From Scleropages formosus (taxonomy: Eukaryota): a stretch of 64,000 bases of DNA. The stretch is taken from the NCBI RefSeq assembly GCF_900964775.1, contig NC_041813.1, forward strand, positions 31,864,960-31,928,959. The letters run 5' to 3'. Of the stretch, positions 1 to 64,000 are shown piece after piece. Below the pieces are notes generated by a model. The model did no database searches. It was not told the origin of the DNA and saw nothing but the letters and a program-made list of their open reading frames with translations. Every line of letters starts with the position of its first letter. Position 1 is the first letter of the stretch. The translations under genes were made by a program, and so were the position numbers.

Positions 1-237
1 CAGGTCAATAAGAACACTATTTCTACAGGTGTGTGTGCGAGTGTGTCCATTCATGTGTTCATAAGCATGCACATGCATTAACAGTGCAGCACATGATGAG
101 TTTGGAAAGAGGAACTCTAAAACTAGGGGAACAGGACACCTTTACATCTCTCTGTCTCTCTCGCTCTGTGTAGTTTGTAGATGAGGAGAGAGGAGGACTT
201 GAGGGAGAGAGAATGTCTTTCTTGTCAAGACAGACAA

Positions 238-267
238 TTAATAATAATAATAATAATAATAATAATG
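238..267. repeat. (AAT)10 microsatellite
   Basis: aataataataat... Confidence 0.9.
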
Positions 268-560
268 TCCCAATAATAGTATTTTTTTTTCTAAAAGGCC
301 TTTATGTTGTTTACAGTTTGTATAATCCTCGTTTTCCTGCTCTCAAGTTGTTTTGCCTGTGCCTTTTATATTATTTAACCTCACTTAATATGTCTTCATC
401 ATTCTGTTTGTCTACCAAGGTATTTTGCATAATTTGTGCATTTTGTTAACCTTTCTGCTTGTGCCTTTTTGTCCCCCAGCTCTGTGCCAATCATTTTCAT
501 TTTGTGCCCTTTGGTGCAGCCTGCTTCTGTGTGTGTTTCTCACACTGAGATCTCTCTGTG

Positions 561-563
<3 letters not shown>

Positions 564-625
<62 letters not shown>
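564..625. repeat. (CT)31 microsatellite
   Basis: Perfect tc dinucleotide tract. Confidence 0.95.
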
Positions 626-626
<1 letters not shown>

Positions 627-1019
627 TTCTCCTCTCTGTGTTGGGACCGTGCGTTGAGGTGGACACTGTCATCCACCCGTGTGTGATTAGAGCTTCAGGT
701 ACTACATTGACTATTAATTATATTGATAATATAATATAATTATACTGAACCAGTCTGCCTGTGTGCTGTGTTTCCTCACTCCGTGTGTGCGGAGATGAGG
801 GGATCATTATGGCCTGGGAGGGTCATTCCTCTCTTCCCCGTGCACGTGCAGGCCGCATGTCAGCGCAGAAAGTGGGGAAATGGAAGCGGGGTTGTGGATT
901 ACCATACAGTGAACAGATACTCCTGCAGCGGACAATTCTTCGCAGTGCCCCTCGAAAAAGGCGGGAACCGGTGCTAAATGCTCAGGAATTCTGCAGTTTC
1001 CCGCTTGAATGTCGCTAAT

Positions 1020-1260
1020 GACGACACGACACCCAGGAATGGGCGCGAGCCCACTCGCTGTACGTGCTGGAGAGAGCGCACGCGGGCGCGCGCACTGTGC
1101 GTACGTGCACGCCCCCTCTCGCCTCGCAGTCCGTCGCGTGTCGCGTAGCTGAAGAGCGGGTCTCCAAAGTTGGTGGCGGCAGTTTCCTTCGCGGGGAGGG
1201 TGGGGGGGGAAGATATATTTTTTATTACTGAACTCACTATTCACGCTTTCACCTGGAATC
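1020..1260 (+). promoter_or_regulatory. atxn2l: CpG island / putative atxn2l promoter
   Basis: Very CpG-dense stretch (gcgcgagcc...cgggcgcgcgcactgtgcgtacgtgcacgcc) about 350 bp upstream of the first coding exon. No TATA box, typical of a housekeeping promoter. Confidence 0.5.
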
Positions 1261-1613
1261 ATACATTTTATACGGGCCGCCTGAGGTGAGGCGACAGTTC
1301 CAGGTGCAGAAGAATAAACTACCTGACTGACGGACGTACGGAGTCACAGCGCTAGTCTGTTAGCAACCCGGCATGTCATTCAAACAAGCCAACCTGCCTC
1401 GCGCCACTACTGCTTTTATAGTTTTTGCACACCACTAACTTGTGATATTAATCTAAGTTAAAGTTTGAGGTAACTTCTTACTTTCTTTGAGAGCGTTCTG
1501 CATTAAACTTCAAAGGGAGTTTAACAGCTAAGTGAGGAGTAGGGAATCGTTCCGGGAGACCTGCCAGCCTGGCTGAAGGACTTCAGCGTGTCACTTCGGC
1601 GAAAAGGAGGTGA

Positions 1614-1744
1614 ATGAACCGGCTGATGTTGAAGCAGCACCAGCCCAGCTCCAGCGGCAGGAAAGCTCTGAATGGGACTTCAGGCCCTGCAGTAATGTCT
1701 TCCATGGGCACCGGTACTAACGCCAGCAGAGTGACAGCAGGAAG
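1614..1744 (+). CDS. atxn2l: atxn2l coding exon 1
   Basis: ATG at 1614 (MNRLMLKQHQPSSSGRK...). The second in-frame ATG at 1626 aligns with human MLKPQP. Donor GTAAGA at 1745. Ends in phase 2. Confidence 0.7.
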
Positions 1745-4700
1745 GTAAGAGACCGCCGGTGTCGACTATCAGGAAAGCCCGGTGCTCTCTGAGGCTGGGC
1801 AGAGGCCTACCGGCCCGAGCCGGTAATGTAAGTGGGTGTGTCATGGAGGCGGGGCGTGGTTTTCTTGTTTGACGAATTGGAACAGTATCTTCTATGACGA
1901 CCGGACATTCTAAGCCAATCCGATTCCTGAAACGTAGTGGCGTAACAGTGGTGAAACTGCATGATAACCTCGGTGCGCGAGAGCCGTTTTGATTGAAAGC
2001 TTCTACAAGCCAATAAGAAGAGAAGTTAATATAAGTAACAGAAATTTTGTCCAGTAGGATTTTTGGAGGAGGGTCTTGAATGGATTACCACGGTTTTTTT
2101 GTTGTTGTTTTTCGAACCCTCTGAAAGAATCGTGTTTTTGTGGCTGAAATGTTGTATGGCTAGTGAGCGACACGTAGAACGAGAGGGATGCAAACACCAA
2201 ATAAGTATTTAACTTTTGTGTCTTCTCGTGCTTCTGGAATATCTTTCTGGTTGCCTTGCGTTTCTGTTGCTACTTATTTCTTGGTGCTGAGCTGCGCTGT
2301 GCTCGGACGGATGCTCGAATCCTGACTTGCATCTCAAAGGGAGTCTTGAAAGGCACAGTTGAAATTCTAGTGGTCAGTCTTTGTCGAAGATGCCCGAAGG
2401 CTTGCTTTAGCTCCACGGTGTTTCACACAGTGCCCATCCATTGCGACTATTAATAATGGATTTAACAGTGTAAGTAAAAATTATGTGATCATGTTTGGAG
2501 TGAGGTTTTAAGTGATGACAGCGGGTTGAGAGTAATCGCCGCGGGACCCATCGTAGCTGACCTTCTGCTTGTGGTAATGGAAAGCAGTTTTGGTTCTGGT
2601 TTGTTGCATTGGATTAGTTTTTCCACTTGTGGTTATTGTTCTCCATAAAGCTTCAGTCTAAAAAAAAAAAAAAAAAAAAAAAAAAACTTGATTATATAAC
2701 ATTGACTTTGGTGTGTGGTCTCCTTTTTGTGTGACAGTGTAACCCATTGTTGTGTGTACACCTAAGTGATTCAGTTCTTTGCTTCAGTCGTGATTTTTTT
2801 TATTAATTTCAGGAGCCGAAACTCAGTGAAACCGCCCTCCCAGGTGTCTCCGGTAAGTCACTGCTGGCCCTTCTGTTATTCGGTGTCATACAGTGCACTC
2901 TCTGGGGCAGTAAGAGGGAAAAGTCCTTTACCAAGAAAGGTACTTAACCTAAGCTCATTCAATAAAATATATATTCAGCCACTCAATGTGAGTTTGAAAT
3001 GGTTGGGGCTTTTCAGATGAAAAGATTGCATTAGAAGTTTACAGCAGTACATACGACACATGACGGCAAGTCCTCCAGTCTTTTCAAGAGAATTTGCTCA
3101 TACTAGCTTCAAAACGGAACATGTCACTTTGATGTGATGTAGTGGTGAAGGACATGTTTAGTTATTCCTCCCCCCCCCCCCCCCACCATTTCCCTTGAAA
3201 AAGGCAGGTTGTATGACTTGAAGTACCCTTTAGTTACAATGTTGTATAAATACATTTAACATCTATTGATTAAATAAATGAATAAATTTAAATGTAATTC
3301 CATGCTCATGCTGTGTGACAAAAATCAGTGTGAGTCCACAGACTACAGGTGCTGATCAGGGCTTGTCAAAGTGTTGGACAAAGACTGAAGTTTTGTACTG
3401 CAGTGAAGGCAAACATACTTAGAGTGTTCCAGATGGGTGCTTTTATTGTTGGTAATTAAAACCGCCAGGCTGATAACTAAGGCAACACAGTCTGTCATTT
3501 GTACCCCTAGAGTGTGTCAGCAAGCATTTGCCAGCTTGTATGCTCACTTATGTGTGGCGAATGTTCCAACTGAACAGTGACGTTTCCTGATGACTCGGCA
3601 GGTGTTTGATGGAGTCTACAACAACGCCAGGATGCTGCACTTCCTCACAGCTGTTGTGGTGAGTGACTTGTCACTCTTGTACCGTAGCCATACCATTCTC
3701 AAACCGTGACAGTTGGTTTGAATGTGTGAAATGAAGAATGGGTTGACAGGAGTCAAACACAATTATCCTCTGTGTAGTAGCTCCACATGTAGTGTATATG
3801 CATAAAGTCCCGTCATTTTTATGTCATTCAATATTATTATTTTGTTGATGAGGGGGGTGTGGTGGCACAGTGGGTTTGGCCAGGGCCAACTGTGTGGCAG
3901 GTCCGGGGGTTCGAGTCTTGCTTGGGGTGCCTTTTGGCAGATTGGTGTCCTGTCCGGGGTGTGTCCCCTTCCCCTCCAGCCTTGCGCCCTGTGTTGCCGG
4001 GTTAGGCTCCAGTTTGCCGTGACCCTGCTCGCAACCATCGGTTTCAGACTCTGTGTGTGTGTTCTTGATGACTGCATGGCTGCTTTGCTGACAAAGTGCA
4101 GTGTTCTGGAACAGCCCATGTAACACAAAGAATTAGTGCTTCCTCTTTAGTTTGGCTCCAGCAACAACATGACTCACCTGTGTATGCTGATGCCGGCAGG
4201 GCTCTACCTGCGACATCCGTGTGAAGAACGGAAGTGTTTACGAGGGCATCTTCAAGACCCTTAGCTCCAGGGTAACTCACATTGTTCTCAGTGGCTGTCC
4301 TTGTCCTTCATTCAACTTTATGCTTCTTGTTTCTGTGTGATTCTGGTGAAAGATTGATTCTGTGAACTTCTACCCTGCAGTGTGAGTTGGCTGTGGATGC
4401 AGTGCACCGCCGATGTGAGGAGAGTGGTGGGGACATTTCCTCAGGGCCGCCTCGGAGAGAGGAGATTACTGATACCATGGTGTTCAGCCCCTCTGACCTG
4501 GTGACTATGACCTGCAGAGATGTGGACTTGAACTTCGCCACACGAGGTACAACAACCTGACAGGCATAGAGCATCCAGCAGGGGGCATGTTAACTTAAAG
4601 TACTTTGGAAAAAATGTAACACCTGAGATCTGGTGTTAAATCCATGTATGTTTGTGTAGATTTGTTGTTACATCCATGTATGTTTGTGTTTATGGACGTA

Positions 4701-7700
4701 TTTCAGTGCTCATAACCTTATTGTGTTTAGACTCCTTCACAGATTCCGCAATCAGCTCATCCCGAGTGAACGGTGAGCACAGAGAGAAGGTCCTGCAGCG
4801 GTGGGATGGCGGTGACAGCAATGGGGACAGCTACGAGCTGGAGGCTGACGCTGTGAGTGTTGTCAGTGTGCTGCGTGTTTGGTTCTGCCCGCTGCCACCC
4901 ATCAGTCACACATCACATCTTTCTCTGCTCAGTCAAACGGTTGGGATGCCAACGAGATGTTCCGCTACAACGAGGAAAATTATGGCATCAAGTCAACATA
5001 CGACTCCAGCCTCTCTATGTACACGTGAGTGTTTTTACTGACACAGGCATGTGACAGTGGTTAGGATCAACATCTACGCTTGACTATTGATCTCTTACTT
5101 GCTTCTTTGTCAGGATGCCTTTGGAGAAGGGCAACTCAGAAGGCTACCGCCAGCGGGAGGCCAGGGCCACCCGCATAGCCAATGAGATTGAGTCCAGCCC
5201 CCAGTACCGGCACCGCCTGGCTCTGGAAAACGAGGATGGCAAAACTGAGGAAGAGAAGTACAGTGCTGTAGTGCATGAGCGGGACAGCGGGGAGAGGGAG
5301 AGAGGCCAGGAGAGCCCCAACACAAGCAACAGCAGGTGAGCTGGCTGACTCAGTGAGAGGAGTCCTGTCTTCCTTCCTTCTTTTTCTGCCTTAATTCTGT
5401 TTCTAATTCCTGGTGGTTTTTAGCTGTCTGGATAACCAGCCTTTCCTTTACTCCCCCAGGGAGGGCAAGTATGTCCCCATACCCCAGCGTGTCAGAGACA
5501 TGGGGATATCAGCAAGCAGTATGAGGACAGATCGCGAAAGGGAAAGGGCCAGTGGAGGAGGGCATCCTCCTGTCCCTAGTCGTGTAGGCGGTCCTCATAC
5601 CAGTCGGCCCACTATACCAAACTCCACCTCCAAACATACTCCACCAAGCCCTGGCTGTCAGCCTGCAGCTCCTTCAGAACGGAATAGCCCCCACCAGAGG
5701 GGAGGTGCCAGTGCGGCTAGCCCTTTTGCTTCTACTTCTCAATCCCGATCCACAGAGGCCCCCATTGCTCCTGCTACCAGTCCCCCTGCCTCACATCCCC
5801 TTGTGAACCCAGAGCCGTTGTTCGAGTCACCCAGGCCTGTAAATGGATGTAAGTAAAGCTTAAGTCAGATACAGTTCAGCTTTCCACTCTTTATAGTGTG
5901 TGTATATGTGATTTTGTGTGTGTGTGAGACTCTCTTTGTCTCAGTGTCACCTAGAATGTCACCTAAAGCTCAGAGACCCACAGAAAACAGCAGGAACCTG
6001 AGGGCCTCTAGCACTCATGTGGCCTCTGCAGGTACCTCCTGCTCTTCTCTTAATTTCCCCTCTCATTCTGTTTGTGGAATGCTTGGATATTGAATAATAC
6101 TCGTAAGTTACCAAGGAATGTTATATAATACCATGGGTGCATATTTAGCTGTTTAGATCGTATAAATGCATCAAATTCCAGTATTTATACTGAAAGTCGA
6201 ATTAGTTTTAAACCCCTATATGTATACTTTCTTTTATTTAAATTCCTTAGCCTCTTTCTGCATACTGGTAGTACTAGCCTCACGATCTCCAAAATCCACT
6301 ATCTCTTCTCAAGACTCCCCTCCTGCTCAGTCTTACCTGGACACCACGTCTGTCACCATGGCAACCGCAAAACCTTCTGGCCCAGCCCCTCTCTTCCCAG
6401 TGGATGGTGAGCGCTCAGCCCATATCTCCCCCTGCCAGTGCCTTTGCATTTTCTTTCTTCATCGAAACCTGCACGTTCTGAGAGTGTGCATATTTTCTGT
6501 TTTGTGTTTATTTAGTTGATTTTTACAATGTGTCCAAATCCCATCCCTCCCCCACAGTGAATGAGATCCTCAGCTCTGCAGGACAGGAGCGAACAGCAGA
6601 GTGTGCGACGAGCCCATCTGATGCCAAGAGCAATAAAGGTGTTTCTTTGCTCTCTCCCTCTTTCTCTCTGGGTGTGGTGTGTTCTGGAGAGACGTGCTGG
6701 ACCGTAATGTGTGCTTTGTGTGTCTCTGTTCCTTCAGTTCAGCACAGATCCCAGATAGAAGAACTTCGGAAGTTTGGCAAAGAATTCAGAGTGAGTTCCA
6801 CTTGCCCTCCGTCTGCGTGTGTGTCTGTGCTTTTGCTCCTTGTTCTATCATTGGAGTATAACCATGACTAATCCGTCTGGTGTGTCCATAGCATCATAGA
6901 AGTACTCTCAACTACCTTTTTTCATTTACTTTTTAAATACAAAGAGTGAAGGGGCCTGTGAGGTGTTATGTACCGAGCAGCATTAGGAAAGAGCTGCTTG
7001 CTTCTGCACACCTGTAAAAACCAGGTCTTTTGTTCCTGTACAGCTGCAGGCCAGTGGTGGGATCCCCTGTGATCCCAGCAGCAGTGCAGCCACACCCAGT
7101 GACACTGCCCCACTTGGCCCCGTTGACTCCACCTCAGCTACAGACTCCAAGCCAAGCGTACAGCCGGAGCCTCCTCACGCCCTGACTGTTGAGGAAGATG
7201 TTGCAGTGGGAAACGAGGAGACTGTGGTCGTGGCCTCAGCCTTAACACAGTCTGTTGTTGCAGACAGGCAGTCTCCATTGATGCTTCAGCCAATCAGGAC
7301 CCCAGGTGGTGAAGAAGCTAGACAGGAAGTGGCAGAAAGGGCAGAGGAAGTGATAGAGTGAGTAGAGGAGGTTAACGATTGGAATTGGGCTCAGCAAGTT
7401 GTGCTCCTTTGTGAACAGTTATTTGAGAGCTGGTCTGGAGCTAACTGGTGTGTATCTGTGTGTTAGTCAAGTGAAGAGATCCACTCTGAACCCCAACGCC
7501 AAGGAGTTCAACCCCAGCAAGGTGTTGATGTCACTGGTGAGCTCATGTTTGTGTCACACGCTCAACTTTTATGTAATGGCTAACCATTAATGACGATTGC
7601 CATTCTGTGTCCTGATTGCACAGTTTAAGCCCACCTCAGCCCCGACGCCACCCCGGCACACCCCGAACAGCCCCTCAGTGTTGTTGCAGACTCAGCCAGG

Positions 7701-9371
7701 CCAGGGGGCAATATACAGCTCCCCATACCTGTCCTACATGTCCCCAATACAGATCCAGAGCCATTCTGTACAGGTACTGCCACTCGTAGCACGGTCACCT
7801 CTGTCACCTCTCCGATTCAGTGACTGTCAGTTATTTGTTATTTCTTTTGTATCTTTGATTTGTGGGAACATTGCGCTGTCTGTCTCAGGCCCCCCAGGTA
7901 TACCATTACATGTCCACAGTGAGCCAAGGAAAATACCCCAGAGCCAAGGGTAAGTGCAGATGGGTCTGAGCCTGTGCTGTCTTTGCTCTTGTTTTCATTC
8001 ATTTGCATTAATGTTGTTCCATCCTTCACGCTAGGCTCCGTGGTGACTCCACGTCCTGAGCACAGTTCCTCAGCGCCCCCTATGCTTCAGGCCGGCCCAT
8101 CTCTGGTGGCTTCACCTTACCCGCAGTCCTACTTGCAGTACGGTCCCCAGCAGTATGGGCAGCAGGTGCTGCCAGCCATGGGTCACTATCCTGGGCAGGT
8201 AGGCTCTTCTAAGTGTTGTTAAGATGGGGGGGGGTGTGTGGGGGTGTGTGTTTGTGGCACTACGATTGTAAACTTGACAGTACATTCTCCCTTTCTCCCT
8301 AAAGCCCATGTACTCCATGCTGCAGAGTGGGACTCGCATGCTGGGCTCCGGTGGACACGCTCAGGCACTGGGCCCTGCTGGGCCTCCGTACCCAGGGCAG
8401 AGCGAGGGCCCCCCTGCACCACAGCCAGCTCTGTATGGTACGTTGCACTGTCAGATGTGTAGGGGTGGGGAGTTGTCCTCTGCGCCAGTGTCACTCTGCT
8501 GTGGATGTAATGTTCAGTGACTCAAGGTGACTCTTGTACCCCCGATTCTCTCTGCAGCTCCTCAGAGCTTCTCGCACCACCCACCACAGCCCTCCAGCAC
8601 CCCAACAGGCAGCCAGCCCCCCCAGCACACAGGCCCTGCCCCTGGCCAGGTACATACCAGCAAGGTGGCTACAGAAGCTGTTGTTCAGCAGCTGAGACTG
8701 ACAATTGATCACCGATGCAGCTGATGAGCACTTGGCATGCAGCTGTTAACACTGACGTTTGCCCTTCCCAGTCTGCGCAGGCTGGCCCCCAGGCCCAGTC
8801 GCTGTATGGGCCTCTTTCTGCACCCACCCCTCCCAACATGCCCCCAGGACACACTTCCCCCCAGGGTTCTTACCCCCTGCAGGGCTACAGTCTGCATGGA
8901 CCTCAGCCCATCCATCACACATACCCCTCACTGGGGCAGCTGGCCCAGGTAAGGTCCTGTCCCGATGAACCGCTGAAGCCCTCTGCATGGCTTGCGTGAC
9001 CTTTCTGTGAATCTGACAGATTACCCCCTCGCCTGGCAGGCTCATGTGCCTGGCACTTTGGCTGGTCCCCACCACTCGGGAACACACGGTGGAGTGATGC
9101 TGCTTCATGCTCCTTCAGCCCAGCAGGCCCCCAGCTCTGGCCCCCAACATCCGCAGCACGCCCCACCCCCACAGCAGGGAGCCCACCCTCACTACGCCTA
9201 TATCGGACCCCCCTCAGGTACGACGCCCTCCTGCTGGGCTCATGCTGTTGTCAGGTGGTGGCAGGCGAAGATGAAAATGGAGGAATCGGTTCTTTCTGTG
9301 TTCCATTTCTAGCTGTGCAGGTGCAGGCCCATGCCCCGCAGCAGCTCCCTTTCCATCCCCCAGGGAACTGA
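1614..9371 (+). CDS. atxn2l: Ataxin-2-like gene (ATXN2L orthologue). CDS span, 23 coding exons.
   Basis: Phase-consistent GT-AG exon chain. The protein matches ATXN2L rather than ATXN2: VFDGVYNNARMLHFLTAVV (Lsm), GSTCDIRVKNGSVYEGIFKTLSS, MPLEKGNSEGYRQRE...IESSPQYRHRLALENEDGKTEEEKYSAV (LsmAD), REGKYVPIPQRVR, RMSPKAQRP, and the PAM2 motif STLNPNAKEFNP. Stop TGA at 9369-9371. AATAAA signals at 9949-9960. Confidence 0.93.
2659..2685. repeat. poly(A)27 in atxn2l intron 1
   Basis: Homopolymer run. Confidence 0.9.
2813..2852 (+). CDS. atxn2l: atxn2l exon 2 (40-nt microexon)
   Basis: tttcag|GAGCCG...TCTCCG|gtaagt. It restores phase between exon 1 (phase 2) and exon 3 (phase 0) and encodes (R)SRNSVKPPSQVSP. 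Human has PPQSP immediately before VFEGVYNN. Confidence 0.7.
3602..3658 (+). CDS. atxn2l: atxn2l exon 3
   Basis: cggcag|GTGTTTGAT...GTTGTG|gtgagt encodes VFDGVYNNARMLHFLTAVV. Confidence 0.88.
3848..4062 (+). mobile_element. SINE (family A), in atxn2l intron 3
   Basis: tRNA-like head (gtggtggcacagtgggtttggccagggccaactg...gggggttcgagtc) plus a teleost-type tail (gccttgcgccctgtgttgccgggttaggctccagtttgccgtgaccc). A second, truncated copy lies at 38095-38220. Confidence 0.7.
4200..4271 (+). CDS. atxn2l: atxn2l exon 4
   Basis: GSTCDIRVKNGSVYEGIFKTLSSR. Donor GTAACT. Confidence 0.88.
4381..4546 (+). CDS. atxn2l: atxn2l exon 5
   Basis: CELAVDAVHRRCEESGGD...TMVFSPSDLVTMTCRDVDLNFATR. ctgcag acceptor, GTACAA donor. 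Confidence 0.88.
4731..4852 (+). CDS. atxn2l: atxn2l exon 6
   Basis: DSFTDSAISSSRVNGEHREKVLQRWDGGDSNGDSYELEADA. Donor GTGAGT. Confidence 0.88.
4933..5024 (+). CDS. atxn2l: atxn2l exon 7
   Basis: SNGWDANEMFRYNEENYGIKSTYDSSLSMY. Donor GTGAGT. Confidence 0.88.
5114..5335 (+). CDS. atxn2l: atxn2l exon 8 (LsmAD)
   Basis: (T)MPLEKGNSEGYRQREARATRIANEIESSPQYRHRLALENEDGKTEEEKYSAVVHERDSGERERGQESPNTSNS. Confidence 0.9.
5460..5848 (+). CDS. atxn2l: atxn2l exon 9
   Basis: cccccag|G... encodes REGKYVPIPQRVRDMG...STSQSRSTEAPIAPATSPPASHPLVNPEPLFESPRPVNG. Donor GTAAGT. Confidence 0.85.
5945..6031 (+). CDS. atxn2l: atxn2l exon 10
   Basis: LSPRMSPKAQRPTENSRNLRASSTHVASA. Human has SRMSPKAQRPLRG. Confidence 0.85.
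6251..6406 (+). CDS. atxn2l: atxn2l exon 11
   Basis: Ser/Pro-rich ...SRSPKSTISSQDSPPAQSYLDTTSVTMATAKPSGPAPLFPVD. ccttag acceptor, GTGAGC donor. Phase-consistent. Confidence 0.72.
6558..6638 (+). CDS. atxn2l: atxn2l exon 12
   Basis: VNEILSSAGQERTAECATSPSDAKSNK. Confidence 0.72.
6737..6789 (+). CDS. atxn2l: atxn2l exon 13
   Basis: VQHRSQIEELRKFGKEFR. Human has QLEELRKFGAQFK. Donor GTGAGT. Confidence 0.85.
7044..7357 (+). CDS. atxn2l: atxn2l exon 14
   Basis: LQASGGIPCDPSSSAATPSD...EEARQEVAERAEEVI. Acidic region before PAM2. Donor GTGAGT. Confidence 0.7.
7467..7521 (+). CDS. atxn2l: atxn2l exon 15 (PAM2 motif)
   Basis: DQVKRSTLNPNAKEFNPSK. PABP-binding PAM2 motif identical to ATXN2/ATXN2L. 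Confidence 0.9.
7624..7773 (+). CDS. atxn2l: atxn2l exon 16
   Basis: FKPTSAPTPPRHTPNSPSVLLQTQPGQGAIYSSPYLSYMSPIQIQSHSVQ. Donor GTACTG. Confidence 0.75.
7889..7949 (+). CDS. atxn2l: atxn2l exon 17
   Basis: APQVYHYMSTVSQGKYPRAK(G). Human has APQMYPYPV...QGKYRGAKG. Donor GTAAGT. Confidence 0.78.
8035..8198 (+). CDS. atxn2l: atxn2l exon 18
   Basis: GSVVTPRPEHSSSAPPMLQAGPSLVASPYPQSYLQYGPQQYGQQVLPAMGHYPGQ. Donor GTAGGC. Confidence 0.72.
8305..8437 (+). CDS. atxn2l: atxn2l exon 19
   Basis: PMYSMLQSGTRMLGSGGHAQALGPAGPPYPGQSEGPPAPQPALY. Human has PMLQSNPRMLTSGSHPQA...PQALYA. Confidence 0.75.
8558..8649 (+). CDS. atxn2l: atxn2l exon 20
   Basis: APQSFSHHPPQPSSTPTGSQPPQHTGPAPGQ. Human has ...ATTPTGSQPQSQHAAP. 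Confidence 0.72.
8772..8948 (+). CDS. atxn2l: atxn2l exon 21
   Basis: SAQAGPQAQSLYGPLSAPTPPNMPPGHTSPQGSYPLQGYSLHGPQPIHHTYPSLGQLAQ. Donor GTAAGG. Confidence 0.7.
9040..9217 (+). CDS. atxn2l: atxn2l exon 22
   Basis: AHVPGTLAGPHHSGTHGGVMLLHAPSAQQAP...HPHYAYIGPPS. Human has AHVQ...VMLLHPPQSH...YPYIGHPQ. Confidence 0.72.
9313..9371 (+). CDS. atxn2l: atxn2l terminal coding exon
   Basis: tttctag|CT... encodes (A)VQVQAHAPQQLPFHPPGN*. Stop TGA at 9369-9371. 3'UTR runs to about 9965. Confidence 0.6.
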
Positions 9372-9948
9372 AGCGCACAAGAGGGGGCATGAGACCATTG
9401 CGGAGGGACCAGAGTTCTCTCAGCAAGACCACCGACCACCCCACCCCCCACCCCCCATCCCGCGCCCCTGCCTTCCAGCGGCCTCAACATGTGTAGTTTC
9501 CAGGCTTGAGCCCAGCAGCTCTCAGATCAGCACAGTGTGTAAGCTTAGCATCACAAATCCCCAACATACACACACTCAGCCACATGCAGCTCGCTCTCAT
9601 GTTCCTCTTGTTGCAGAGGGGAAAAGTGAGTGGAGGTAAAACTGAAATAAATAGGGTTTTTGTCTTTTAATCTGTTAATGTGTTTTTAATGGGCCAGAAG
9701 CAAACGGACAGGCTGCTGTCCAGTGTCCTTGTTGCTGAGAGGAGCGACCGTGTTTCAGTAAACAAGGTCCCATGTGGACAGGAGCAAACTGAACTGTGTT
9801 GTCTACATGTGAGAGGGGAAGGCCAAGGAATTGAAGAGAGATGAGTTTGTTTTGGGTTTTTTTTTTTTTTTTTTTCCCCCCCTCGCTTCCCAGTCCTCAT
9901 TCTGTCTCTCCTTCTCCACAACTCTTTTTTTTCTTTCATTTTTCAAAT

Positions 9949-9960
9949 AATAAAAATAAA
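9949..9960 (+). terminator. atxn2l: Tandem AATAAA polyadenylation signals (atxn2l 3' end)
   Basis: caaataataaaaataaagg, about 580 nt after the stop codon. Confidence 0.55.
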
Positions 9961-10129
9961 GGTTTTAAACTACAGAACGCTGCTGCATTTGCTGTTGGAA
10001 TTGGTCTTGAACCGTGTGTCTCAGTTCCTCACACTACATGGAGCCTTTAGTCCCTTGTGAGTGTATGTGGAGCCCTCTTGTGTTCAGAGTGACTTCATAC
10101 CTGCTGATCGCCTTCAGTTGAGCTACAGA

Positions 10130-10345
10130 AAACCTTTCGTTTTACATTTAGTAATTTGACATTTCTCTCCGAAGCAACTTAACGCTGCTAAGCTTTTTAC
10201 AGTGCTTATCCCATTTCCACGGAGGTGTAACTTTTACTGGAACAATTTGGGTAAGTACCTTGATCAGCGGCACTACAGGAGCAAGTGGTATTTGAACCTG
10301 GTTCTTTCAAGTGGAAGGCACCAGCTCTAACCAGTATGCTACTTG
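10130..10345 (-). mobile_element. tRNA-derived SINE (family C), minus orientation
   Basis: The reverse complement reads gtagcatactggttagagctggtgccttccacttgaaagaaccaggttcaaataccac...cccaaattgttccagtaaaag...gcttcggagagaaatgtcaaattactaaatgtaaaa. Same family as 16607, 22295, 29225 and 59215. Confidence 0.65.
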
Positions 10346-11189
10346 TTGATCCTATCATAGATTCGTGAGGCTGCTGGAGGAGCTGTATTACAGTAAGGCG
10401 CTGGCCAGGCAGACCACGAAGGTGGCTGGAGAAGACCGCATGTGTGTAACAGAGGAGCTCAGCTATCAGGTATAAAGACACAGGAACCAACAGGCGCAAT
10501 GAAAATGTTTATTTAAAAATTCGAATGACATCCTAACAAAACAGTCCTAAAACCCAACCTGTGTTCAGTGTTCGTACCCTTGTGTGCTTTTCGACCGGAG
10601 CCAATCAGGGGTCATCGACACACCTCCCCGCGATACAAAGCCAGAGCTCCCAGCTTTGTACGCGTGCTTTTGAAACATATACGTATGCAACATGTTAATC
10701 CTGGAATGACATGATAATCGCATAAATACAAAGGAGCACTGGTAATGTAGGTAAAGGGCTCAAACCAGTCTGAACTTGAAAGTTATTTGACTCAGCGCAA
10801 GGGTATTTACATTTATAGCAAAAATGTTCTGTTGACATGGTACTAAACATTAAATAGAAAAAAGGTGAAAATGACCCATTGTAATAATCAAGTGACAAAT
10901 CATAAAACATTCTCAGGACTCGTCAGCAATTCATGTGATTTAAAAATAAAAAGGGTAGTTGCCAGAAGCCTCTGTGTCAGCTGTGAAATGTACTGTTGTA
11001 TTGGGAAAGGCTGCTTTGTTCTCGGTGAAACGTGGTCTCAGTGGTGACCCTTCCAAGGTATCTCAGGGCATCTTGCTGTGGTTCCAAACGCAACTCCGTT
11101 TGCCACCCTGCAGCCTGTGCGAGAAAAGCCTAAACACACCCCTACACTGTCATGCAGCTCGAGGCCCACCCCCCTCGCTCGCTCTCGTC

Positions 11190-11273
11190 TCAGCAGATGG
11201 AGGCGGGGACGTCGATGAACTGCAAGAGAAGAGTAAAGGGCTTGAAGCCGCAGTGCTGCTGCTGGTGCTGCCG
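11190..11273 (-). CDS. lat: lat terminal coding region (5' boundary uncertain)
   Basis: Phase-0 acceptors at about 11273 (cacctgcag) or about 11219 (ctcttcttgcag). The frame ends ...LLQFIDVPASIC* with stop TGA at 11190-11192. The C-terminus is not conserved with human (YENLQELN). Confidence 0.3.
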   Translation of the reverse strand, partial: RQHQQQHCGFKPFTLLLQFIDVPASIC

Positions 11274-14268
11274 CTGCAGGTGAAGGTTGTGTGGAAAACT
11301 ACGTAAGAGCCAGGAAGAGACTGTGTTGCTTGTGTGAATCATCACATGCTGAACAAAGATCGCAGCTGGGGTGGACAGAGCCGCCTCGAGCCAGGGGTGG
11401 AAAACCACGTGGGAGGCTGCGTTTTGGGGAGGGGCAGGCACGCTGTGGGAACATTGCTTACCACGCTGGTGTTGACGTAGTCGGCGCTGGTGTTGCCCTC
11501 GCTGTCGATGCTTTCGTGCGACATCCCTGGGAGCGGCGGAGAGCAACAGTTAGCGACAGTGAGCCACTGCATCGGCATCCGGTAGCAGAGCGCTGCTATG
11601 CTGACGGATGGGCTGAGCCCTGGTGGGTGGGCACTACTGAACCAGGGAGGGGGCAAAGTTACCTGTCCATGGAAACAGCAACTGAGAGCGACCGGTGTCC
11701 GGACAGTGTCTACAAACTACTTAATGGCTCGTGTGTCTTATTCGTATCGAGCAGTTTCAGCTCTATCAGTTATCGATAACTGCTTGTCCAGGGCAGGAGC
11801 ACAGTGCTCTGTGCACAGCACAGCCTCTCCTGCAAGCACAGGCTGTGTGGCTGAGTGCTCACTAGACAGGATGTTGCTACGTCGCAGGGCAATCTCTCTC
11901 TCTCACACTCGCACACACACGCAGTATAGGTACCTTGGAGGGACCAGTTCACCTGAGAAACATCTTTGGACTGTGGCAGGAAGCGTGAGCACAGGGAAGA
12001 CCTTCGAACTCCACAGGGACTAAACCGCACTGAGACGTGCAGTAGCGGTACCCGCTGAGCCACCGTGCAGTCCATCATCATTCCGTAGAAGCAAACGCGT
12101 CTTAATTGCGCCCGACATTGTAGCATTGCAGCAGTCGAGTGTGCAGAGCAAAGTCCCGTGTTACATTATGTCTTTCCAGCAAATTCAAAAGTGTGAGTTC
12201 GCTCCCCTCCCCCTGCCCAGCTTAGACAACAGTTTCAGAAGCATCTAAATGTGGAAGCTGCACTTAAGTGGCGGGGGGTATTTTGACTGACCTGGTGTTA
12301 AGGCAGGGGCATTGCGGTCTGGCATGTTGATGTAGTTCTCGCTGTTGTTGTCTGCAGACACACAGCACAATCAGTGATGTAATAACAGCGCAAAGCTGGG
12401 CCCCCCCCCATGCCCACTCTGCTTTGTGGACACATGGGGCTGGAGCTCCTCACCGCGTGCCAAAGAATCCAGCGTGAAGCCACCGCTCATCACGCCTAGC
12501 ATGTGGCGCGAGAGTGGAGCCCTTACCAGAGTTGTCATCCTGAACGTTCACGTAGTCCTCGTGACCTGTGGGACAGGCGAATGCAGCAAATGAACGATAA
12601 AACGAGCGTGTCCTGACACGGGTAAAACGGTGTGACGGCACACGTGCACCAGTAGCCTACCTGAGCTCTGCACGGACAGAATGCTGTTTTGCGAGAGACT
12701 GACGGAAACGATGGGCACCGAGTCCGGCAGCACCTCTCTGAGAGGAAACGCACACACACACAGGAGAACAAGTTTTTTTTAATTTTTTTATTTTTGAAAT
12801 GTATATTTAGGTTCTCTTGTGACACTAAGGTGTGTGAACAAGACCAATTTTTTTTACATTTAGAATGAAGTTAATTGTGGTGATGTGTGGCCTGTTTTAG
12901 ATGGACATACAGTCAGATAAAACTTAGTGAACTTTTATGGAACAAAAGTACACAGCACATTTACACTGAAACGCAACATGCTGGAGTCACGTGACCTGTG
13001 GGCGCGCTGTCTCGACACATGCTGACAGTCCTGTCCAGGGGACTCGCTGCATATGAAAGCTCGTTCTTATGGAACGGAGCTCATTTTGAGCCCAGTGTAT
13101 TATGGCCGTTATTAGTATATTTATTCACGGACAGAGGAATGCGGTGTGGACTTTTCATACGAGTCCAAAAACTCACATGTAGTTGTCCGGGTTGTCGTCC
13201 GGGTTGTCGTCCGGGTCTTTGTTCACATAGTCATCTGTGTCAGGTGCACAAAGGAAGAAAAATAATTGGATCATTTTCAGTGTATGTGTTGAGGAATTCT
13301 GAGTCACTGCGCACCCTAACCCTCCACCCCGTTTCCTACAGGCGAACTTTGAACGCCCAACTCCGGGATGGACACGGTACCTTGATCGGAGCCAGGATTC
13401 TCGTAGCTGGGAATACTTTCTCCTGCAGGGAACAAGATCCACGTCAGCGAGCGAGTAAACAGCAGAAAATGAGGGAAAGGGACGGAGAGGACAGAGAGGG
13501 CAGCGAGGCGACGTGCCGGTGACTGACCGTCGTTCGTCGGCGTGAAGGAGGAGTGACGATTCGCCTGCAGTGGAGAGCTGAGACAGATGGTAAAAGCTGT
13601 TAGGACACAGGCTCGAACACTCGTGTAGCGTTTCGGTGTGTGCGCGGCAAAGGCGGGAGGGACCCACGTGGCGTACAGTTGGTTGGAGGACTGTCCAGAC
13701 CCTGAGCTGCGGATGGGCGGCTGGTACATCACCGTGGCTGCGGGACACAAGAGCGGAGAGCGCTGTAACTCTTTGGGTCACATGTACAGCATCACACAAG
13801 CGCCCCCATTATTCACCACCGCTCATGAAAACTGAAGAAGGACGACTTCAGATAGTTACGTGCTGGTCGTACAACCCGGAATCCCGGCGTCGGCTGGTAC
13901 CTGGTGGACAGGGAGAGGGGGGTTATGTGATTTCGGCGGGACCTTTGGCCGACCTTTAGGGGGCCCACTGAGAAACAAGGTGCTGCTTACTGTTCGTTCG
14001 CGTCTCCGTCACGCAGGTTTTGAGGGATGGAAGCTGGACGACGACAACAGCAACAACAACATTATTGAGCACAACGCACGGCGCGTCTCACCATCGGCCC
14101 CCAGTTTGCCCCCCTTCCCCCTCCCTCCCTCTCTCTCTCTCTCTCCCCGGCTCCCTCCTTACTGCGGTTCCAGGGGCCTCCGCAACGGATGCACAGGCCG
14201 GCCAGCATGGCCACAGACACGACGAGCAGGGCTCCGTTCATCAAGGCATTGAGGAGTGCTTCTTCCAT
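11190..14268 (-). CDS. lat: Linker for activation of T cells (LAT orthologue, highly diverged). CDS span, at least 9 coding exons.
   Basis: The ATG exon encodes MEEALLNALMNGALLVVSVAMLAGLCIRC: MEEA start, a single transmembrane helix and a juxtamembrane CxxC palmitoylation site, as in human LAT (MEEAILVPCVLGLLLLPILAMLMALCVHC). It is followed by small phase-consistent exons carrying Grb2/Gads-type YxN motifs: SYENP, DDYVNK, EDYVNV, ENYINM and ADYVNT. It lies directly next to spns1, as in human. Confidence 0.75.
11462..11526 (-). CDS. lat: lat exon with YVNT motif
   Basis: ctcccag|GGATGTCGCACGAAAGCATCGACAGCGAGGGCAACACCAGCGCCGACTACGTCAACACCAGCGTG|gtaagc encodes GMSHESIDSEGNTSADYVNTSV. Confidence 0.65.
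12292..12351 (-). CDS. lat: lat exon with YINM motif
   Basis: tctgcag|ACAACAACAGCGAGAACTACATCAACATGCCAGAC...CCAG|gtcagt encodes DNNSENYINMPDRNAPALTP. Confidence 0.62.
12527..12565 (-). CDS. lat: lat exon with YVNV motif
   Basis: cccacag|GTCACGAGGACTACGTGAACGTTCAGGATGACAACTCTG|gtaagg encodes GHEDYVNVQDDNS. Human LAT has two YVNV sites. Confidence 0.68.
12661..12737 (-). CDS. lat: lat exon
   Basis: ctctcag|AGAGGTGCTGCCGGACTCGG...AGCTCAG|gtaggc encodes IEVLPDSVPIVSVSLSQNSILSVQSS. Phase 2 in, phase 1 out, which bridges the neighbouring exons exactly. Confidence 0.55.
13177..13234 (-). CDS. lat: lat exon with YVNK motif
   Basis: acacag|ATGACTATGTGAACAAAGACCCGGACGACAACCCGGACGACAACCCGGACAACTACAT|gtgagt encodes DDYVNKDPDDNPDDNPDNY. 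It carries a 15-nt tandem acidic repeat. Confidence 0.65.
13381..13720 (-). CDS. lat: lat coding exon 3 (YENP motif). May be split by an internal intron.
   Basis: An open frame from acceptor gtaccag|CCGCCC runs to donor CAAG|gtaccg (phase 0 in, phase 1 out) and ends ...GESIPSYENPGSDQ. The middle part (…SVLSVPFPHFLLF…) looks intron-like. An alternative is a donor at AACGACG|GTCAGT (about 13497) plus an acceptor ccctgcag at 13422. Confidence 0.4.
13860..13900 (-). CDS. lat: lat coding exon 2
   Basis: ccaccag|GTACCAGCCGACGCCGGGATTCCGGGTTGTACGACCAGCAC|gtaact encodes (S)TSRRRDSGLYDQH. Restores phase 0. Confidence 0.45.
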
Positions 14269-14280
14269 CGCAGCAGGGGT
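14163..14280 (-). CDS. lat: lat ATG exon
   Basis: Acceptor cccacag sits 12 nt upstream of the ATG (minus start at 14268), which implies an upstream non-coding exon. Coding part is 14163-14268 (MEEALLNALMNGALLVVSVAMLAGLCIRCGGPWNR). Donor GTAAGG. Phase 1 out. Confidence 0.75.
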
Positions 14281-15250
14281 CTGTGGGCCACGAGAGCAGA
14301 GGGCTGTGTCAGCGCTTTGACCTTTTTCACAGAGGCCAGAGTGACGTTCTTGCCCGAGCCTTAACCGCCTCCTTCGGATCCACTTGCGTGCGCTCTCTGA
14401 ACGTGCGTCACCGTTAGCGTGATTCAGGATCCACTGTCTTTGTCTAAAGCTCTTCGTCGCTTGCTGATGCACTTCGGGACACTGCAGGCTGGAAGTCGTT
14501 TTTGGGAAAAGCGCCAGGTGCGTAAACGTAAATATGCTTTTTGCACAGGGCAGAGATACCATGTTCATATTCATAACCATGTTTCACACACAGGGTAAAG
14601 GGGCCCGTTCACATCTGAGCCTGACGCATGTTTCTTGGATCATTTCTTTCGAGTGCTCCAGTTCCGAAGACCCTGTCAGTGCATCACAAGCTGCTGTTTG
14701 ACAGGATTTTTCCACGGTGAGATGTTTCTTCTGCTTGCTCTCTCTCTCTCTCTCTCGCTCGCTCTGTGCGGTTGAATTCAGTTCTGAATTGTCAGGAAAC
14801 GGATTTCCTGTATTTTACAGCGAAATTAATCCAGGGCCTTTTCTCATATGTTGAACCCAAGAGCGCGCATAACAATACACACCATTTACACACATGTGCG
14901 AGCAGACACTGTGTTTCTGAGCCGGGCTGGACGCGTGCAGCTGTGTGCCGAGCTCCGCTGGCATCGCCGAGGCCACCTGAGAGGAGACGCACCGAATGCC
15001 GCGCAGCTACCGTTTCAGATCTTCTCGCTCCCCACACACTCGCAGAGATAAAACAGCACCTCGTAAACACTTCGAAATGGCGGTGCTGCCCTGCCGCCGG
15101 AGCACACACCCTAACGGGAGGTTCGAGTAACGTTTTAACCTGGAAGCCCACTACTTCTCCCAAAAATCCTCATTTCACACTCAGGGATTACATAGAGCCT
15201 GTAGGTGTGAGGACAGGGGACACTGGTGTGTGTTCTCCTCAGCTGTGCAT

Positions 15251-15254
<4 letters not shown>

Positions 15255-15295
<41 letters not shown>
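15255..15295. repeat. (GT)20 microsatellite
   Basis: tgtgtg... tract between lat and spns1. Confidence 0.9.
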
Positions 15296-15298
<3 letters not shown>

Positions 15299-15659
15299 GG
15301 TGTCGCAGCTCCCTGCAATCCTCCATCTCATACTGCAGGTCAAGTGCAGAGGCCTCCAGGCCGCGAGTGCAGCGTGACTGTATTCCAAAGGTACATCGCA
15401 GGGTCTCCTGGGGTTCCTTTCTTTCTCCCCAAGGCTGTGTTCCACACCTAAGATGTGCGTGTGAAACAGGCGAAGACACAGCGGAGACGAGCAGGCATGG
15501 GGGCGGGAGGGGAAGAACAGTCACGCACACAGAGAGACCGTCCACAGTTAGGAGGAGCAGCCCTCGAAATGCCTCACCGCACCGACGAGGCTCGTGTCGA
15601 AAGGACACATTTATACGTGTTTTGTGCACCTTGAGATCATGAATTCAGAGCGATGTACG

Positions 15660-15765
15660 TCTTACTGTGTCAGTCGAGGGAAGTACCTTGATCATGGCTA
15701 CCGCAGTAGTGAGCAGGGATTTGAACCCGCGACCTTTCCATTGCAAAAGTTCTAACTGTACACTT
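15660..15765 (-). mobile_element. SINE family C fragment (head only)
   Basis: The reverse complement reads ...ggtcgcgggttcaaatccctgctcactactgcggtagccatgatcaaggtacttccc. Confidence 0.55.
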
Positions 15766-15829
15766 TACATACCAAAGACACCAGAGTAAAGTAGGACACA
15801 CAGATCCTGAGAGAGTTGATATTGAGGCC

Positions 15830-16400
15830 AAAGTGACCCTCCTGCCCAGCGGAGACACGCGATGCCCGAAGATGAACCCCCAGCCCAAAGGGCGCGGAAC
15901 CTACCAGCTGCTGGAGGCGCTGGTGCCGGCTCGTCGAGGTGTCGGCGGTACTCACGGGTTGCGCAGGTGGTGGCCGGTGGTGCTGGTGACAGCAGCTGGG
16001 AGCGGAGCAACGGCGGTGGCGGCAGTGGCGGTGGGATCGGGCGCTAGCCGTCCACACGGGCTCTCATAGCGCTGCGAGCGCACGGTCAGAACCTGAGCTC
16101 CGCCATCTTGGATGGCGCCAGCAGCGTTGACGGTGGGCCTCTCTGCTTCGCTCGTCCTTCTCTCTCCGTACACCTGGGCCCACGCCTCTCCCGTCTCGCA
16201 TCCGAGCTGCTCTCCCTTGTCCTCGACTCTCCTCTCTGGGTGTCTTCTTGCTCCGACCACCTCCTGCCCGTCTCTCCGCCCTCGCATGTAGACGACTTCT
16301 GTCGTTTCCCCTCCCTCCCTCGCTTGCTCGCTCACTCGCTCCCACCGCCACTCTCTGCCTCTCTCTCTACCCTAAAACCGCTCCCTGGCTCCTTTATCGT
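15830..16400. promoter_or_regulatory. CpG island with palindromic YY1-type element. Candidate TSS and non-coding exon 1 of lat.
   Basis: GC- and CpG-rich block between lat and spns1. 16096-16125 reads gagctccGCCATCTTGGATGGCgcc, so the minus strand reads AAGATGGCGG. A GTGAGT donor lies on the minus strand at about 15950, and an acceptor sits just before the lat ATG. Confidence 0.4.
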
Positions 16401-16606
16401 GCCGATCACAGCAAGTTCTTTCAGCATCTCCGAGCTGTAACGTTTTCCCGAGCAGGCCGAGCCGCCAGCCTCCAGGAGCACCAGTCCGCCACCAAAAGGT
16501 GCTTTTTACACACGGATTTGGTGGGCTTTCATATTTCATAATGTGCAGAGAGACAACTTCTCACAGCTGCATTTAGTGTGTCCAAGTGTGTGTTTGGGGA
16601 CAACAG

Positions 16607-16800
16607 GTAGCGTAGTGGTTAGAGCTGCTCCCTTTGGACCCAAAAGGTGACAGGTTCGCATCCCACCTCTTGTAGTGCCCGTGAGCAAGTACTTTCCCTA
16701 AATTACTCCAGTGAAACTTGACCATGCTGTACGAATGTGGAAATAATTATGAGGAGCTGGACTTTAAGTTGCTTTGGAGAAAAGTGTCAGATAAATGTGT
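16607..16800 (+). mobile_element. tRNA-derived SINE (family C)
   Basis: ggtagcgtagtggttagagctgctccctttggacccaaaaggtgacaggttcgcatcccacc...ccctaaattactccagtgaaac...gctttggagaaaagtgtcagataaatg. Confidence 0.7.
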
Positions 16801-18940
16801 CTGTGTGTGTTGACCTCTGGCCCCTTTTCAGGTATTACTTTTTTACTGTTACAGTGTTTTTCACCTTTACCTCTGTTCAGCAGAGCTGCTGACATGGTTT
16901 TATCATGTTTACCGCACTTGCGCTGGCTGCTGTGACCACAGTGGAAACTCCAGCGCAGTGCCGCAGCGCCGCAGCCCACCAAGGAGCAAATACCCCTTGA
17001 CCGCGGGAAAAGGGCCACCTGCTCCACATAGACACCTCCTCCGCTACCATGGCTCCACCGCTTCTCACCGGGCCACAAACAGGAAGTGAGACACAGCGGA
17101 AGGAAGTGATCCGTTATCCCTCAAAGACAGAGCACAGGAAGCTCAGCAGAGAGACGACGCTCGAAACGGTGAGGTTCTCTCGGGCTGAGCAGCTTCTCCA
17201 TTTCAGGGCAGGTTGTGTGCTCGGCCCATCCACAGAGGCATTGGACAGCATGGAGGGGATGGGGGCACCAGCTGTCTACACTCCATGCGCACAACACACA
17301 CACACACACTGTTGGTGAGCAGGGGGTGCCAGGTGGATCGCAGGGTCTGCCCCCCCACAACAGCCACACTGTCGCCATGGTAGCGGCAACAAAACCACAC
17401 CAAACAGCGTGAAAGAAGAGAAACCATCCAGGAACACTCTCGCCATTTATTGTGCATGTATATAAAACATTACATGTTAGGATTTAACAAGCATTGTAAC
17501 AATCATTGACTATTGCTTCTCTCAAAATAATGCATGTGTTAGAATGTACAGTTAGTGTCCCTGCTGGAAAATGACGTGCGGTTTCTGCAGGTGTCGAATG
17601 TCACCGCAGATGGAGCCCAGAAGTGACGTGAGAATTGAGGGATATCGTCAAAATCATCCGATCCATTAGTTAGAGGAAACGGAGCTGCTTCCTAAAGCTG
17701 GGGGAGCAGCTCCACGTGACACGGGAAAAGCGAAGGCCCCCAACAAACTGCGAGCACATCGACGCTGCTAATGAAGAAACACTAGTGTTAAAGCAGGCAT
17801 TACGATTATTCTCAAAACGTCGTTGAAACGTGACTAATGTATCGTACCAGTGTGAGCCAAACAAGTCTTAGTTCACAGTACGGTAAATGTGCAACACAGA
17901 CTCTCTCTTCAAGCAGTGCGAAGCGGGACTCACCGCAGCGGCCCGGGCTCCCACTTCCACAGCGAGTGAGCCAAGACACCGCCGACGACCTAAGACCGTT
18001 AAACGAAGTTATGCCAAGAGGCCCTGAAGGCGGGAGATGCTCCCGGCCTTCCCCGAGCGGTATAGCGACAGTGTAAAACACGGCACTGGGTGGCACACGC
18101 CAGCACTCCTCCTCCTACAGAGTGAACGCTCAGGGCCGGGGGGCAGCGCTCCCTGCGGAAGTTCATCCGCCGCGTTCTTACACGTCTATGTGCCTCTGCA
18201 GGGGGCCGACGCCACTGGCTCTCACTCAGCGTGGTTTGGGGAGTCGAAACGGCATACAAGCCAGTGTGGAAAAACACTTCTCCGTACGTTGCTGGTCACA
18301 CACGCTATGACAGTCGGCCCATCGTTCCCTACAGCTCAGGCTGACTCTGCGCAAAAATGTCAGTTAACAGTTCAGTTATCCAAGTGTCACCCGTTTCAAA
18401 TCTGTTTTTCGCACTCAAGTTGAATTGGTCCAGCACACAAGGTTTATTAATAGTAATTGAAACAAGCGACCAAAGTACAATAACAATAAATAAAAATCTG
18501 GTCTACACAGAAAACCAAACAACCTTTGACTTCATACCAGCGTCACTGCCAAGAACTCGGCTCAACTCTTCACCAGTCGCGCACGCAGCAGCCAATGGAA
18601 TACAGTTCTCCTGGAGGGGGCGGGGCATTCCCTCGTTCCTCTCGTCAAATCAGAACGCTCGACACCGGCACCTTCGTGGACCTGCCTCTCTTGGGCACGA
18701 CTATTGGTTCATCACCTGACGAAGGAAGAAGAGGACGGATGTCCCAGTCAGCAGTCGCTTTCTGCTACATACTTGCAGGGAAAGAGTGAAAAATGAGTCT
18801 CGCGACATGTGACACGCTTGTTCCTCTGACCTTCTGCTCACACTTTTTATTAGGGAGGCAGCCAGCCAAATAATTCATGACCAGAGCTGCACGTCCTGAC
18901 GGCCCAGGGACCCCGGCAGCGCTGCCAGAGAAGGAAGGCG

Positions 18941-19117
18941 TCACTCACCCGAGTGCGTGTACTGCTCAGCGAGGTCCCGGTCTTGCTCGATGAAGAGGGC
19001 GGTGGCTAAAAAGGAAGCGCCACCCAGTACCGCCACGAAGCAGCAGAGCAGGAGGGAGATCTGAAGGGAGCGGAACTGCCACAGGTACGACTCGGAGCGA
19101 CGCAGGGCGTCAGACAC
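18941..19117 (-). CDS. spns1: spns1 terminal coding exon
   Basis: [58 protein letters not shown]. The stop TGA at 18941-18943 overlaps a GTGAGT, so a further short 3' exon cannot be excluded. Confidence 0.7.
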   Translation of the reverse strand: MSDALRRSESYLWQFRSLQISLLLCCFVAVLGGASFLATALFIEQDRDLAEQYTHSGE

Positions 19118-22100
19118 CTGAGGGACCGCCGTGTTACTGCAGCACGTGGCAAATGAGCACCTGCCTTTTCAACATTTCCTTCAACACACACTGACATCGA
19201 TCCACTTAGCAGATGCTTCTCTCCACAGCGACGTACATCTCAAAGTGAAACACTAAGAGCGCATCGCATCACATCACCTCCCCCTATGGACTGAGTGTGG
19301 TTGAGATTGAGGAGTCCTTTAACCACTGCGGTACCTTTTGTCCATCCTACATATGTGAGTGGCACGGCGGCACAGCGAGTAGCGCTGCTGTCTCAGCTCC
19401 TGGGTGGCACGAGAGGACGTGGCTTCGATCCCCGCTCGGTCTGTGTGGAGTTTGCATGTTCTCCCCGCGCCTGCGTGGGTTTCCTCCCACGGTCCAAAGA
19501 CATGCTGTTAAGTTTCCCCATAGTGTGTGAGTGACAGAGAGAGAGAGTGTGTGTGTGTTCCACTGACGTATGGATGAGCGACCCAGTGTAAGCAGTGTAT
19601 CTAGCAGTGTAAGTTACCGTGGTGAATAAGGTGTGCGGGCTGATAACACTACATAGATTTCATTGGAAGTCGCTTTGGAGGAAAGCGTCTGCTAAATGAA
19701 TAAATGTAAATGTGAGTTACCACTTACCACTCCGATCAGATATGGGCTTCCCGCATCGCCAAACAGGTGGGAGAGAACGATCTGGAAGGCCTCCGCAGTG
19801 GACCGGCGCGTGGGGACAACTACATACTGAGAGAGACACTCATCTTAATCTCTCCGGGGCACTGAAATACGAATCACGAGGCATCACTTGTGTCTACGGC
19901 ACCCCTTTCGTCCATCACCGCTGTCGTTCCAGTCCTGAACCTTAACTGTTTCACTCTATCCCATGGGATTACTAGAAAAGCAGCTCTCTCCCCAAATCCA
20001 ACATGTGCCTCAGCAGAGAGCTCTGGCCTGTTACATGGGACACTCACCAGCAGGATATCAGCTACGATGGCCCAGTTCATGGACAGGAAAGTCTCTCCAA
20101 AGAATATGAACACCTGGAAGGAGGGGGAAGGGCGGCACGTTAAAGATTCGGCAACGTTTACCATTTCCTGCGAGCAAAACACTCTTAACCAAAGCGAAAG
20201 TAAAAGAGAAAGTAGGGAAAGTAGTAGGTGGAGAATGACAAATACTGGGGTTCACAGGCAATGCCCCCAATGTGCGGTGGATATTATTTTCATCCCCTTA
20301 CAGGAAGGGAGGGAGAGCGTCTTACATAGGTGGCGATGATGCTGCCCTGGGCACAGATGATGGACAGGAAGAGGAAAGGAGCGGCCAGCAGGAGTCCAGC
20401 GGCACACACGAGGGGGTCTGCCCGTGGGTTCCGCTTCCTCAGCCACCCGCTGAGCGCCACGCCGCTGGCCACGCCCAAAAAACCCGTCACACAGGTGATC
20501 ACGCCGAAGTACAGGCTGCCGGAGGGAGAGCACACGTGTGGCACAGCGCATCAGCATTTCACGAGTCGGTTACTGCAAGACGAAAGCACACGCACATCTC
20601 CCACACCAAAGGAGCTTCTCTACAGCCAACGTATGCCTCCCTGTGGCTTTGGCACCTTCTCGCCGCAGCTCACGTAATGAAGAAGTGACAGTTTGACAGG
20701 TCGCTCTCGCGGCCGTTTCTCGTCACCGACAACATTGCTTTCATGGTGTTTTTCAGCCCCAGCTTCAGCCACGTTAAGTTCTCACACGGCCTCCCACCTC
20801 TGCAGCTCCAGCAGAACTTCCAAGTTCTAGTGCCACACAAAGACGCTGGAAGCGCTACAGAGAGCAGGGTGTCTTTCGCCTTTTCTGTCCCTCTCCTTTT
20901 CCTGCCTCTTTTTGTTCTGCTGGTCCCGTTAGAGCGACACCAGTGGACTTGATCTCTTTCACTGGCTCGGGATACAGAGTGGCTGCGGGGCCTCTTTACT
21001 GGTACATTCGAGTGCTCCGTGTCCATAAGGATCAGCGTCAAGCCCCGAAAACGTGGCCAGTGTTCAGCGTGCAGAGGTGAGATACTCGGCTAAATTAAAA
21101 GGCAGTGATTGAAAGCCCATCTTTCCTCTGTCATTACTGGACGTACGCATGACGGGAGAGCTGACAACAAGGATGAGGACGCAGAACAAGTGCTGGGAAT
21201 CTGCTATCACAAGCTTCACGGAGACCGGATCGACAGGCAGGTTTCAGACCGAAATCTCCAGTGTGACTCTCCGCCGCGTCAGTAAATTGAATAGACGACC
21301 GAGGAAGTGTGGCCCGGCGCTCAGAGTTGGCCTGCTCTCTCTGGAGGAAGTGGTACAGAGAAGGACCCTCGACAGAGAGCCACCTGACATCGTCACTGCC
21401 GACTGGCTCCAAAATGTGTCTCTCTCGCTGACGGGGTGGTACTGACCTCATGTTGTCCAGGGGGTACTGAGCTATTGCCTGCGCTCTCCTTTACCAGTTT
21501 AAATGTGATCTCCTGCAGTGTTGTAGGCGTGTGGCTCTAGCCTCGTGTCATTTACCTTCATTCATTCATCTGACGCGTCTCTCCACTGCACCTTGCCCTG
21601 TAGAGGTGCCTCCTTGCAATTGTTTACCCAGGAATTTTTCCTGAAGAGCTTCCAAGGAGCACCTTGCTCCTTGGAGTTGGAGTTGCGACCTTTCGGATAA
21701 AGCAATAGATGAGAACGTGATTTATAGAGACACGCACCTGTCCGAGTTGTCGCAATTCTCAGAGACACAGGGGGCCTTCTCTCTGGTGAAAACTGCCGCT
21801 CTCAGGAGGAAGGTGGGCGCCCAGAGGGCCAGCGAACCCGTGACGAAAGCCACAGCGGTGAAGCCCAGGGTTGACAGGATGAAGCTGCGACTGATAAGTG
21901 AGAAGCAGGACACGGTCACCACAGTAACACCCACAGTGCCAACGTGCCCGTTTCTGACGCCACGGAACCCACTTCTTGCCGAGGGCCTTGATATCCACCA
22001 GCCAGCTGGTCCTCTGCAGGCTGTGTTCGGGCCGCGCTTCGACAGCGCCGCGCTTGGGCTCCTTCACCACGATCAGCAGGAGCAGGACCGCCACCAGCCC

Positions 22101-23814
22101 CAGGGCTGGCGTCACCTAGTGGAGGGAGACACCAGGGCCCCGCTGAGTGAACAGAATAAGCGCTTCAGCAGGTGTGTGTGATCTTCTCCGACGGGTGCGA
22201 AGCCTACCCGGAGCGCCCAGTGCCAGTCCTGTTCAAGGTCGTCCACTTTGGAGCCCACGATGTAGCCCAGGCCACTGTAAAAGGCAGTGAAAGGGACAGC
22301 TGGTACCCTAGTGCTTAGTGCTACCACCGTTGGACCCAAAGGGCGCATGTTTGAATCCCAACTCCAGCTTTAGTCCCCCCAGAGCATGGTACTTGGCCTC
22401 AAAATTGCTCCAGTAAAGTCAGCCGGCAGTACAATTGGGTAAGCAACTGTATGTACATTAACACTGCGAGTCACTTCAATAAATGAAAGTGAAAGTGAAA
22501 GTTCCGTCTGCTCGACGCAAACATGGCGAGCGCCCCTCTGTGTCGGAGACTGCTTCTCACACCTGCCCACCGGGATGGCAAAGTAGAAGATGGACAGCAT
22601 TTTCGTCCTTTTCTCGTTCACGAACAGGTCGGCTATGATGGTGGGGGCGATGGTGGAGTAGCTGGCCTCACCCACTCCCACCAGGCCTCGGGTCAACAGC
22701 AGGGCCCAGAAATACTGAACAGGGACAGATGGCAGGGGGTGGGGTGCAAAGGAACATCAGAGCTGCCGAGACATCGCAGCGCATCCCCGCCAGTAAGGAA
22801 ATGTGGCCAAACACACGGGAGCTGTAGTTTAACGAGGCACTGCATTCACTTCTCGTTTGTGCGCAAACACACGGCAGAAGAGGAAGCGCAAGCGCCAAGT
22901 GCAGGGATACGACCGTGGGACGGGGCTTTCCGAGGCCGAGCCGCCGACAGCGACACGCCCACACGGATGGGGGACAGGGGGGACACAGGACGGCGGCACT
23001 CACATCTTTCGGGGTGTACGAGCTGGCAAGCGTGACCAGAGTCCAAAAGGTGATGCCCCCACACATGATGAACTTCCTGTTGTACCTGTCGCCCAGGTAG
23101 CCGAAAATCGGAGCCAGGAACATGTAACTGCAGATAAACACTGGAGAAGGAGGATAAGACGGTGGGGAAGGAATGAAAAAAGAAGCAAACCAACAGGGAG
23201 AAAAGCAACGTCCGTGGCCTTCCGTATCTGTCTTGACCTTTGCCCTTCGTTACATCCCCATCTATCGTTTGACTTTTCTCACAGATCGCTCTGAGCGTGG
23301 CTGCTGCGGACTTTGCTCAAAAGTCACATTTCAACGATTCTTTGTCCAAAACGGCGCGACGCCGGAGCCGACCCGCCGCGCAGACGTACCGGTCTGCAGC
23401 AGTCCCGACTGGCCGTCCGCGATGCCGAAAAACTGCTCGATGTCGGGGAGGACACCTAGGAGAGGGGACGGCGTGCGGAGAAGTTACGAGGAGCCACGCG
23501 TTCCTGTGACCCGTGACCTCCAGCACGGGTCGCCCAACACGTGAACGCGAAGGAGGGAGGAAGAGCAGCGCGGTACCTGCCACGGTAAACCTGTCCATGT
23601 AGTTGAGCAAGTTGATGTAGCAGAGCACGGCCACAATGAAGCCGGCTCTCCTCGGGCTCACTCCGCTGGGACACTCCCCCTCCGCCGCCCCTACCCCGTC
23701 CTCCTCCGCCGCCCTCCGCCGCCGGCCCCCCTCCGACTCCCCGGCGCCCTCGTCGTCATCGTCGTCGTCCGAGAAGAAGGGCGCCGAGTCGCAGCTGGGG
23801 TCCGCCAGTGACAT
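18941..23814 (-). CDS. spns1: Spinster homolog 1 (MFS lysophospholipid transporter). CDS span, 11 coding exons.
   Basis: The protein is collinear with human SPNS1: ...[19 protein letters not shown]|VLPDIEQFF...|...[24 protein letters not shown]...|...[25 protein letters not shown]...FYFAIPVG|[17 protein letters not shown]|[26 protein letters not shown]...|[26 protein letters not shown]...|...[21 protein letters not shown]...|[19 protein letters not shown]|[32 protein letters not shown]|VSDALRRS... All exon lengths match the reading phase. Confidence 0.93.
19340..19705 (+). mobile_element. SINE (family B, DANA-like head plus common tail), in spns1 intron
   Basis: ggcacggcggcacagcgagtagcgctgctgtctcagctcctgggtggcacgagaggacgtggcttcgatccccgctc...tgggtttcctcccacggtccaaagacatgc...gtcgctttggaggaaagcgtctgctaaatgaataaatgtaaatg. 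A reverse-orientation copy lies at 63607-63960. Confidence 0.75.
19728..19826 (-). CDS. spns1: spns1 exon 10
   Basis: [33 protein letters not shown]. Donor GTAAGT. Confidence 0.88.
20048..20113 (-). CDS. spns1: spns1 exon 9
   Basis: [22 protein letters not shown]. Donor GTGAGT. Confidence 0.88.
20326..20515 (-). CDS. spns1: spns1 exon 8
   Basis: (S)[63 protein letters not shown]. Donor GTAAGA. Confidence 0.88.
21737..21889 (-). CDS. spns1: spns1 exon 7
   Basis: (N)[50 protein letters not shown]. Donor GTGCGT. Confidence 0.85.
21973..22115 (-). CDS. spns1: spns1 exon 6
   Basis: [47 protein letters not shown]. Donor GTGGGT. Confidence 0.82.
22208..22274 (-). CDS. spns1: spns1 exon 5
   Basis: (S)[22 protein letters not shown]. 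Donor GTAGGC. Confidence 0.85.
22295..22500 (+). mobile_element. tRNA-derived SINE (family C), in spns1 intron
   Basis: ggtaccctagtgcttagtgctaccaccgttggacccaaagggcgcatgtttgaatcccaactcc...gcctcaaaattgctccagtaaagtcagc. Confidence 0.65.
22563..22714 (-). CDS. spns1: spns1 exon 4
   Basis: [50 protein letters not shown]. Confidence 0.88.
23004..23140 (-). CDS. spns1: spns1 exon 3
   Basis: [46 protein letters not shown]. Donor GTGAGT. Confidence 0.88.
23390..23455 (-). CDS. spns1: spns1 exon 2
   Basis: cctag|GTGTCC... encodes (G)[21 protein letters not shown]. Donor GTACGT. Confidence 0.85.
23577..23814 (-). CDS. spns1: spns1 coding exon 1
   Basis: ATG at 23814. Encodes [79 protein letters not shown](G). 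Donor GTACCG. Confidence 0.85.
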
Positions 23815-24049
23815 CGCCGTGGAGCTGAAATGACAACGGGGTGGGGGTTGGTGGTGGGGGTGGGGGTCAGATGCCAGGGGACTTTACACACAGTGAGTGA
23901 CAGCGGGGTCACTGCGCCACAAGGTCCCGGCCATGTGACACAAAGCAAAGAGGCTCCCAGTCACTGGAGCAGCAGCCAGGAACGAGAGGGAAGCGAAGCG
24001 GCGGCGCTGCGCACGAGGCTCCGGAGCCACCGACTCAGACTGCACTTGG

Positions 24050-25440
24050 ATTAAGCTCAGAAAAACCACGTGACCGTCGTCGAATCCATCCGTGTAAACA
24101 GCAGGGTACCGGGCCCTCCGACACGCGCTCTTTTCTTTACCTCGCTCGCACGATCCGGATCCGGATCCGGTACCGATACCGTTCCTGTCTGCGCTCAGCC
24201 GCGCAGGACTCGGAGACGTTCGCTCAGCGTCTCCCCTTCGCTCCGCTTCGCACGAGCGGCGCCGCCGCCATCTTTGACGCTCCACTTCCGCCTCGCTCAC
24301 GTGACCGCAGGCGCGTGGCGCTGATGTCAGAGTGCGCGTGCGTGTGTCCCCGCGGTGCCGTGAGCTGTCGAGCGTGTGCGTGACGCTCCGTCAGCGGCAC
24401 GTGAGCGCCGCCTTCCACTTAGACACGGATCAAAGATGCATATTATTGATCCGCGGACTGATGTGCCGCGGGGACAGATCCGCGCTTGCGCCGCTGGGGG
24501 GCGCACTGGAGCCACGATCGCCGGAGTTGAAGTACAGTGTCTGTGCGCTCGGTGCGCTGAATGAAAGGGCTGCGTCGCTCCGGCGACGTTTGTGTTCGGA
24601 GCCCCTGAGAAGCTGAAAGAGCCCGAGAAAGAGGAAGAGAAAGAGCGGGGCGGAGGCACAGGGCACCGCCAGTCTCTGACCCCCCCCTCATGGACCCTCC
24701 AGGAGGAGGCAACACGACAGCTGGGTTCGAAGCGCAATCTGGCACCTGCATCGCCCGCCCCCACCTCCCCCCCCGCCCCATCTGCACCGTACAGCGCTTT
24801 TCGGACACCGAAGAAGGGTTCGGAGCAGCCGAGGGTGCAAAGGGACCGCGGTGCCTCCGCCTCCCATCACTTTTCTCCGTTGCACACCTCTGTCTTGTGT
24901 GTGTCGCGAGACGTCGCTAGTTTCTGCATCCGCGTGTTTATTTCACGCGCCGTACTAGCGTAGGCAATCAATGGCAGTGTGCGCGGGGTGCGCACCTTTC
25001 GGATGACTTCACCTGTCCGCGGTTCCATGAAATAGGTAATAAGGTGAGTTGGGGACACTTCTTCAGCGCTCATTCGGGCACTGCGTCGTGTGCGTTCCGT
25101 TCGTCTCTCACTGATCTTACTCCGTTTGTACCCGCTTACCCCCCCCCACCTTGTGAACACGTCGGCTCCGCATGTGCACGCGCGCGGATCCTTCAGGATC
25201 TCCATTGCGGGGTTCGGGCTCTGCTCCCCCCTCTCCCCCCCCCCCCCCGCTCTTTGTCTGAGCATCAGCAGCACGCGCGCGCGGGACGAGGTCTCTCACG
25301 CGGTTCGCCCGCCGCGACTCAGTATTGATGATGAGCGCGAGCCTTCGCGAACATTATCATTGTGAGTGTGTGCGGACGTACACGCGCTCTGTTCTGTTCC
25401 AGGTCACTCTGCGGCAAACACAGACGAGGCGACTTGTGCG
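24050..25440. promoter_or_regulatory. CpG island / probable bidirectional promoter region (spns1 on minus, prrt2 on plus)
   Basis: An extremely CpG-rich 1.4-kb block separates the divergently oriented spns1 and prrt2 start codons. It contains GCCGCCGCCATCTTTGACG (minus strand AAGATGGCGGCGGC) at about 24262-24281. Confidence 0.5.
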
Positions 25441-25446
25441 GCCATC

Positions 25447-25677
25447 ATGGCTCTGAACACCAACGGCACGCAGCCCCCCGCAGAGCCTCGCGCGCTCCCC
25501 ACCACACTCGAGGGGGTCGAGCAGCCTCAGCAGGAACCGGGTCCAAACCTGCAGCAGGAGGAGGAGCCCCGCCCGTCCGTTGTCGCCTCCGAGCCAATGA
25601 GTGGGGAGCAGCAAGTCCCGCCCCCTGCACCTGGCCCCGCCCCCGCCCCGCAGAAGGAGATCTGGTCCGGCGAGCAA
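25447..25677 (+). CDS. prrt2: prrt2 putative N-terminal coding exon (3' boundary unresolved)
   Basis: The ATG at 25447 sits in Kozak context gccatcATGG. The frame encodes [77 protein letters not shown]. The only canonical strong donor (GTACTT at 25678) leaves phase 0, but the next exon needs phase 1. Alternative donors are at 25541 and 25601. Confidence 0.35.
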
Positions 25678-26548
25678 GTACTTGCGGTCAAGGAAAACAT
25701 GGAAACCAGTAATCGTCCTTTTGAATGTTTCTCCAGTACTTCCGGTGCTTGGTTGTCTCGTTGCCCTGTGATTAAAGTGTGGCTGCGAAGCGTTTTCTCT
25801 CCTTTCGGCTTTTTGTTTGCGATGTCTGTTGCATCCGGTCGGGGGACGAATTCATCCTCTTGCTCCTCTCCGCAGGTAACGGCACGTGCCTGATACCTGC
25901 CGACTCCCCAACTCTATCGTCCTGCTCGTCTCCTCCAACGCGCCAGCAAGCCAAGTCTCAAACCCTCTCCCATGCTCACCTCCCCAACGGCGGGGCCAGA
26001 GGGGGCAGCCGGTCGGGGTCACTCAGTCACGTGACCACCTCGCCGCGCCCATCCCTCTCTCGGCACCCCAGCACGGCCACGGACTCCGGGCTCCCCGGGG
26101 CCAAACCCAGGGACTACCTGTTCCTGGCCATCCTGTCCTGCTTCTGTCCCGTCTGGCCTCTCAACATCGTGGCGCTGACTTTCTCCGTCATGGTGAGCCG
26201 GGCGTGCGTATGCCTGTGTGTGCGTGTGTGCGCGTGTGTGCACGCACCCATCAGTGACCCTCTCTCGGTCGGTCTCGTTCAGTCCCGGAACAGTCTGCAG
26301 CAGGGCAACGTGGATGGCGCTCGACGCCTCGGCCGAGTGGCCAAGCTGTTGTCTGTGGTCTCGCTGCTCAGTGGCATCGTCATCATCATCGCCTGCATCA
26401 TCATCAACTGGGGAGGTGAGCGTCCCTTTGCTGTCGCCTGCGTTCTTTCTGCCGTGTTTGCCATGTGGCCTGTGTGTCGCCAGACTCCCGGATCATCGCT
26501 TTCTCGGCTAACGTTCGCCTCCTCCGTTTCAGTTATCCTGAAGTCCTG
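25447..26548 (+). CDS. prrt2: Proline-rich transmembrane protein 2 (PRRT2, dispanin/CD225 family). CDS span.
   Basis: The C-terminal half is unambiguous: ...[47 protein letters not shown]|[44 protein letters not shown]|VILKS*. Human has [77 protein letters not shown]. Confidence 0.85.
25876..26192 (+). CDS. prrt2: prrt2 exon (Pro/Ser-rich region plus TM1)
   Basis: ctctccgcag|GTAACGG...GTCATG|gtgagc. Phase 1 in. Encodes [15 protein letters not shown]...[32 protein letters not shown]. Confidence 0.8.
26283..26415 (+). CDS. prrt2: prrt2 exon (TM2)
   Basis: cgttcag|TCCCGG...TGGGGAG|gtgagc encodes [44 protein letters not shown]. Confidence 0.88.
26532..26548 (+). CDS. prrt2: prrt2 terminal micro-exon
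   Basis: tccgtttcag|TTATCCTGAAGTCCTGA encodes (G)VILKS*. Human ends ...GVYK*. Confidence 0.6.
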
Positions 26549-29224
26549 AGCGCCATGAGCACGAGGCCGACCGGTGGTCCCAGGCCGCTCCTCCGAAACT
26601 TCTCCAAAGCATTTTTCCATCAGAAACCCAACCACTGTGGATCACTGGGAGCCGCCACGTTCCACTCGTATCATCCGGTAAAAACACTTCTGTACAAAAG
26701 GTGCTCGGATTTCACACGCTCTCTGTCCGAGAAAGGTGAGAGCTTCTGAGTTGTGGCTCTTTCTCCATCCAGCAGTAAGAATCGCGTCGGTACCGATAGT
26801 CCACTGGCTCCTTTCTGCTCGCCCATTGAGACGAGGGTCTTTCACCGTACAAATCTGACTTTCCAACCATCTTCCACGCACCTCTGAGCGGAGACATGAA
26901 CCGTTCCTCTCGTGTCACTTTGCACAGACCCGATTTTCCTTTAAAGACACTCTATATGTAACCTCGAGCATGGCATGAGTAAATAATCTCAATATACTGA
27001 TATGAGGAGAAATTCGTCTTGCGGAGACCTATATAAGCTGGACGTTTCCAAGTTTTGGTCAGTTACAAACGTTGCATGAGGGGAAAAGAGAGCAAGGGGT
27101 GTGTGCACGAGGGCTGAGGACTGACTGACCTTAAATGACACATGAGGGGACAGTGTAGGGCAGCTCCAGCAGTGAAGGACAAGAAGGAGGTGACAGAGTT
27201 CATCCCGCTGGGGGAAGGACCCCACCTCCTGGAAAAGGGGACTGGTTTGTGGGAGGGGAGCGGAGGGTACACTCTCTGGCCCTCTGGATCGTGCGGGACT
27301 CCTCTCCTGAGACCGCACTCGCACAGATACGTTTCACTCCGCATCAGCACAAGCTCATCCACGAGAGCTGCGGTCAGGGAAAGGCGCGAGAGTGAAAGTG
27401 CTGCGCGGGGGGGTCCTGGACCATCTGCCGAGTAACCGCCGCTGCGTTTTTAAAGTCTTCCCACGAGCCGTCAGTGTGCGCGTGTGTATTTTGACGCCCC
27501 TCCGACACGGACGTCTTCTCCGCAAACTGCGCGAGCAGTGGCGCGCGGCAATATGTCGCTCTCTCGCCCAAGGTTGAATGTTTCTCTGAACGTCGCTGCA
27601 AGTTGTAAAAGTGCCGCGGCCTCGTTCACTAAAAATGAGCGGCGGAGAGATACTTTGGGGGCGTCCCTCTCGGTGGGGGGTCGCGGGCCCCACTCGCCCA
27701 CCCGCGGAGGAGGAGGAGGAGGAGGAGGATGAAGAGAACTGCTGCACGCGACAGCAGGCAAAGACGTGCAACCCCTGTGAATGACAGCTTGTTTTTCCTT
27801 CCCCAACAGTATAAGGATCACTTATCATATGTAACTTGCCTGCACTGTCTTGTGTCCCAGACATGATGATGAAACAAAAAAGAGTGTTTGTATACTATAT
27901 GTATATCCATGTTTAGAGCTGTTATGGGAGAATGACTCCGATCATTACCACTATATTATATACTACAGTAAACACAGTATACATTATGACACGGAGTAAG
28001 TAGGACGAATTTGTAGGAGCGGCGCTGTGCGCGTTTTTCCCGCCACGCGCGTCGCCACGTGTTGATCTGTCGGAGCGGCGCTTCCCGCGCGCGCTCCTTC
28101 ACCCGACACTGAGCCCGTGTTCTTTGCGTTTCCGACAGAATCCGAAAATGGAACTTATTCTCGCACCACACACACACACACATTATTGGTGAGACTATAT
28201 AGCTATGGCGGGAGTTAATTTCGCACCAAGCAGCTGTGCATGTCTGAGCTGAGTGCTGTAACGGAACGGAATGTGTTGTGGCCCGTTTCTCTGCACAGGA
28301 CGGTCCGGGGTCCGAATTCAATTAGCGCTCGCAATAAAAAGCCAATGAAATTGAAAGCGCGCTTGTGGTGTCCATTGTGTGCATTTTTCTCCCGCTTTAC
28401 ATACGAGGTGTGTGTGTGTGTGTGTGTGTGGGGCAATTCGTTGCTTATCCTTACCATCATCTCTCATGCGCTCGTCTCGTGTCTGTGTGTGCAAGGGGTG
28501 TTTGTGCTGCAAAAAAAAAGAAACAAAAAAAACTATTGGCACAGAGAGACGAAGGGAAAGGAAAAGATTGCTGACTTTCGCTATTTAAAAACGCAGTTAA
28601 TTTGAATCTTCAGTCTGCATTAATTATTGAGGCTCTTGGTGGCCCAGCCAAGGGGGGGAAAGAAAAAGCGCCGTTCTCTTCCCTGGACGACCCGCACATT
28701 GGCATACAGTGATGGTCACGTGCTGGATGGTTCATTGATCCATCCATTGATCCACTGAACATGTTCAACCAGTTTCACTGGGCTTCTGCTCAGTATGATG
28801 CAATTTCAGAAAGGGGGGTTGAGGTGGGACACACTCGTTCTTGGACGTCAGCAGGATGCCCACATACACATGTCCACTCACACAATTGTACCGTAGAATG
28901 AAAACAGCTCAATCCACTTGGGTTTGGGCCTGATCTCACATCCAGCTGGCAGTTCCCAAAATAAATGTCCCAGACAGCAATGGGGATGGACATTAATTGT
29001 CCCTCCTTTGTAGATATTGCAGAAAGGAAGGTGTAAAGGCCGGTAATTCAATTGAATTAATTAAGTTCTTGGTACCGTTGCCTGATCTCATTTTCTGTGG
29101 AGGATTTAATCTGAACACTTTAAATATGGCAATGAGCTTTACCTTTCATCTTAGCAGTTATTCATCAAAATTAAATCCCTTGTTTCAGGGAAGATGGCCA
29201 TACACACTGACCCAGCTTACGCAA

Positions 29225-29360
29225 GACTATGGTAAATCAGCTCGTACTGTAGTTAGAGCTACTGCCTTTGGACTCAGAGGTCGCAGGTTCAACTCCCACC
29301 TCTGACTGCAGTACTCTTGAACAATTTACTTGCCCCGAATGGCTCCAGTAAATGAAAAAA
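29225..29360 (+). mobile_element. tRNA-derived SINE (family C), 5'-complete and 3'-truncated
   Basis: tagttagagctactgcctttggactcagaggtcgcaggttcaactcccacctctgac...acaatttacttgccccgaatggctccagtaaatg. Confidence 0.65.
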
Positions 29361-30349
29361 TGTAAATCAAGGTAATTTCCTACACGCAATAATTCACTGA
29401 ACAGGAACATTTGTGGTAGGGTTGGAAAAAGTATAAACAAAAACGAAGAGGCAGACAAAGACTTCGGAGTGATACGTCCTAAGTGCTCATCGCTGGCATG
29501 GTGTTAGGCTCAGAGACTCACAGAGACGTATTGTTGGAGAAGTAGAAAAAGATCACTTCCGAAAGACAGACAGAGGCTCAATGTGTCCCCCGGGGCTCCA
29601 GTGAATGGCCTGCGTTACGAGATGGACGCTAAATCACGAACCAGCTGGCCCAGGGCGAGACAGTTAACCCTGGAGCTCTGTGCCAGAGCGGGCAGCAGTC
29701 CAACGGAAGGACTCTGTGTAAGAAAGCCTTTGGCTCCTTGCATTGAAAGACTGATTGAGAATTCCAAAATAACCCCTAAATACACAGTGAGAAAAATGGA
29801 AGGGAAAAGACTTTCTTATGAAGTACACAATTCCAGACACGTGTTTGTGTTCAAAGGAGGCTTTTACTAATATCATGGCAGGATAATTAACATAAACTAC
29901 GGGAAAATTAATATACCCAGCCAGCCTTCACCGAAATGTGCCATATATATATATATATATTACTTTTAGTGAATACTGGGCATCTGATGACAATATGCCC
30001 GCGTTATATACATTCATGTTCATTACACGCACCTCAATTCGCATAAATAGAGGATGTTAAAGTATTTTAAAGGGTTAAAGGCTACATTCCTCCATCATCA
30101 ATAACATGTTGCCAGAGCAGGTTCGCGGTGCTCCGGAGCCTATCCCACGAGCGCCTGGCCTGCACCTGGGACTTCCACCCCGGGGCTTCCACCTGGTCGA
30201 GACCGTTTCCATGACAACCTGGAGCGCTCGAGGAGCGTCATGCGGCTTTTTCTGCTCTGCGCAACTCATGATGAGGAAACTTGCCGTTTTAACAGCGAAA
30301 GTGGACTTCAACGTGTCAGAGTGAACAGAGATTTACACCGAGGCCGACA

Positions 30350-30530
30350 TTACATTACATCTACATTTTTCTCCAATTCGAGAGCTTCGCACAGCGCCGC
30401 CGCTCCCGTCACGTGACTCGCGGCAGCGGAACGTCGGCTTCCTCCGTCCGCGGACACGCAGGAAGGGGCGGAGCTCCGCGAGGCTTCATTGTTCCGTCCG
30501 TGCATGCGGGCCTCGCCGTAGCGACTCAAA
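30350..30530 (+). promoter_or_regulatory. CpG-rich promoter / 5'UTR of zinc-finger gene A
   Basis: gcgccgccgctcccgtcacgtgactcgcggcagcggaacgtcggcttcc... lies immediately upstream of the ATG. The segment just 5' of the ATG (gtagcgactcaaaATG) is duplicated upstream of gene B (gtagcgactgaaaacATG). Confidence 0.45.
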
Positions 30531-30720
30531 ATGACTAAACTGCAGCTTTTAAACCAGTATCTGACGGAGCGCCTCATGGAGGCCGTGCGCGAGATCCTGG
30601 AGGTGGTGGGAGACATGATTTCCGAGTACCAGGAGGAGACGGCGCGCGCGCAGCGCGAGAACGAGAGTCTCCGCCGGAGGCTGCGGGAGGTCGTGTTCGT
30701 GGCCGAGGCGCCGTGGACCG
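30531..30720 (+). CDS. ZNF gene A exon 1 (N-terminal domain)
   Basis: ATG at 30531. Donor ACCG|gtgagtgagtgagtgag. Confidence 0.85.
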
Positions 30721-32433
30721 GTGAGTGAGTGAGTGAGTGAGTGAGTGAGTGAGTGAATGGGCCGGCGTCCGGTGTCCGTCCGGTGTCCGCTGCGTTACTG
30801 CCTTACTTACTGTCACCTGTCCTGTTAGTGTCGCCACGCGTGTCCTTTTTTTCTTTATTGGCACCTGTTCTTTGTCACACTTCACTTCACTTGTCTTCTA
30901 TTATTGTCAGCTGTCTTAGTGTCACCTGTCTTTTTTGTTGTCCTCTTATTATTGTCACCTGTCATTTATTAGTGTAACTTGTCCTTTCTATTGTCCCTGG
31001 TCTGTCCTTACTCCAGGTGACAGCGTTGTAGCCGTGGTATTCAGTTAGACACTGTAAATCAGTTATTCATACTGGAATTAGAAAAAGTGTGTTAGTAGTG
31101 ATCACTGCGCTGCTTATTTGTAACTTTGTGAAAAGGGGAGCATCTTCATTCCTTGAATGACAGTGAAGTTCATCTTTAACACACTTAGCTTTGGACTGCG
31201 AAATACACTCAGATCAGTAGTCATGTCGTGCGATTGTACACATGGACGCGCACACACACACACACACACACGGGCTCAGGCTGGTGCTCACACTAACATG
31301 TGACACGCAGTGTGGCACAACGGCTGCATGTGTGGCCCGTGATGACTCCCTTCACATGTGAATAATTCACCTTTTGCAGTGTGTGTGAAGCGTGACTCAG
31401 CTGTGTGCCCTGTTGCCCCATAGAAACTCAAGAGCCGGCTGCCCCTCCTGTCCTCGGGGGCAGGTCTCCCGCCAGGCAGGAGGTCCCCGCGCTGGACTGG
31501 GACGCCCGACAGAAAGCGGACGTGGAGACGGCGGCCGGTGACGGGAAGCGGGAGCCCTGCAATCATCCGTGTGCGCTGGACAGGCTCCCGGCGGAGGAGG
31601 CGGCGCAAGAGGCTCCAACGCCGGGACTGAAAAAGCTGGCACTGGAAATAGCCTTGTCCGTCGTTTCGCCGTCGTCGAGCGTCAGCGCCGTTCACTTGGC
31701 CGAGGGCGTGGTCTCCGGGGCCACGCGGTCCGCCGCAGCTGCCGAGCCGGAGCCGCTGCCCGGCCTGAGGCCCGAGCTGGTCAAAAGCGAGCCGGGGGAT
31801 GTGGACCCGAAGCCCGAGCGGCTCTCGGAAGCGCACGCGAATGACGGCGTGCAGGACAACCCCGGTGGCGCTCTGTGTGACGCCGGCGCGAGTGCGGCGT
31901 GTGACACGAAGGGCGCTTTGTTCGAGAGCGTCGAGCAAACCGGTAAACCGGATGAGGCGTGCGGCGACAGCTGCTTGGTGACCTTCGTGGGCGATAAACA
32001 GCACTGCTGTTTCCAGTGTGGCAAGTTCTTCAGCCAGCGCTTCAATCTGAAGACGCACCTGCAGATTCATTCCGGGGAGAGACCGTACAGCTGCAACTGG
32101 TGCGGCAGGTCCTTCACTCAGTCGGCGGACCTGCGGCGCCACCAGCGCATCCACACGGGCGAGAAGCCGCACCGCTGCACCTGGTGCGAGAAGAGCTTCA
32201 CTCAGGTGGGAAACCTGAAGAGACACCTGCGCATCCACACGGGAGAGAGACCCTACTGCTGCAGCCTGTGCGGGAAGTCCTTCAACGACGGGGACACTCT
32301 GAAGAAGCACAAGCGAATCCACACGGGTGAGAGACCGTACTACTGTACGCACTGCTCCAAGACGTTCACGGCGGCGAGCAGTCTGCAGAACCACCTCCGA
32401 AACCACACGAGAGAGAGCAGGCAGCCGCTGTAA
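30531..32433 (+). CDS. C2H2 zinc-finger protein with fish-type N-terminal coiled-coil domain (FiNZ-like). Gene A, 2 coding exons.
   Basis: Exon 1 is 30531-30720 ([63 protein letters not shown]). Its donor lies in a (GTGA)n tract. Exon 2 is 31424-32433, with five tandem C2H2 fingers ([22 protein letters not shown] ... [23 protein letters not shown]) and a TAA stop. The phases fit (G|AA). AATAAA signals at 32528 and 32537. Confidence 0.88.
30721..30758. repeat. (GTGA)9 microsatellite starting at the exon-1 donor of ZNF gene A
   Basis: gtgagtgagtgagtgagtgagtgagtgagtgagtgaatgg. Confidence 0.9.
31424..32433 (+). CDS. ZNF gene A exon 2 (linker plus 5 C2H2 fingers)
   Basis: Acceptor ccccatag|AAACTCAAG. 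The frame stays open to the TAA at 32431. Five C-x2-C-x12-H-x3-H units are joined by TGEKP/TGERP linkers. Confidence 0.88.
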
Positions 32434-32527
32434 GGGGCTGCGTTACCGTACCGTGTTTCCGGTGCGACGAGTCGCTCGATTCGTGCGTACTTGTGTGTGT
32501 GGTATCTTCAGTGCTTGTCTTGGAATA

Positions 32528-32542
32528 ATAAAATGTAATAAA
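32528..32542 (+). terminator. AATAAA polyadenylation signals, ZNF gene A
   Basis: ggaataataaaatgtaataaacac, about 95 nt after the TAA. Confidence 0.5.
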
Positions 32543-34079
32543 CACAATGATGTCATCCAGGTGGGTGAACAGAAGCGGCATCTCCTTACTGCACCATGCA
32601 AAGGTCCAGCTTCAGTTCCTTCCGCTTGCTGTGTAGTGTAAAAAAAAAAAAAGGAAAGAAAAAGCACACATTTACATGCATGTTTTACACAGACAGGTAA
32701 AAACTGTCAGGCCCAGGGGAAACTGCACACGGCTACAGCACTGTAAAGTACAGCAGCACGGTGACGGGGACACAAATAAGCGGAGAAAGTAACAAGTATT
32801 GCAGACAGTGCTGAAAGTTCCATAAAATGCATGGGGTGCGTTGAACAGTTGCGCAAGTCGTGGCTCGGCACCGCTCGGGTTTGCCTTCTGCTCTTTCTCC
32901 GATTTTCAAGCCGAAAGGAAGGCCAGTGAACGCGTCGCGTCGCCCCGGGGGCAGTCGGCGGGCCTGGGCTCAGATCCAACCCACCGCTGTGGCGTCTGTC
33001 TCTCGTGGGCCAGCGTGAGCACGCGTCCCTCGCCATCCTTGGCACGTAACTGCTGTGCCACCTTCCCTAAAGGAAGGAGACCCCTGCTGCGCTGGTCGTC
33101 ACCTGCCGTTGGGATTTCGTCCCTTCTCGCGCCCGAAGAAACGCCCATCTTTCCCGAACACACTTGAGCTCCGGGCACGAATAAGGTGCTCCGCTTTTCT
33201 TTGTAGATGATCGCTGTGTTTCCTGTCCCTCTGCTCCAATAAACACACTCTTAAAACACCGCCTGCACGACTTGTTGTACAGCCGTCATCCCGGCTTCGG
33301 ACACGTCGGTATTTTATTGCCGGCAGCCCGTCTTCAGTCAAGGTACTGTTGAGAGAGAGCGGTAAGAAAAGCGACCGAGCTTTGAAGGGAGACCGGAGAG
33401 ACGGTTCACCTCCTTTAGAGAAAGACTCGAATGGAAAACGTTCACTTTTAATCCCAAGTTCAGGCCACTGTACTTAACTCCACCGAAGGCCTCAATTTGA
33501 GCAGGCCTCGACCCCACTCCCTAAAGGACACTCTCACATTACACTTAATTCTCCAACGTAAGGTGCGGAGGGGCCACTTTTGTGCATTACACGAATATCC
33601 TGAAATCTTAGGCTATTGAAAAGGCCGTTTCTAGGATCACTTGGAACTACTGACGTAGAAACGAGCTCGGACATCTTTACCGTAATACCTAGGGTACGGG
33701 ACCCACATGAACTTCGTCAAGCTTACTTCAGTAGTAGAGTGTGTGATGCAGTGTTGGGATTAGTACACCTTTGGAAGTATTTTGTGGAATGACAAGTAAA
33801 ACCCTTAACGGCGAATATTTAACAAGTAAGTATGACAATCTCTAGCGAGCACAGCGGTGACGGACAGGGAGTTTTATCCCGAAAGCTGGACGTTCAAGCA
33901 GCAATTTACTCTCTCGGATTTGCTCATCAATAATACCCAGCAATCCCCAAGTGTAACACTGAAATGGTGCGAGCCGTTCTGGATAAAAGCCGGCTGAACG
34001 AAGAATTTAAACACTGTTGTCGTATATAGTCAAGAAGAAAGTGTCGCCGATTCTCTGTTGATTACGGCAATCGTCAGTC

Positions 34080-34195
34080 GCGAGCTCTCCGTTGGACAGT
34101 CGCGCCACAAGGAAGCGGTAGTGCGGGCGCGCGCGCGCCAATGGGCTGAGCCCCCTTCTTCCTACGAGCTCCTGCATGAAGTAGCGACTGAAAAC
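34080..34195 (+). promoter_or_regulatory. CpG-rich promoter / 5'UTR of zinc-finger gene B
   Basis: gcgggcgcgcgcgcgccaatgggctgagcc. Contains a CCAAT box. Confidence 0.4.
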
Positions 34196-34376
34196 ATGAA
34201 GAAATTGCAGCTTTTGAACGAATACCTGACGGAACGGCTCATGGTGACCGTGCGGGACATACTGGAGGTGGTGGGAGCCACGGTTATGGAGTATCGAGAG
34301 GAAACGGCCCGGACGCACCGGGAGAACGAGCTCCTGAGGCGGAGGCTGAGGGAAGCTGGACTGCGGGAGCCCGGCG
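34196..34376 (+). CDS. ZNF gene B exon 1
   Basis: ATG at 34196. Donor CCCGGCG|gtgagtgtgagtgtgagtgtgag. Confidence 0.85.
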
Positions 34377-34391
34377 GTGAGTGTGAGTGTG

Positions 34392-34429
<38 letters not shown>

Positions 34430-34713
34430 CGCGCGCGCGCGCGCGCTCGTCCTGCAGCACGAGCCCGACGGAGCACCGAACCGCCCGGGCCGTGACTCCT
34501 CTTGTGTGACCGTAGCGTAGTAGTTGCACGGTTTCGCGCGCGGCGTCCCGTGGCTCCCCCCCATGACCCGATCCACGCACGCCGGGACCGGCGTTATCAT
34601 CATGTGTCCGATGGGAAGAAAGTTACTCGTAGGGACGCAGAGCCCTTCGCAGGGGGTCTGTCTATGTTGAGTAGGCGTGTGGGCGGTTCCGCTGAGCGAT
34701 GATGAGCCCGTGT

Positions 34714-34750
<37 letters not shown>

Positions 34751-36148
34751 CAGTTCAACACTGTACCGCGGTTGCATCCCAAGGTCACTGCCAGTCTGAG
34801 TTCTACATAAGCCTTATGATAAGGAAGTGATGTCTGCGCCCGATGTTTCGTAGTCTAGCTGCTTTTAAACGATTTAAATAATAAACTTGTCGTGGCCCTT
34901 CGTTGACACAGGAAGAGTACAGGGTTAGTGGTGTGGAGAGCTGTGTTCTCGGTGACACTTCTCAGTGCGAGGCGACATCTTTAATGCCGGTCTCACTTTG
35001 CCAACACTTCAGTTGTATCTGAACACCAGACTCCAAAAGTCATTTCACTGATTGCTGCCTTCACTGATGAACTTGTCACCCACCTTTACATTTGTGGTGG
35101 TGGTGTGTGAGATGTTAGCAGTTCGGAAAGCGGCGCAGACAGCAGACGGCTTTGCGCGAGCATCACCTGTGTCCTCTGTTCCTATTCAGAAGCGGACCAG
35201 TCCATCTTGCCCCCTGTCCCTGGCACAGGGTCCCCCACGAGACGGGAGGCTGCCGGGCTGGATTGGAACTCCCTGCGGGAACAGGACACCGAGACGACAC
35301 CTGTCGATGGAAAGCGAGACCTGCACGGTCACGTTATTCCTCTTGGAGTGACAACGAGGCGAGATTCACGAGAGCTGCCCGAGTCTGACTGGACAGCGGG
35401 ACGCAGAAAGCTGACTTCTGGTGGTCCGGGATTCAGACCTGCCTGCCGTAAAAATGACCAAGGTCAGGATGCTGTTGAGCTCTCGGATCTTTTTAAGATA
35501 AAAATCATGAGTCCTGCAGAAGTGGACTCTCAGCCTAATGTGGAGTCAGGCCCGTTTAAAACGGAACCGAACGGAACGAACTTGAGTGGCGCCGATGAGT
35601 CTGGCAACCTGAGAAGCGCCGAAGAGCCGAACGTCAGCGAGGTCGTAGGTGAATGTACGTCGTGGACTGAAACCCAGTCGACTCGGGGCCGTCTGAGGCA
35701 GGTCAGGGCGAAGAGGTCGCACTCCTGCCCGCAGTGCGGGAAGACGTTCAGTCACGTGTCGCGCCTGAAGATACATTTACGCATTCACACGGGAGAAAAA
35801 CCGTACAGCTGCACGCAGTGTGGGAAGTGTTTCAACAATGACGGCACACTCAAAAACCATCAGAGGGTTCACACAGAAGTGAGGCTGTTCAGCTGCGTCC
35901 AGTGCGGCATGAGTTTTAAGGACGCATATACCTGTAAGAAACACCAGAGAGTGCACACGGGGGCCCGGCTGTACTGCTGCTCCCTTTGCGGAGAGCAGTT
36001 GAATGATGCAGTCTGTCTGCAACATCACATTAGAACACACACTGAAGACACACCGTATTCCTGCACCTTGTGCGGAAAACATTTCACTGATGTCAGCAAA
36101 CTCAATAAGCACTTCAGGAGTCATGCAAGAGAGGACACTTACAGCTGA
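34196..36148 (+). CDS. C2H2 zinc-finger protein, tandem paralogue of gene A (FiNZ-like). Gene B, 2 coding exons.
   Basis: Exon 1 is 34196-34376 (MKKLQLLNEYLTERLMVTVRDILEVVGATVMEYREETARTHRENELLRRRLREAGLREPG). Its donor lies in a (GTGAGT)4(GT)n tract. Exon 2 is 35190-36148, with five C2H2 fingers (HSCPQCGKTFSHVSRLKIHLRIH ... YSCTLCGKHFTDVSKLNKHFRSH) and a TGA stop. The splice phase is the same G|AA as in gene A. AATAAA at about 36814. Confidence 0.88.
34377..34445. repeat. (GTGAGT)4-(GT)n-(GC)n compound repeat starting at the exon-1 donor of ZNF gene B
   Basis: gtgagtgtgagtgtgagtgtgagtgtgtgtgtgtgtgtgtgtgtgtgcgtgcgcgcgcgcgcgcgc. Confidence 0.9.
35190..36148 (+). CDS. ZNF gene B exon 2
   Basis: Acceptor cctattcag|AAGCGGACC. 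The frame is open to the TGA at 36146. Confidence 0.88.
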
Positions 36149-36813
36149 ATACCCTGAAAATCAGTCTGGAGCACACTCTCAGCTTCATAACAAGAATAGT
36201 AATAAGAATGAGCTTAGTCATCCTTCATACCAGATACCTAAGTTTAGTACGCTGATTGCTCACAAAGATACATTTATTTTTATTCTTAAAAAGGCTTTAT
36301 TAATAATCATTTTTATAGTTGGAAAGAAGATGTCACATCCTGCAAGCGTTCTCTGTAAAGTCTTGCGGAACACACACGTACTCTACTTAAGGCGAAAAGG
36401 GGTGTAAGGCAAGTGCTGTTGTCATTTTTAAATCTTCAAACTACTCTGAATCAAACACACACTAACCTTTTACAGACTTTATTTTGTAATGATTATTAGC
36501 ACCTGAATGTCTGATGAAAAGTCCAGTTTTGCTAATTATGAGGATAATTCGGATGCTGACAGTACTTGTAATTTATGTTGACGTTGATTTTTCAGATGTG
36601 TGACACTTAAATGTAGGTGGTCAAAAGGGAACTAATTATTACTTGTCAAAATTGTTGTTTTTGGCGAGGCAGGATGGGAATGTGTGGCAGCATTTGAAAA
36701 AATGTGATTTGGAAAATAGCTCCTTCTGTTTTCGAGGACAACTTATGTAAAAAAAATTTTCACATTAAATATGATTGGAATGTTGCTTGGAAGTAAGCTG
36801 CTGAATACCATTT

Positions 36814-36819
36814 AATAAA
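36814..36819 (+). terminator. AATAAA polyadenylation signal, ZNF gene B
   Basis: ccatttaataaatgggtg, about 665 nt after the TGA. Confidence 0.4.
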
Positions 36820-38094
36820 TGGGTGTAAGATTTCAGTGCCTTGAAGACTGCGCATATATATTAAAGTGTTTTAAAGAAAATTCCTGATTAATATTCCACA
36901 TGAAATGACCCGTGGGAAGCTGACTCTGATACTACCCTGCACTGATCTTTGAGCCACTTGCATGATCGATACCAGGGTCACAAAATGTGATTAAACTTAG
37001 TTTGGGTAGTTTTGGTCATCTTTAGTTCAGTTTTTTCCTGAGGCCCAACTATGATTCAGGCAGCACTGTTAATAAACAGCCTTGAGAATCCAAGACAAGC
37101 TGATATAGCACATACAAGCAGTCCAGCATGTACTTCTTTCTGCTGCTTGCTTTCAAAAATGTCATTTTTTTTTGCTTTTATTTCCTGTCACGACACCCTT
37201 TGTGCCTTCAGTAGTTTTTACAAAATACCAGCAAAGACCCAGTGGACAGCCATGCAATCGCTTTGCTCTGAAATCAGGGTGAACACCTCATGACCAGGAA
37301 AGAATAAACTTGTTCTTCTTCTCATTGCAATGTGATTTGAACCTTAATAATTTCACAAGGGATGAGAAGAAAAACCACTGGGGCCTCTGGAGAGTCATGT
37401 CAAAGGCGTTAATGTAATGAAATTATTCTGGCACTAAACCAGAATTTTCTTGCTTGTACTCAAAATAACCTATAAGATAACAACTGCAAGAAATTTAATG
37501 TATGGCCAAAACTGAACGGCATAGTTTTTTTGGGGCTCATGCTTGGTCAAACACTCATGTTGTCTGTTATTTTAGTTCTGTAATGTTTGCATTAAATACC
37601 TGTATGTACACAGTTACAAATATCTGGATCTGAATTTTTTCACAGAATGCTCTTCATGCCATATCACACTTCTGATGCCTTGTCTGTATTATTAATGGAT
37701 AAAATGCAGCTTTCCTTGCTGTGTGCTCTGGACACTGTTTTCGAGCTCTGCTTTCCACTCATTCTTCCACCTGTCCTTCCCAAGCTGGCTGTGAGCGCTC
37801 TCTAGGCTTACAGTGAAAGAGCCAGTTGCGGTGAGCAGACGCTTCCACGGGCACCATGGCTTGCAGATGCTGCCGAAATCTTGGTATGTGCCTTTCAAAA
37901 ATCTCTATATTAATTAATTAATTTTTGAGCATCAGCTAAACCTTGGCTCTGACAGTTAGGACATTTTTGAACTGCCAGAAAGTAAGAATTCTTGTGTATT
38001 TCCAAGCTTGTAAAGTACGGTGTAAGTAAGTACTTTTCACCACGAGGGGGCAGAAGTGTTTTCACCTGGAAAAAATACTTTTCGATGCTTTTTA

Positions 38095-38220
38095 ATATGA
38101 CTGCATGCTTGCGACGGACTGGCGTCCCGTCCTGGGTGTGTCCCCTCCCCCTCTGGCCTTACGCCCTGTGTTGCCGGGTAGGCTCCGGTTCCCCGTGACC
38201 CCGTATGGGACAAGCGGTTC
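38095..38220 (+). mobile_element. SINE family A fragment (tail region)
   Basis: gcgacggactggcgtcccgtcctgggtgtgtcccctccccctctggccttacgccctgtgttgccgggtaggctccggttccccgtgaccc. Immediately followed by a (GT)21 tract. Confidence 0.6.
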
Positions 38221-38223
38221 TGA

Positions 38224-38225
<2 letters not shown>

Positions 38226-38267
<42 letters not shown>
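38226..38267. repeat. (GT)21 microsatellite
   Basis: Follows the SINE fragment. Confidence 0.9.
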
Positions 38268-38269
<2 letters not shown>

Positions 38270-39982
38270 ATGTTGAGACCCGAAGAATGCATTCTCTGTG
38301 AAGAAAATAGCTGACTCCAGAGCTCGATCAACACATTTAACTGAATAATTTTTCTCTTCAACATAAAATGCTCCCCTGAAAGCAGTGTTTTTGTTGACAG
38401 AACCCAGTGATGAACTGTTGAGCTTCACGTGGGGGTTGGATGACGCAAAGTGGCTCCTAAGCGTATTGCTTTCAGGCCCTTGTATGGAGTCATCCCACAG
38501 GCAGCTTTCTGCATCCATTTCTAAAGGACCCGTTTTCCCCACCTTTGAAAGGACCCTTTGGAAGTTGTGTTTTCCTGGAAAGCTGATGAAAGCCGCGGTA
38601 CGTGAGTGTTTAAGTTGCGTGCTGAGGTTTGCTGTATGCACACAGGATTCCCCTGCTAGTGTAACTGCAAGAAGTGATGCAAAGAAACTCACTTGGTCCT
38701 GCATTCCAAATATACTTTATATATTCAACAATAGCATTCCAAATCCATTTATGTTTCATAAACACACACACACACACACAGATAGAAATATAAACATCAC
38801 TGTCTTCCAGAATGGAAACCATAGCAGTATGAACAAAGAGGCATTTTCCGAGATTCACAGTCATACACGCAGTCAGCACTGAAATCACACACAGAATCAC
38901 AGCAGGACCCAGTAATGCTGAAAATGCCCCCTTTCATGTGTCGCTCGACGACATAATGAGCACATGCTTTATTTAAAACATGAAGCTCTTGTTATGTCCT
39001 GTTATCATGGTAATCGGACGACTTAAACCAGTGTCAAGAAGCATCCCTCTCAACCTTTAAGAGCATCATAACCAGCAAGTGCAGCAGCACAACAAATGAA
39101 ATACTGACCGGAATGTGGCAAATATCGAGAGTACACCGAGCATCAGGACAGGGATGGGGACCGGGTTAGTTAGTTCATTTTTACCACCGAGCAGAGGCAG
39201 TTTTCCGTACTTTACACGCACACGTCCACATGGAAGAACTGGCTGATATCCTTTTGATCGTTAGCGAACTATTGATGTACAGCATTTGATGTCTATTATT
39301 TGTGGTTTCTGGAAGCATTGCTGAACAGTCTTCACTCTTGGGGAGGAAAGGGTCGGTCAGGTAAACCGGAAGGTATCACTAATTAGTAGTGATAATATGG
39401 TATCTATGAAAACAGACCTGGAGCAGTGCAAAATACTGCAATGGTTGCATTAGTTTTGACTATTTTCGTAGCGAAATAAACATGACATAATGTGATAATG
39501 GAGCAAAAAAGAAGTACATTTTTGCCATTCCTTTGCTGCCAATAAATGAAAATTCCTCCTCCTTTTTCTTGGTGGCTATACATGAGGAGCGCATAGAAAT
39601 GTGTAATTGTTTCATATTATTAAAATACTTGATTTCATATTTGTACAGCACAGGGGGTGGTGTTATAGACATTCATGATTATAATTTACATAACTGATTT
39701 GCTTGGGCCTGTCCTACATCAGGTTGATTGGTATTCATGCTACTGAACTGAGTAATCTGGGCAAAAGCAGTGAAAAATATTACAAAACCTTATTGCTGAT
39801 GTGCTGTCAGTTTTGCTTCATCTTTAAAATTTCCATGATGTTGCCATTTTTAAAAAGGATTTGGGCGAAATCTGATTTGACTGCGTTGGATTCCCTCAAA
39901 ATGTGGATTCGTCGTTGAGAGGCCAGTAAACGCAGTGTTACATCGTACCCTCATGTGACACGCACGCAGAGCACGCCGCCAC

Positions 39983-46663
<6,681 letters not shown>

Positions 46664-46782
46664 TCAGGAATGCTCATTCATTGCATACAACACAGCGCGC
46701 ATACACACACACACGTGAGAGGCCGAGATGCTGGTTGGTAATGAATATTTCTCTGGAAATGATTCAGTCCCGGCACATTTCC

Positions 46783-46812
46783 AGGTGGTGGTGGTGGTGG
46801 TGGTGGTGGTGG
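46783..46812. repeat. (GGT)10 microsatellite upstream of doc2a
   Basis: ggtggtggtggtggtggtggtggtgg. Confidence 0.85.
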
Positions 46813-47480
46813 AGGGGGGGCAGCATCAGCTCAAGCTAATCCCTCATTTTAATGTCAACAGAGAGCTGTCAGCCCTCAAAGTGTTCACTTGAGGCATCTT
46901 TAATCCTATGACAACGGAGGCGATGAGAAAAACAAGGCGAGAAGAAAAGTAATAAATGTGAGCAACAGTGGCAGTCGGTGCTCAGACTGAGCTCTGCCTC
47001 AACGTCAAGGGCCTCCGTACCACAAGTTGGAGGACAGACAAGTTGTGCCACATTCGCTGTCTCGGTGAACACTGGTGTACGCACGCACGCACCCACGCGC
47101 ACACACAAATACGCTCTCTTTCTTGCTCTCACGCTCTGTCCTGGTCCTCGTGCTCCTCCATCACCAGCTCCGGTCTCTGGAGATCAGCTCCCTCCCAGTG
47201 GCACCTCTCTCCATCCCTCTGCCAGTGTCTGTCTCACCGGCACCGGTGTTGCTGCTCACAGAGAGGAGTACCCGTTATGTTACCTGTGAAGCAGTCAGTC
47301 CGTTGGCTCGTGATCGTGCCTCACTGTCGTTCGCATTTTCGCTTCTTGATGTAAAGATGAAAAGAAGCCAGGAGAGGCGGCACAGGCAGACAGGGGTCTT
47401 TCATGCAACATTTCCAGCTGCAAAGTGATTATCATTTAAACCTGAGTCCCAGGTGACAGGTAAGGCAACGGAGCAGAAGA

Positions 47481-47720
47481 GGATAAACCCTTGTGCTCTA
47501 GCATCACACAGTCTGGCTGCTGTGCTTAGCTCTGAGATGCTCTGAGAAGCTCCAAGAACACCTGAGAAGCTCTGAGACACTGAGAATCCACGAGAAAAGC
47601 TGAGAAGCTCTGGGATGCTCTGAGACATTCTGAAAATCGCCCCAAAAAAACCTAAGGAGCTCTGAGAGGCTTCAAGATGGTCTGAGAAGCTCTGAGATGC
47701 TCTGAGACACAGTGAGATGC
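47481..47720. repeat. Degenerate minisatellite, about 20 copies of a 10-12 bp unit (GCTCTGAGAWGC)
   Basis: gctctgagatgctctgagaagctccaagaacacctgagaagctctgagacactgagaatccacgagaaaagctgagaagctctgggatgctctgagacattctgaaaatcgc...ggtctgagaagctctgagatgctctgagacacagtgagatgc. Confidence 0.8.
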
Positions 47721-48262
47721 GCCGAGGGTCACATGCAAGTTGCAGACACAGATAGAGATAGAGGGAGAGACTGCAGGGAAGAGAGGGAAAGAGGAGGAGG
47801 GAGAGGTTTGGGTGTGGAAGGAGAACACTGATCGACTGAGAGAAAAGGTAGCAGAAAGATGACTAGAGATGCAAAAGGTATGAAACAGAGTAGAGCGAAG
47901 ACAGCAGTAAAGGTGAACACAGAAAGGCTTCCGTGATCATTTAAACATCTCTTTCTTACCTGAGCGACAGGCGCAATGTGAAAAAGTCCGGTGAGAACGG
48001 ATGGATCCTAGAGCAGGCGGAGCGCACTAACAGGTGGCTGAAAACACAGCGCAGCGCAAGAGGAGGTGGAGGAGGAGGAGGAAACGAAGAAGAAGAGAAG
48101 CAGAGCAGCTGTCAGAGAGTATGGAGAACTGAATGAAGGGGCCAAAAGACAAAGTTGCAATGGAGGCAGGAGAGACGGAGGACGGGAGATGAGGGACAAC
48201 ACAGGGACGGTCTTCTCAGAGGGGAGCAGCACAGTGTGAGATTTTTCCTCGAGAATCTGTTT

Positions 48263-48294
<32 letters not shown>

Positions 48295-51200
48295 CGAGGC
48301 AGTCTGCCTGCCCCCCCCTCCTCCCCCGCCCCTCTCACTCGCTCTCTCTCTGTCTCTTTCACAAACACAGCCCCTGCCCCCCACCCCCTGGCCCTCGCTC
48401 CCTCTCCTTTGCGGTTCGCACATTTCGCAATATCCTTTCGGCGCGCATGCATTAATCCTCACTGTCAGCGGTAATGAGCGGCCCTGGTCGAAGCGCACCT
48501 TTCTGTCACACAGCCCCTTCCTCCTTCCATTCCCACGGTGCCACGCGTAATGATGTCAGTATGCCGTACCACAGTCATCTTTTCTTCCACTTTGACCACT
48601 TTCTCCGTGTCATGAGGACTTGAGACACCTCTGTGCTGGAAGTGATCATGTTGCATCGAACCCTTGCGTAGGGGTGAGGTTGCCATTACGAGGGTCTCCT
48701 CTCCTCCACTTGTCTCCTCCTGTGCCGTGACAGCAGTCAGCGAGGGGACATCTACCAGTCACTGAGACGGTGGGGGCTTATTCCCTACTTCTGCATGCTC
48801 CAACTTCTCTCAGTTCTCATCCCCCCCCCCCCCCCCACATATGTGCATACGCACCTTCCCTCCCATTTCCGCAGGCTTTCGTCATGGTTTCTGGGGGCTT
48901 CTCTCTTTCTCACCCAACTCTCCTCACTGCGCCACCGCAAGACCTGGGAAGCGTTCGCTGCCCATCAACATCATGATTTCTCTCGAAATCACGCCAGGAA
49001 TTTAAGTAGGCAACAAGAGGCTGATGCAACAGGAGCAATTTGAAGGGAGAGCAATGCATGAAAGTGGAAAGGGGCAGCTGGAGCTGTGGGGTCGCTGACT
49101 GGCCCGATCACGTGCGGCGTCTTGCCAGCACGCCAACTGACCGCAGAAATGGGCGCCGGGAGCAGGCGAAAGATGCCATTGTGAGAGCGTGAAGGCCCCG
49201 GCGAAGGTCCGGCACCCTGTTACGCACCCGCTCAGCTCTGTCTCGAGTGTTTGCCGAAGAGCCCACAGGAGAGGCCGTTGACAGAGTCCATGTGGGGCAC
49301 AGTGCTGAGCTGTGAGGCGTCGCCACAGTGTGTTCCCGGTCCCCTCATACACACATGCAGTCGGAGCCTCCAAGACCTTAAGCAGGTGAAGAAAGGCAGA
49401 GAGCGCAATGCCGCCCATACACACACAGCCGTGACACCGCCGTGCTCCCTAGCTGTGTGTATGGCCCATTTCTATGGCCCATTTCTGTGCCCCCCCCCCG
49501 GGATGCAATCCATGCTGATCCCCATGCAGCAGCGCTCATGACTGACACCCAACGCCACGGAGCTGGTCCACACATCCCTGCACACCCACGACTGACCGAA
49601 AGTGGTCAATCTCTATGGTCTCTCAAGGAATTCTGTTGCTGGTTGCTAAGCAACAAGGGGAGCTTCGAAATCATTGGTAATATAATTGGGTTGGGTTGGG
49701 TTGTGGGGCTATAAAAGAATGAAGTCATTACCTAGAGGGGGGAATAAATGGATTACATGTAAAATGCCACGAAAATCTCTGATTGTGGCTATTGTGACTA
49801 TCTGCTCTCTGTTTCACGTTTTGAATCTCTGATTGCTTGTAAGGATCAAATCACGTCGGACTGATTTTATTGTAACCCTTCGTTAAATACTCAATTTACA
49901 GTCTTTTTTTTAATTCAACTGTTAGCAATCAATGAACCTATATGACAGTGGCATTATTATTATTATTACTACTACTACTACTACAGTCATTCATATTAAA
50001 TTCTGTCTTTGGCAAAATGTTTCTCAAAGTCATTTTGTAGCAACTTTGAATATGCGATGTGGGGAAGTGAGGCCTCAGAAAAGGTAAAACTTAAGTAGAA
50101 ACTGACATTAAAACATGAGCATAAATGTTGTGCCGTTGCCGTGTTCTCTCACTCTTGGCTTCTCGGCTTGATCCAGAGGAACCAGAACTCCCCACCCATA
50201 CCATGTCCCACCTTCAGCAATTTAAAAAAAAAAAAAAACAAAAAAAAGGACAATGTGGTAAAACAGGGTAAAGAATACAGGATGATCTCAGCCTTGTCCC
50301 CTTCTGATCTCTGATCTGTTCACTTCACCAGTCTTGTTCTTACCCATAATTCTCTCTGTCTCATCCTTTGGGTGGCTGCATACAGGGAATACAGCTTTCT
50401 CAACAGAAAATTCAGAGCAAGTTCATGGAGCAGTGAGGAGATCAGGGGAGAAGTGGCTCTGAAAAAGATGTATTGACTGTTGAAAGGGATTCAGCAGCTC
50501 TGAGGGACACGGAGCTCATTCCGCCACATTGTAGTCAAAAGTGAGAACCTACAGACTTTTATTTTGGACCCTTGTTCAGTGGATAGAGGATTGAATCCTG
50601 CAGGTTTCCGGGTTCAGATCCACTGATGGTCCTGTAGGCCGTAAGCACAGCGTCCAACATGATACGGTGAAAAACAGGAAGGAAATGGAGAGAGACGAGG
50701 AGGGGAGACGTGCGAATGCTTTGGTAGGTCAGACGCAGACACGGTATTGTGCATCGGTATAGGTTTGATGGCGGAGACTGGAAGGCCAGACGGGCCAGAT
50801 GGTTTGGAGCAGGGCCGGCGTAAAGTGTGGCGTGAGGTCAGGGTGGATCCTGCGTCTCGTACCATGTTATCTGCAGGGCTGACTTGTGCCTTCGGTGTTT
50901 TGAGGGTCCTAGCTGTCATCGTGATTCCCGGGATCTCAGTCGATGAAGTAGAGGGATGGGTGAGTCGTCCACTTCAGCGAAGAGCTCAGGACATGTGCAC
51001 AGACCAGCGGGGAGGCGAAGGAACTCGATCTCGGAGACACCGAGCTGTACGTGGTTGAAAAGTGCGAGGGGTGAGATGTTCTGCACATCAATGTAAAACG
51101 TGCTACCGGGTGCGTGTTGTGTGTGTTCTCAGATCATGTATATTTCTGTAACTGATTTGAAGGGGAGGTTTGTGTGTCCAACGCGCTCAGTTTCAGCTGG

Positions 51201-51739
51201 ATGGTTGGTCAGAAAAGAACACAAATGCAGAAAACACACACACACACACACACACAGAGGTAGGTGTAAAGAGTGTTTATTTCAAAGTGAGCATGTATTT
51301 CACTGTAGTAAATGTGGGCTTGTTTTTGCCCATGACAAGCGCATCTCCTCCTCCTCCTCTTCTCATCTGTTACGCAGTCAGGTTGACGGTCCGGCTCTCG
51401 AGTCGCCGTCTCCACCTGCGCAGCGGTGTCGGCTCTTTGGGTCCAAACCCTCCAATCTGCCAGGCTCTTCACCCTGTTTCACCACGTCTCAATCTGATGG
51501 GCCTCTTCTGTAGTCTCCAGTCCGCATCTGCTCTCTGTCCATTTTGCGGTCCATCTCCAAGGCGGTTGTGGTCCTTTACCATGTTTGTCCGTCCGGGGTC
51601 ATCTGGAATGCGGTAAAACGTGGTTTCAGAATGACGAGGGAACATTGACACTAGGAAAAACTTGAAGGCAGGTGGAATAATTGAGCTTTGGAAAGAAGAA
51701 GCGCGTGCGCGCGCACACACACCTTGGTGAGTCCCCCGC

Positions 51740-51867
51740 TCACTCTTTGCCCCTCTTCTCGGACCTCTGCAGCTTCTCCGTGATCTTGCGCTCGTGCCCC
51801 GCGGGACAGTGTCGGTTCGTGTTGCAGCTGGCCTCGCGTTTTGTGCGGCCCTTGCGGCTCGCGCCAC
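51740..51867 (-). CDS. nupr1: nupr1 coding exon 2
   Basis: Acceptor tctcag|GTGGCGCG. Stop TGA at 51740-51742. Confidence 0.85.
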
Positions 51868-51901
51868 CTGAGACGGCAAAGCCAGCACCGGGGTGAAAAA
51901 A

Positions 51902-51981
<80 letters not shown>

Positions 51982-52183
51982 GTTTCCAGGCGACGTGACA
52001 CTGTGCCATACATGAGAACACACTGTACTCAGTAGCCAGTACACTGGGGGAGGAGGGTACAGCAGGAGTAAGAGATGTGGTCTTACCGCAGTACCGCTCA
52101 GTCAGGTTGTAGTACTCGTACTGGTCGTAGTAGTTCTCCTCGAAGGTGGTGGGTTCTAGTTTTTTCACGTCCACAAAACTCAT
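51740..52183 (-). CDS. nupr1: Nuclear protein 1 / p8 (NUPR1) gene. 2 coding exons.
   Basis: Exon 1 is 52087-52183 (MSFVDVKKLEPTTFEENYYDQYEYYNLTERYCG). The 219-nt intron holds a (CA)36 tract. Exon 2 is 51740-51867 (GASRKGRTKREASCNTNRHCPAGHERKITEKLQRSEKRGKE*). Human NUPR1 has ...YSLAHSYLGGGGRKGRTKREAAANTNRPSPGGHERKLVTKLQNSERKKRG. It lies next to sgf29, as NUPR1 and SGF29 do in human. Confidence 0.85.
51903..51977. repeat. (CA)36 microsatellite inside the nupr1 intron
   Basis: Perfect 74-nt ac tract occupying one third of the 219-nt intron. Confidence 0.95.
52087..52183 (-). CDS. nupr1: nupr1 coding exon 1
   Basis: ATG at 52183 on the minus strand. Donor TACTGCG|gtaaga. Confidence 0.82.
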
Positions 52184-53215
52184 GGCTGGAAGACAGAGGC
52201 TCACAAAGCAGCAAAGACGATGACTGATGACCGAGGACTGATGACTGAGCACTGATTATATGCGCAGTGTGTTGTGTCTCTCCGACCGCACGCCTGCTCC
52301 CCGCTTCTGTTCCTGTTGTTTTCCAGTGCAGCTCGGCTCTCGCCTCATTTATAGTCCCGTCTCCATCCCCCCGTCACACCCCCCCACCCTTCCAAGGGCG
52401 GACTTTCACACTGTAAACAGTGAGTCAAAGTTGCATCAGCCCTGGTTACAGTGTGTCCAGCGGGCGGGACAGCGTGTGCAAACAAACACACGGCCTTCTC
52501 TCCGCTGCAGGACACTCTACACTTGTCTTTTTCCCCTCTCCTTTCTTTTTTTCTTTCTTTCTTTCTTTCGACAAGGATTCAGCAGCTCTGAGGGAACTTT
52601 CTCTTTTCTAAATTACTTCACATTTGCACTATGTGTGTGGACAAGCTATGTTTTGTTTCATGTTTGTCCTTCTCCTTTGTCCTTCCTCCTCTCCACTTAT
52701 GATTAGATTACAGTCCACGTTTATCTTCGATGTGAAGGTGAATGTTCAGGAACACCTGATCAACGCTGGGCTTTTTCTCCCTCCGCACTCCAGGCTCCCA
52801 GCGTGTGAGGGGGACTTGAACCCTTGTTTCCCCTCGTTTCCCTCTCGTACCCTTCACTTGACCTTCGTTTGAGTGAATGTGAAACACATCAATATGTAAG
52901 TGAAGGAGGAAAGCTCTGTAATTTGGCCAGAGGAGTTAGTTCACATGATACATTATTTTGAGTTTCCATAAGTGTGTTTTTACAAACATGAGTAATTGCA
53001 CCTTGAGAAGGATCCAAAATCTTGTAAACGTTGTTTAAAGGCTTTGCAGATGTCATCATTTGTCACGAATATGAAAGTATGTAGAGTCTGTAAGGCTTTT
53101 GAAGTACAGTAATGATTACATACTTTCATATTCGTGACAAATGATGACATCTGGAAAGAAGCAGAAGGTTCCAGAGAATTCCAGCTGTCACTGGGCAAAC
53201 TGGCATATTTCAGAT

Positions 53216-53350
<135 letters not shown>

Positions 53351-54449
53351 GTTCCCCATGATCTGCTCAAACCAGGTTGTTGCCACGTGGCCACTGTTCT
53401 CATTACTTTGTTTTACTTTGTTTACTTTGGGTTCAATGCCCCTTTGTGGCCCGGCGTTTTGTTCCTCGCGGAGTGTCTGTGTTCAAACCCATTACCGATA
53501 ATGAAATAAAAAGTAATAAAAAGGGAAAACAGATTTTATTTATTATTATCATGAAAAAAACGTTTAGCCCGCGTTCGAAACATTCACTAAAGAAGTACAT
53601 AAACAATCACAAAGAACTTTCACTTAGTAGCGCTGAAAAGGGTTATTACATTCATCGTGTTATGACATTCTTATTTATGAAGCTGTTCGTATCACGTGAC
53701 CCGAAAATGTTTTCTCACCTTCGTGTTTATCTCTCGTTTACCGTGCTCTTAAGAGAAGAAAAAGCAAACAATAATGAACAAAATGGGCTGCGGTTTCAAA
53801 GGCGCATTTTCGCTTTGTATGTGAAAGCATCCACACCTTTGCGTTGTTTATTTTTAAACCTTCGATAATAGGAACGCCAGATGTGTGGCGCTAACAACAA
53901 GCACGCGACGAGGGAGCGATCGGTCAGAAAACGCGTTTCCGAAAACGAGCGCTTCCTTGCAGTTCGCGGCACTGTTTGTCCCCCCGGGGAGCCCGTAGCG
54001 AGGAAGTGGAGCGAAAGAGAGAGAAACCGCGCACATCGGTGCGTTCGAGCTACTTTACTCAAGTGGTTACTGTTAAATTAACGGTAATGTGTGCCTTTCG
54101 TGCGCTTCGTTGTGAGTAAGATTGATATTGTGACGCACGATCGGTCGGTCTTGAGTCCGTGTGTAACGGGATGAAATAGAAGTTTAGAATGAGGGCGTGA
54201 CGTGTGTGGGTAACTAACTCACAGTCACTGGATATAAATAAAAAACTGTGTGTGTGTGGATGTGTGGGGGGGGGGTACTGCACTGTGACTGTGTCATTCA
54301 TAGTCAAGACAGGTGTACTTCACGTGGGCTCTTCGACACGAACCAAACCTGTCCTCACGCTGTCTCTGTCTCAGTGTCTGTGTGTCACTGTTTGTGCTTC
54401 ACCTCAGAACACACACACCCCCCCCCCGGGCTCCTGCCTCTCCCCCCCC

Positions 54450-54524
54450 ATGGCCCTGGTATCGGCAGACAGCCAGATTGCAGAATACCTCACCGAGCTG
54501 CACCAGCTCATTAAACAGACACAG
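54450..54524 (+). CDS. sgf29: sgf29 exon 1
   Basis: ATG at 54450. Donor CAG|gtgaga. Confidence 0.9.
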
Positions 54525-57500
54525 GTGAGACATTGCGGGCCTCGATCACACATCCAACTGGCGTCCAGTCCACTGAGTGTGGAGCTCCACGTGGTGGGAC
54601 ACGCGTACACTTTGTTGACATCAGGTGAACATACGTTCTGCAGTAATGCACTGTGTGTGTGTGTGTGTGTGTGTGTGCGCATGCTACCAGGAGGAACGTT
54701 CTCGCAGTGAACACAACCTCCTCAACATCCAGAAGACCCACGAAAGGATGCAGACAGAGAACAAAAGTGAGTCTCCGTGCGTTCGAGTCTCTGTGCGGGG
54801 GGACCATTTCCATCGTTGCCGCTCTTGCTCACGTCTTCTGTCGTCTCTCGTCCGCAGCCTCTCCGTACTACAGAACCAAGTTACGCGGGCTGTACACCAC
54901 GGCCAAAGCGGACGCAGAGGCAGAATGCAGGTGGGTTTTGCATCTCGTCCCGTTCGGTGTTTGTGCCCCAGTTCCACTTACAGTCGAACGCCCTCAGATT
55001 TGGTGTGACTCAATTTTAAAAGGAAAATAAAAGAGAAAGGCAGCAGTGGCGCTTCAGCTGAAGGGAATAATGACATTCCTCTAATTCCTGTCCTCATCAG
55101 CACGCAGTAGTATGATGCGCAGCAAAAGAAGTGTTGCTGTCAATGTGCACACTTGTGATGTGCTTCAATACTCATGTAGAAGTTCTTTTTACTTCCCACA
55201 CTGCAGCCATGTCCTCTTAAGGAATCATGGCATTAAGTAGAAGAGCGAGCTTAAAAAGTCGCGCCTGTTCTCTTAACACCATCTCGGCATCACTGGGTGC
55301 GGTACAAACAGTGCTGTGATGAACGTGGTGTGTGTCGCTCCTCTTCCTTCAGCATCCTTCGTCACGCTCTGCAGAAGATTGCAGATATCAAGAAACTTCT
55401 GGAAGAGAGGCGCATTGGTAAGTGTGTGTTTTGTTTCTTACCCACGCTTGGTGTTTGTCTCAGTTGTGTGTGTGCGTAGCCCTGCAGCACCAGTGTGAAT
55501 AACAGCGCTGTTGACAAAACGCCCTTCGTCTCATTTCCCCCTCTTCTCTGTGTTGCCGCTCAGCGGCAAAGATGGCGGGGGTGTACAGCGACAGTGACCC
55601 CCCGAGGAAGACCATGAGGAGAGGAGTGCTCATGACGCTCCTTCAGCAGTCTGCCATGACGCTGCCGCTGTGGATCGGCAAACCGGGAGACAGGTGATCA
55701 GTGACCTGCAGGAGGCGCTGTGCCAGGGAGTAGCGCTGGTCAGCAAAGAGTGTATGTTTACACTTACGGTGTGACATTTACACTTTTTTTCTCCAAAGTG
55801 ACACACAGCTCAAGCGTAAACAAAGGAGCATCAACAACAGACAGAGCTCTAGACACAGACACAGGATTATGGACACACAGCTTGTGTGTGTGACACCACC
55901 ATGTCGCTGGTTCACATCCCTCCAGTAGCTCCTCTAGAAGTGACATTCAAACAGCAAATGCACAGATAATCGTAGCAGTTGGTGATGGAGCTGTCAGGAG
56001 ATCAGAGGAGAAGTGGCTCCCAAAGAGATGGGTTCAGGACCCTTCTTCAGTGTGGGAGAAGTTCAGGTACTGGAGAAACTCATTGCACCGTGTTGGAGCT
56101 AAAACTGAGAACCAGCAGGCTTGAGGTTTTGGACCTCTGTGTGCGACCTGGGTTCCACTTCCTTTAGAGGTCCACCGAGCAGCAGTGCAGCCCAAATCAC
56201 CCCAGGTACCGTGATGTGTAAAAGTGTGGACGGATGCGGAGTGCTCAATAATAGCGAACGCTGAGCTGCCGGGACGTGTCGTTTCTGCTGTGTCGTGTTC
56301 GTGCCCTGACTCCACGCTCCCCCGCCAGCCCCCCTCCTCTGTGCGGAGCCATCCCGGCCAGCAGCGACTACGTAGCCAAGCCAGGGGACAAGGTGGCTGC
56401 CAGGGTGAAGGCGATGGACGGCGATGAGCAGTGGATCCTGGCGGAGGTGGTCAGCTACAACCACTCCACCAACAAGTAAGTGACCGGTTCTAGGGCCAAC
56501 GGGTCCCCAGTGCGAACGGACAGCGCGTCAGCAGACATCCTTCTTGCGGAACATTTGCAAAACTGGTTGTTCATTTAGGGCATTCTTCCGTTGTCGAGAG
56601 ATAGGAAAGCTTGAGACACGCACACAAGCGCACACACAGCAAAAGCTGGTTTGGAGAGCTGTGTGCTGGGCAGGAGGTGCAGAGGCAGCGGCAGCCAGAT
56701 CAGCTTCAGAAGAGTCTCAGAGCAGATGGCAGCATGGTGAAGCGCAGGCTGTGCAACGGCACAAGTGAATTGGGCCGTTTGTCCCGTCAGTCTGTTTCCG
56801 CTGAGGTGCCAGGGCGGGGGGGGGGCTGCACACCAGCCTAACTGTGTGTTCAACCCAGCGAGTCGCTGAGGTAACGCTGGACAGGGTTACTGCGGAAGAG
56901 TGAGCTGCCGGTAAGGAAGGAGGAGTGCAACTTGGTTCCAAGGACCGAGGTCACTGCTGATTCTGTCCTGTGTCCTCAGGTACGAGGTGGACGACATCGA
57001 CGAGGAGGGAAAGGAGTGAGTATCGCTGCTTCGTTGCCCATGTCTCTCTCGTGTGTGCGCGTGCGCTCCTTTGCGTGTGTTTGTTTACCTCGGAACTGCT
57101 GTAGATTAATGAATGGGTCGGGGATTTGGGGCAGGGGGGAGTATGGATCTGTTCATCTGACAGGCTGTGGGAACCCAGCACCATCTCAAAGTAATGCTCA
57201 CATGCAGAACGGTTGTGAAAGGATCGGCTGGATTTGCGCGACTTCATCACTGGCAGCCGTGACTCTTTGGATACATGTGGACTGAGTGTTTCACAGAGAA
57301 TATGTGTCACCCGCTGGACTGAAAAAGAAAGACGGAGCTTGGGAGAAAAAGCGCCATACTTTAGGTGAAGTCACTGGCTCTTGAATGGACAGCGGTATCT
57401 CGCCGACGTGCGTGAGCCGTTCGTTCCACACAGAGGTGCCCGACACTGAAGAAAAGGCCAGGAGGCCGTTCCTTCGCTTCCTCAGGGCTCGCATCACAAC

Positions 57501-58225
57501 ATCATGGTGTCGCCGAACATCCCAGAATGCCCAAATAATCGTGTCATTGGTCGGTGGGTCTTGGAGCGCTGCTCAGAGTGGTGCAGATGGCGTAACGAGT
57601 ACCCCACCCCCCACCCAGCACACCGCTGTGTTTGTGTGAGTGTCACTCTGCGGAAAGGCAGCTGAGCGCAGTCATTAGGCAGCTCGCCGTACACGCACCT
57701 CGTGCAGCGTGTGCGCTACCTGTACTCCCTGTACTCACACGCCCCCCCTCCCCTCCTCAGGAGACACACGCTCAGCAGGAGGAGGATTATTCCGCTGCCG
57801 CAGTGGAAGGCCAACCCAGAAACGGACCCCGAGGCGCTGTTCAGCAAGGACCACCTGGTGCTGGCTCTGTACCCTCAGACCACCTGCTTCTACAGGGCTC
57901 TGATCCACACCCCCCCACAGCGGGTGAGGTTGCCAGCGTCCTCTCATCCGTGTCTCCTATGTGCCGTACAAGCAGGCGCAGACAGAGATTGTAATACGTG
58001 CAGGGTTTCTGCACACACTCAGCCTGTCTCGCTCAGAGTGTTTTGTCCCGTTCATGCAGACGCAGCTGACGCTTATGTGTTTTATGGTGTTCTGCATTAC
58101 CCTGGCAGCCCCAGGATGACTATTCGGTGCTGTTTGAGGACACATCCTACGCCGATGGGTACTCCCCTCCCCTCAACGTAGCTCAGAGGTATGTGGTGGC
58201 CTGCAAGGAGAACAAGAAGAAGTGA
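54450..58225 (+). CDS. sgf29: SAGA-associated factor 29 (SGF29/CCDC101). CDS span, 9 coding exons.
   Basis: The protein is about 90% identical to human along its full length: MALVSADSQIAEYLTELHQLIKQTQ|EERSRSEHNLLNIQKTHERMQTENK|TSPYYRTKLRGLYTTAKADAEAEC|SILRHALQKIADIKKLLEERRI|AAKMAGVYSDSDPPRKTMRRGVLMTLLQQSAMTLPLWIGKPGD|SPPPLCGAIPASSDYVAKPGDKVAARVKAMDGDEQWILAEVVSYNHSTN|KYEVDDIDEEGKE|RHTLSRRRIIPLPQWKANPETDPEALFSKDHLVLALYPQTTCFYRALIHTPPQR|PQDDYSVLFEDTSYADGYSPPLNVAQRYVVACKENKKK*. Confidence 0.95.
54691..54766 (+). CDS. sgf29: sgf29 exon 2
   Basis: taccag|GAGGAACG...ACAAAA|gtgagt. Confidence 0.9.
54858..54930 (+). CDS. sgf29: sgf29 exon 3
   Basis: tccgcag|CCTCTCCG...GAATGCAG|gtgggt. Confidence 0.9.
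55353..55417 (+). CDS. sgf29: sgf29 exon 4
   Basis: ccttcag|CATCCTTCG...GCATTG|gtaagt. Confidence 0.9.
55564..55693 (+). CDS. sgf29: sgf29 exon 5
   Basis: ccgctcag|CGGCAAAG...GAGACAG|gtgatc. Confidence 0.9.
56330..56476 (+). CDS. sgf29: sgf29 exon 6 (start of tandem Tudor)
   Basis: cccgccag|CCCCCCTCC...ACCAACAA|gtaagt. Confidence 0.88.
56980..57015 (+). CDS. sgf29: sgf29 exon 7
   Basis: gtcctcag|GTACGAGG...AAGGA|gtgagt. Confidence 0.9.
57761..57923 (+). CDS. sgf29: sgf29 exon 8
   Basis: ccctcctcag|GAGACACACG...CAGCGG|gtgagg. Confidence 0.9.
58109..58225 (+). CDS. sgf29: sgf29 terminal coding exon
   Basis: cctggcag|CCCCAGGATG... Stop TGA at 58223-58225. Confidence 0.9.
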   Translation, partial: PQDDYSVLFEDTSYADGYSPPLNVAQRYVVACKENKKK

Positions 58226-59214
58226 AGAATCCACCCAGGAAGCAATGTGTGTATCACGTGTTCATGAGCTTCAAGTGACGGAGAACACTGGCAACGTTTC
58301 TGACCTCTTTGTGCATCCTAGTGCGAGTAATGTCGTGTCCTAATGTGCATCTGGGCTTTGTACCTTTGTCTTTGCATATTTTTTCTATCATGTTGTGTGT
58401 GTTAGTGTGTAAAACAGTGAAGTAAAACAGTGTTTTTGGCGATTTTCCTTCTCCCAGTTTCATGTTTTGCTGGCAGAAATGCATGAGAGACACGGAAAGC
58501 ATCAGAGCAGAATTGGAAACATAAAGAAAAATTGCTGCAGAAATATACATTTTGAACTGATTTTAATAGATGAATAGGTTTTTTCGCATGTTAAAAAAAC
58601 TAAAATGTAAGAAGCTCAACTACATCAAGCTGTTCTTGTTTCCCATATTTCTGAGGTTTTATATTTCAGCTTGAGCATGCCATATGGCGTTCATGACTTT
58701 GCCTCTCGAGGTGTACAAAAGGTACGCTCTACATATTGTAGTTAAGACATGTTCAAGGTCTCCGCATGAGTGGTGGGTCTTCCCAGACACGATGTAGTCC
58801 TCAGTCGCCAGGCAACTGCAGCGAGAACAAACACGTACATACTCCCCTCCTCTTGAAGACCCGGGGTGTGCAGGAGGCAGACACTGACAGCTGTACAGAG
58901 ACATTGAGGTACAAAATATTCGGTATACAAGGAAAGAAGCTTAAAGGTTCCCACTGGCTAACAATTTGTCCTCTCTTATTGCAAACTAGTACAGCAGGCA
59001 GTAACCATATTGGGCATTTCTTTAACTGGACACTGCAGAGCAAAGATCACATAACGACTGTTGGAGTTACACGTAATACATATAAGTGTATGTAATGTCT
59101 TAGGTAAAATGTATGTTTCAGCTTCCATTGCTGTTTGTGGCTCCCTTGATGCTTTATAGTCACATTTTACATTCTCACCTTTGTTTCAGGGATCTCCATT
59201 TCAGAGATTCACGT

Positions 59215-59460
59215 ATTAAATCCATTTCAAAACATTACATGTACTTGTTTCGCTGACACTTTTTGCCAAAGTGACTTACAATGTCAGGCTACCCGCAACT
59301 GTTTATCCATGTATAGAGCTGGGTAATTTTAACAATTTAGGGTAAGTACAATGCTCAAGGGTATTACAGTTGGTGGTGGGATTCAAATGTGCAACCTTTG
59401 GGTCCAAAAGGAGCAGCAGCTGTAATCACCGTGCTGCCAGCTGTCCCTATCCGTGTCAGT
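59215..59460 (-). mobile_element. tRNA-derived SINE (family C), full length, minus orientation
   Basis: The reverse complement reads cagctggcagcacggtgattacagctgctgctccttttggacccaaaggttgcacatttgaatcccacc...acttaccctaaattgttaaaattacccagc...gacattgtaagtcactttggcaaaaagtgtcagcgaaacaagtacatg. Confidence 0.7.
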
Positions 59461-59758
59461 GTGGTCTTAAGCTTTTGCATAAAACTCTTTTAGTCATGTG
59501 CATTACTGATAGTGTAACTCATCATTAATGTGTCACTGTGCTTAGAGGGTCACCTACAGACTTCAATACCCAGCATGCACTAGTGAGCAACCGGAAAACT
59601 CATTGCGTTTTCCGCCTCTTTAAGCTAGTTGACCAATGAAAACCTACATCTGCCATAACGGACTTGTGTTTTCTCCAATAGCGACGGGCATAATTAAAAG
59701 TTACTTCATGACGTTTCATGATTCCGCGAAGGCAAGAATCTGAGCTTCCGGCGTCGTT

Positions 59759-59770
59759 CTGGAAAATCAT
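59759..59770 (+). CDS. nfatc2ip: nfatc2ip exon 1 (MSEP)
   Basis: aaaatcATGTCTGAACCT|gtaagt. Human starts MAEP. A CCAAT box (gaccaatgaaaac) lies about 120 bp upstream. Confidence 0.55.
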
Positions 59771-62700
59771 GTCTGAACCTGTAAGTTATTCGTAACATGA
59801 AAAAACTAAATAAGTGTAAGTAAAGAAAGCGTGTTTGCATGCGAACGAAGCGGTTCCGTGTTCTTACACAGAGGTGTTAACTTAGAGCTGTGAAAAGAAG
59901 TGTGTGTTTATGTGGCACTAATTACGCGCCAAATTTGTGCTGAGTCTCTGTGACTGAGCGCAGTAAATAACTGAGTAGCTGCTGCTTGCATTCGATTCGA
60001 GTCCAGCGTCCGGTCGAAACGAAAGATTCTCACTTCGTGGGTGGAGCCGAAAAACTCGCAGTTTCTGTCTTTTATAAGGACTCCGGATTATGGTTTGAGG
60101 GGTCTCGCTTTCTCCGGTACTCACAGTCACTCCCTCTCTCTCTCGTCCTGCAGGAGACCGACAGTGACAGCGACTATGGCTCTAAGAGCCCTCACCTCCC
60201 ACCCTCGAAAAGACGAAGAATCATCGATCCCTCAGCGGTGACAACAGTGCCCATCTACTCCAACAAGGTGTGTGTGTGTGCGCGCGCGCGTGCGTGGGTT
60301 TTTTTTTTTTTTTTTTTTTTTTTCTTTCTTCCCCCTCTCTGTCTATTATATTCGCGTAGCTGCGATTTAGGTGCGAAGCGATTGTCAACCGGAAGTCTCG
60401 TGCGTCGTAGTAGAAGTGTCCGCATCGCCACTAGAGGTCGCTGTATCCCAGGTTTACGTTACACCTTCTTAATACTGTATAGCATGTGAAACAAGTGCAA
60501 TATAATGAATATTGTGCACTTACATGCACTGGACACACAGTGGACGTTGAAGTTTAGTAAAGAGGACCCATGTTTTTGCTCTTACTGGCATGGAGGCAGG
60601 AACAGTAGCTGAGCTGAAACATTGCTGTTTTCCATCAGCATGGCTCTTCTTTCAGTAGAGCAACACACCCCCAAGGAAAAAAAAAAAAAAACGGCAGCAG
60701 CGTATGGAAAAGGACCGGAGGCGGGTGCTAAGCGGAGCGGATTAGCGGCGGTCGACGGGCGTCGGGTCACGGACGGGACTCGTCCCCAGCGACGGTGACC
60801 TCGTTCGCTCTCCCTGGGTGCTTCGGTTCTCCGGGTGTCCTCTCGGCGAGGCGCTGCCGTCCTCCTCTGGCTTTCGTTAACTTCGACTAGCGAAGGAAGG
60901 GGCGTCGCGAGGTATCGTCCCGGTGGCCGCGCTCGCTGAGAAGCGCCTTCCTCGGCGCGTGTCTGCGCTTGGCTGCCGCGAAGTAGCTGCGCCGCAGGGT
61001 CAATGAAAAGTAAGCGCCGGTTAAAATCAAGCTAAATTATGTCACTTGTTGCTAATGAATCTCATGTAACTGGTTAGTATTGCAGTTTAGCTAAACCCCT
61101 GAAATAGTTTTAAACCTCAGTTGAGCGAATGACACAGCGATCGCCCCTACAGAGTGTGTTTGTGTGAACTTTACCTCACTTTACCTCACTTTACCTCACT
61201 TTACCTCACTTTACCTCACTTTACCTCTTTGCTCCAAAAGGTGTGTTTTCCGTGTTGCCGCGTTTCAGCTTGCATTGCGATCGTACGTGACGGCGTAGGG
61301 AGGTGACCCTATCAAATGAGAGAGGACGCGTGTTGGGAAGCTTGCGTCGCGCACTCAACTGCACTTTGCTCCTCTTCCTCAGGTCAGCACAAGTTTGCAG
61401 CTGAAGCCTTCCATCTTGCCCGACAGCTCAGGTAACGTACACGTTCGCACGTTCGCGCTCGCCGAGGTTTACGCGGCCACCTCAGCAAAACCGCATCCCG
61501 TCAAGTTATGCTCGTTCGTAACGGCATCTAAACGGACGCGTTCCGTCGGCGCGAGGTCCGAGCGACTCGCCTCGCCGCAGCCGGAGCGTAGGCTGGGCCG
61601 GGAGCAGCGCGAGTCCCGGGTTCGCTTCTCTTCTGGAGAGGCGACCGTGACGTCGGCTCTTCCGTCCGTCCGCACGGAGACGCGTGCCGCTCCTGCGTAC
61701 GGCGCCGCGGAACCCGTCGCGTGTGCGGAGATGGGCCGGCTCGGCGGGGGCGTTGCGCGCCCACGCTGCCTTGGAGGCACGAGTCGTGCGGCCAGCTGGA
61801 AACGTAGCGATGAATCGTGGGTTTAGGAAAGTGAAGAGTGAGAAAGTGTCGTTTGCTTTTCAATGCAGCTGTGAAGTGAGATACTGCGGTATGTGCAACT
61901 GTAACAGTTGGACCAGGCGGGATTGTGGTGCTGTATCTAGGACGTGTGGGCCTTCAACATTTTCTTGCAGTCAGTGAAGATGCAGGTGAGCTCCCTCTCT
62001 GGCCTGAGTCACAGACTGCGCCCAGAGCGGAAACCAAATCCATCACGGTGGCCCTCTCGGACTCGGAGGAAGAGCCAGAAGAAAACGGAGTTCCGTGAGT
62101 AACGTAACTGTTTGCGTGCTCCGTCGCCAAAACTCAGCGCCGCAGTTGCACGGCTATAATGCGCAGAAGTCCGACTAGCGATTTAATGGAATGTTTTTGC
62201 TCCAAGTGGTCCATAAATGGATTAAACAAGTCAGCGCTTATTTTGATAAAAACAGAGCTAAAGATGTTACTGACAGTGAAACTTTTCAGGTCAAAGCTGT
62301 TCGCCAGCAGTCTGTGTTTTTTTCTTCTTAGAGAAACGATCCATTCGCCGTCTCCACCCCCACCACCCCGAAGACATATTGCTAAGACCACCAGACGAGC
62401 AAACCAAAAGATTAAGTGAGTTGATTTTTTAAAAAAAAAAAAAAAAATGTAAATCACATTGTTACTGTTAAAGAATTCATTAGTGCCACACAAATGTACT
62501 TTCACAATTTGCACACGTACACACTGACTGCAAGCTGCAATCTTTCCTTGCATTTCTAATAATACAGTAACATTCTGTGATAGTATCGTAAAACATAGTT
62601 CGCTCATGATTCTCATATCGTCTATCTCCATCTGTCCTTGTCTTTTGTCTTCCAGAGAGATCAACAGGAAATTAAATGCTATTGATTCGCTCCTGTCACC

Positions 62701-63437
62701 AGCACACGAATTCGGGGCAAGTGGTGATCACCGCAATGGCTCTGGTAACCATGACGATGACGACATCATTGTGGTGTCTGATGAGAGTCCTGTGTTGGCG
62801 CGCAACCGGGAGTCAAGGGACATACAGCTGAAGTTCCGCTGTCGCGCTAACTTGTACAAGATTCCCATGCAGTCAGTAAGAATATTACGTGTTTTATTTG
62901 CTAGATTTGACAGCAGTTTTTTTTTTTTATTTCCCAACTTTATTTAGTAAAGTTATCAATACAATACACAACCAAAAACAAAAAAAAGAAACAAAAAAAT
63001 CCACGATTAACCAAACCCAAAACCATTTTTCCTACAGTTGGTCAACCAAACTTACTAAATAGCCATTACATAAAATACATTGTCAAGACAGTGACAAAGT
63101 CTTTCCCATAACAATCCCCCTTCCTGGCTTCAAAAATATATAACTGACCCATGTCTTCCCCTCACCAACATACCCACGAAAGGACTGAAAGGATTTGACG
63201 GCAGTTTTGAAGGCTGTTTTACCACGAGCCTTTGTGAGTAAGTGCACAGTCCCGGTCAGGGGTGGGGGGTTAATAACCTCCGTCCATTCCAGACCGCGCC
63301 CTTGAGGATGGCGGTGGACCAGCTTTCGGAGAAGTTAAGAGTGCCGCCTGCGCAGATACTGCTCTTAAGGAGGGACAGCGAGCTCCCCGTGGACAGGACT
63401 GCAAAGGAGCTTGGCTTGGGCATTGCGGACATCATCG
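59759..63437 (+). CDS. nfatc2ip: NFATC2-interacting protein (NIP45, NFATC2IP). 5' part of the gene, 7 coding exons; it continues beyond the window.
   Basis: Exon peptides: MSEP|ETDSDSDYGSKSPHLPPSKRRRIIDPSAVTTVPIYSNK|VSTSLQLKPSILPDSS|..SEDAGELPLWPESQTAPRAETKSITVALSDSEEEPEENGVP|ETIHSPSPPPPPRRHIAKTTRRANQKI|KEINRKLNAIDSLLSPAHEFGASGDHRNGSGNHDDDDIIVVSDESPVLARNRESRDIQLKFRCRANLYKIPMQS|TAPLRMAVDQLSEKLRVPPAQILLLRRDSELPVDRTAKELGLGIADII. These match human RRRRLVLDPGEAPLVPVYSGKVKSSLRLIPDDLS..., SPLSPPSPRTKSRTHTRALKKLSEVNKRL, and the first SUMO-like domain KIRCRADLVRLPLRMSEPLQSVVDHMATHLGVSPSRILLLFGETELSPTATPRTLKLGVADII. Confidence 0.85.
60154..60267 (+). CDS. nfatc2ip: nfatc2ip exon 2
   Basis: tcctgcag|GAGACCGAC...AACAAG|gtgtgt. 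Confidence 0.8.
60270..60330. repeat. (GT)n-(GC)n-poly(T)26 compound tract immediately after the nfatc2ip exon 2 donor
   Basis: gtgtgtgtgtgtgcgcgcgcgcgtgcgtgggttttttttttttttttttttttttttctttc. Confidence 0.9.
61169..61228. repeat. 10-bp minisatellite (CTTTACCTCA) x6 in an nfatc2ip intron
   Basis: actttacctcactttacctcactttacctcactttacctcactttacctcactttacctc. Confidence 0.9.
61383..61431 (+). CDS. nfatc2ip: nfatc2ip exon 3
   Basis: cctcag|GTCAGCACAAG...CAGCTCAG|gtaacg. Confidence 0.75.
61971..62094 (+). CDS. nfatc2ip: nfatc2ip exon 4
   Basis: ttcttgcag|TCAGTGAAG...GGAGTTCC|gtgagt. The long form is needed for phase compatibility with exon 5. An internal GTGAGC sits at 61986. Confidence 0.6.
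62332..62415 (+). CDS. nfatc2ip: nfatc2ip exon 5
   Basis: ttcttag|AGAAACGATCC...AAGATTAA|gtgagt. Confidence 0.75.
62656..62875 (+). CDS. nfatc2ip: nfatc2ip exon 6 (start of SUMO-like domain 1)
   Basis: ttccag|AGAGATCAAC...CAGTCA|gtaaga. Confidence 0.85.
63292..63437 (+). CDS. nfatc2ip: nfatc2ip exon 7 (SUMO-like domain 1). 3' boundary uncertain.
   Basis: ttccag|ACCGCGCCC... The candidate donor ATCATCG|gtgggg is weak. The open frame would otherwise stop at TAG at about 63464. Human NIP45 has a second SUMO-like domain downstream, so the gene very likely continues past the window end. Confidence 0.6.
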
Positions 63438-63606
63438 GTGGGGCTTTCTCGAGAATCATTAATTAGTCAAAATGAGAAATCCCCCCCCCATCGTGCTGGA
63501 GGGTTTTCCTTTATGTATGTATGTAACTTTAACAACTGGTGTATTTTTCAATCACCACCAGATTTTAAGTTTATGTTGTCCTGTAAACTAATCGTAGACA
63601 GTTAGA

Positions 63607-63960
63607 TAAATAGCTACATTTATATTTATCAGATGCTTTTCTCCAAAGCGACTTCCAATGAACTCTATGTAGTGTTATCAACCCACACACCTTATTCACC
63701 AGGGTGGCTTACAGTGCCAGATACACTACTTACACTGGGTCACTCATTCATACATCAGTGGAACACACACACACTAGGGGTGAACCTGAACAGCATGTTT
63801 TTGGAGTGTGGGAGGAAACCCACACGGACGCAGGGAGAACATACAAGCTCCACACAGACTGAGTTGGAATCGAACCTATGTCCTCTTACTCCACCCAGGC
63901 ACTGTGAGACTGCAGTGCTACTCGCTGTGCCACCATCCGCTACACACATAAAACTTTATT
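63607..63960 (-). mobile_element. SINE (family B), minus orientation. Extends to the window end.
   Basis: The reverse complement of 63730-63960 aligns base-for-base with the 19340 element (gcggatggtggcacagcgagtagcactgcagtctcacagtgcctgggtggagtaagaggacataggttcgattccaactc...gggtttcctcccacactccaaaaacatgctgttcaggttcaccc). The tail at 63607-63700 is ...cattggaagtcgctttggagaaaagcatctgataaatataaatg. Confidence 0.7.
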
Positions 63961-64000
63961 TCTGAATGGACTACCAAGGCACCGAAAGTGTCCCGTAACA

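Follow-up and report, generated by a model that had tools for sequence, protein, structure and literature searches.

Two tandem zinc-finger genes of the Asian arowana carry a teleost N-terminal helix and probably belong to an ancient, conserved array

Results

Two zinc-finger genes of the same architecture

The window analyzed here, 64,000 nucleotides of Scleropages formosus (assembly GCF_900964775.1, contig NC_041813.1, positions 31,864,960 to 31,928,959), contains two two-exon genes, g1 (30531-32433) and g2 (34196-36148; positions counted from the first letter of the window). Both lie on the plus strand, head-to-tail, and share the same architecture: exon 1 codes for an N-terminal helix (residues 2-58 in g1), and exon 2 codes for a linker and five C2H2 fingers. 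Their features are as follows.

30531-30720, plus strand: g1 exon 1, coding part, from Met1 to the first base of codon 64 (open reading frame and sequence)
30721, plus strand: g1 donor G/GTGAGT, phase 1
30721-31423, plus strand: g1 intron
30721-30756, plus strand: (GTGA)9 microsatellite that opens the g1 intron
Near 31245-31272, plus strand: (CA)n run inside the g1 intron
31424-32433, plus strand: g1 exon 2, coding part with stop codon; acceptor ccccatAG
Within g1 exon 2, ahead of the five C2H2 fingers: predicted disordered linker, residues 61-253
31624-31674, plus strand: 17-residue motif in the g1 linker
31780-31794, plus strand: VKSEP in the g1 linker
32008-32406, plus strand: g1 five-finger C2H2 array (Pfam zf-C2H2, 1.7e-26, five stretches)
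32527-32542, plus strand: two AATAAA hexamers, about 100 nt past the g1 stop codon (direct reading); a probable polyadenylation signal
34196-34376, plus strand: g2 exon 1, coding part, from Met1 to the first base of codon 61; codes for the paralogous N-terminal helix
After 34376, plus strand: g2 donor G/GTGAGT, phase 1
34377-35189, plus strand: g2 intron
34377-34429, plus strand: (GTGAGT)8 and a (GT)n run that open the g2 intron
34715-34748, plus strand: (AC)17 inside the g2 intron
35190-36148, plus strand: g2 exon 2, coding part with stop codon; acceptor ctattcAG
35555-35569, plus strand: FKTEP in the g2 linker
35726-36124, plus strand: g2 five-finger C2H2 array (Pfam zf-C2H2, 3.6e-20, five stretches)

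The spliced products, 399 aa for g1 and 379 aa for g2, are identical, letter for letter, to the S. formosus RefSeq proteins XP_029109773.1 and XP_018619783.1 ('zinc finger protein 696-like' and 'zinc finger protein 501'). A contig of S. formosus matches the window at 99.6-99.9% identity. Both genes are already in the RefSeq annotation of the Asian arowana, and the two-exon models proposed in an earlier note on this DNA are correct. The phase-1 donor G/GTGAGT directly follows W-x-G residues in nine of 11 exon-1 copies, its position and phase are constant over all orthologous and paralogous loci read, and RefSeq models of salmon and Anguilla likewise splice the helix exon to the fingers. One exon for the domain and then one for the fingers is a layout common to many zinc-finger families and does not discriminate among them.

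Both products are Krueppel-type C2H2 proteins with five tandem fingers each, a number that the earlier note had given and that Pfam bears out, and these fold as beta-beta-alpha units in the predicted model. All four linkers of g1 are canonical and TGEKP-like, as is one of the four in g2, the other three being TEVRLFS, TGARLYC and TEDTPYS. The g2 recognition helices read HVSRLKI, NDGTLKN, DAYTCKK, DAVCLQH and DVSKLNK. As had been noticed, the finger contact residues of the paralogues have diverged: g1 and g2 have only two of 20 specificity residues in common.

At the DNA level, exon 1 of g1 and g2 is 77% identical over 161 nt (z = 46 against shuffles), and the repeat family to which it belongs begins 3 nt 5' of the ATG. 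The 400 nt upstream of each ATG display no detectable similarity between the genes (score 25, where shuffles reached up to 27), and the introns and flanks have nothing in common except a (CA)n run. Of the duplicated exon 1 and promoter-proximal DNA that had been described, only the exon therefore stands.

An N-terminal helix family in teleosts

For the N-terminal part of g1, AlphaFold predicts a single continuous helix over residues 3-59 (pLDDT 92). In the full-length model the helix spans residues 2-58 (pLDDT 92-97), residues 61-253 lie below 50, and the five beta-beta-alpha fingers reach approximately 80-89; all runs were of single chains, in which a coiled coil cannot show. The conserved unit of the helix is about 58 residues long and rich in both Arg and Glu; its family consensus contains MSKIERLNARVAKLL..., and both g1 and g2 match the profile. 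A search with this profile returned 1304 clusters (50% identity) at E<=1e-3, with 363 at E<=1e-10. The domain begins no more than five residues from Met1 in 129 of 175 sequences, and fingers, most often three to five, are present in 65 of the 91 family proteins of at least 250 aa, while the helix is also found fused to BEN and other DNA-binding tails. Family members occur in Osteoglossomorpha, Elopomorpha, Characiformes, Gymnotiformes, Cypriniformes, salmonids and percomorphs. Every named match is a teleost, a restriction read from about 25 species in a search to which the gar, bowfin, sturgeon and bichir proteomes did not belong. The helix family is large (at least 1304 clusters), separate and, so far as seen, apparently confined to teleosts, in agreement with the helical, fish-restricted domain that had been postulated.

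In g1 and g2, only C2H2 families scored above the Pfam threshold, and the helix has no curated family. KRAB (PF01352) had no match at E<=1 in either protein or in the N-terminal 111 residues, and neither SCAN (PF02023) nor BTB (PF00651) matched at E<=1; the earlier note had named a KRAB or SCAN variant as the finding that would overturn its reading of the domain. The RefSeq name 'zinc finger and SCAN domain-containing protein 2-like', carried by orthologues, reflects finger similarity only. Membership in the TSC-22/dip/bun family was also considered and rejected, as the Pfam scores of 17.2-19.6 bits fall below the cut-off of 30. Like TSC-22 and bZIP proteins, the arowana helix has heptads in which one 'a' position holds a conserved Asn and Leu follows at d, a and d, but it has neither a basic region nor a TSC box. 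The TSC22 similarity appears to be generic coiled-coil noise, many unrelated coiled-coil families scoring alike. One helix-family member owes its name, 'TSC22 domain family protein 1', to this weak similarity.

The best heptad register places 'a' at residue 16 and gives a hydrophobic occupancy of the a/d positions of 0.68, compared to at most 0.57 in other registers. The core consists of V19, L23, V26, V30, Y33, N44, L47, L51 and L54, and over 80% of the 294 unique copies conserve each of these; the exception is L54, a hydrophobic position that is Leu in under half. Polar Thr occupies a/d positions 37 and 40, which leaves the core imperfect, and the helix might dock onto another protein instead.

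Orthologues, neighbors and selection

We refer to g1 and g2 as members B and C of a tandem array. The B signature of recognition helices (QxxNLKT / QSADLRR / QxGNLKR / DGDTLKK / xASSLQN) recurs in a mormyrid, Megalops, Aldrovandia, Synaphobranchus, Albula and Gymnothorax, and its 3' part in Salmo, while the C signature (HxSRLKI / NDGTLKN / DAYTCKK) recurs in Megalops, Synaphobranchus, Gymnothorax and salmonids. B and C are adjacent in five lineages (Scleropages, Megalops, Synaphobranchus, Gymnothorax and Salmo). Additionally, a mormyrid contig carries the B orthologue and, after it, another exon 1 whose closest resemblance is to that of g2, and the locus of the halosaur Aldrovandia has A and B only. 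No tetrapod orthologue of either gene appeared in the search, in line with the proposed lack of a human counterpart.

Within the window, the neighbors of the pair are SPNS1, a PRRT2-like CD225 gene and DOC2A, whose human counterparts we take to be located at 16p11.2. A minus-strand DOC2A-like gene follows the array both in the window and in Megalops (tarpon). Because DOC2A adjoins the array in tarpon too, the array is an old resident of the block, contrary to the proposal that it had been inserted there. Nor does the description of the pair as young agree with the adjacency of B and C in five lineages, with orthologues across teleosts, or with the loss of all non-coding similarity but a (CA)n run. 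By sequence comparison, B and C are members of an old tandem array next to DOC2A, one that the common ancestor of living teleosts already possessed.

Within B, 18-20 of the 20 specificity residues are the same, within C 14-19 of 20 (12-13 of 16 against salmon), and B and C have 0-2 of 20 in common. In Scleropages g2, 14 of 20 are kept, fingers 4 and 5 and three linkers having drifted. For the fingers, dN spans 0.012-0.06 in B and 0.076-0.23 in C, and dS ranges from 0.6 to saturation. In the orthologue comparisons omega is approximately 0.01-0.05 wherever computable, a rough value, and some are not computable because dS is saturated in most comparisons. Across teleost orthologues we found neither rapid turnover of the fingers nor positive selection on them; dN/dS of the fingers, for whose specificity residues the earlier note had proposed this check, indicates purifying selection. 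Recognition helices that are nearly invariant within each group, together with the low omega, argue against an arms race with transposons, and the suggested role in transposon control is not upheld.

Discussion

Taking together the gene structure, RefSeq identity, family membership, orthology, selection regime and microsynteny reported above, we consider it probable that g1 and g2 are ancient, conserved zinc-finger transcription-factor genes with a teleost N-terminal helix rather than a young expansion of the FiNZ type. FiNZ is a 28-aa, Glu-rich N-terminal sequence found only in cyprinids, and zebrafish has approximately 700 rapidly evolving copies, with expression at genome activation (Wells et al., 2023; PMC10547256). 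The arowana genes resemble FiNZ genes in that they are C2H2 genes of fish in which a separate exon for a short N-terminal domain precedes a single finger exon, a layout known from FiNZ and KRAB genes (PMC10547256), and both the FiNZ domain and the arowana helix are without a Pfam family. A recent, lineage-specific pair that diversifies its fingers to repress transposable elements would also fit the 18 of 20 specificity residues that differ between g1 and g2 and the lack of a tetrapod orthologue in the search. However, at the published FiNZ positions V11, I13, E15, F21, Q29, T32 and D33 (PMC11603059 supplement), g1 reads L E L E M E Y and g2 reads L E L D T E Y, with none of seven matching in either. 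FiNZ identity is rejected on this count, on length (about 58 against 28 residues) and on the non-cyprinid, osteoglossomorph host; the arowana helix is rich in Arg as well as Glu, and its family, contrary to the FiNZ-type domain that had been suggested, extends from Osteoglossomorpha and Elopomorpha to Otophysi, salmonids and percomorphs. The genes have only five fingers, under strong purifying selection, with near-identical recognition helices in the teleost orthologues of both (omega 0.01-0.05), and non-coding similarity between the copies is gone. The idea of a young FiNZ-type pair is, in our view, already refuted on the points of family and age, and we give it hardly any weight. A second alternative, in which g2 loses its function in the arowana lineage through decay of the linkers and the last two fingers and g1 is the sole working factor, is also improbable, if somewhat less so. 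It draws on the three g2 linkers that stand in place of TGEKPY, on a Leu at the conserved aromatic position of finger 4 (CGEQL), on the helices of fingers 4 and 5 (DAVCLQH and DVSKLNK, compared to the elopomorph consensus EVGNLQT and ESGKLKK), and on a finger dN of 0.15-0.18 against orthologues when that between two elopomorphs is 0.076. Yet g2 keeps its reading frame, its splice sites and every Cys and His ligand, and the helices of fingers 1-3 are identical to those of orthologues. The odd linker between fingers 2 and 3, T-x-V-R-L/M-Y, is common to all C orthologues and therefore ancestral, and salmonids have remodelled the same end of the protein and retained the gene.

The helix might instead serve mainly as an effector domain, recruiting a co-repressor such as TRIM33 rather than self-associating, and the genes might even belong to the 'KRAB-like' family; we judge this unlikely, although it merits more weight than the decay of g2. 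In its favor, TRIM proteins use coiled coils for partner binding, and Psi-K-x-E-P motifs occur in the linkers of g1 and g2. This motif is a SUMO consensus and is often tied to repression. The KRAB-like family comprises zinc-finger proteins with a KRAB-like N-terminal domain that are widespread in ray-finned fish, with members listed (e.g., XP_029107817.1 and XP_029108239.1) for Scleropages formosus, Megalops and Anguilla and also reported in gar, bichir and sturgeon, and co-immunoprecipitation with TRIM33 has been reported (Carotti et al., 2022, 2024; PMC9101882, PMC11603059). The arowana proteins resemble these in being zinc-finger proteins of ray-finned fish whose N-terminal domain is conserved but is not KRAB. 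In contrast, the published domain residues (A25, L27, Q29, L37, E45, L48 and K49; PMC11603059 supplement) do not fit g1 or g2 at the published numbering, or at other offsets by eye, in a comparison of the listed residues from a garbled supplement table. The eel accessions on the published list are not that of the eel protein in the helix family, the KRAB-like family reaches gar, bichir and sturgeon while all named helix matches are teleost, and Pfam KRAB is without a match even at E<=1.

Under the preferred reading, that of ancient conserved genes, each protein combines a predicted amphipathic helix (about 58 residues), a disordered linker that carries Psi-K-x-E-P and is about 190 residues long, and five fingers. 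B and C have each retained their own DNA-recognition residues under strong purifying selection, and B and C are therefore most likely ordinary sequence-specific transcription factors that would bind two different, stable target motifs.

SCAN and BTB are N-terminal modules for self- or hetero-association within a family. The arowana proteins have a comparable layout of predicted N-terminal interaction module, disordered linker and short to medium C2H2 array, but they have no Pfam SCAN or BTB match, and AlphaFold predicts one long helix rather than a bundle of helices or the alpha/beta BTB fold. The heptad core with Asn at an 'a' position suggests coiled-coil oligomerization, and we place at roughly even chances that the proteins would homo- or hetero-oligomerize through the helix, as SCAN and BTB proteins do in tetrapods. 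More tentatively, the helix may be an undescribed teleost zinc-finger-associated domain with a role like that of SCAN or BTB, through which family members could pair combinatorially and B and C might bind a composite ten-finger site as a heterodimer.

Two annotated zinc-finger genes lie between a PRRT2-like gene and DOC2A

The predicted products of g1 and g2, two head-to-tail C2H2 zinc-finger genes at 30531-32433 and 34196-36148, were found by exact-sequence look-up to be identical to two Scleropages formosus RefSeq proteins, XP_029109773.1 (‘zinc finger protein 696-like’) and XP_018619783.1 (‘zinc finger protein 501’), respectively. Together with the 99.6-99.9% identity of the window to a Scleropages formosus contig of another assembly, this identifies the DNA as that of the Asian arowana and shows that both genes are annotated with the two-exon structure proposed in the earlier note.

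Features of the g1-g2 region
~21.9-24.6 kb, minus strand: SPNS1, upstream (best solved-structure match human spinster homolog 1, 9.5e-58, versus 1.4e-42 for SPNS2)
~25.6-27 kb, plus strand: PRRT2-like CD225 gene, upstream, next after SPNS1
30531-30720, plus strand: g1 exon 1, from the ATG at 30531 to a G/GTGAGT donor, one base of the next codon being left (phase 1)
31424-32433, plus strand: g1 exon 2, from a ccccatAG acceptor to the stop codon at 32431-32433 (product 399 aa)
34196-34376, plus strand: g2 exon 1, from the ATG at 34196 to a G/GTGAGT donor, phase 1
35190-36148, plus strand: g2 exon 2 (product 379 aa)
~40.4-46 kb, minus strand: DOC2A, downstream (best match DOC2A C2A, 2.1e-54)

Of 11 exon-1 copies compared, 9 have the phase-1 donor directly 3' of the W-x-G residues. 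In g1 this donor is the first unit of a (GTGA)9 microsatellite (30721-30756), and in g2 the first unit of (GTGAGT)8 running into (GT)n (34377-34429). Additional GTs in the same phase occur at every third GTGA unit in g1 and at each GTGAGT unit in g2, so length variation of these repeats could give alternative 5' splice sites. A GenBank model from an older arowana assembly, KPP68194.1 (P0049, 395 aa; window 30531-35650, L006 4906-10302), is chimeric, joining g1 exon 1 and part of g1 exon 2 to g2 exon 2 and containing zero fingers; it exits g1 exon 2 at an internal GT after ...SVEQT and leaves g2 exon 2 after ...SEVV. This model confirms the junction between g1 exons 1 and 2; the rest of it probably reflects faulty annotation or read-through transcription. 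It is unlikely that g2 is a pseudogene. An Rfam scan of both strands of the whole window (1-64000) returned no family at gathering score.

The two zinc-finger genes are the only genes between the PRRT2-like gene and DOC2A in the window. SPNS1, PRRT2 and DOC2A are genes of human 16p11.2, where about ten other genes separate PRRT2 from DOC2A, with SPNS1 some 1 Mb distant; the block is thus conserved in gene content, not in order. When the g1 linker and fingers were used in a protein search, full-length orthologues came only from teleosts, namely Megalops cyprinoides, Paramormyrops and Gymnothorax. No tetrapod or human counterpart was seen in this search, which was saturated by generic poly-zinc-finger proteins (~50% identity, 52-54% coverage) and in which tetrapod matches covered the fingers only, at ~50% identity.

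The pair predates the divergence of several teleost lineages

The earlier note had described the pair as young, with promoter-proximal DNA still recognisably duplicated. At the DNA level, g1 and g2 are alike only in exon 1 (77% over 161 nt) and in the finger repeats. The 400 nt 5' of the two start codons align no better than shuffled sequence (score 25 versus a shuffle maximum of 27), the introns have a (CA)n run alone in common, and the 3' flanks have nothing in common, so the claim of a duplicated promoter falls.

The same two genes are adjacent, in the same order, in other teleost lineages, where they belong to a tandem array whose members we refer to as A, B (g1 orthologues) and C (g2 orthologues). 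In tarpon (Megalops atlanticus) the array comprises, in order, A, B, C and an additional C copy of recent origin; it reads B then C in both Synaphobranchus and Gymnothorax, and A then B in Aldrovandia. In Atlantic salmon, C comes immediately after the 3' end of B. On a Logan-assembly contig from a public sequencing run, B, whose protein matches Paramormyrops, is followed by an exon 1 closest to that of g2. In Megalops, a DOC2A-like gene on the minus strand follows the array, the same arrangement as in the window; when the 10-kb flanks at each of the other loci were searched for PRRT2 and DOC2A, DOC2A was reached only in this downstream flank. The shared B-C loci place the duplication before the last common ancestor of osteoglossomorphs, elopomorphs and salmonids, and the proposed youth of the pair must be abandoned.

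The extra tarpon copy (L007 9974-12264) has the recognition helices HVSRLKI, HDATLKN, DVYTCKK, EVGNLQT and ESSKLKK and an exon 1 that is the same as that of C but for two residues. Neither it nor A is present between the PRRT2-like gene and DOC2A in the arowana window. At the Megalops (L002), Aldrovandia (L003) and Synaphobranchus (L004) loci, the deposited models are ‘hypothetical proteins’ truncated ahead of the fingers, at 104-185 aa, and the genomic reading frames encode five intact fingers per array member. A 713-aa deposited model from Synaphobranchus seems to be a fusion of two neighbouring genes.

Each gene has its own conserved recognition code

The DNA-contacting residues of the two paralogues had been reported to differ, and this proved correct: when the B and C genes of one species are compared, only 0-2 of the 20 specificity positions (-1, 2, 3 and 6) agree.

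Recognition helices, positions -1 to 6
g1: [35 protein letters not shown]
All B orthologues: Qx[19 protein letters not shown] (Gymnothorax QVGNLKR), DGDTLKK, VASSLQN or a one-residue variant
g2: HVSRLKI, NDGTLKN, DAYTCKK, DAVCLQH, DVSKLNK

Within each orthologous group, these positions are largely unchanged, with 18-20 of 20 identical among B genes and 14-19 of 20 among C genes (12-13 of 16 in the comparison with salmon). Helices 1-3 of g2 recur in all C orthologues, including those of salmonids, while helices 4-5 differ in arowana. Pairwise Nei-Gojobori estimates over the finger region gave dN values of 0.012-0.062 for B and 0.076-0.23 for C, with dS ranging from 0.6 up to saturation and omega (dN/dS) of 0.01-0.05 where computable; the linker evolves faster than the fingers (omega ~0.25-0.5). 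The divergence of the specificity residues is therefore ancient and was subsequently frozen, which is the opposite of an arms-race signature.

Both linkers contain a Psi-K-x-E-P motif (VKSEP in g1, FKTEP in g2). Two further motifs form conserved islands within the otherwise fast-evolving disordered linker: [17 protein letters not shown], kept in all B orthologues (window 31624-31674) and predicted with low confidence to form a short helix at residues 134-140, and DLFKIxI(V/M), kept in C and A orthologues (window 35480-35510).

The N-terminal helix belongs to a large teleost family distinct from FiNZ

Exon 1 of both genes encodes an N-terminal domain of about 58 residues, for which AlphaFold (N-terminal 63 residues with 17 homologues) predicts a single unbroken helix at residues 3-59 with a mean pLDDT of 92. 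In the full-length g1 model, the helix spans residues 2-58 (pLDDT 92-97), residues 61-253 are disordered (pLDDT <50), and five beta-beta-alpha fingers follow (pLDDT ~80-89). Across 294 unique domain copies, the heptad register with ‘a’ at residue 16 gave a hydrophobic a/d occupancy of 0.68, versus at most 0.57 in other registers; its core comprises V19, L23, V26, V30, Y33, N44, L47, L51 and L54, and positions 37 and 40 are polar Thr. Dimeric leucine zippers show this arrangement of Asn at ‘a’ and Leu at the following d, a and d, and from this likeness we infer that the helix may oligomerise.

Pfam recognised C2H2 families alone in g1 and g2, with five fingers per protein. In the N-terminal part, nothing reached threshold and no KRAB, SCAN or BTB match appeared even at E<=1, which argues against the domain being a KRAB or SCAN variant. 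TSC22, XRCC4_CC, YabA, Taxilin and other coiled-coil families gave sub-threshold scores on the helix that were treated as noise. PF27578, absent from the Pfam copy used for our searches, is unlikely to be the family model, being carried by only 2 of 107 matches; PF27578.1 appears in the precomputed Pfam matches of two members of the helix family (P0253, P0254).

A profile search with the helix against 1.84 billion cluster representatives retrieved 1304 clusters at E<=1e-3, of which 363 reach E<=1e-10. In 129 of 175 sequences examined, the domain begins no more than five residues from Met1, and fingers, mostly three to five, are present in 65 of the 91 family proteins of at least 250 aa. Named members are all from teleosts, including Scleropages, Arapaima, Paramormyrops, Brienomyrus, Megalops, Albula, Aldrovandia, Synaphobranchus, Conger, Gymnothorax, Anguilla, Engraulis, Metynnis, Electrophorus, Labeo, Myxocyprinus, Aplochiton, Coregonus, Oncorhynchus, Salmo, Amphiprion, Perca, Sander, Epinephelus, Mugilogobius and Dissostichus. 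When a 26-sequence profile was used for a second protein search, the matches were largely fragments of exon 1 alone on short contigs, and few carried a name. The description of the domain as helical and restricted to fish thus agrees with the structure prediction and with the named members.

Its assignment to FiNZ is another matter. As defined by Wells et al. (PMC10547256), FiNZ is a Glu-rich N-terminal sequence of 28 aa found only in cyprinids; zebrafish has ~700 copies, and positive selection acts on many. In the Carotti et al. 2024 supplement (PMC11603059), its residues are given as V11, I13, E15, F21, Q29, T32 and D33; the corresponding positions in g1/g2 are L, E, L, E/D, M/T, E and Y, none of which matches. 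Because the helix family also occurs in cypriniforms, it coexists with FiNZ and is not FiNZ. The comparison with the ‘KRAB-like’ domain of Carotti et al. covered seven published positional residues, which do not fit g1/g2. In the searchable literature, we found no description of a teleost zinc-finger N-terminal helix or coiled coil.

In some database proteins (P0085, P0092, P0136 and P0198), the helix is joined to other tails or, in Dissostichus, is a 79-aa exon-1 fragment named ‘TSC22 domain family protein 1’, apparently after the sub-threshold TSC22 similarity. The UniRef label of an Albula member is BEN-domain-containing. In mormyrid members the C-terminal tail is Cys-rich (C...C...C..C..H) and may resemble that of piggyBac-derived proteins.

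Possible functions and implications

g1 and g2 are intact, conserved, annotated genes, each encoding the helix, a disordered linker and five fingers with its own frozen recognition code. Such proteins would act as sequence-specific transcription factors with stable, distinct target motifs. Whether family members associate as homo- or heteromers through the helix, as the zipper-like heptad pattern would suggest, is in our judgement evenly balanced; that it recruits a cofactor instead seems rather improbable. The suggested role in transposon control is not supported, as nothing was found in its favour. The earlier observation is thus partly confirmed and its interpretation partly supported, and the finding as first posed, a young FiNZ-type pair, does not stand and is of little consequence on those terms: both genes are already known from RefSeq and are conserved, probably as housekeeping-style transcription factors, with no fresh expansion. 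The one mildly new element is a helix in a very large teleost family that has no curated-library model.

The B-C pair beside DOC2A represents rare small zinc-finger genes with a recognition code fixed since the teleost ancestor, which makes B and C good candidates for finding a conserved regulatory motif. The helix is very common in teleost zinc-finger proteins, and database entries wrongly call it TSC22, SCAN-like or ‘hypothetical’; with a curated model, thousands of annotations could be corrected and the helix told apart from FiNZ and probably from the ‘KRAB-like’ family.
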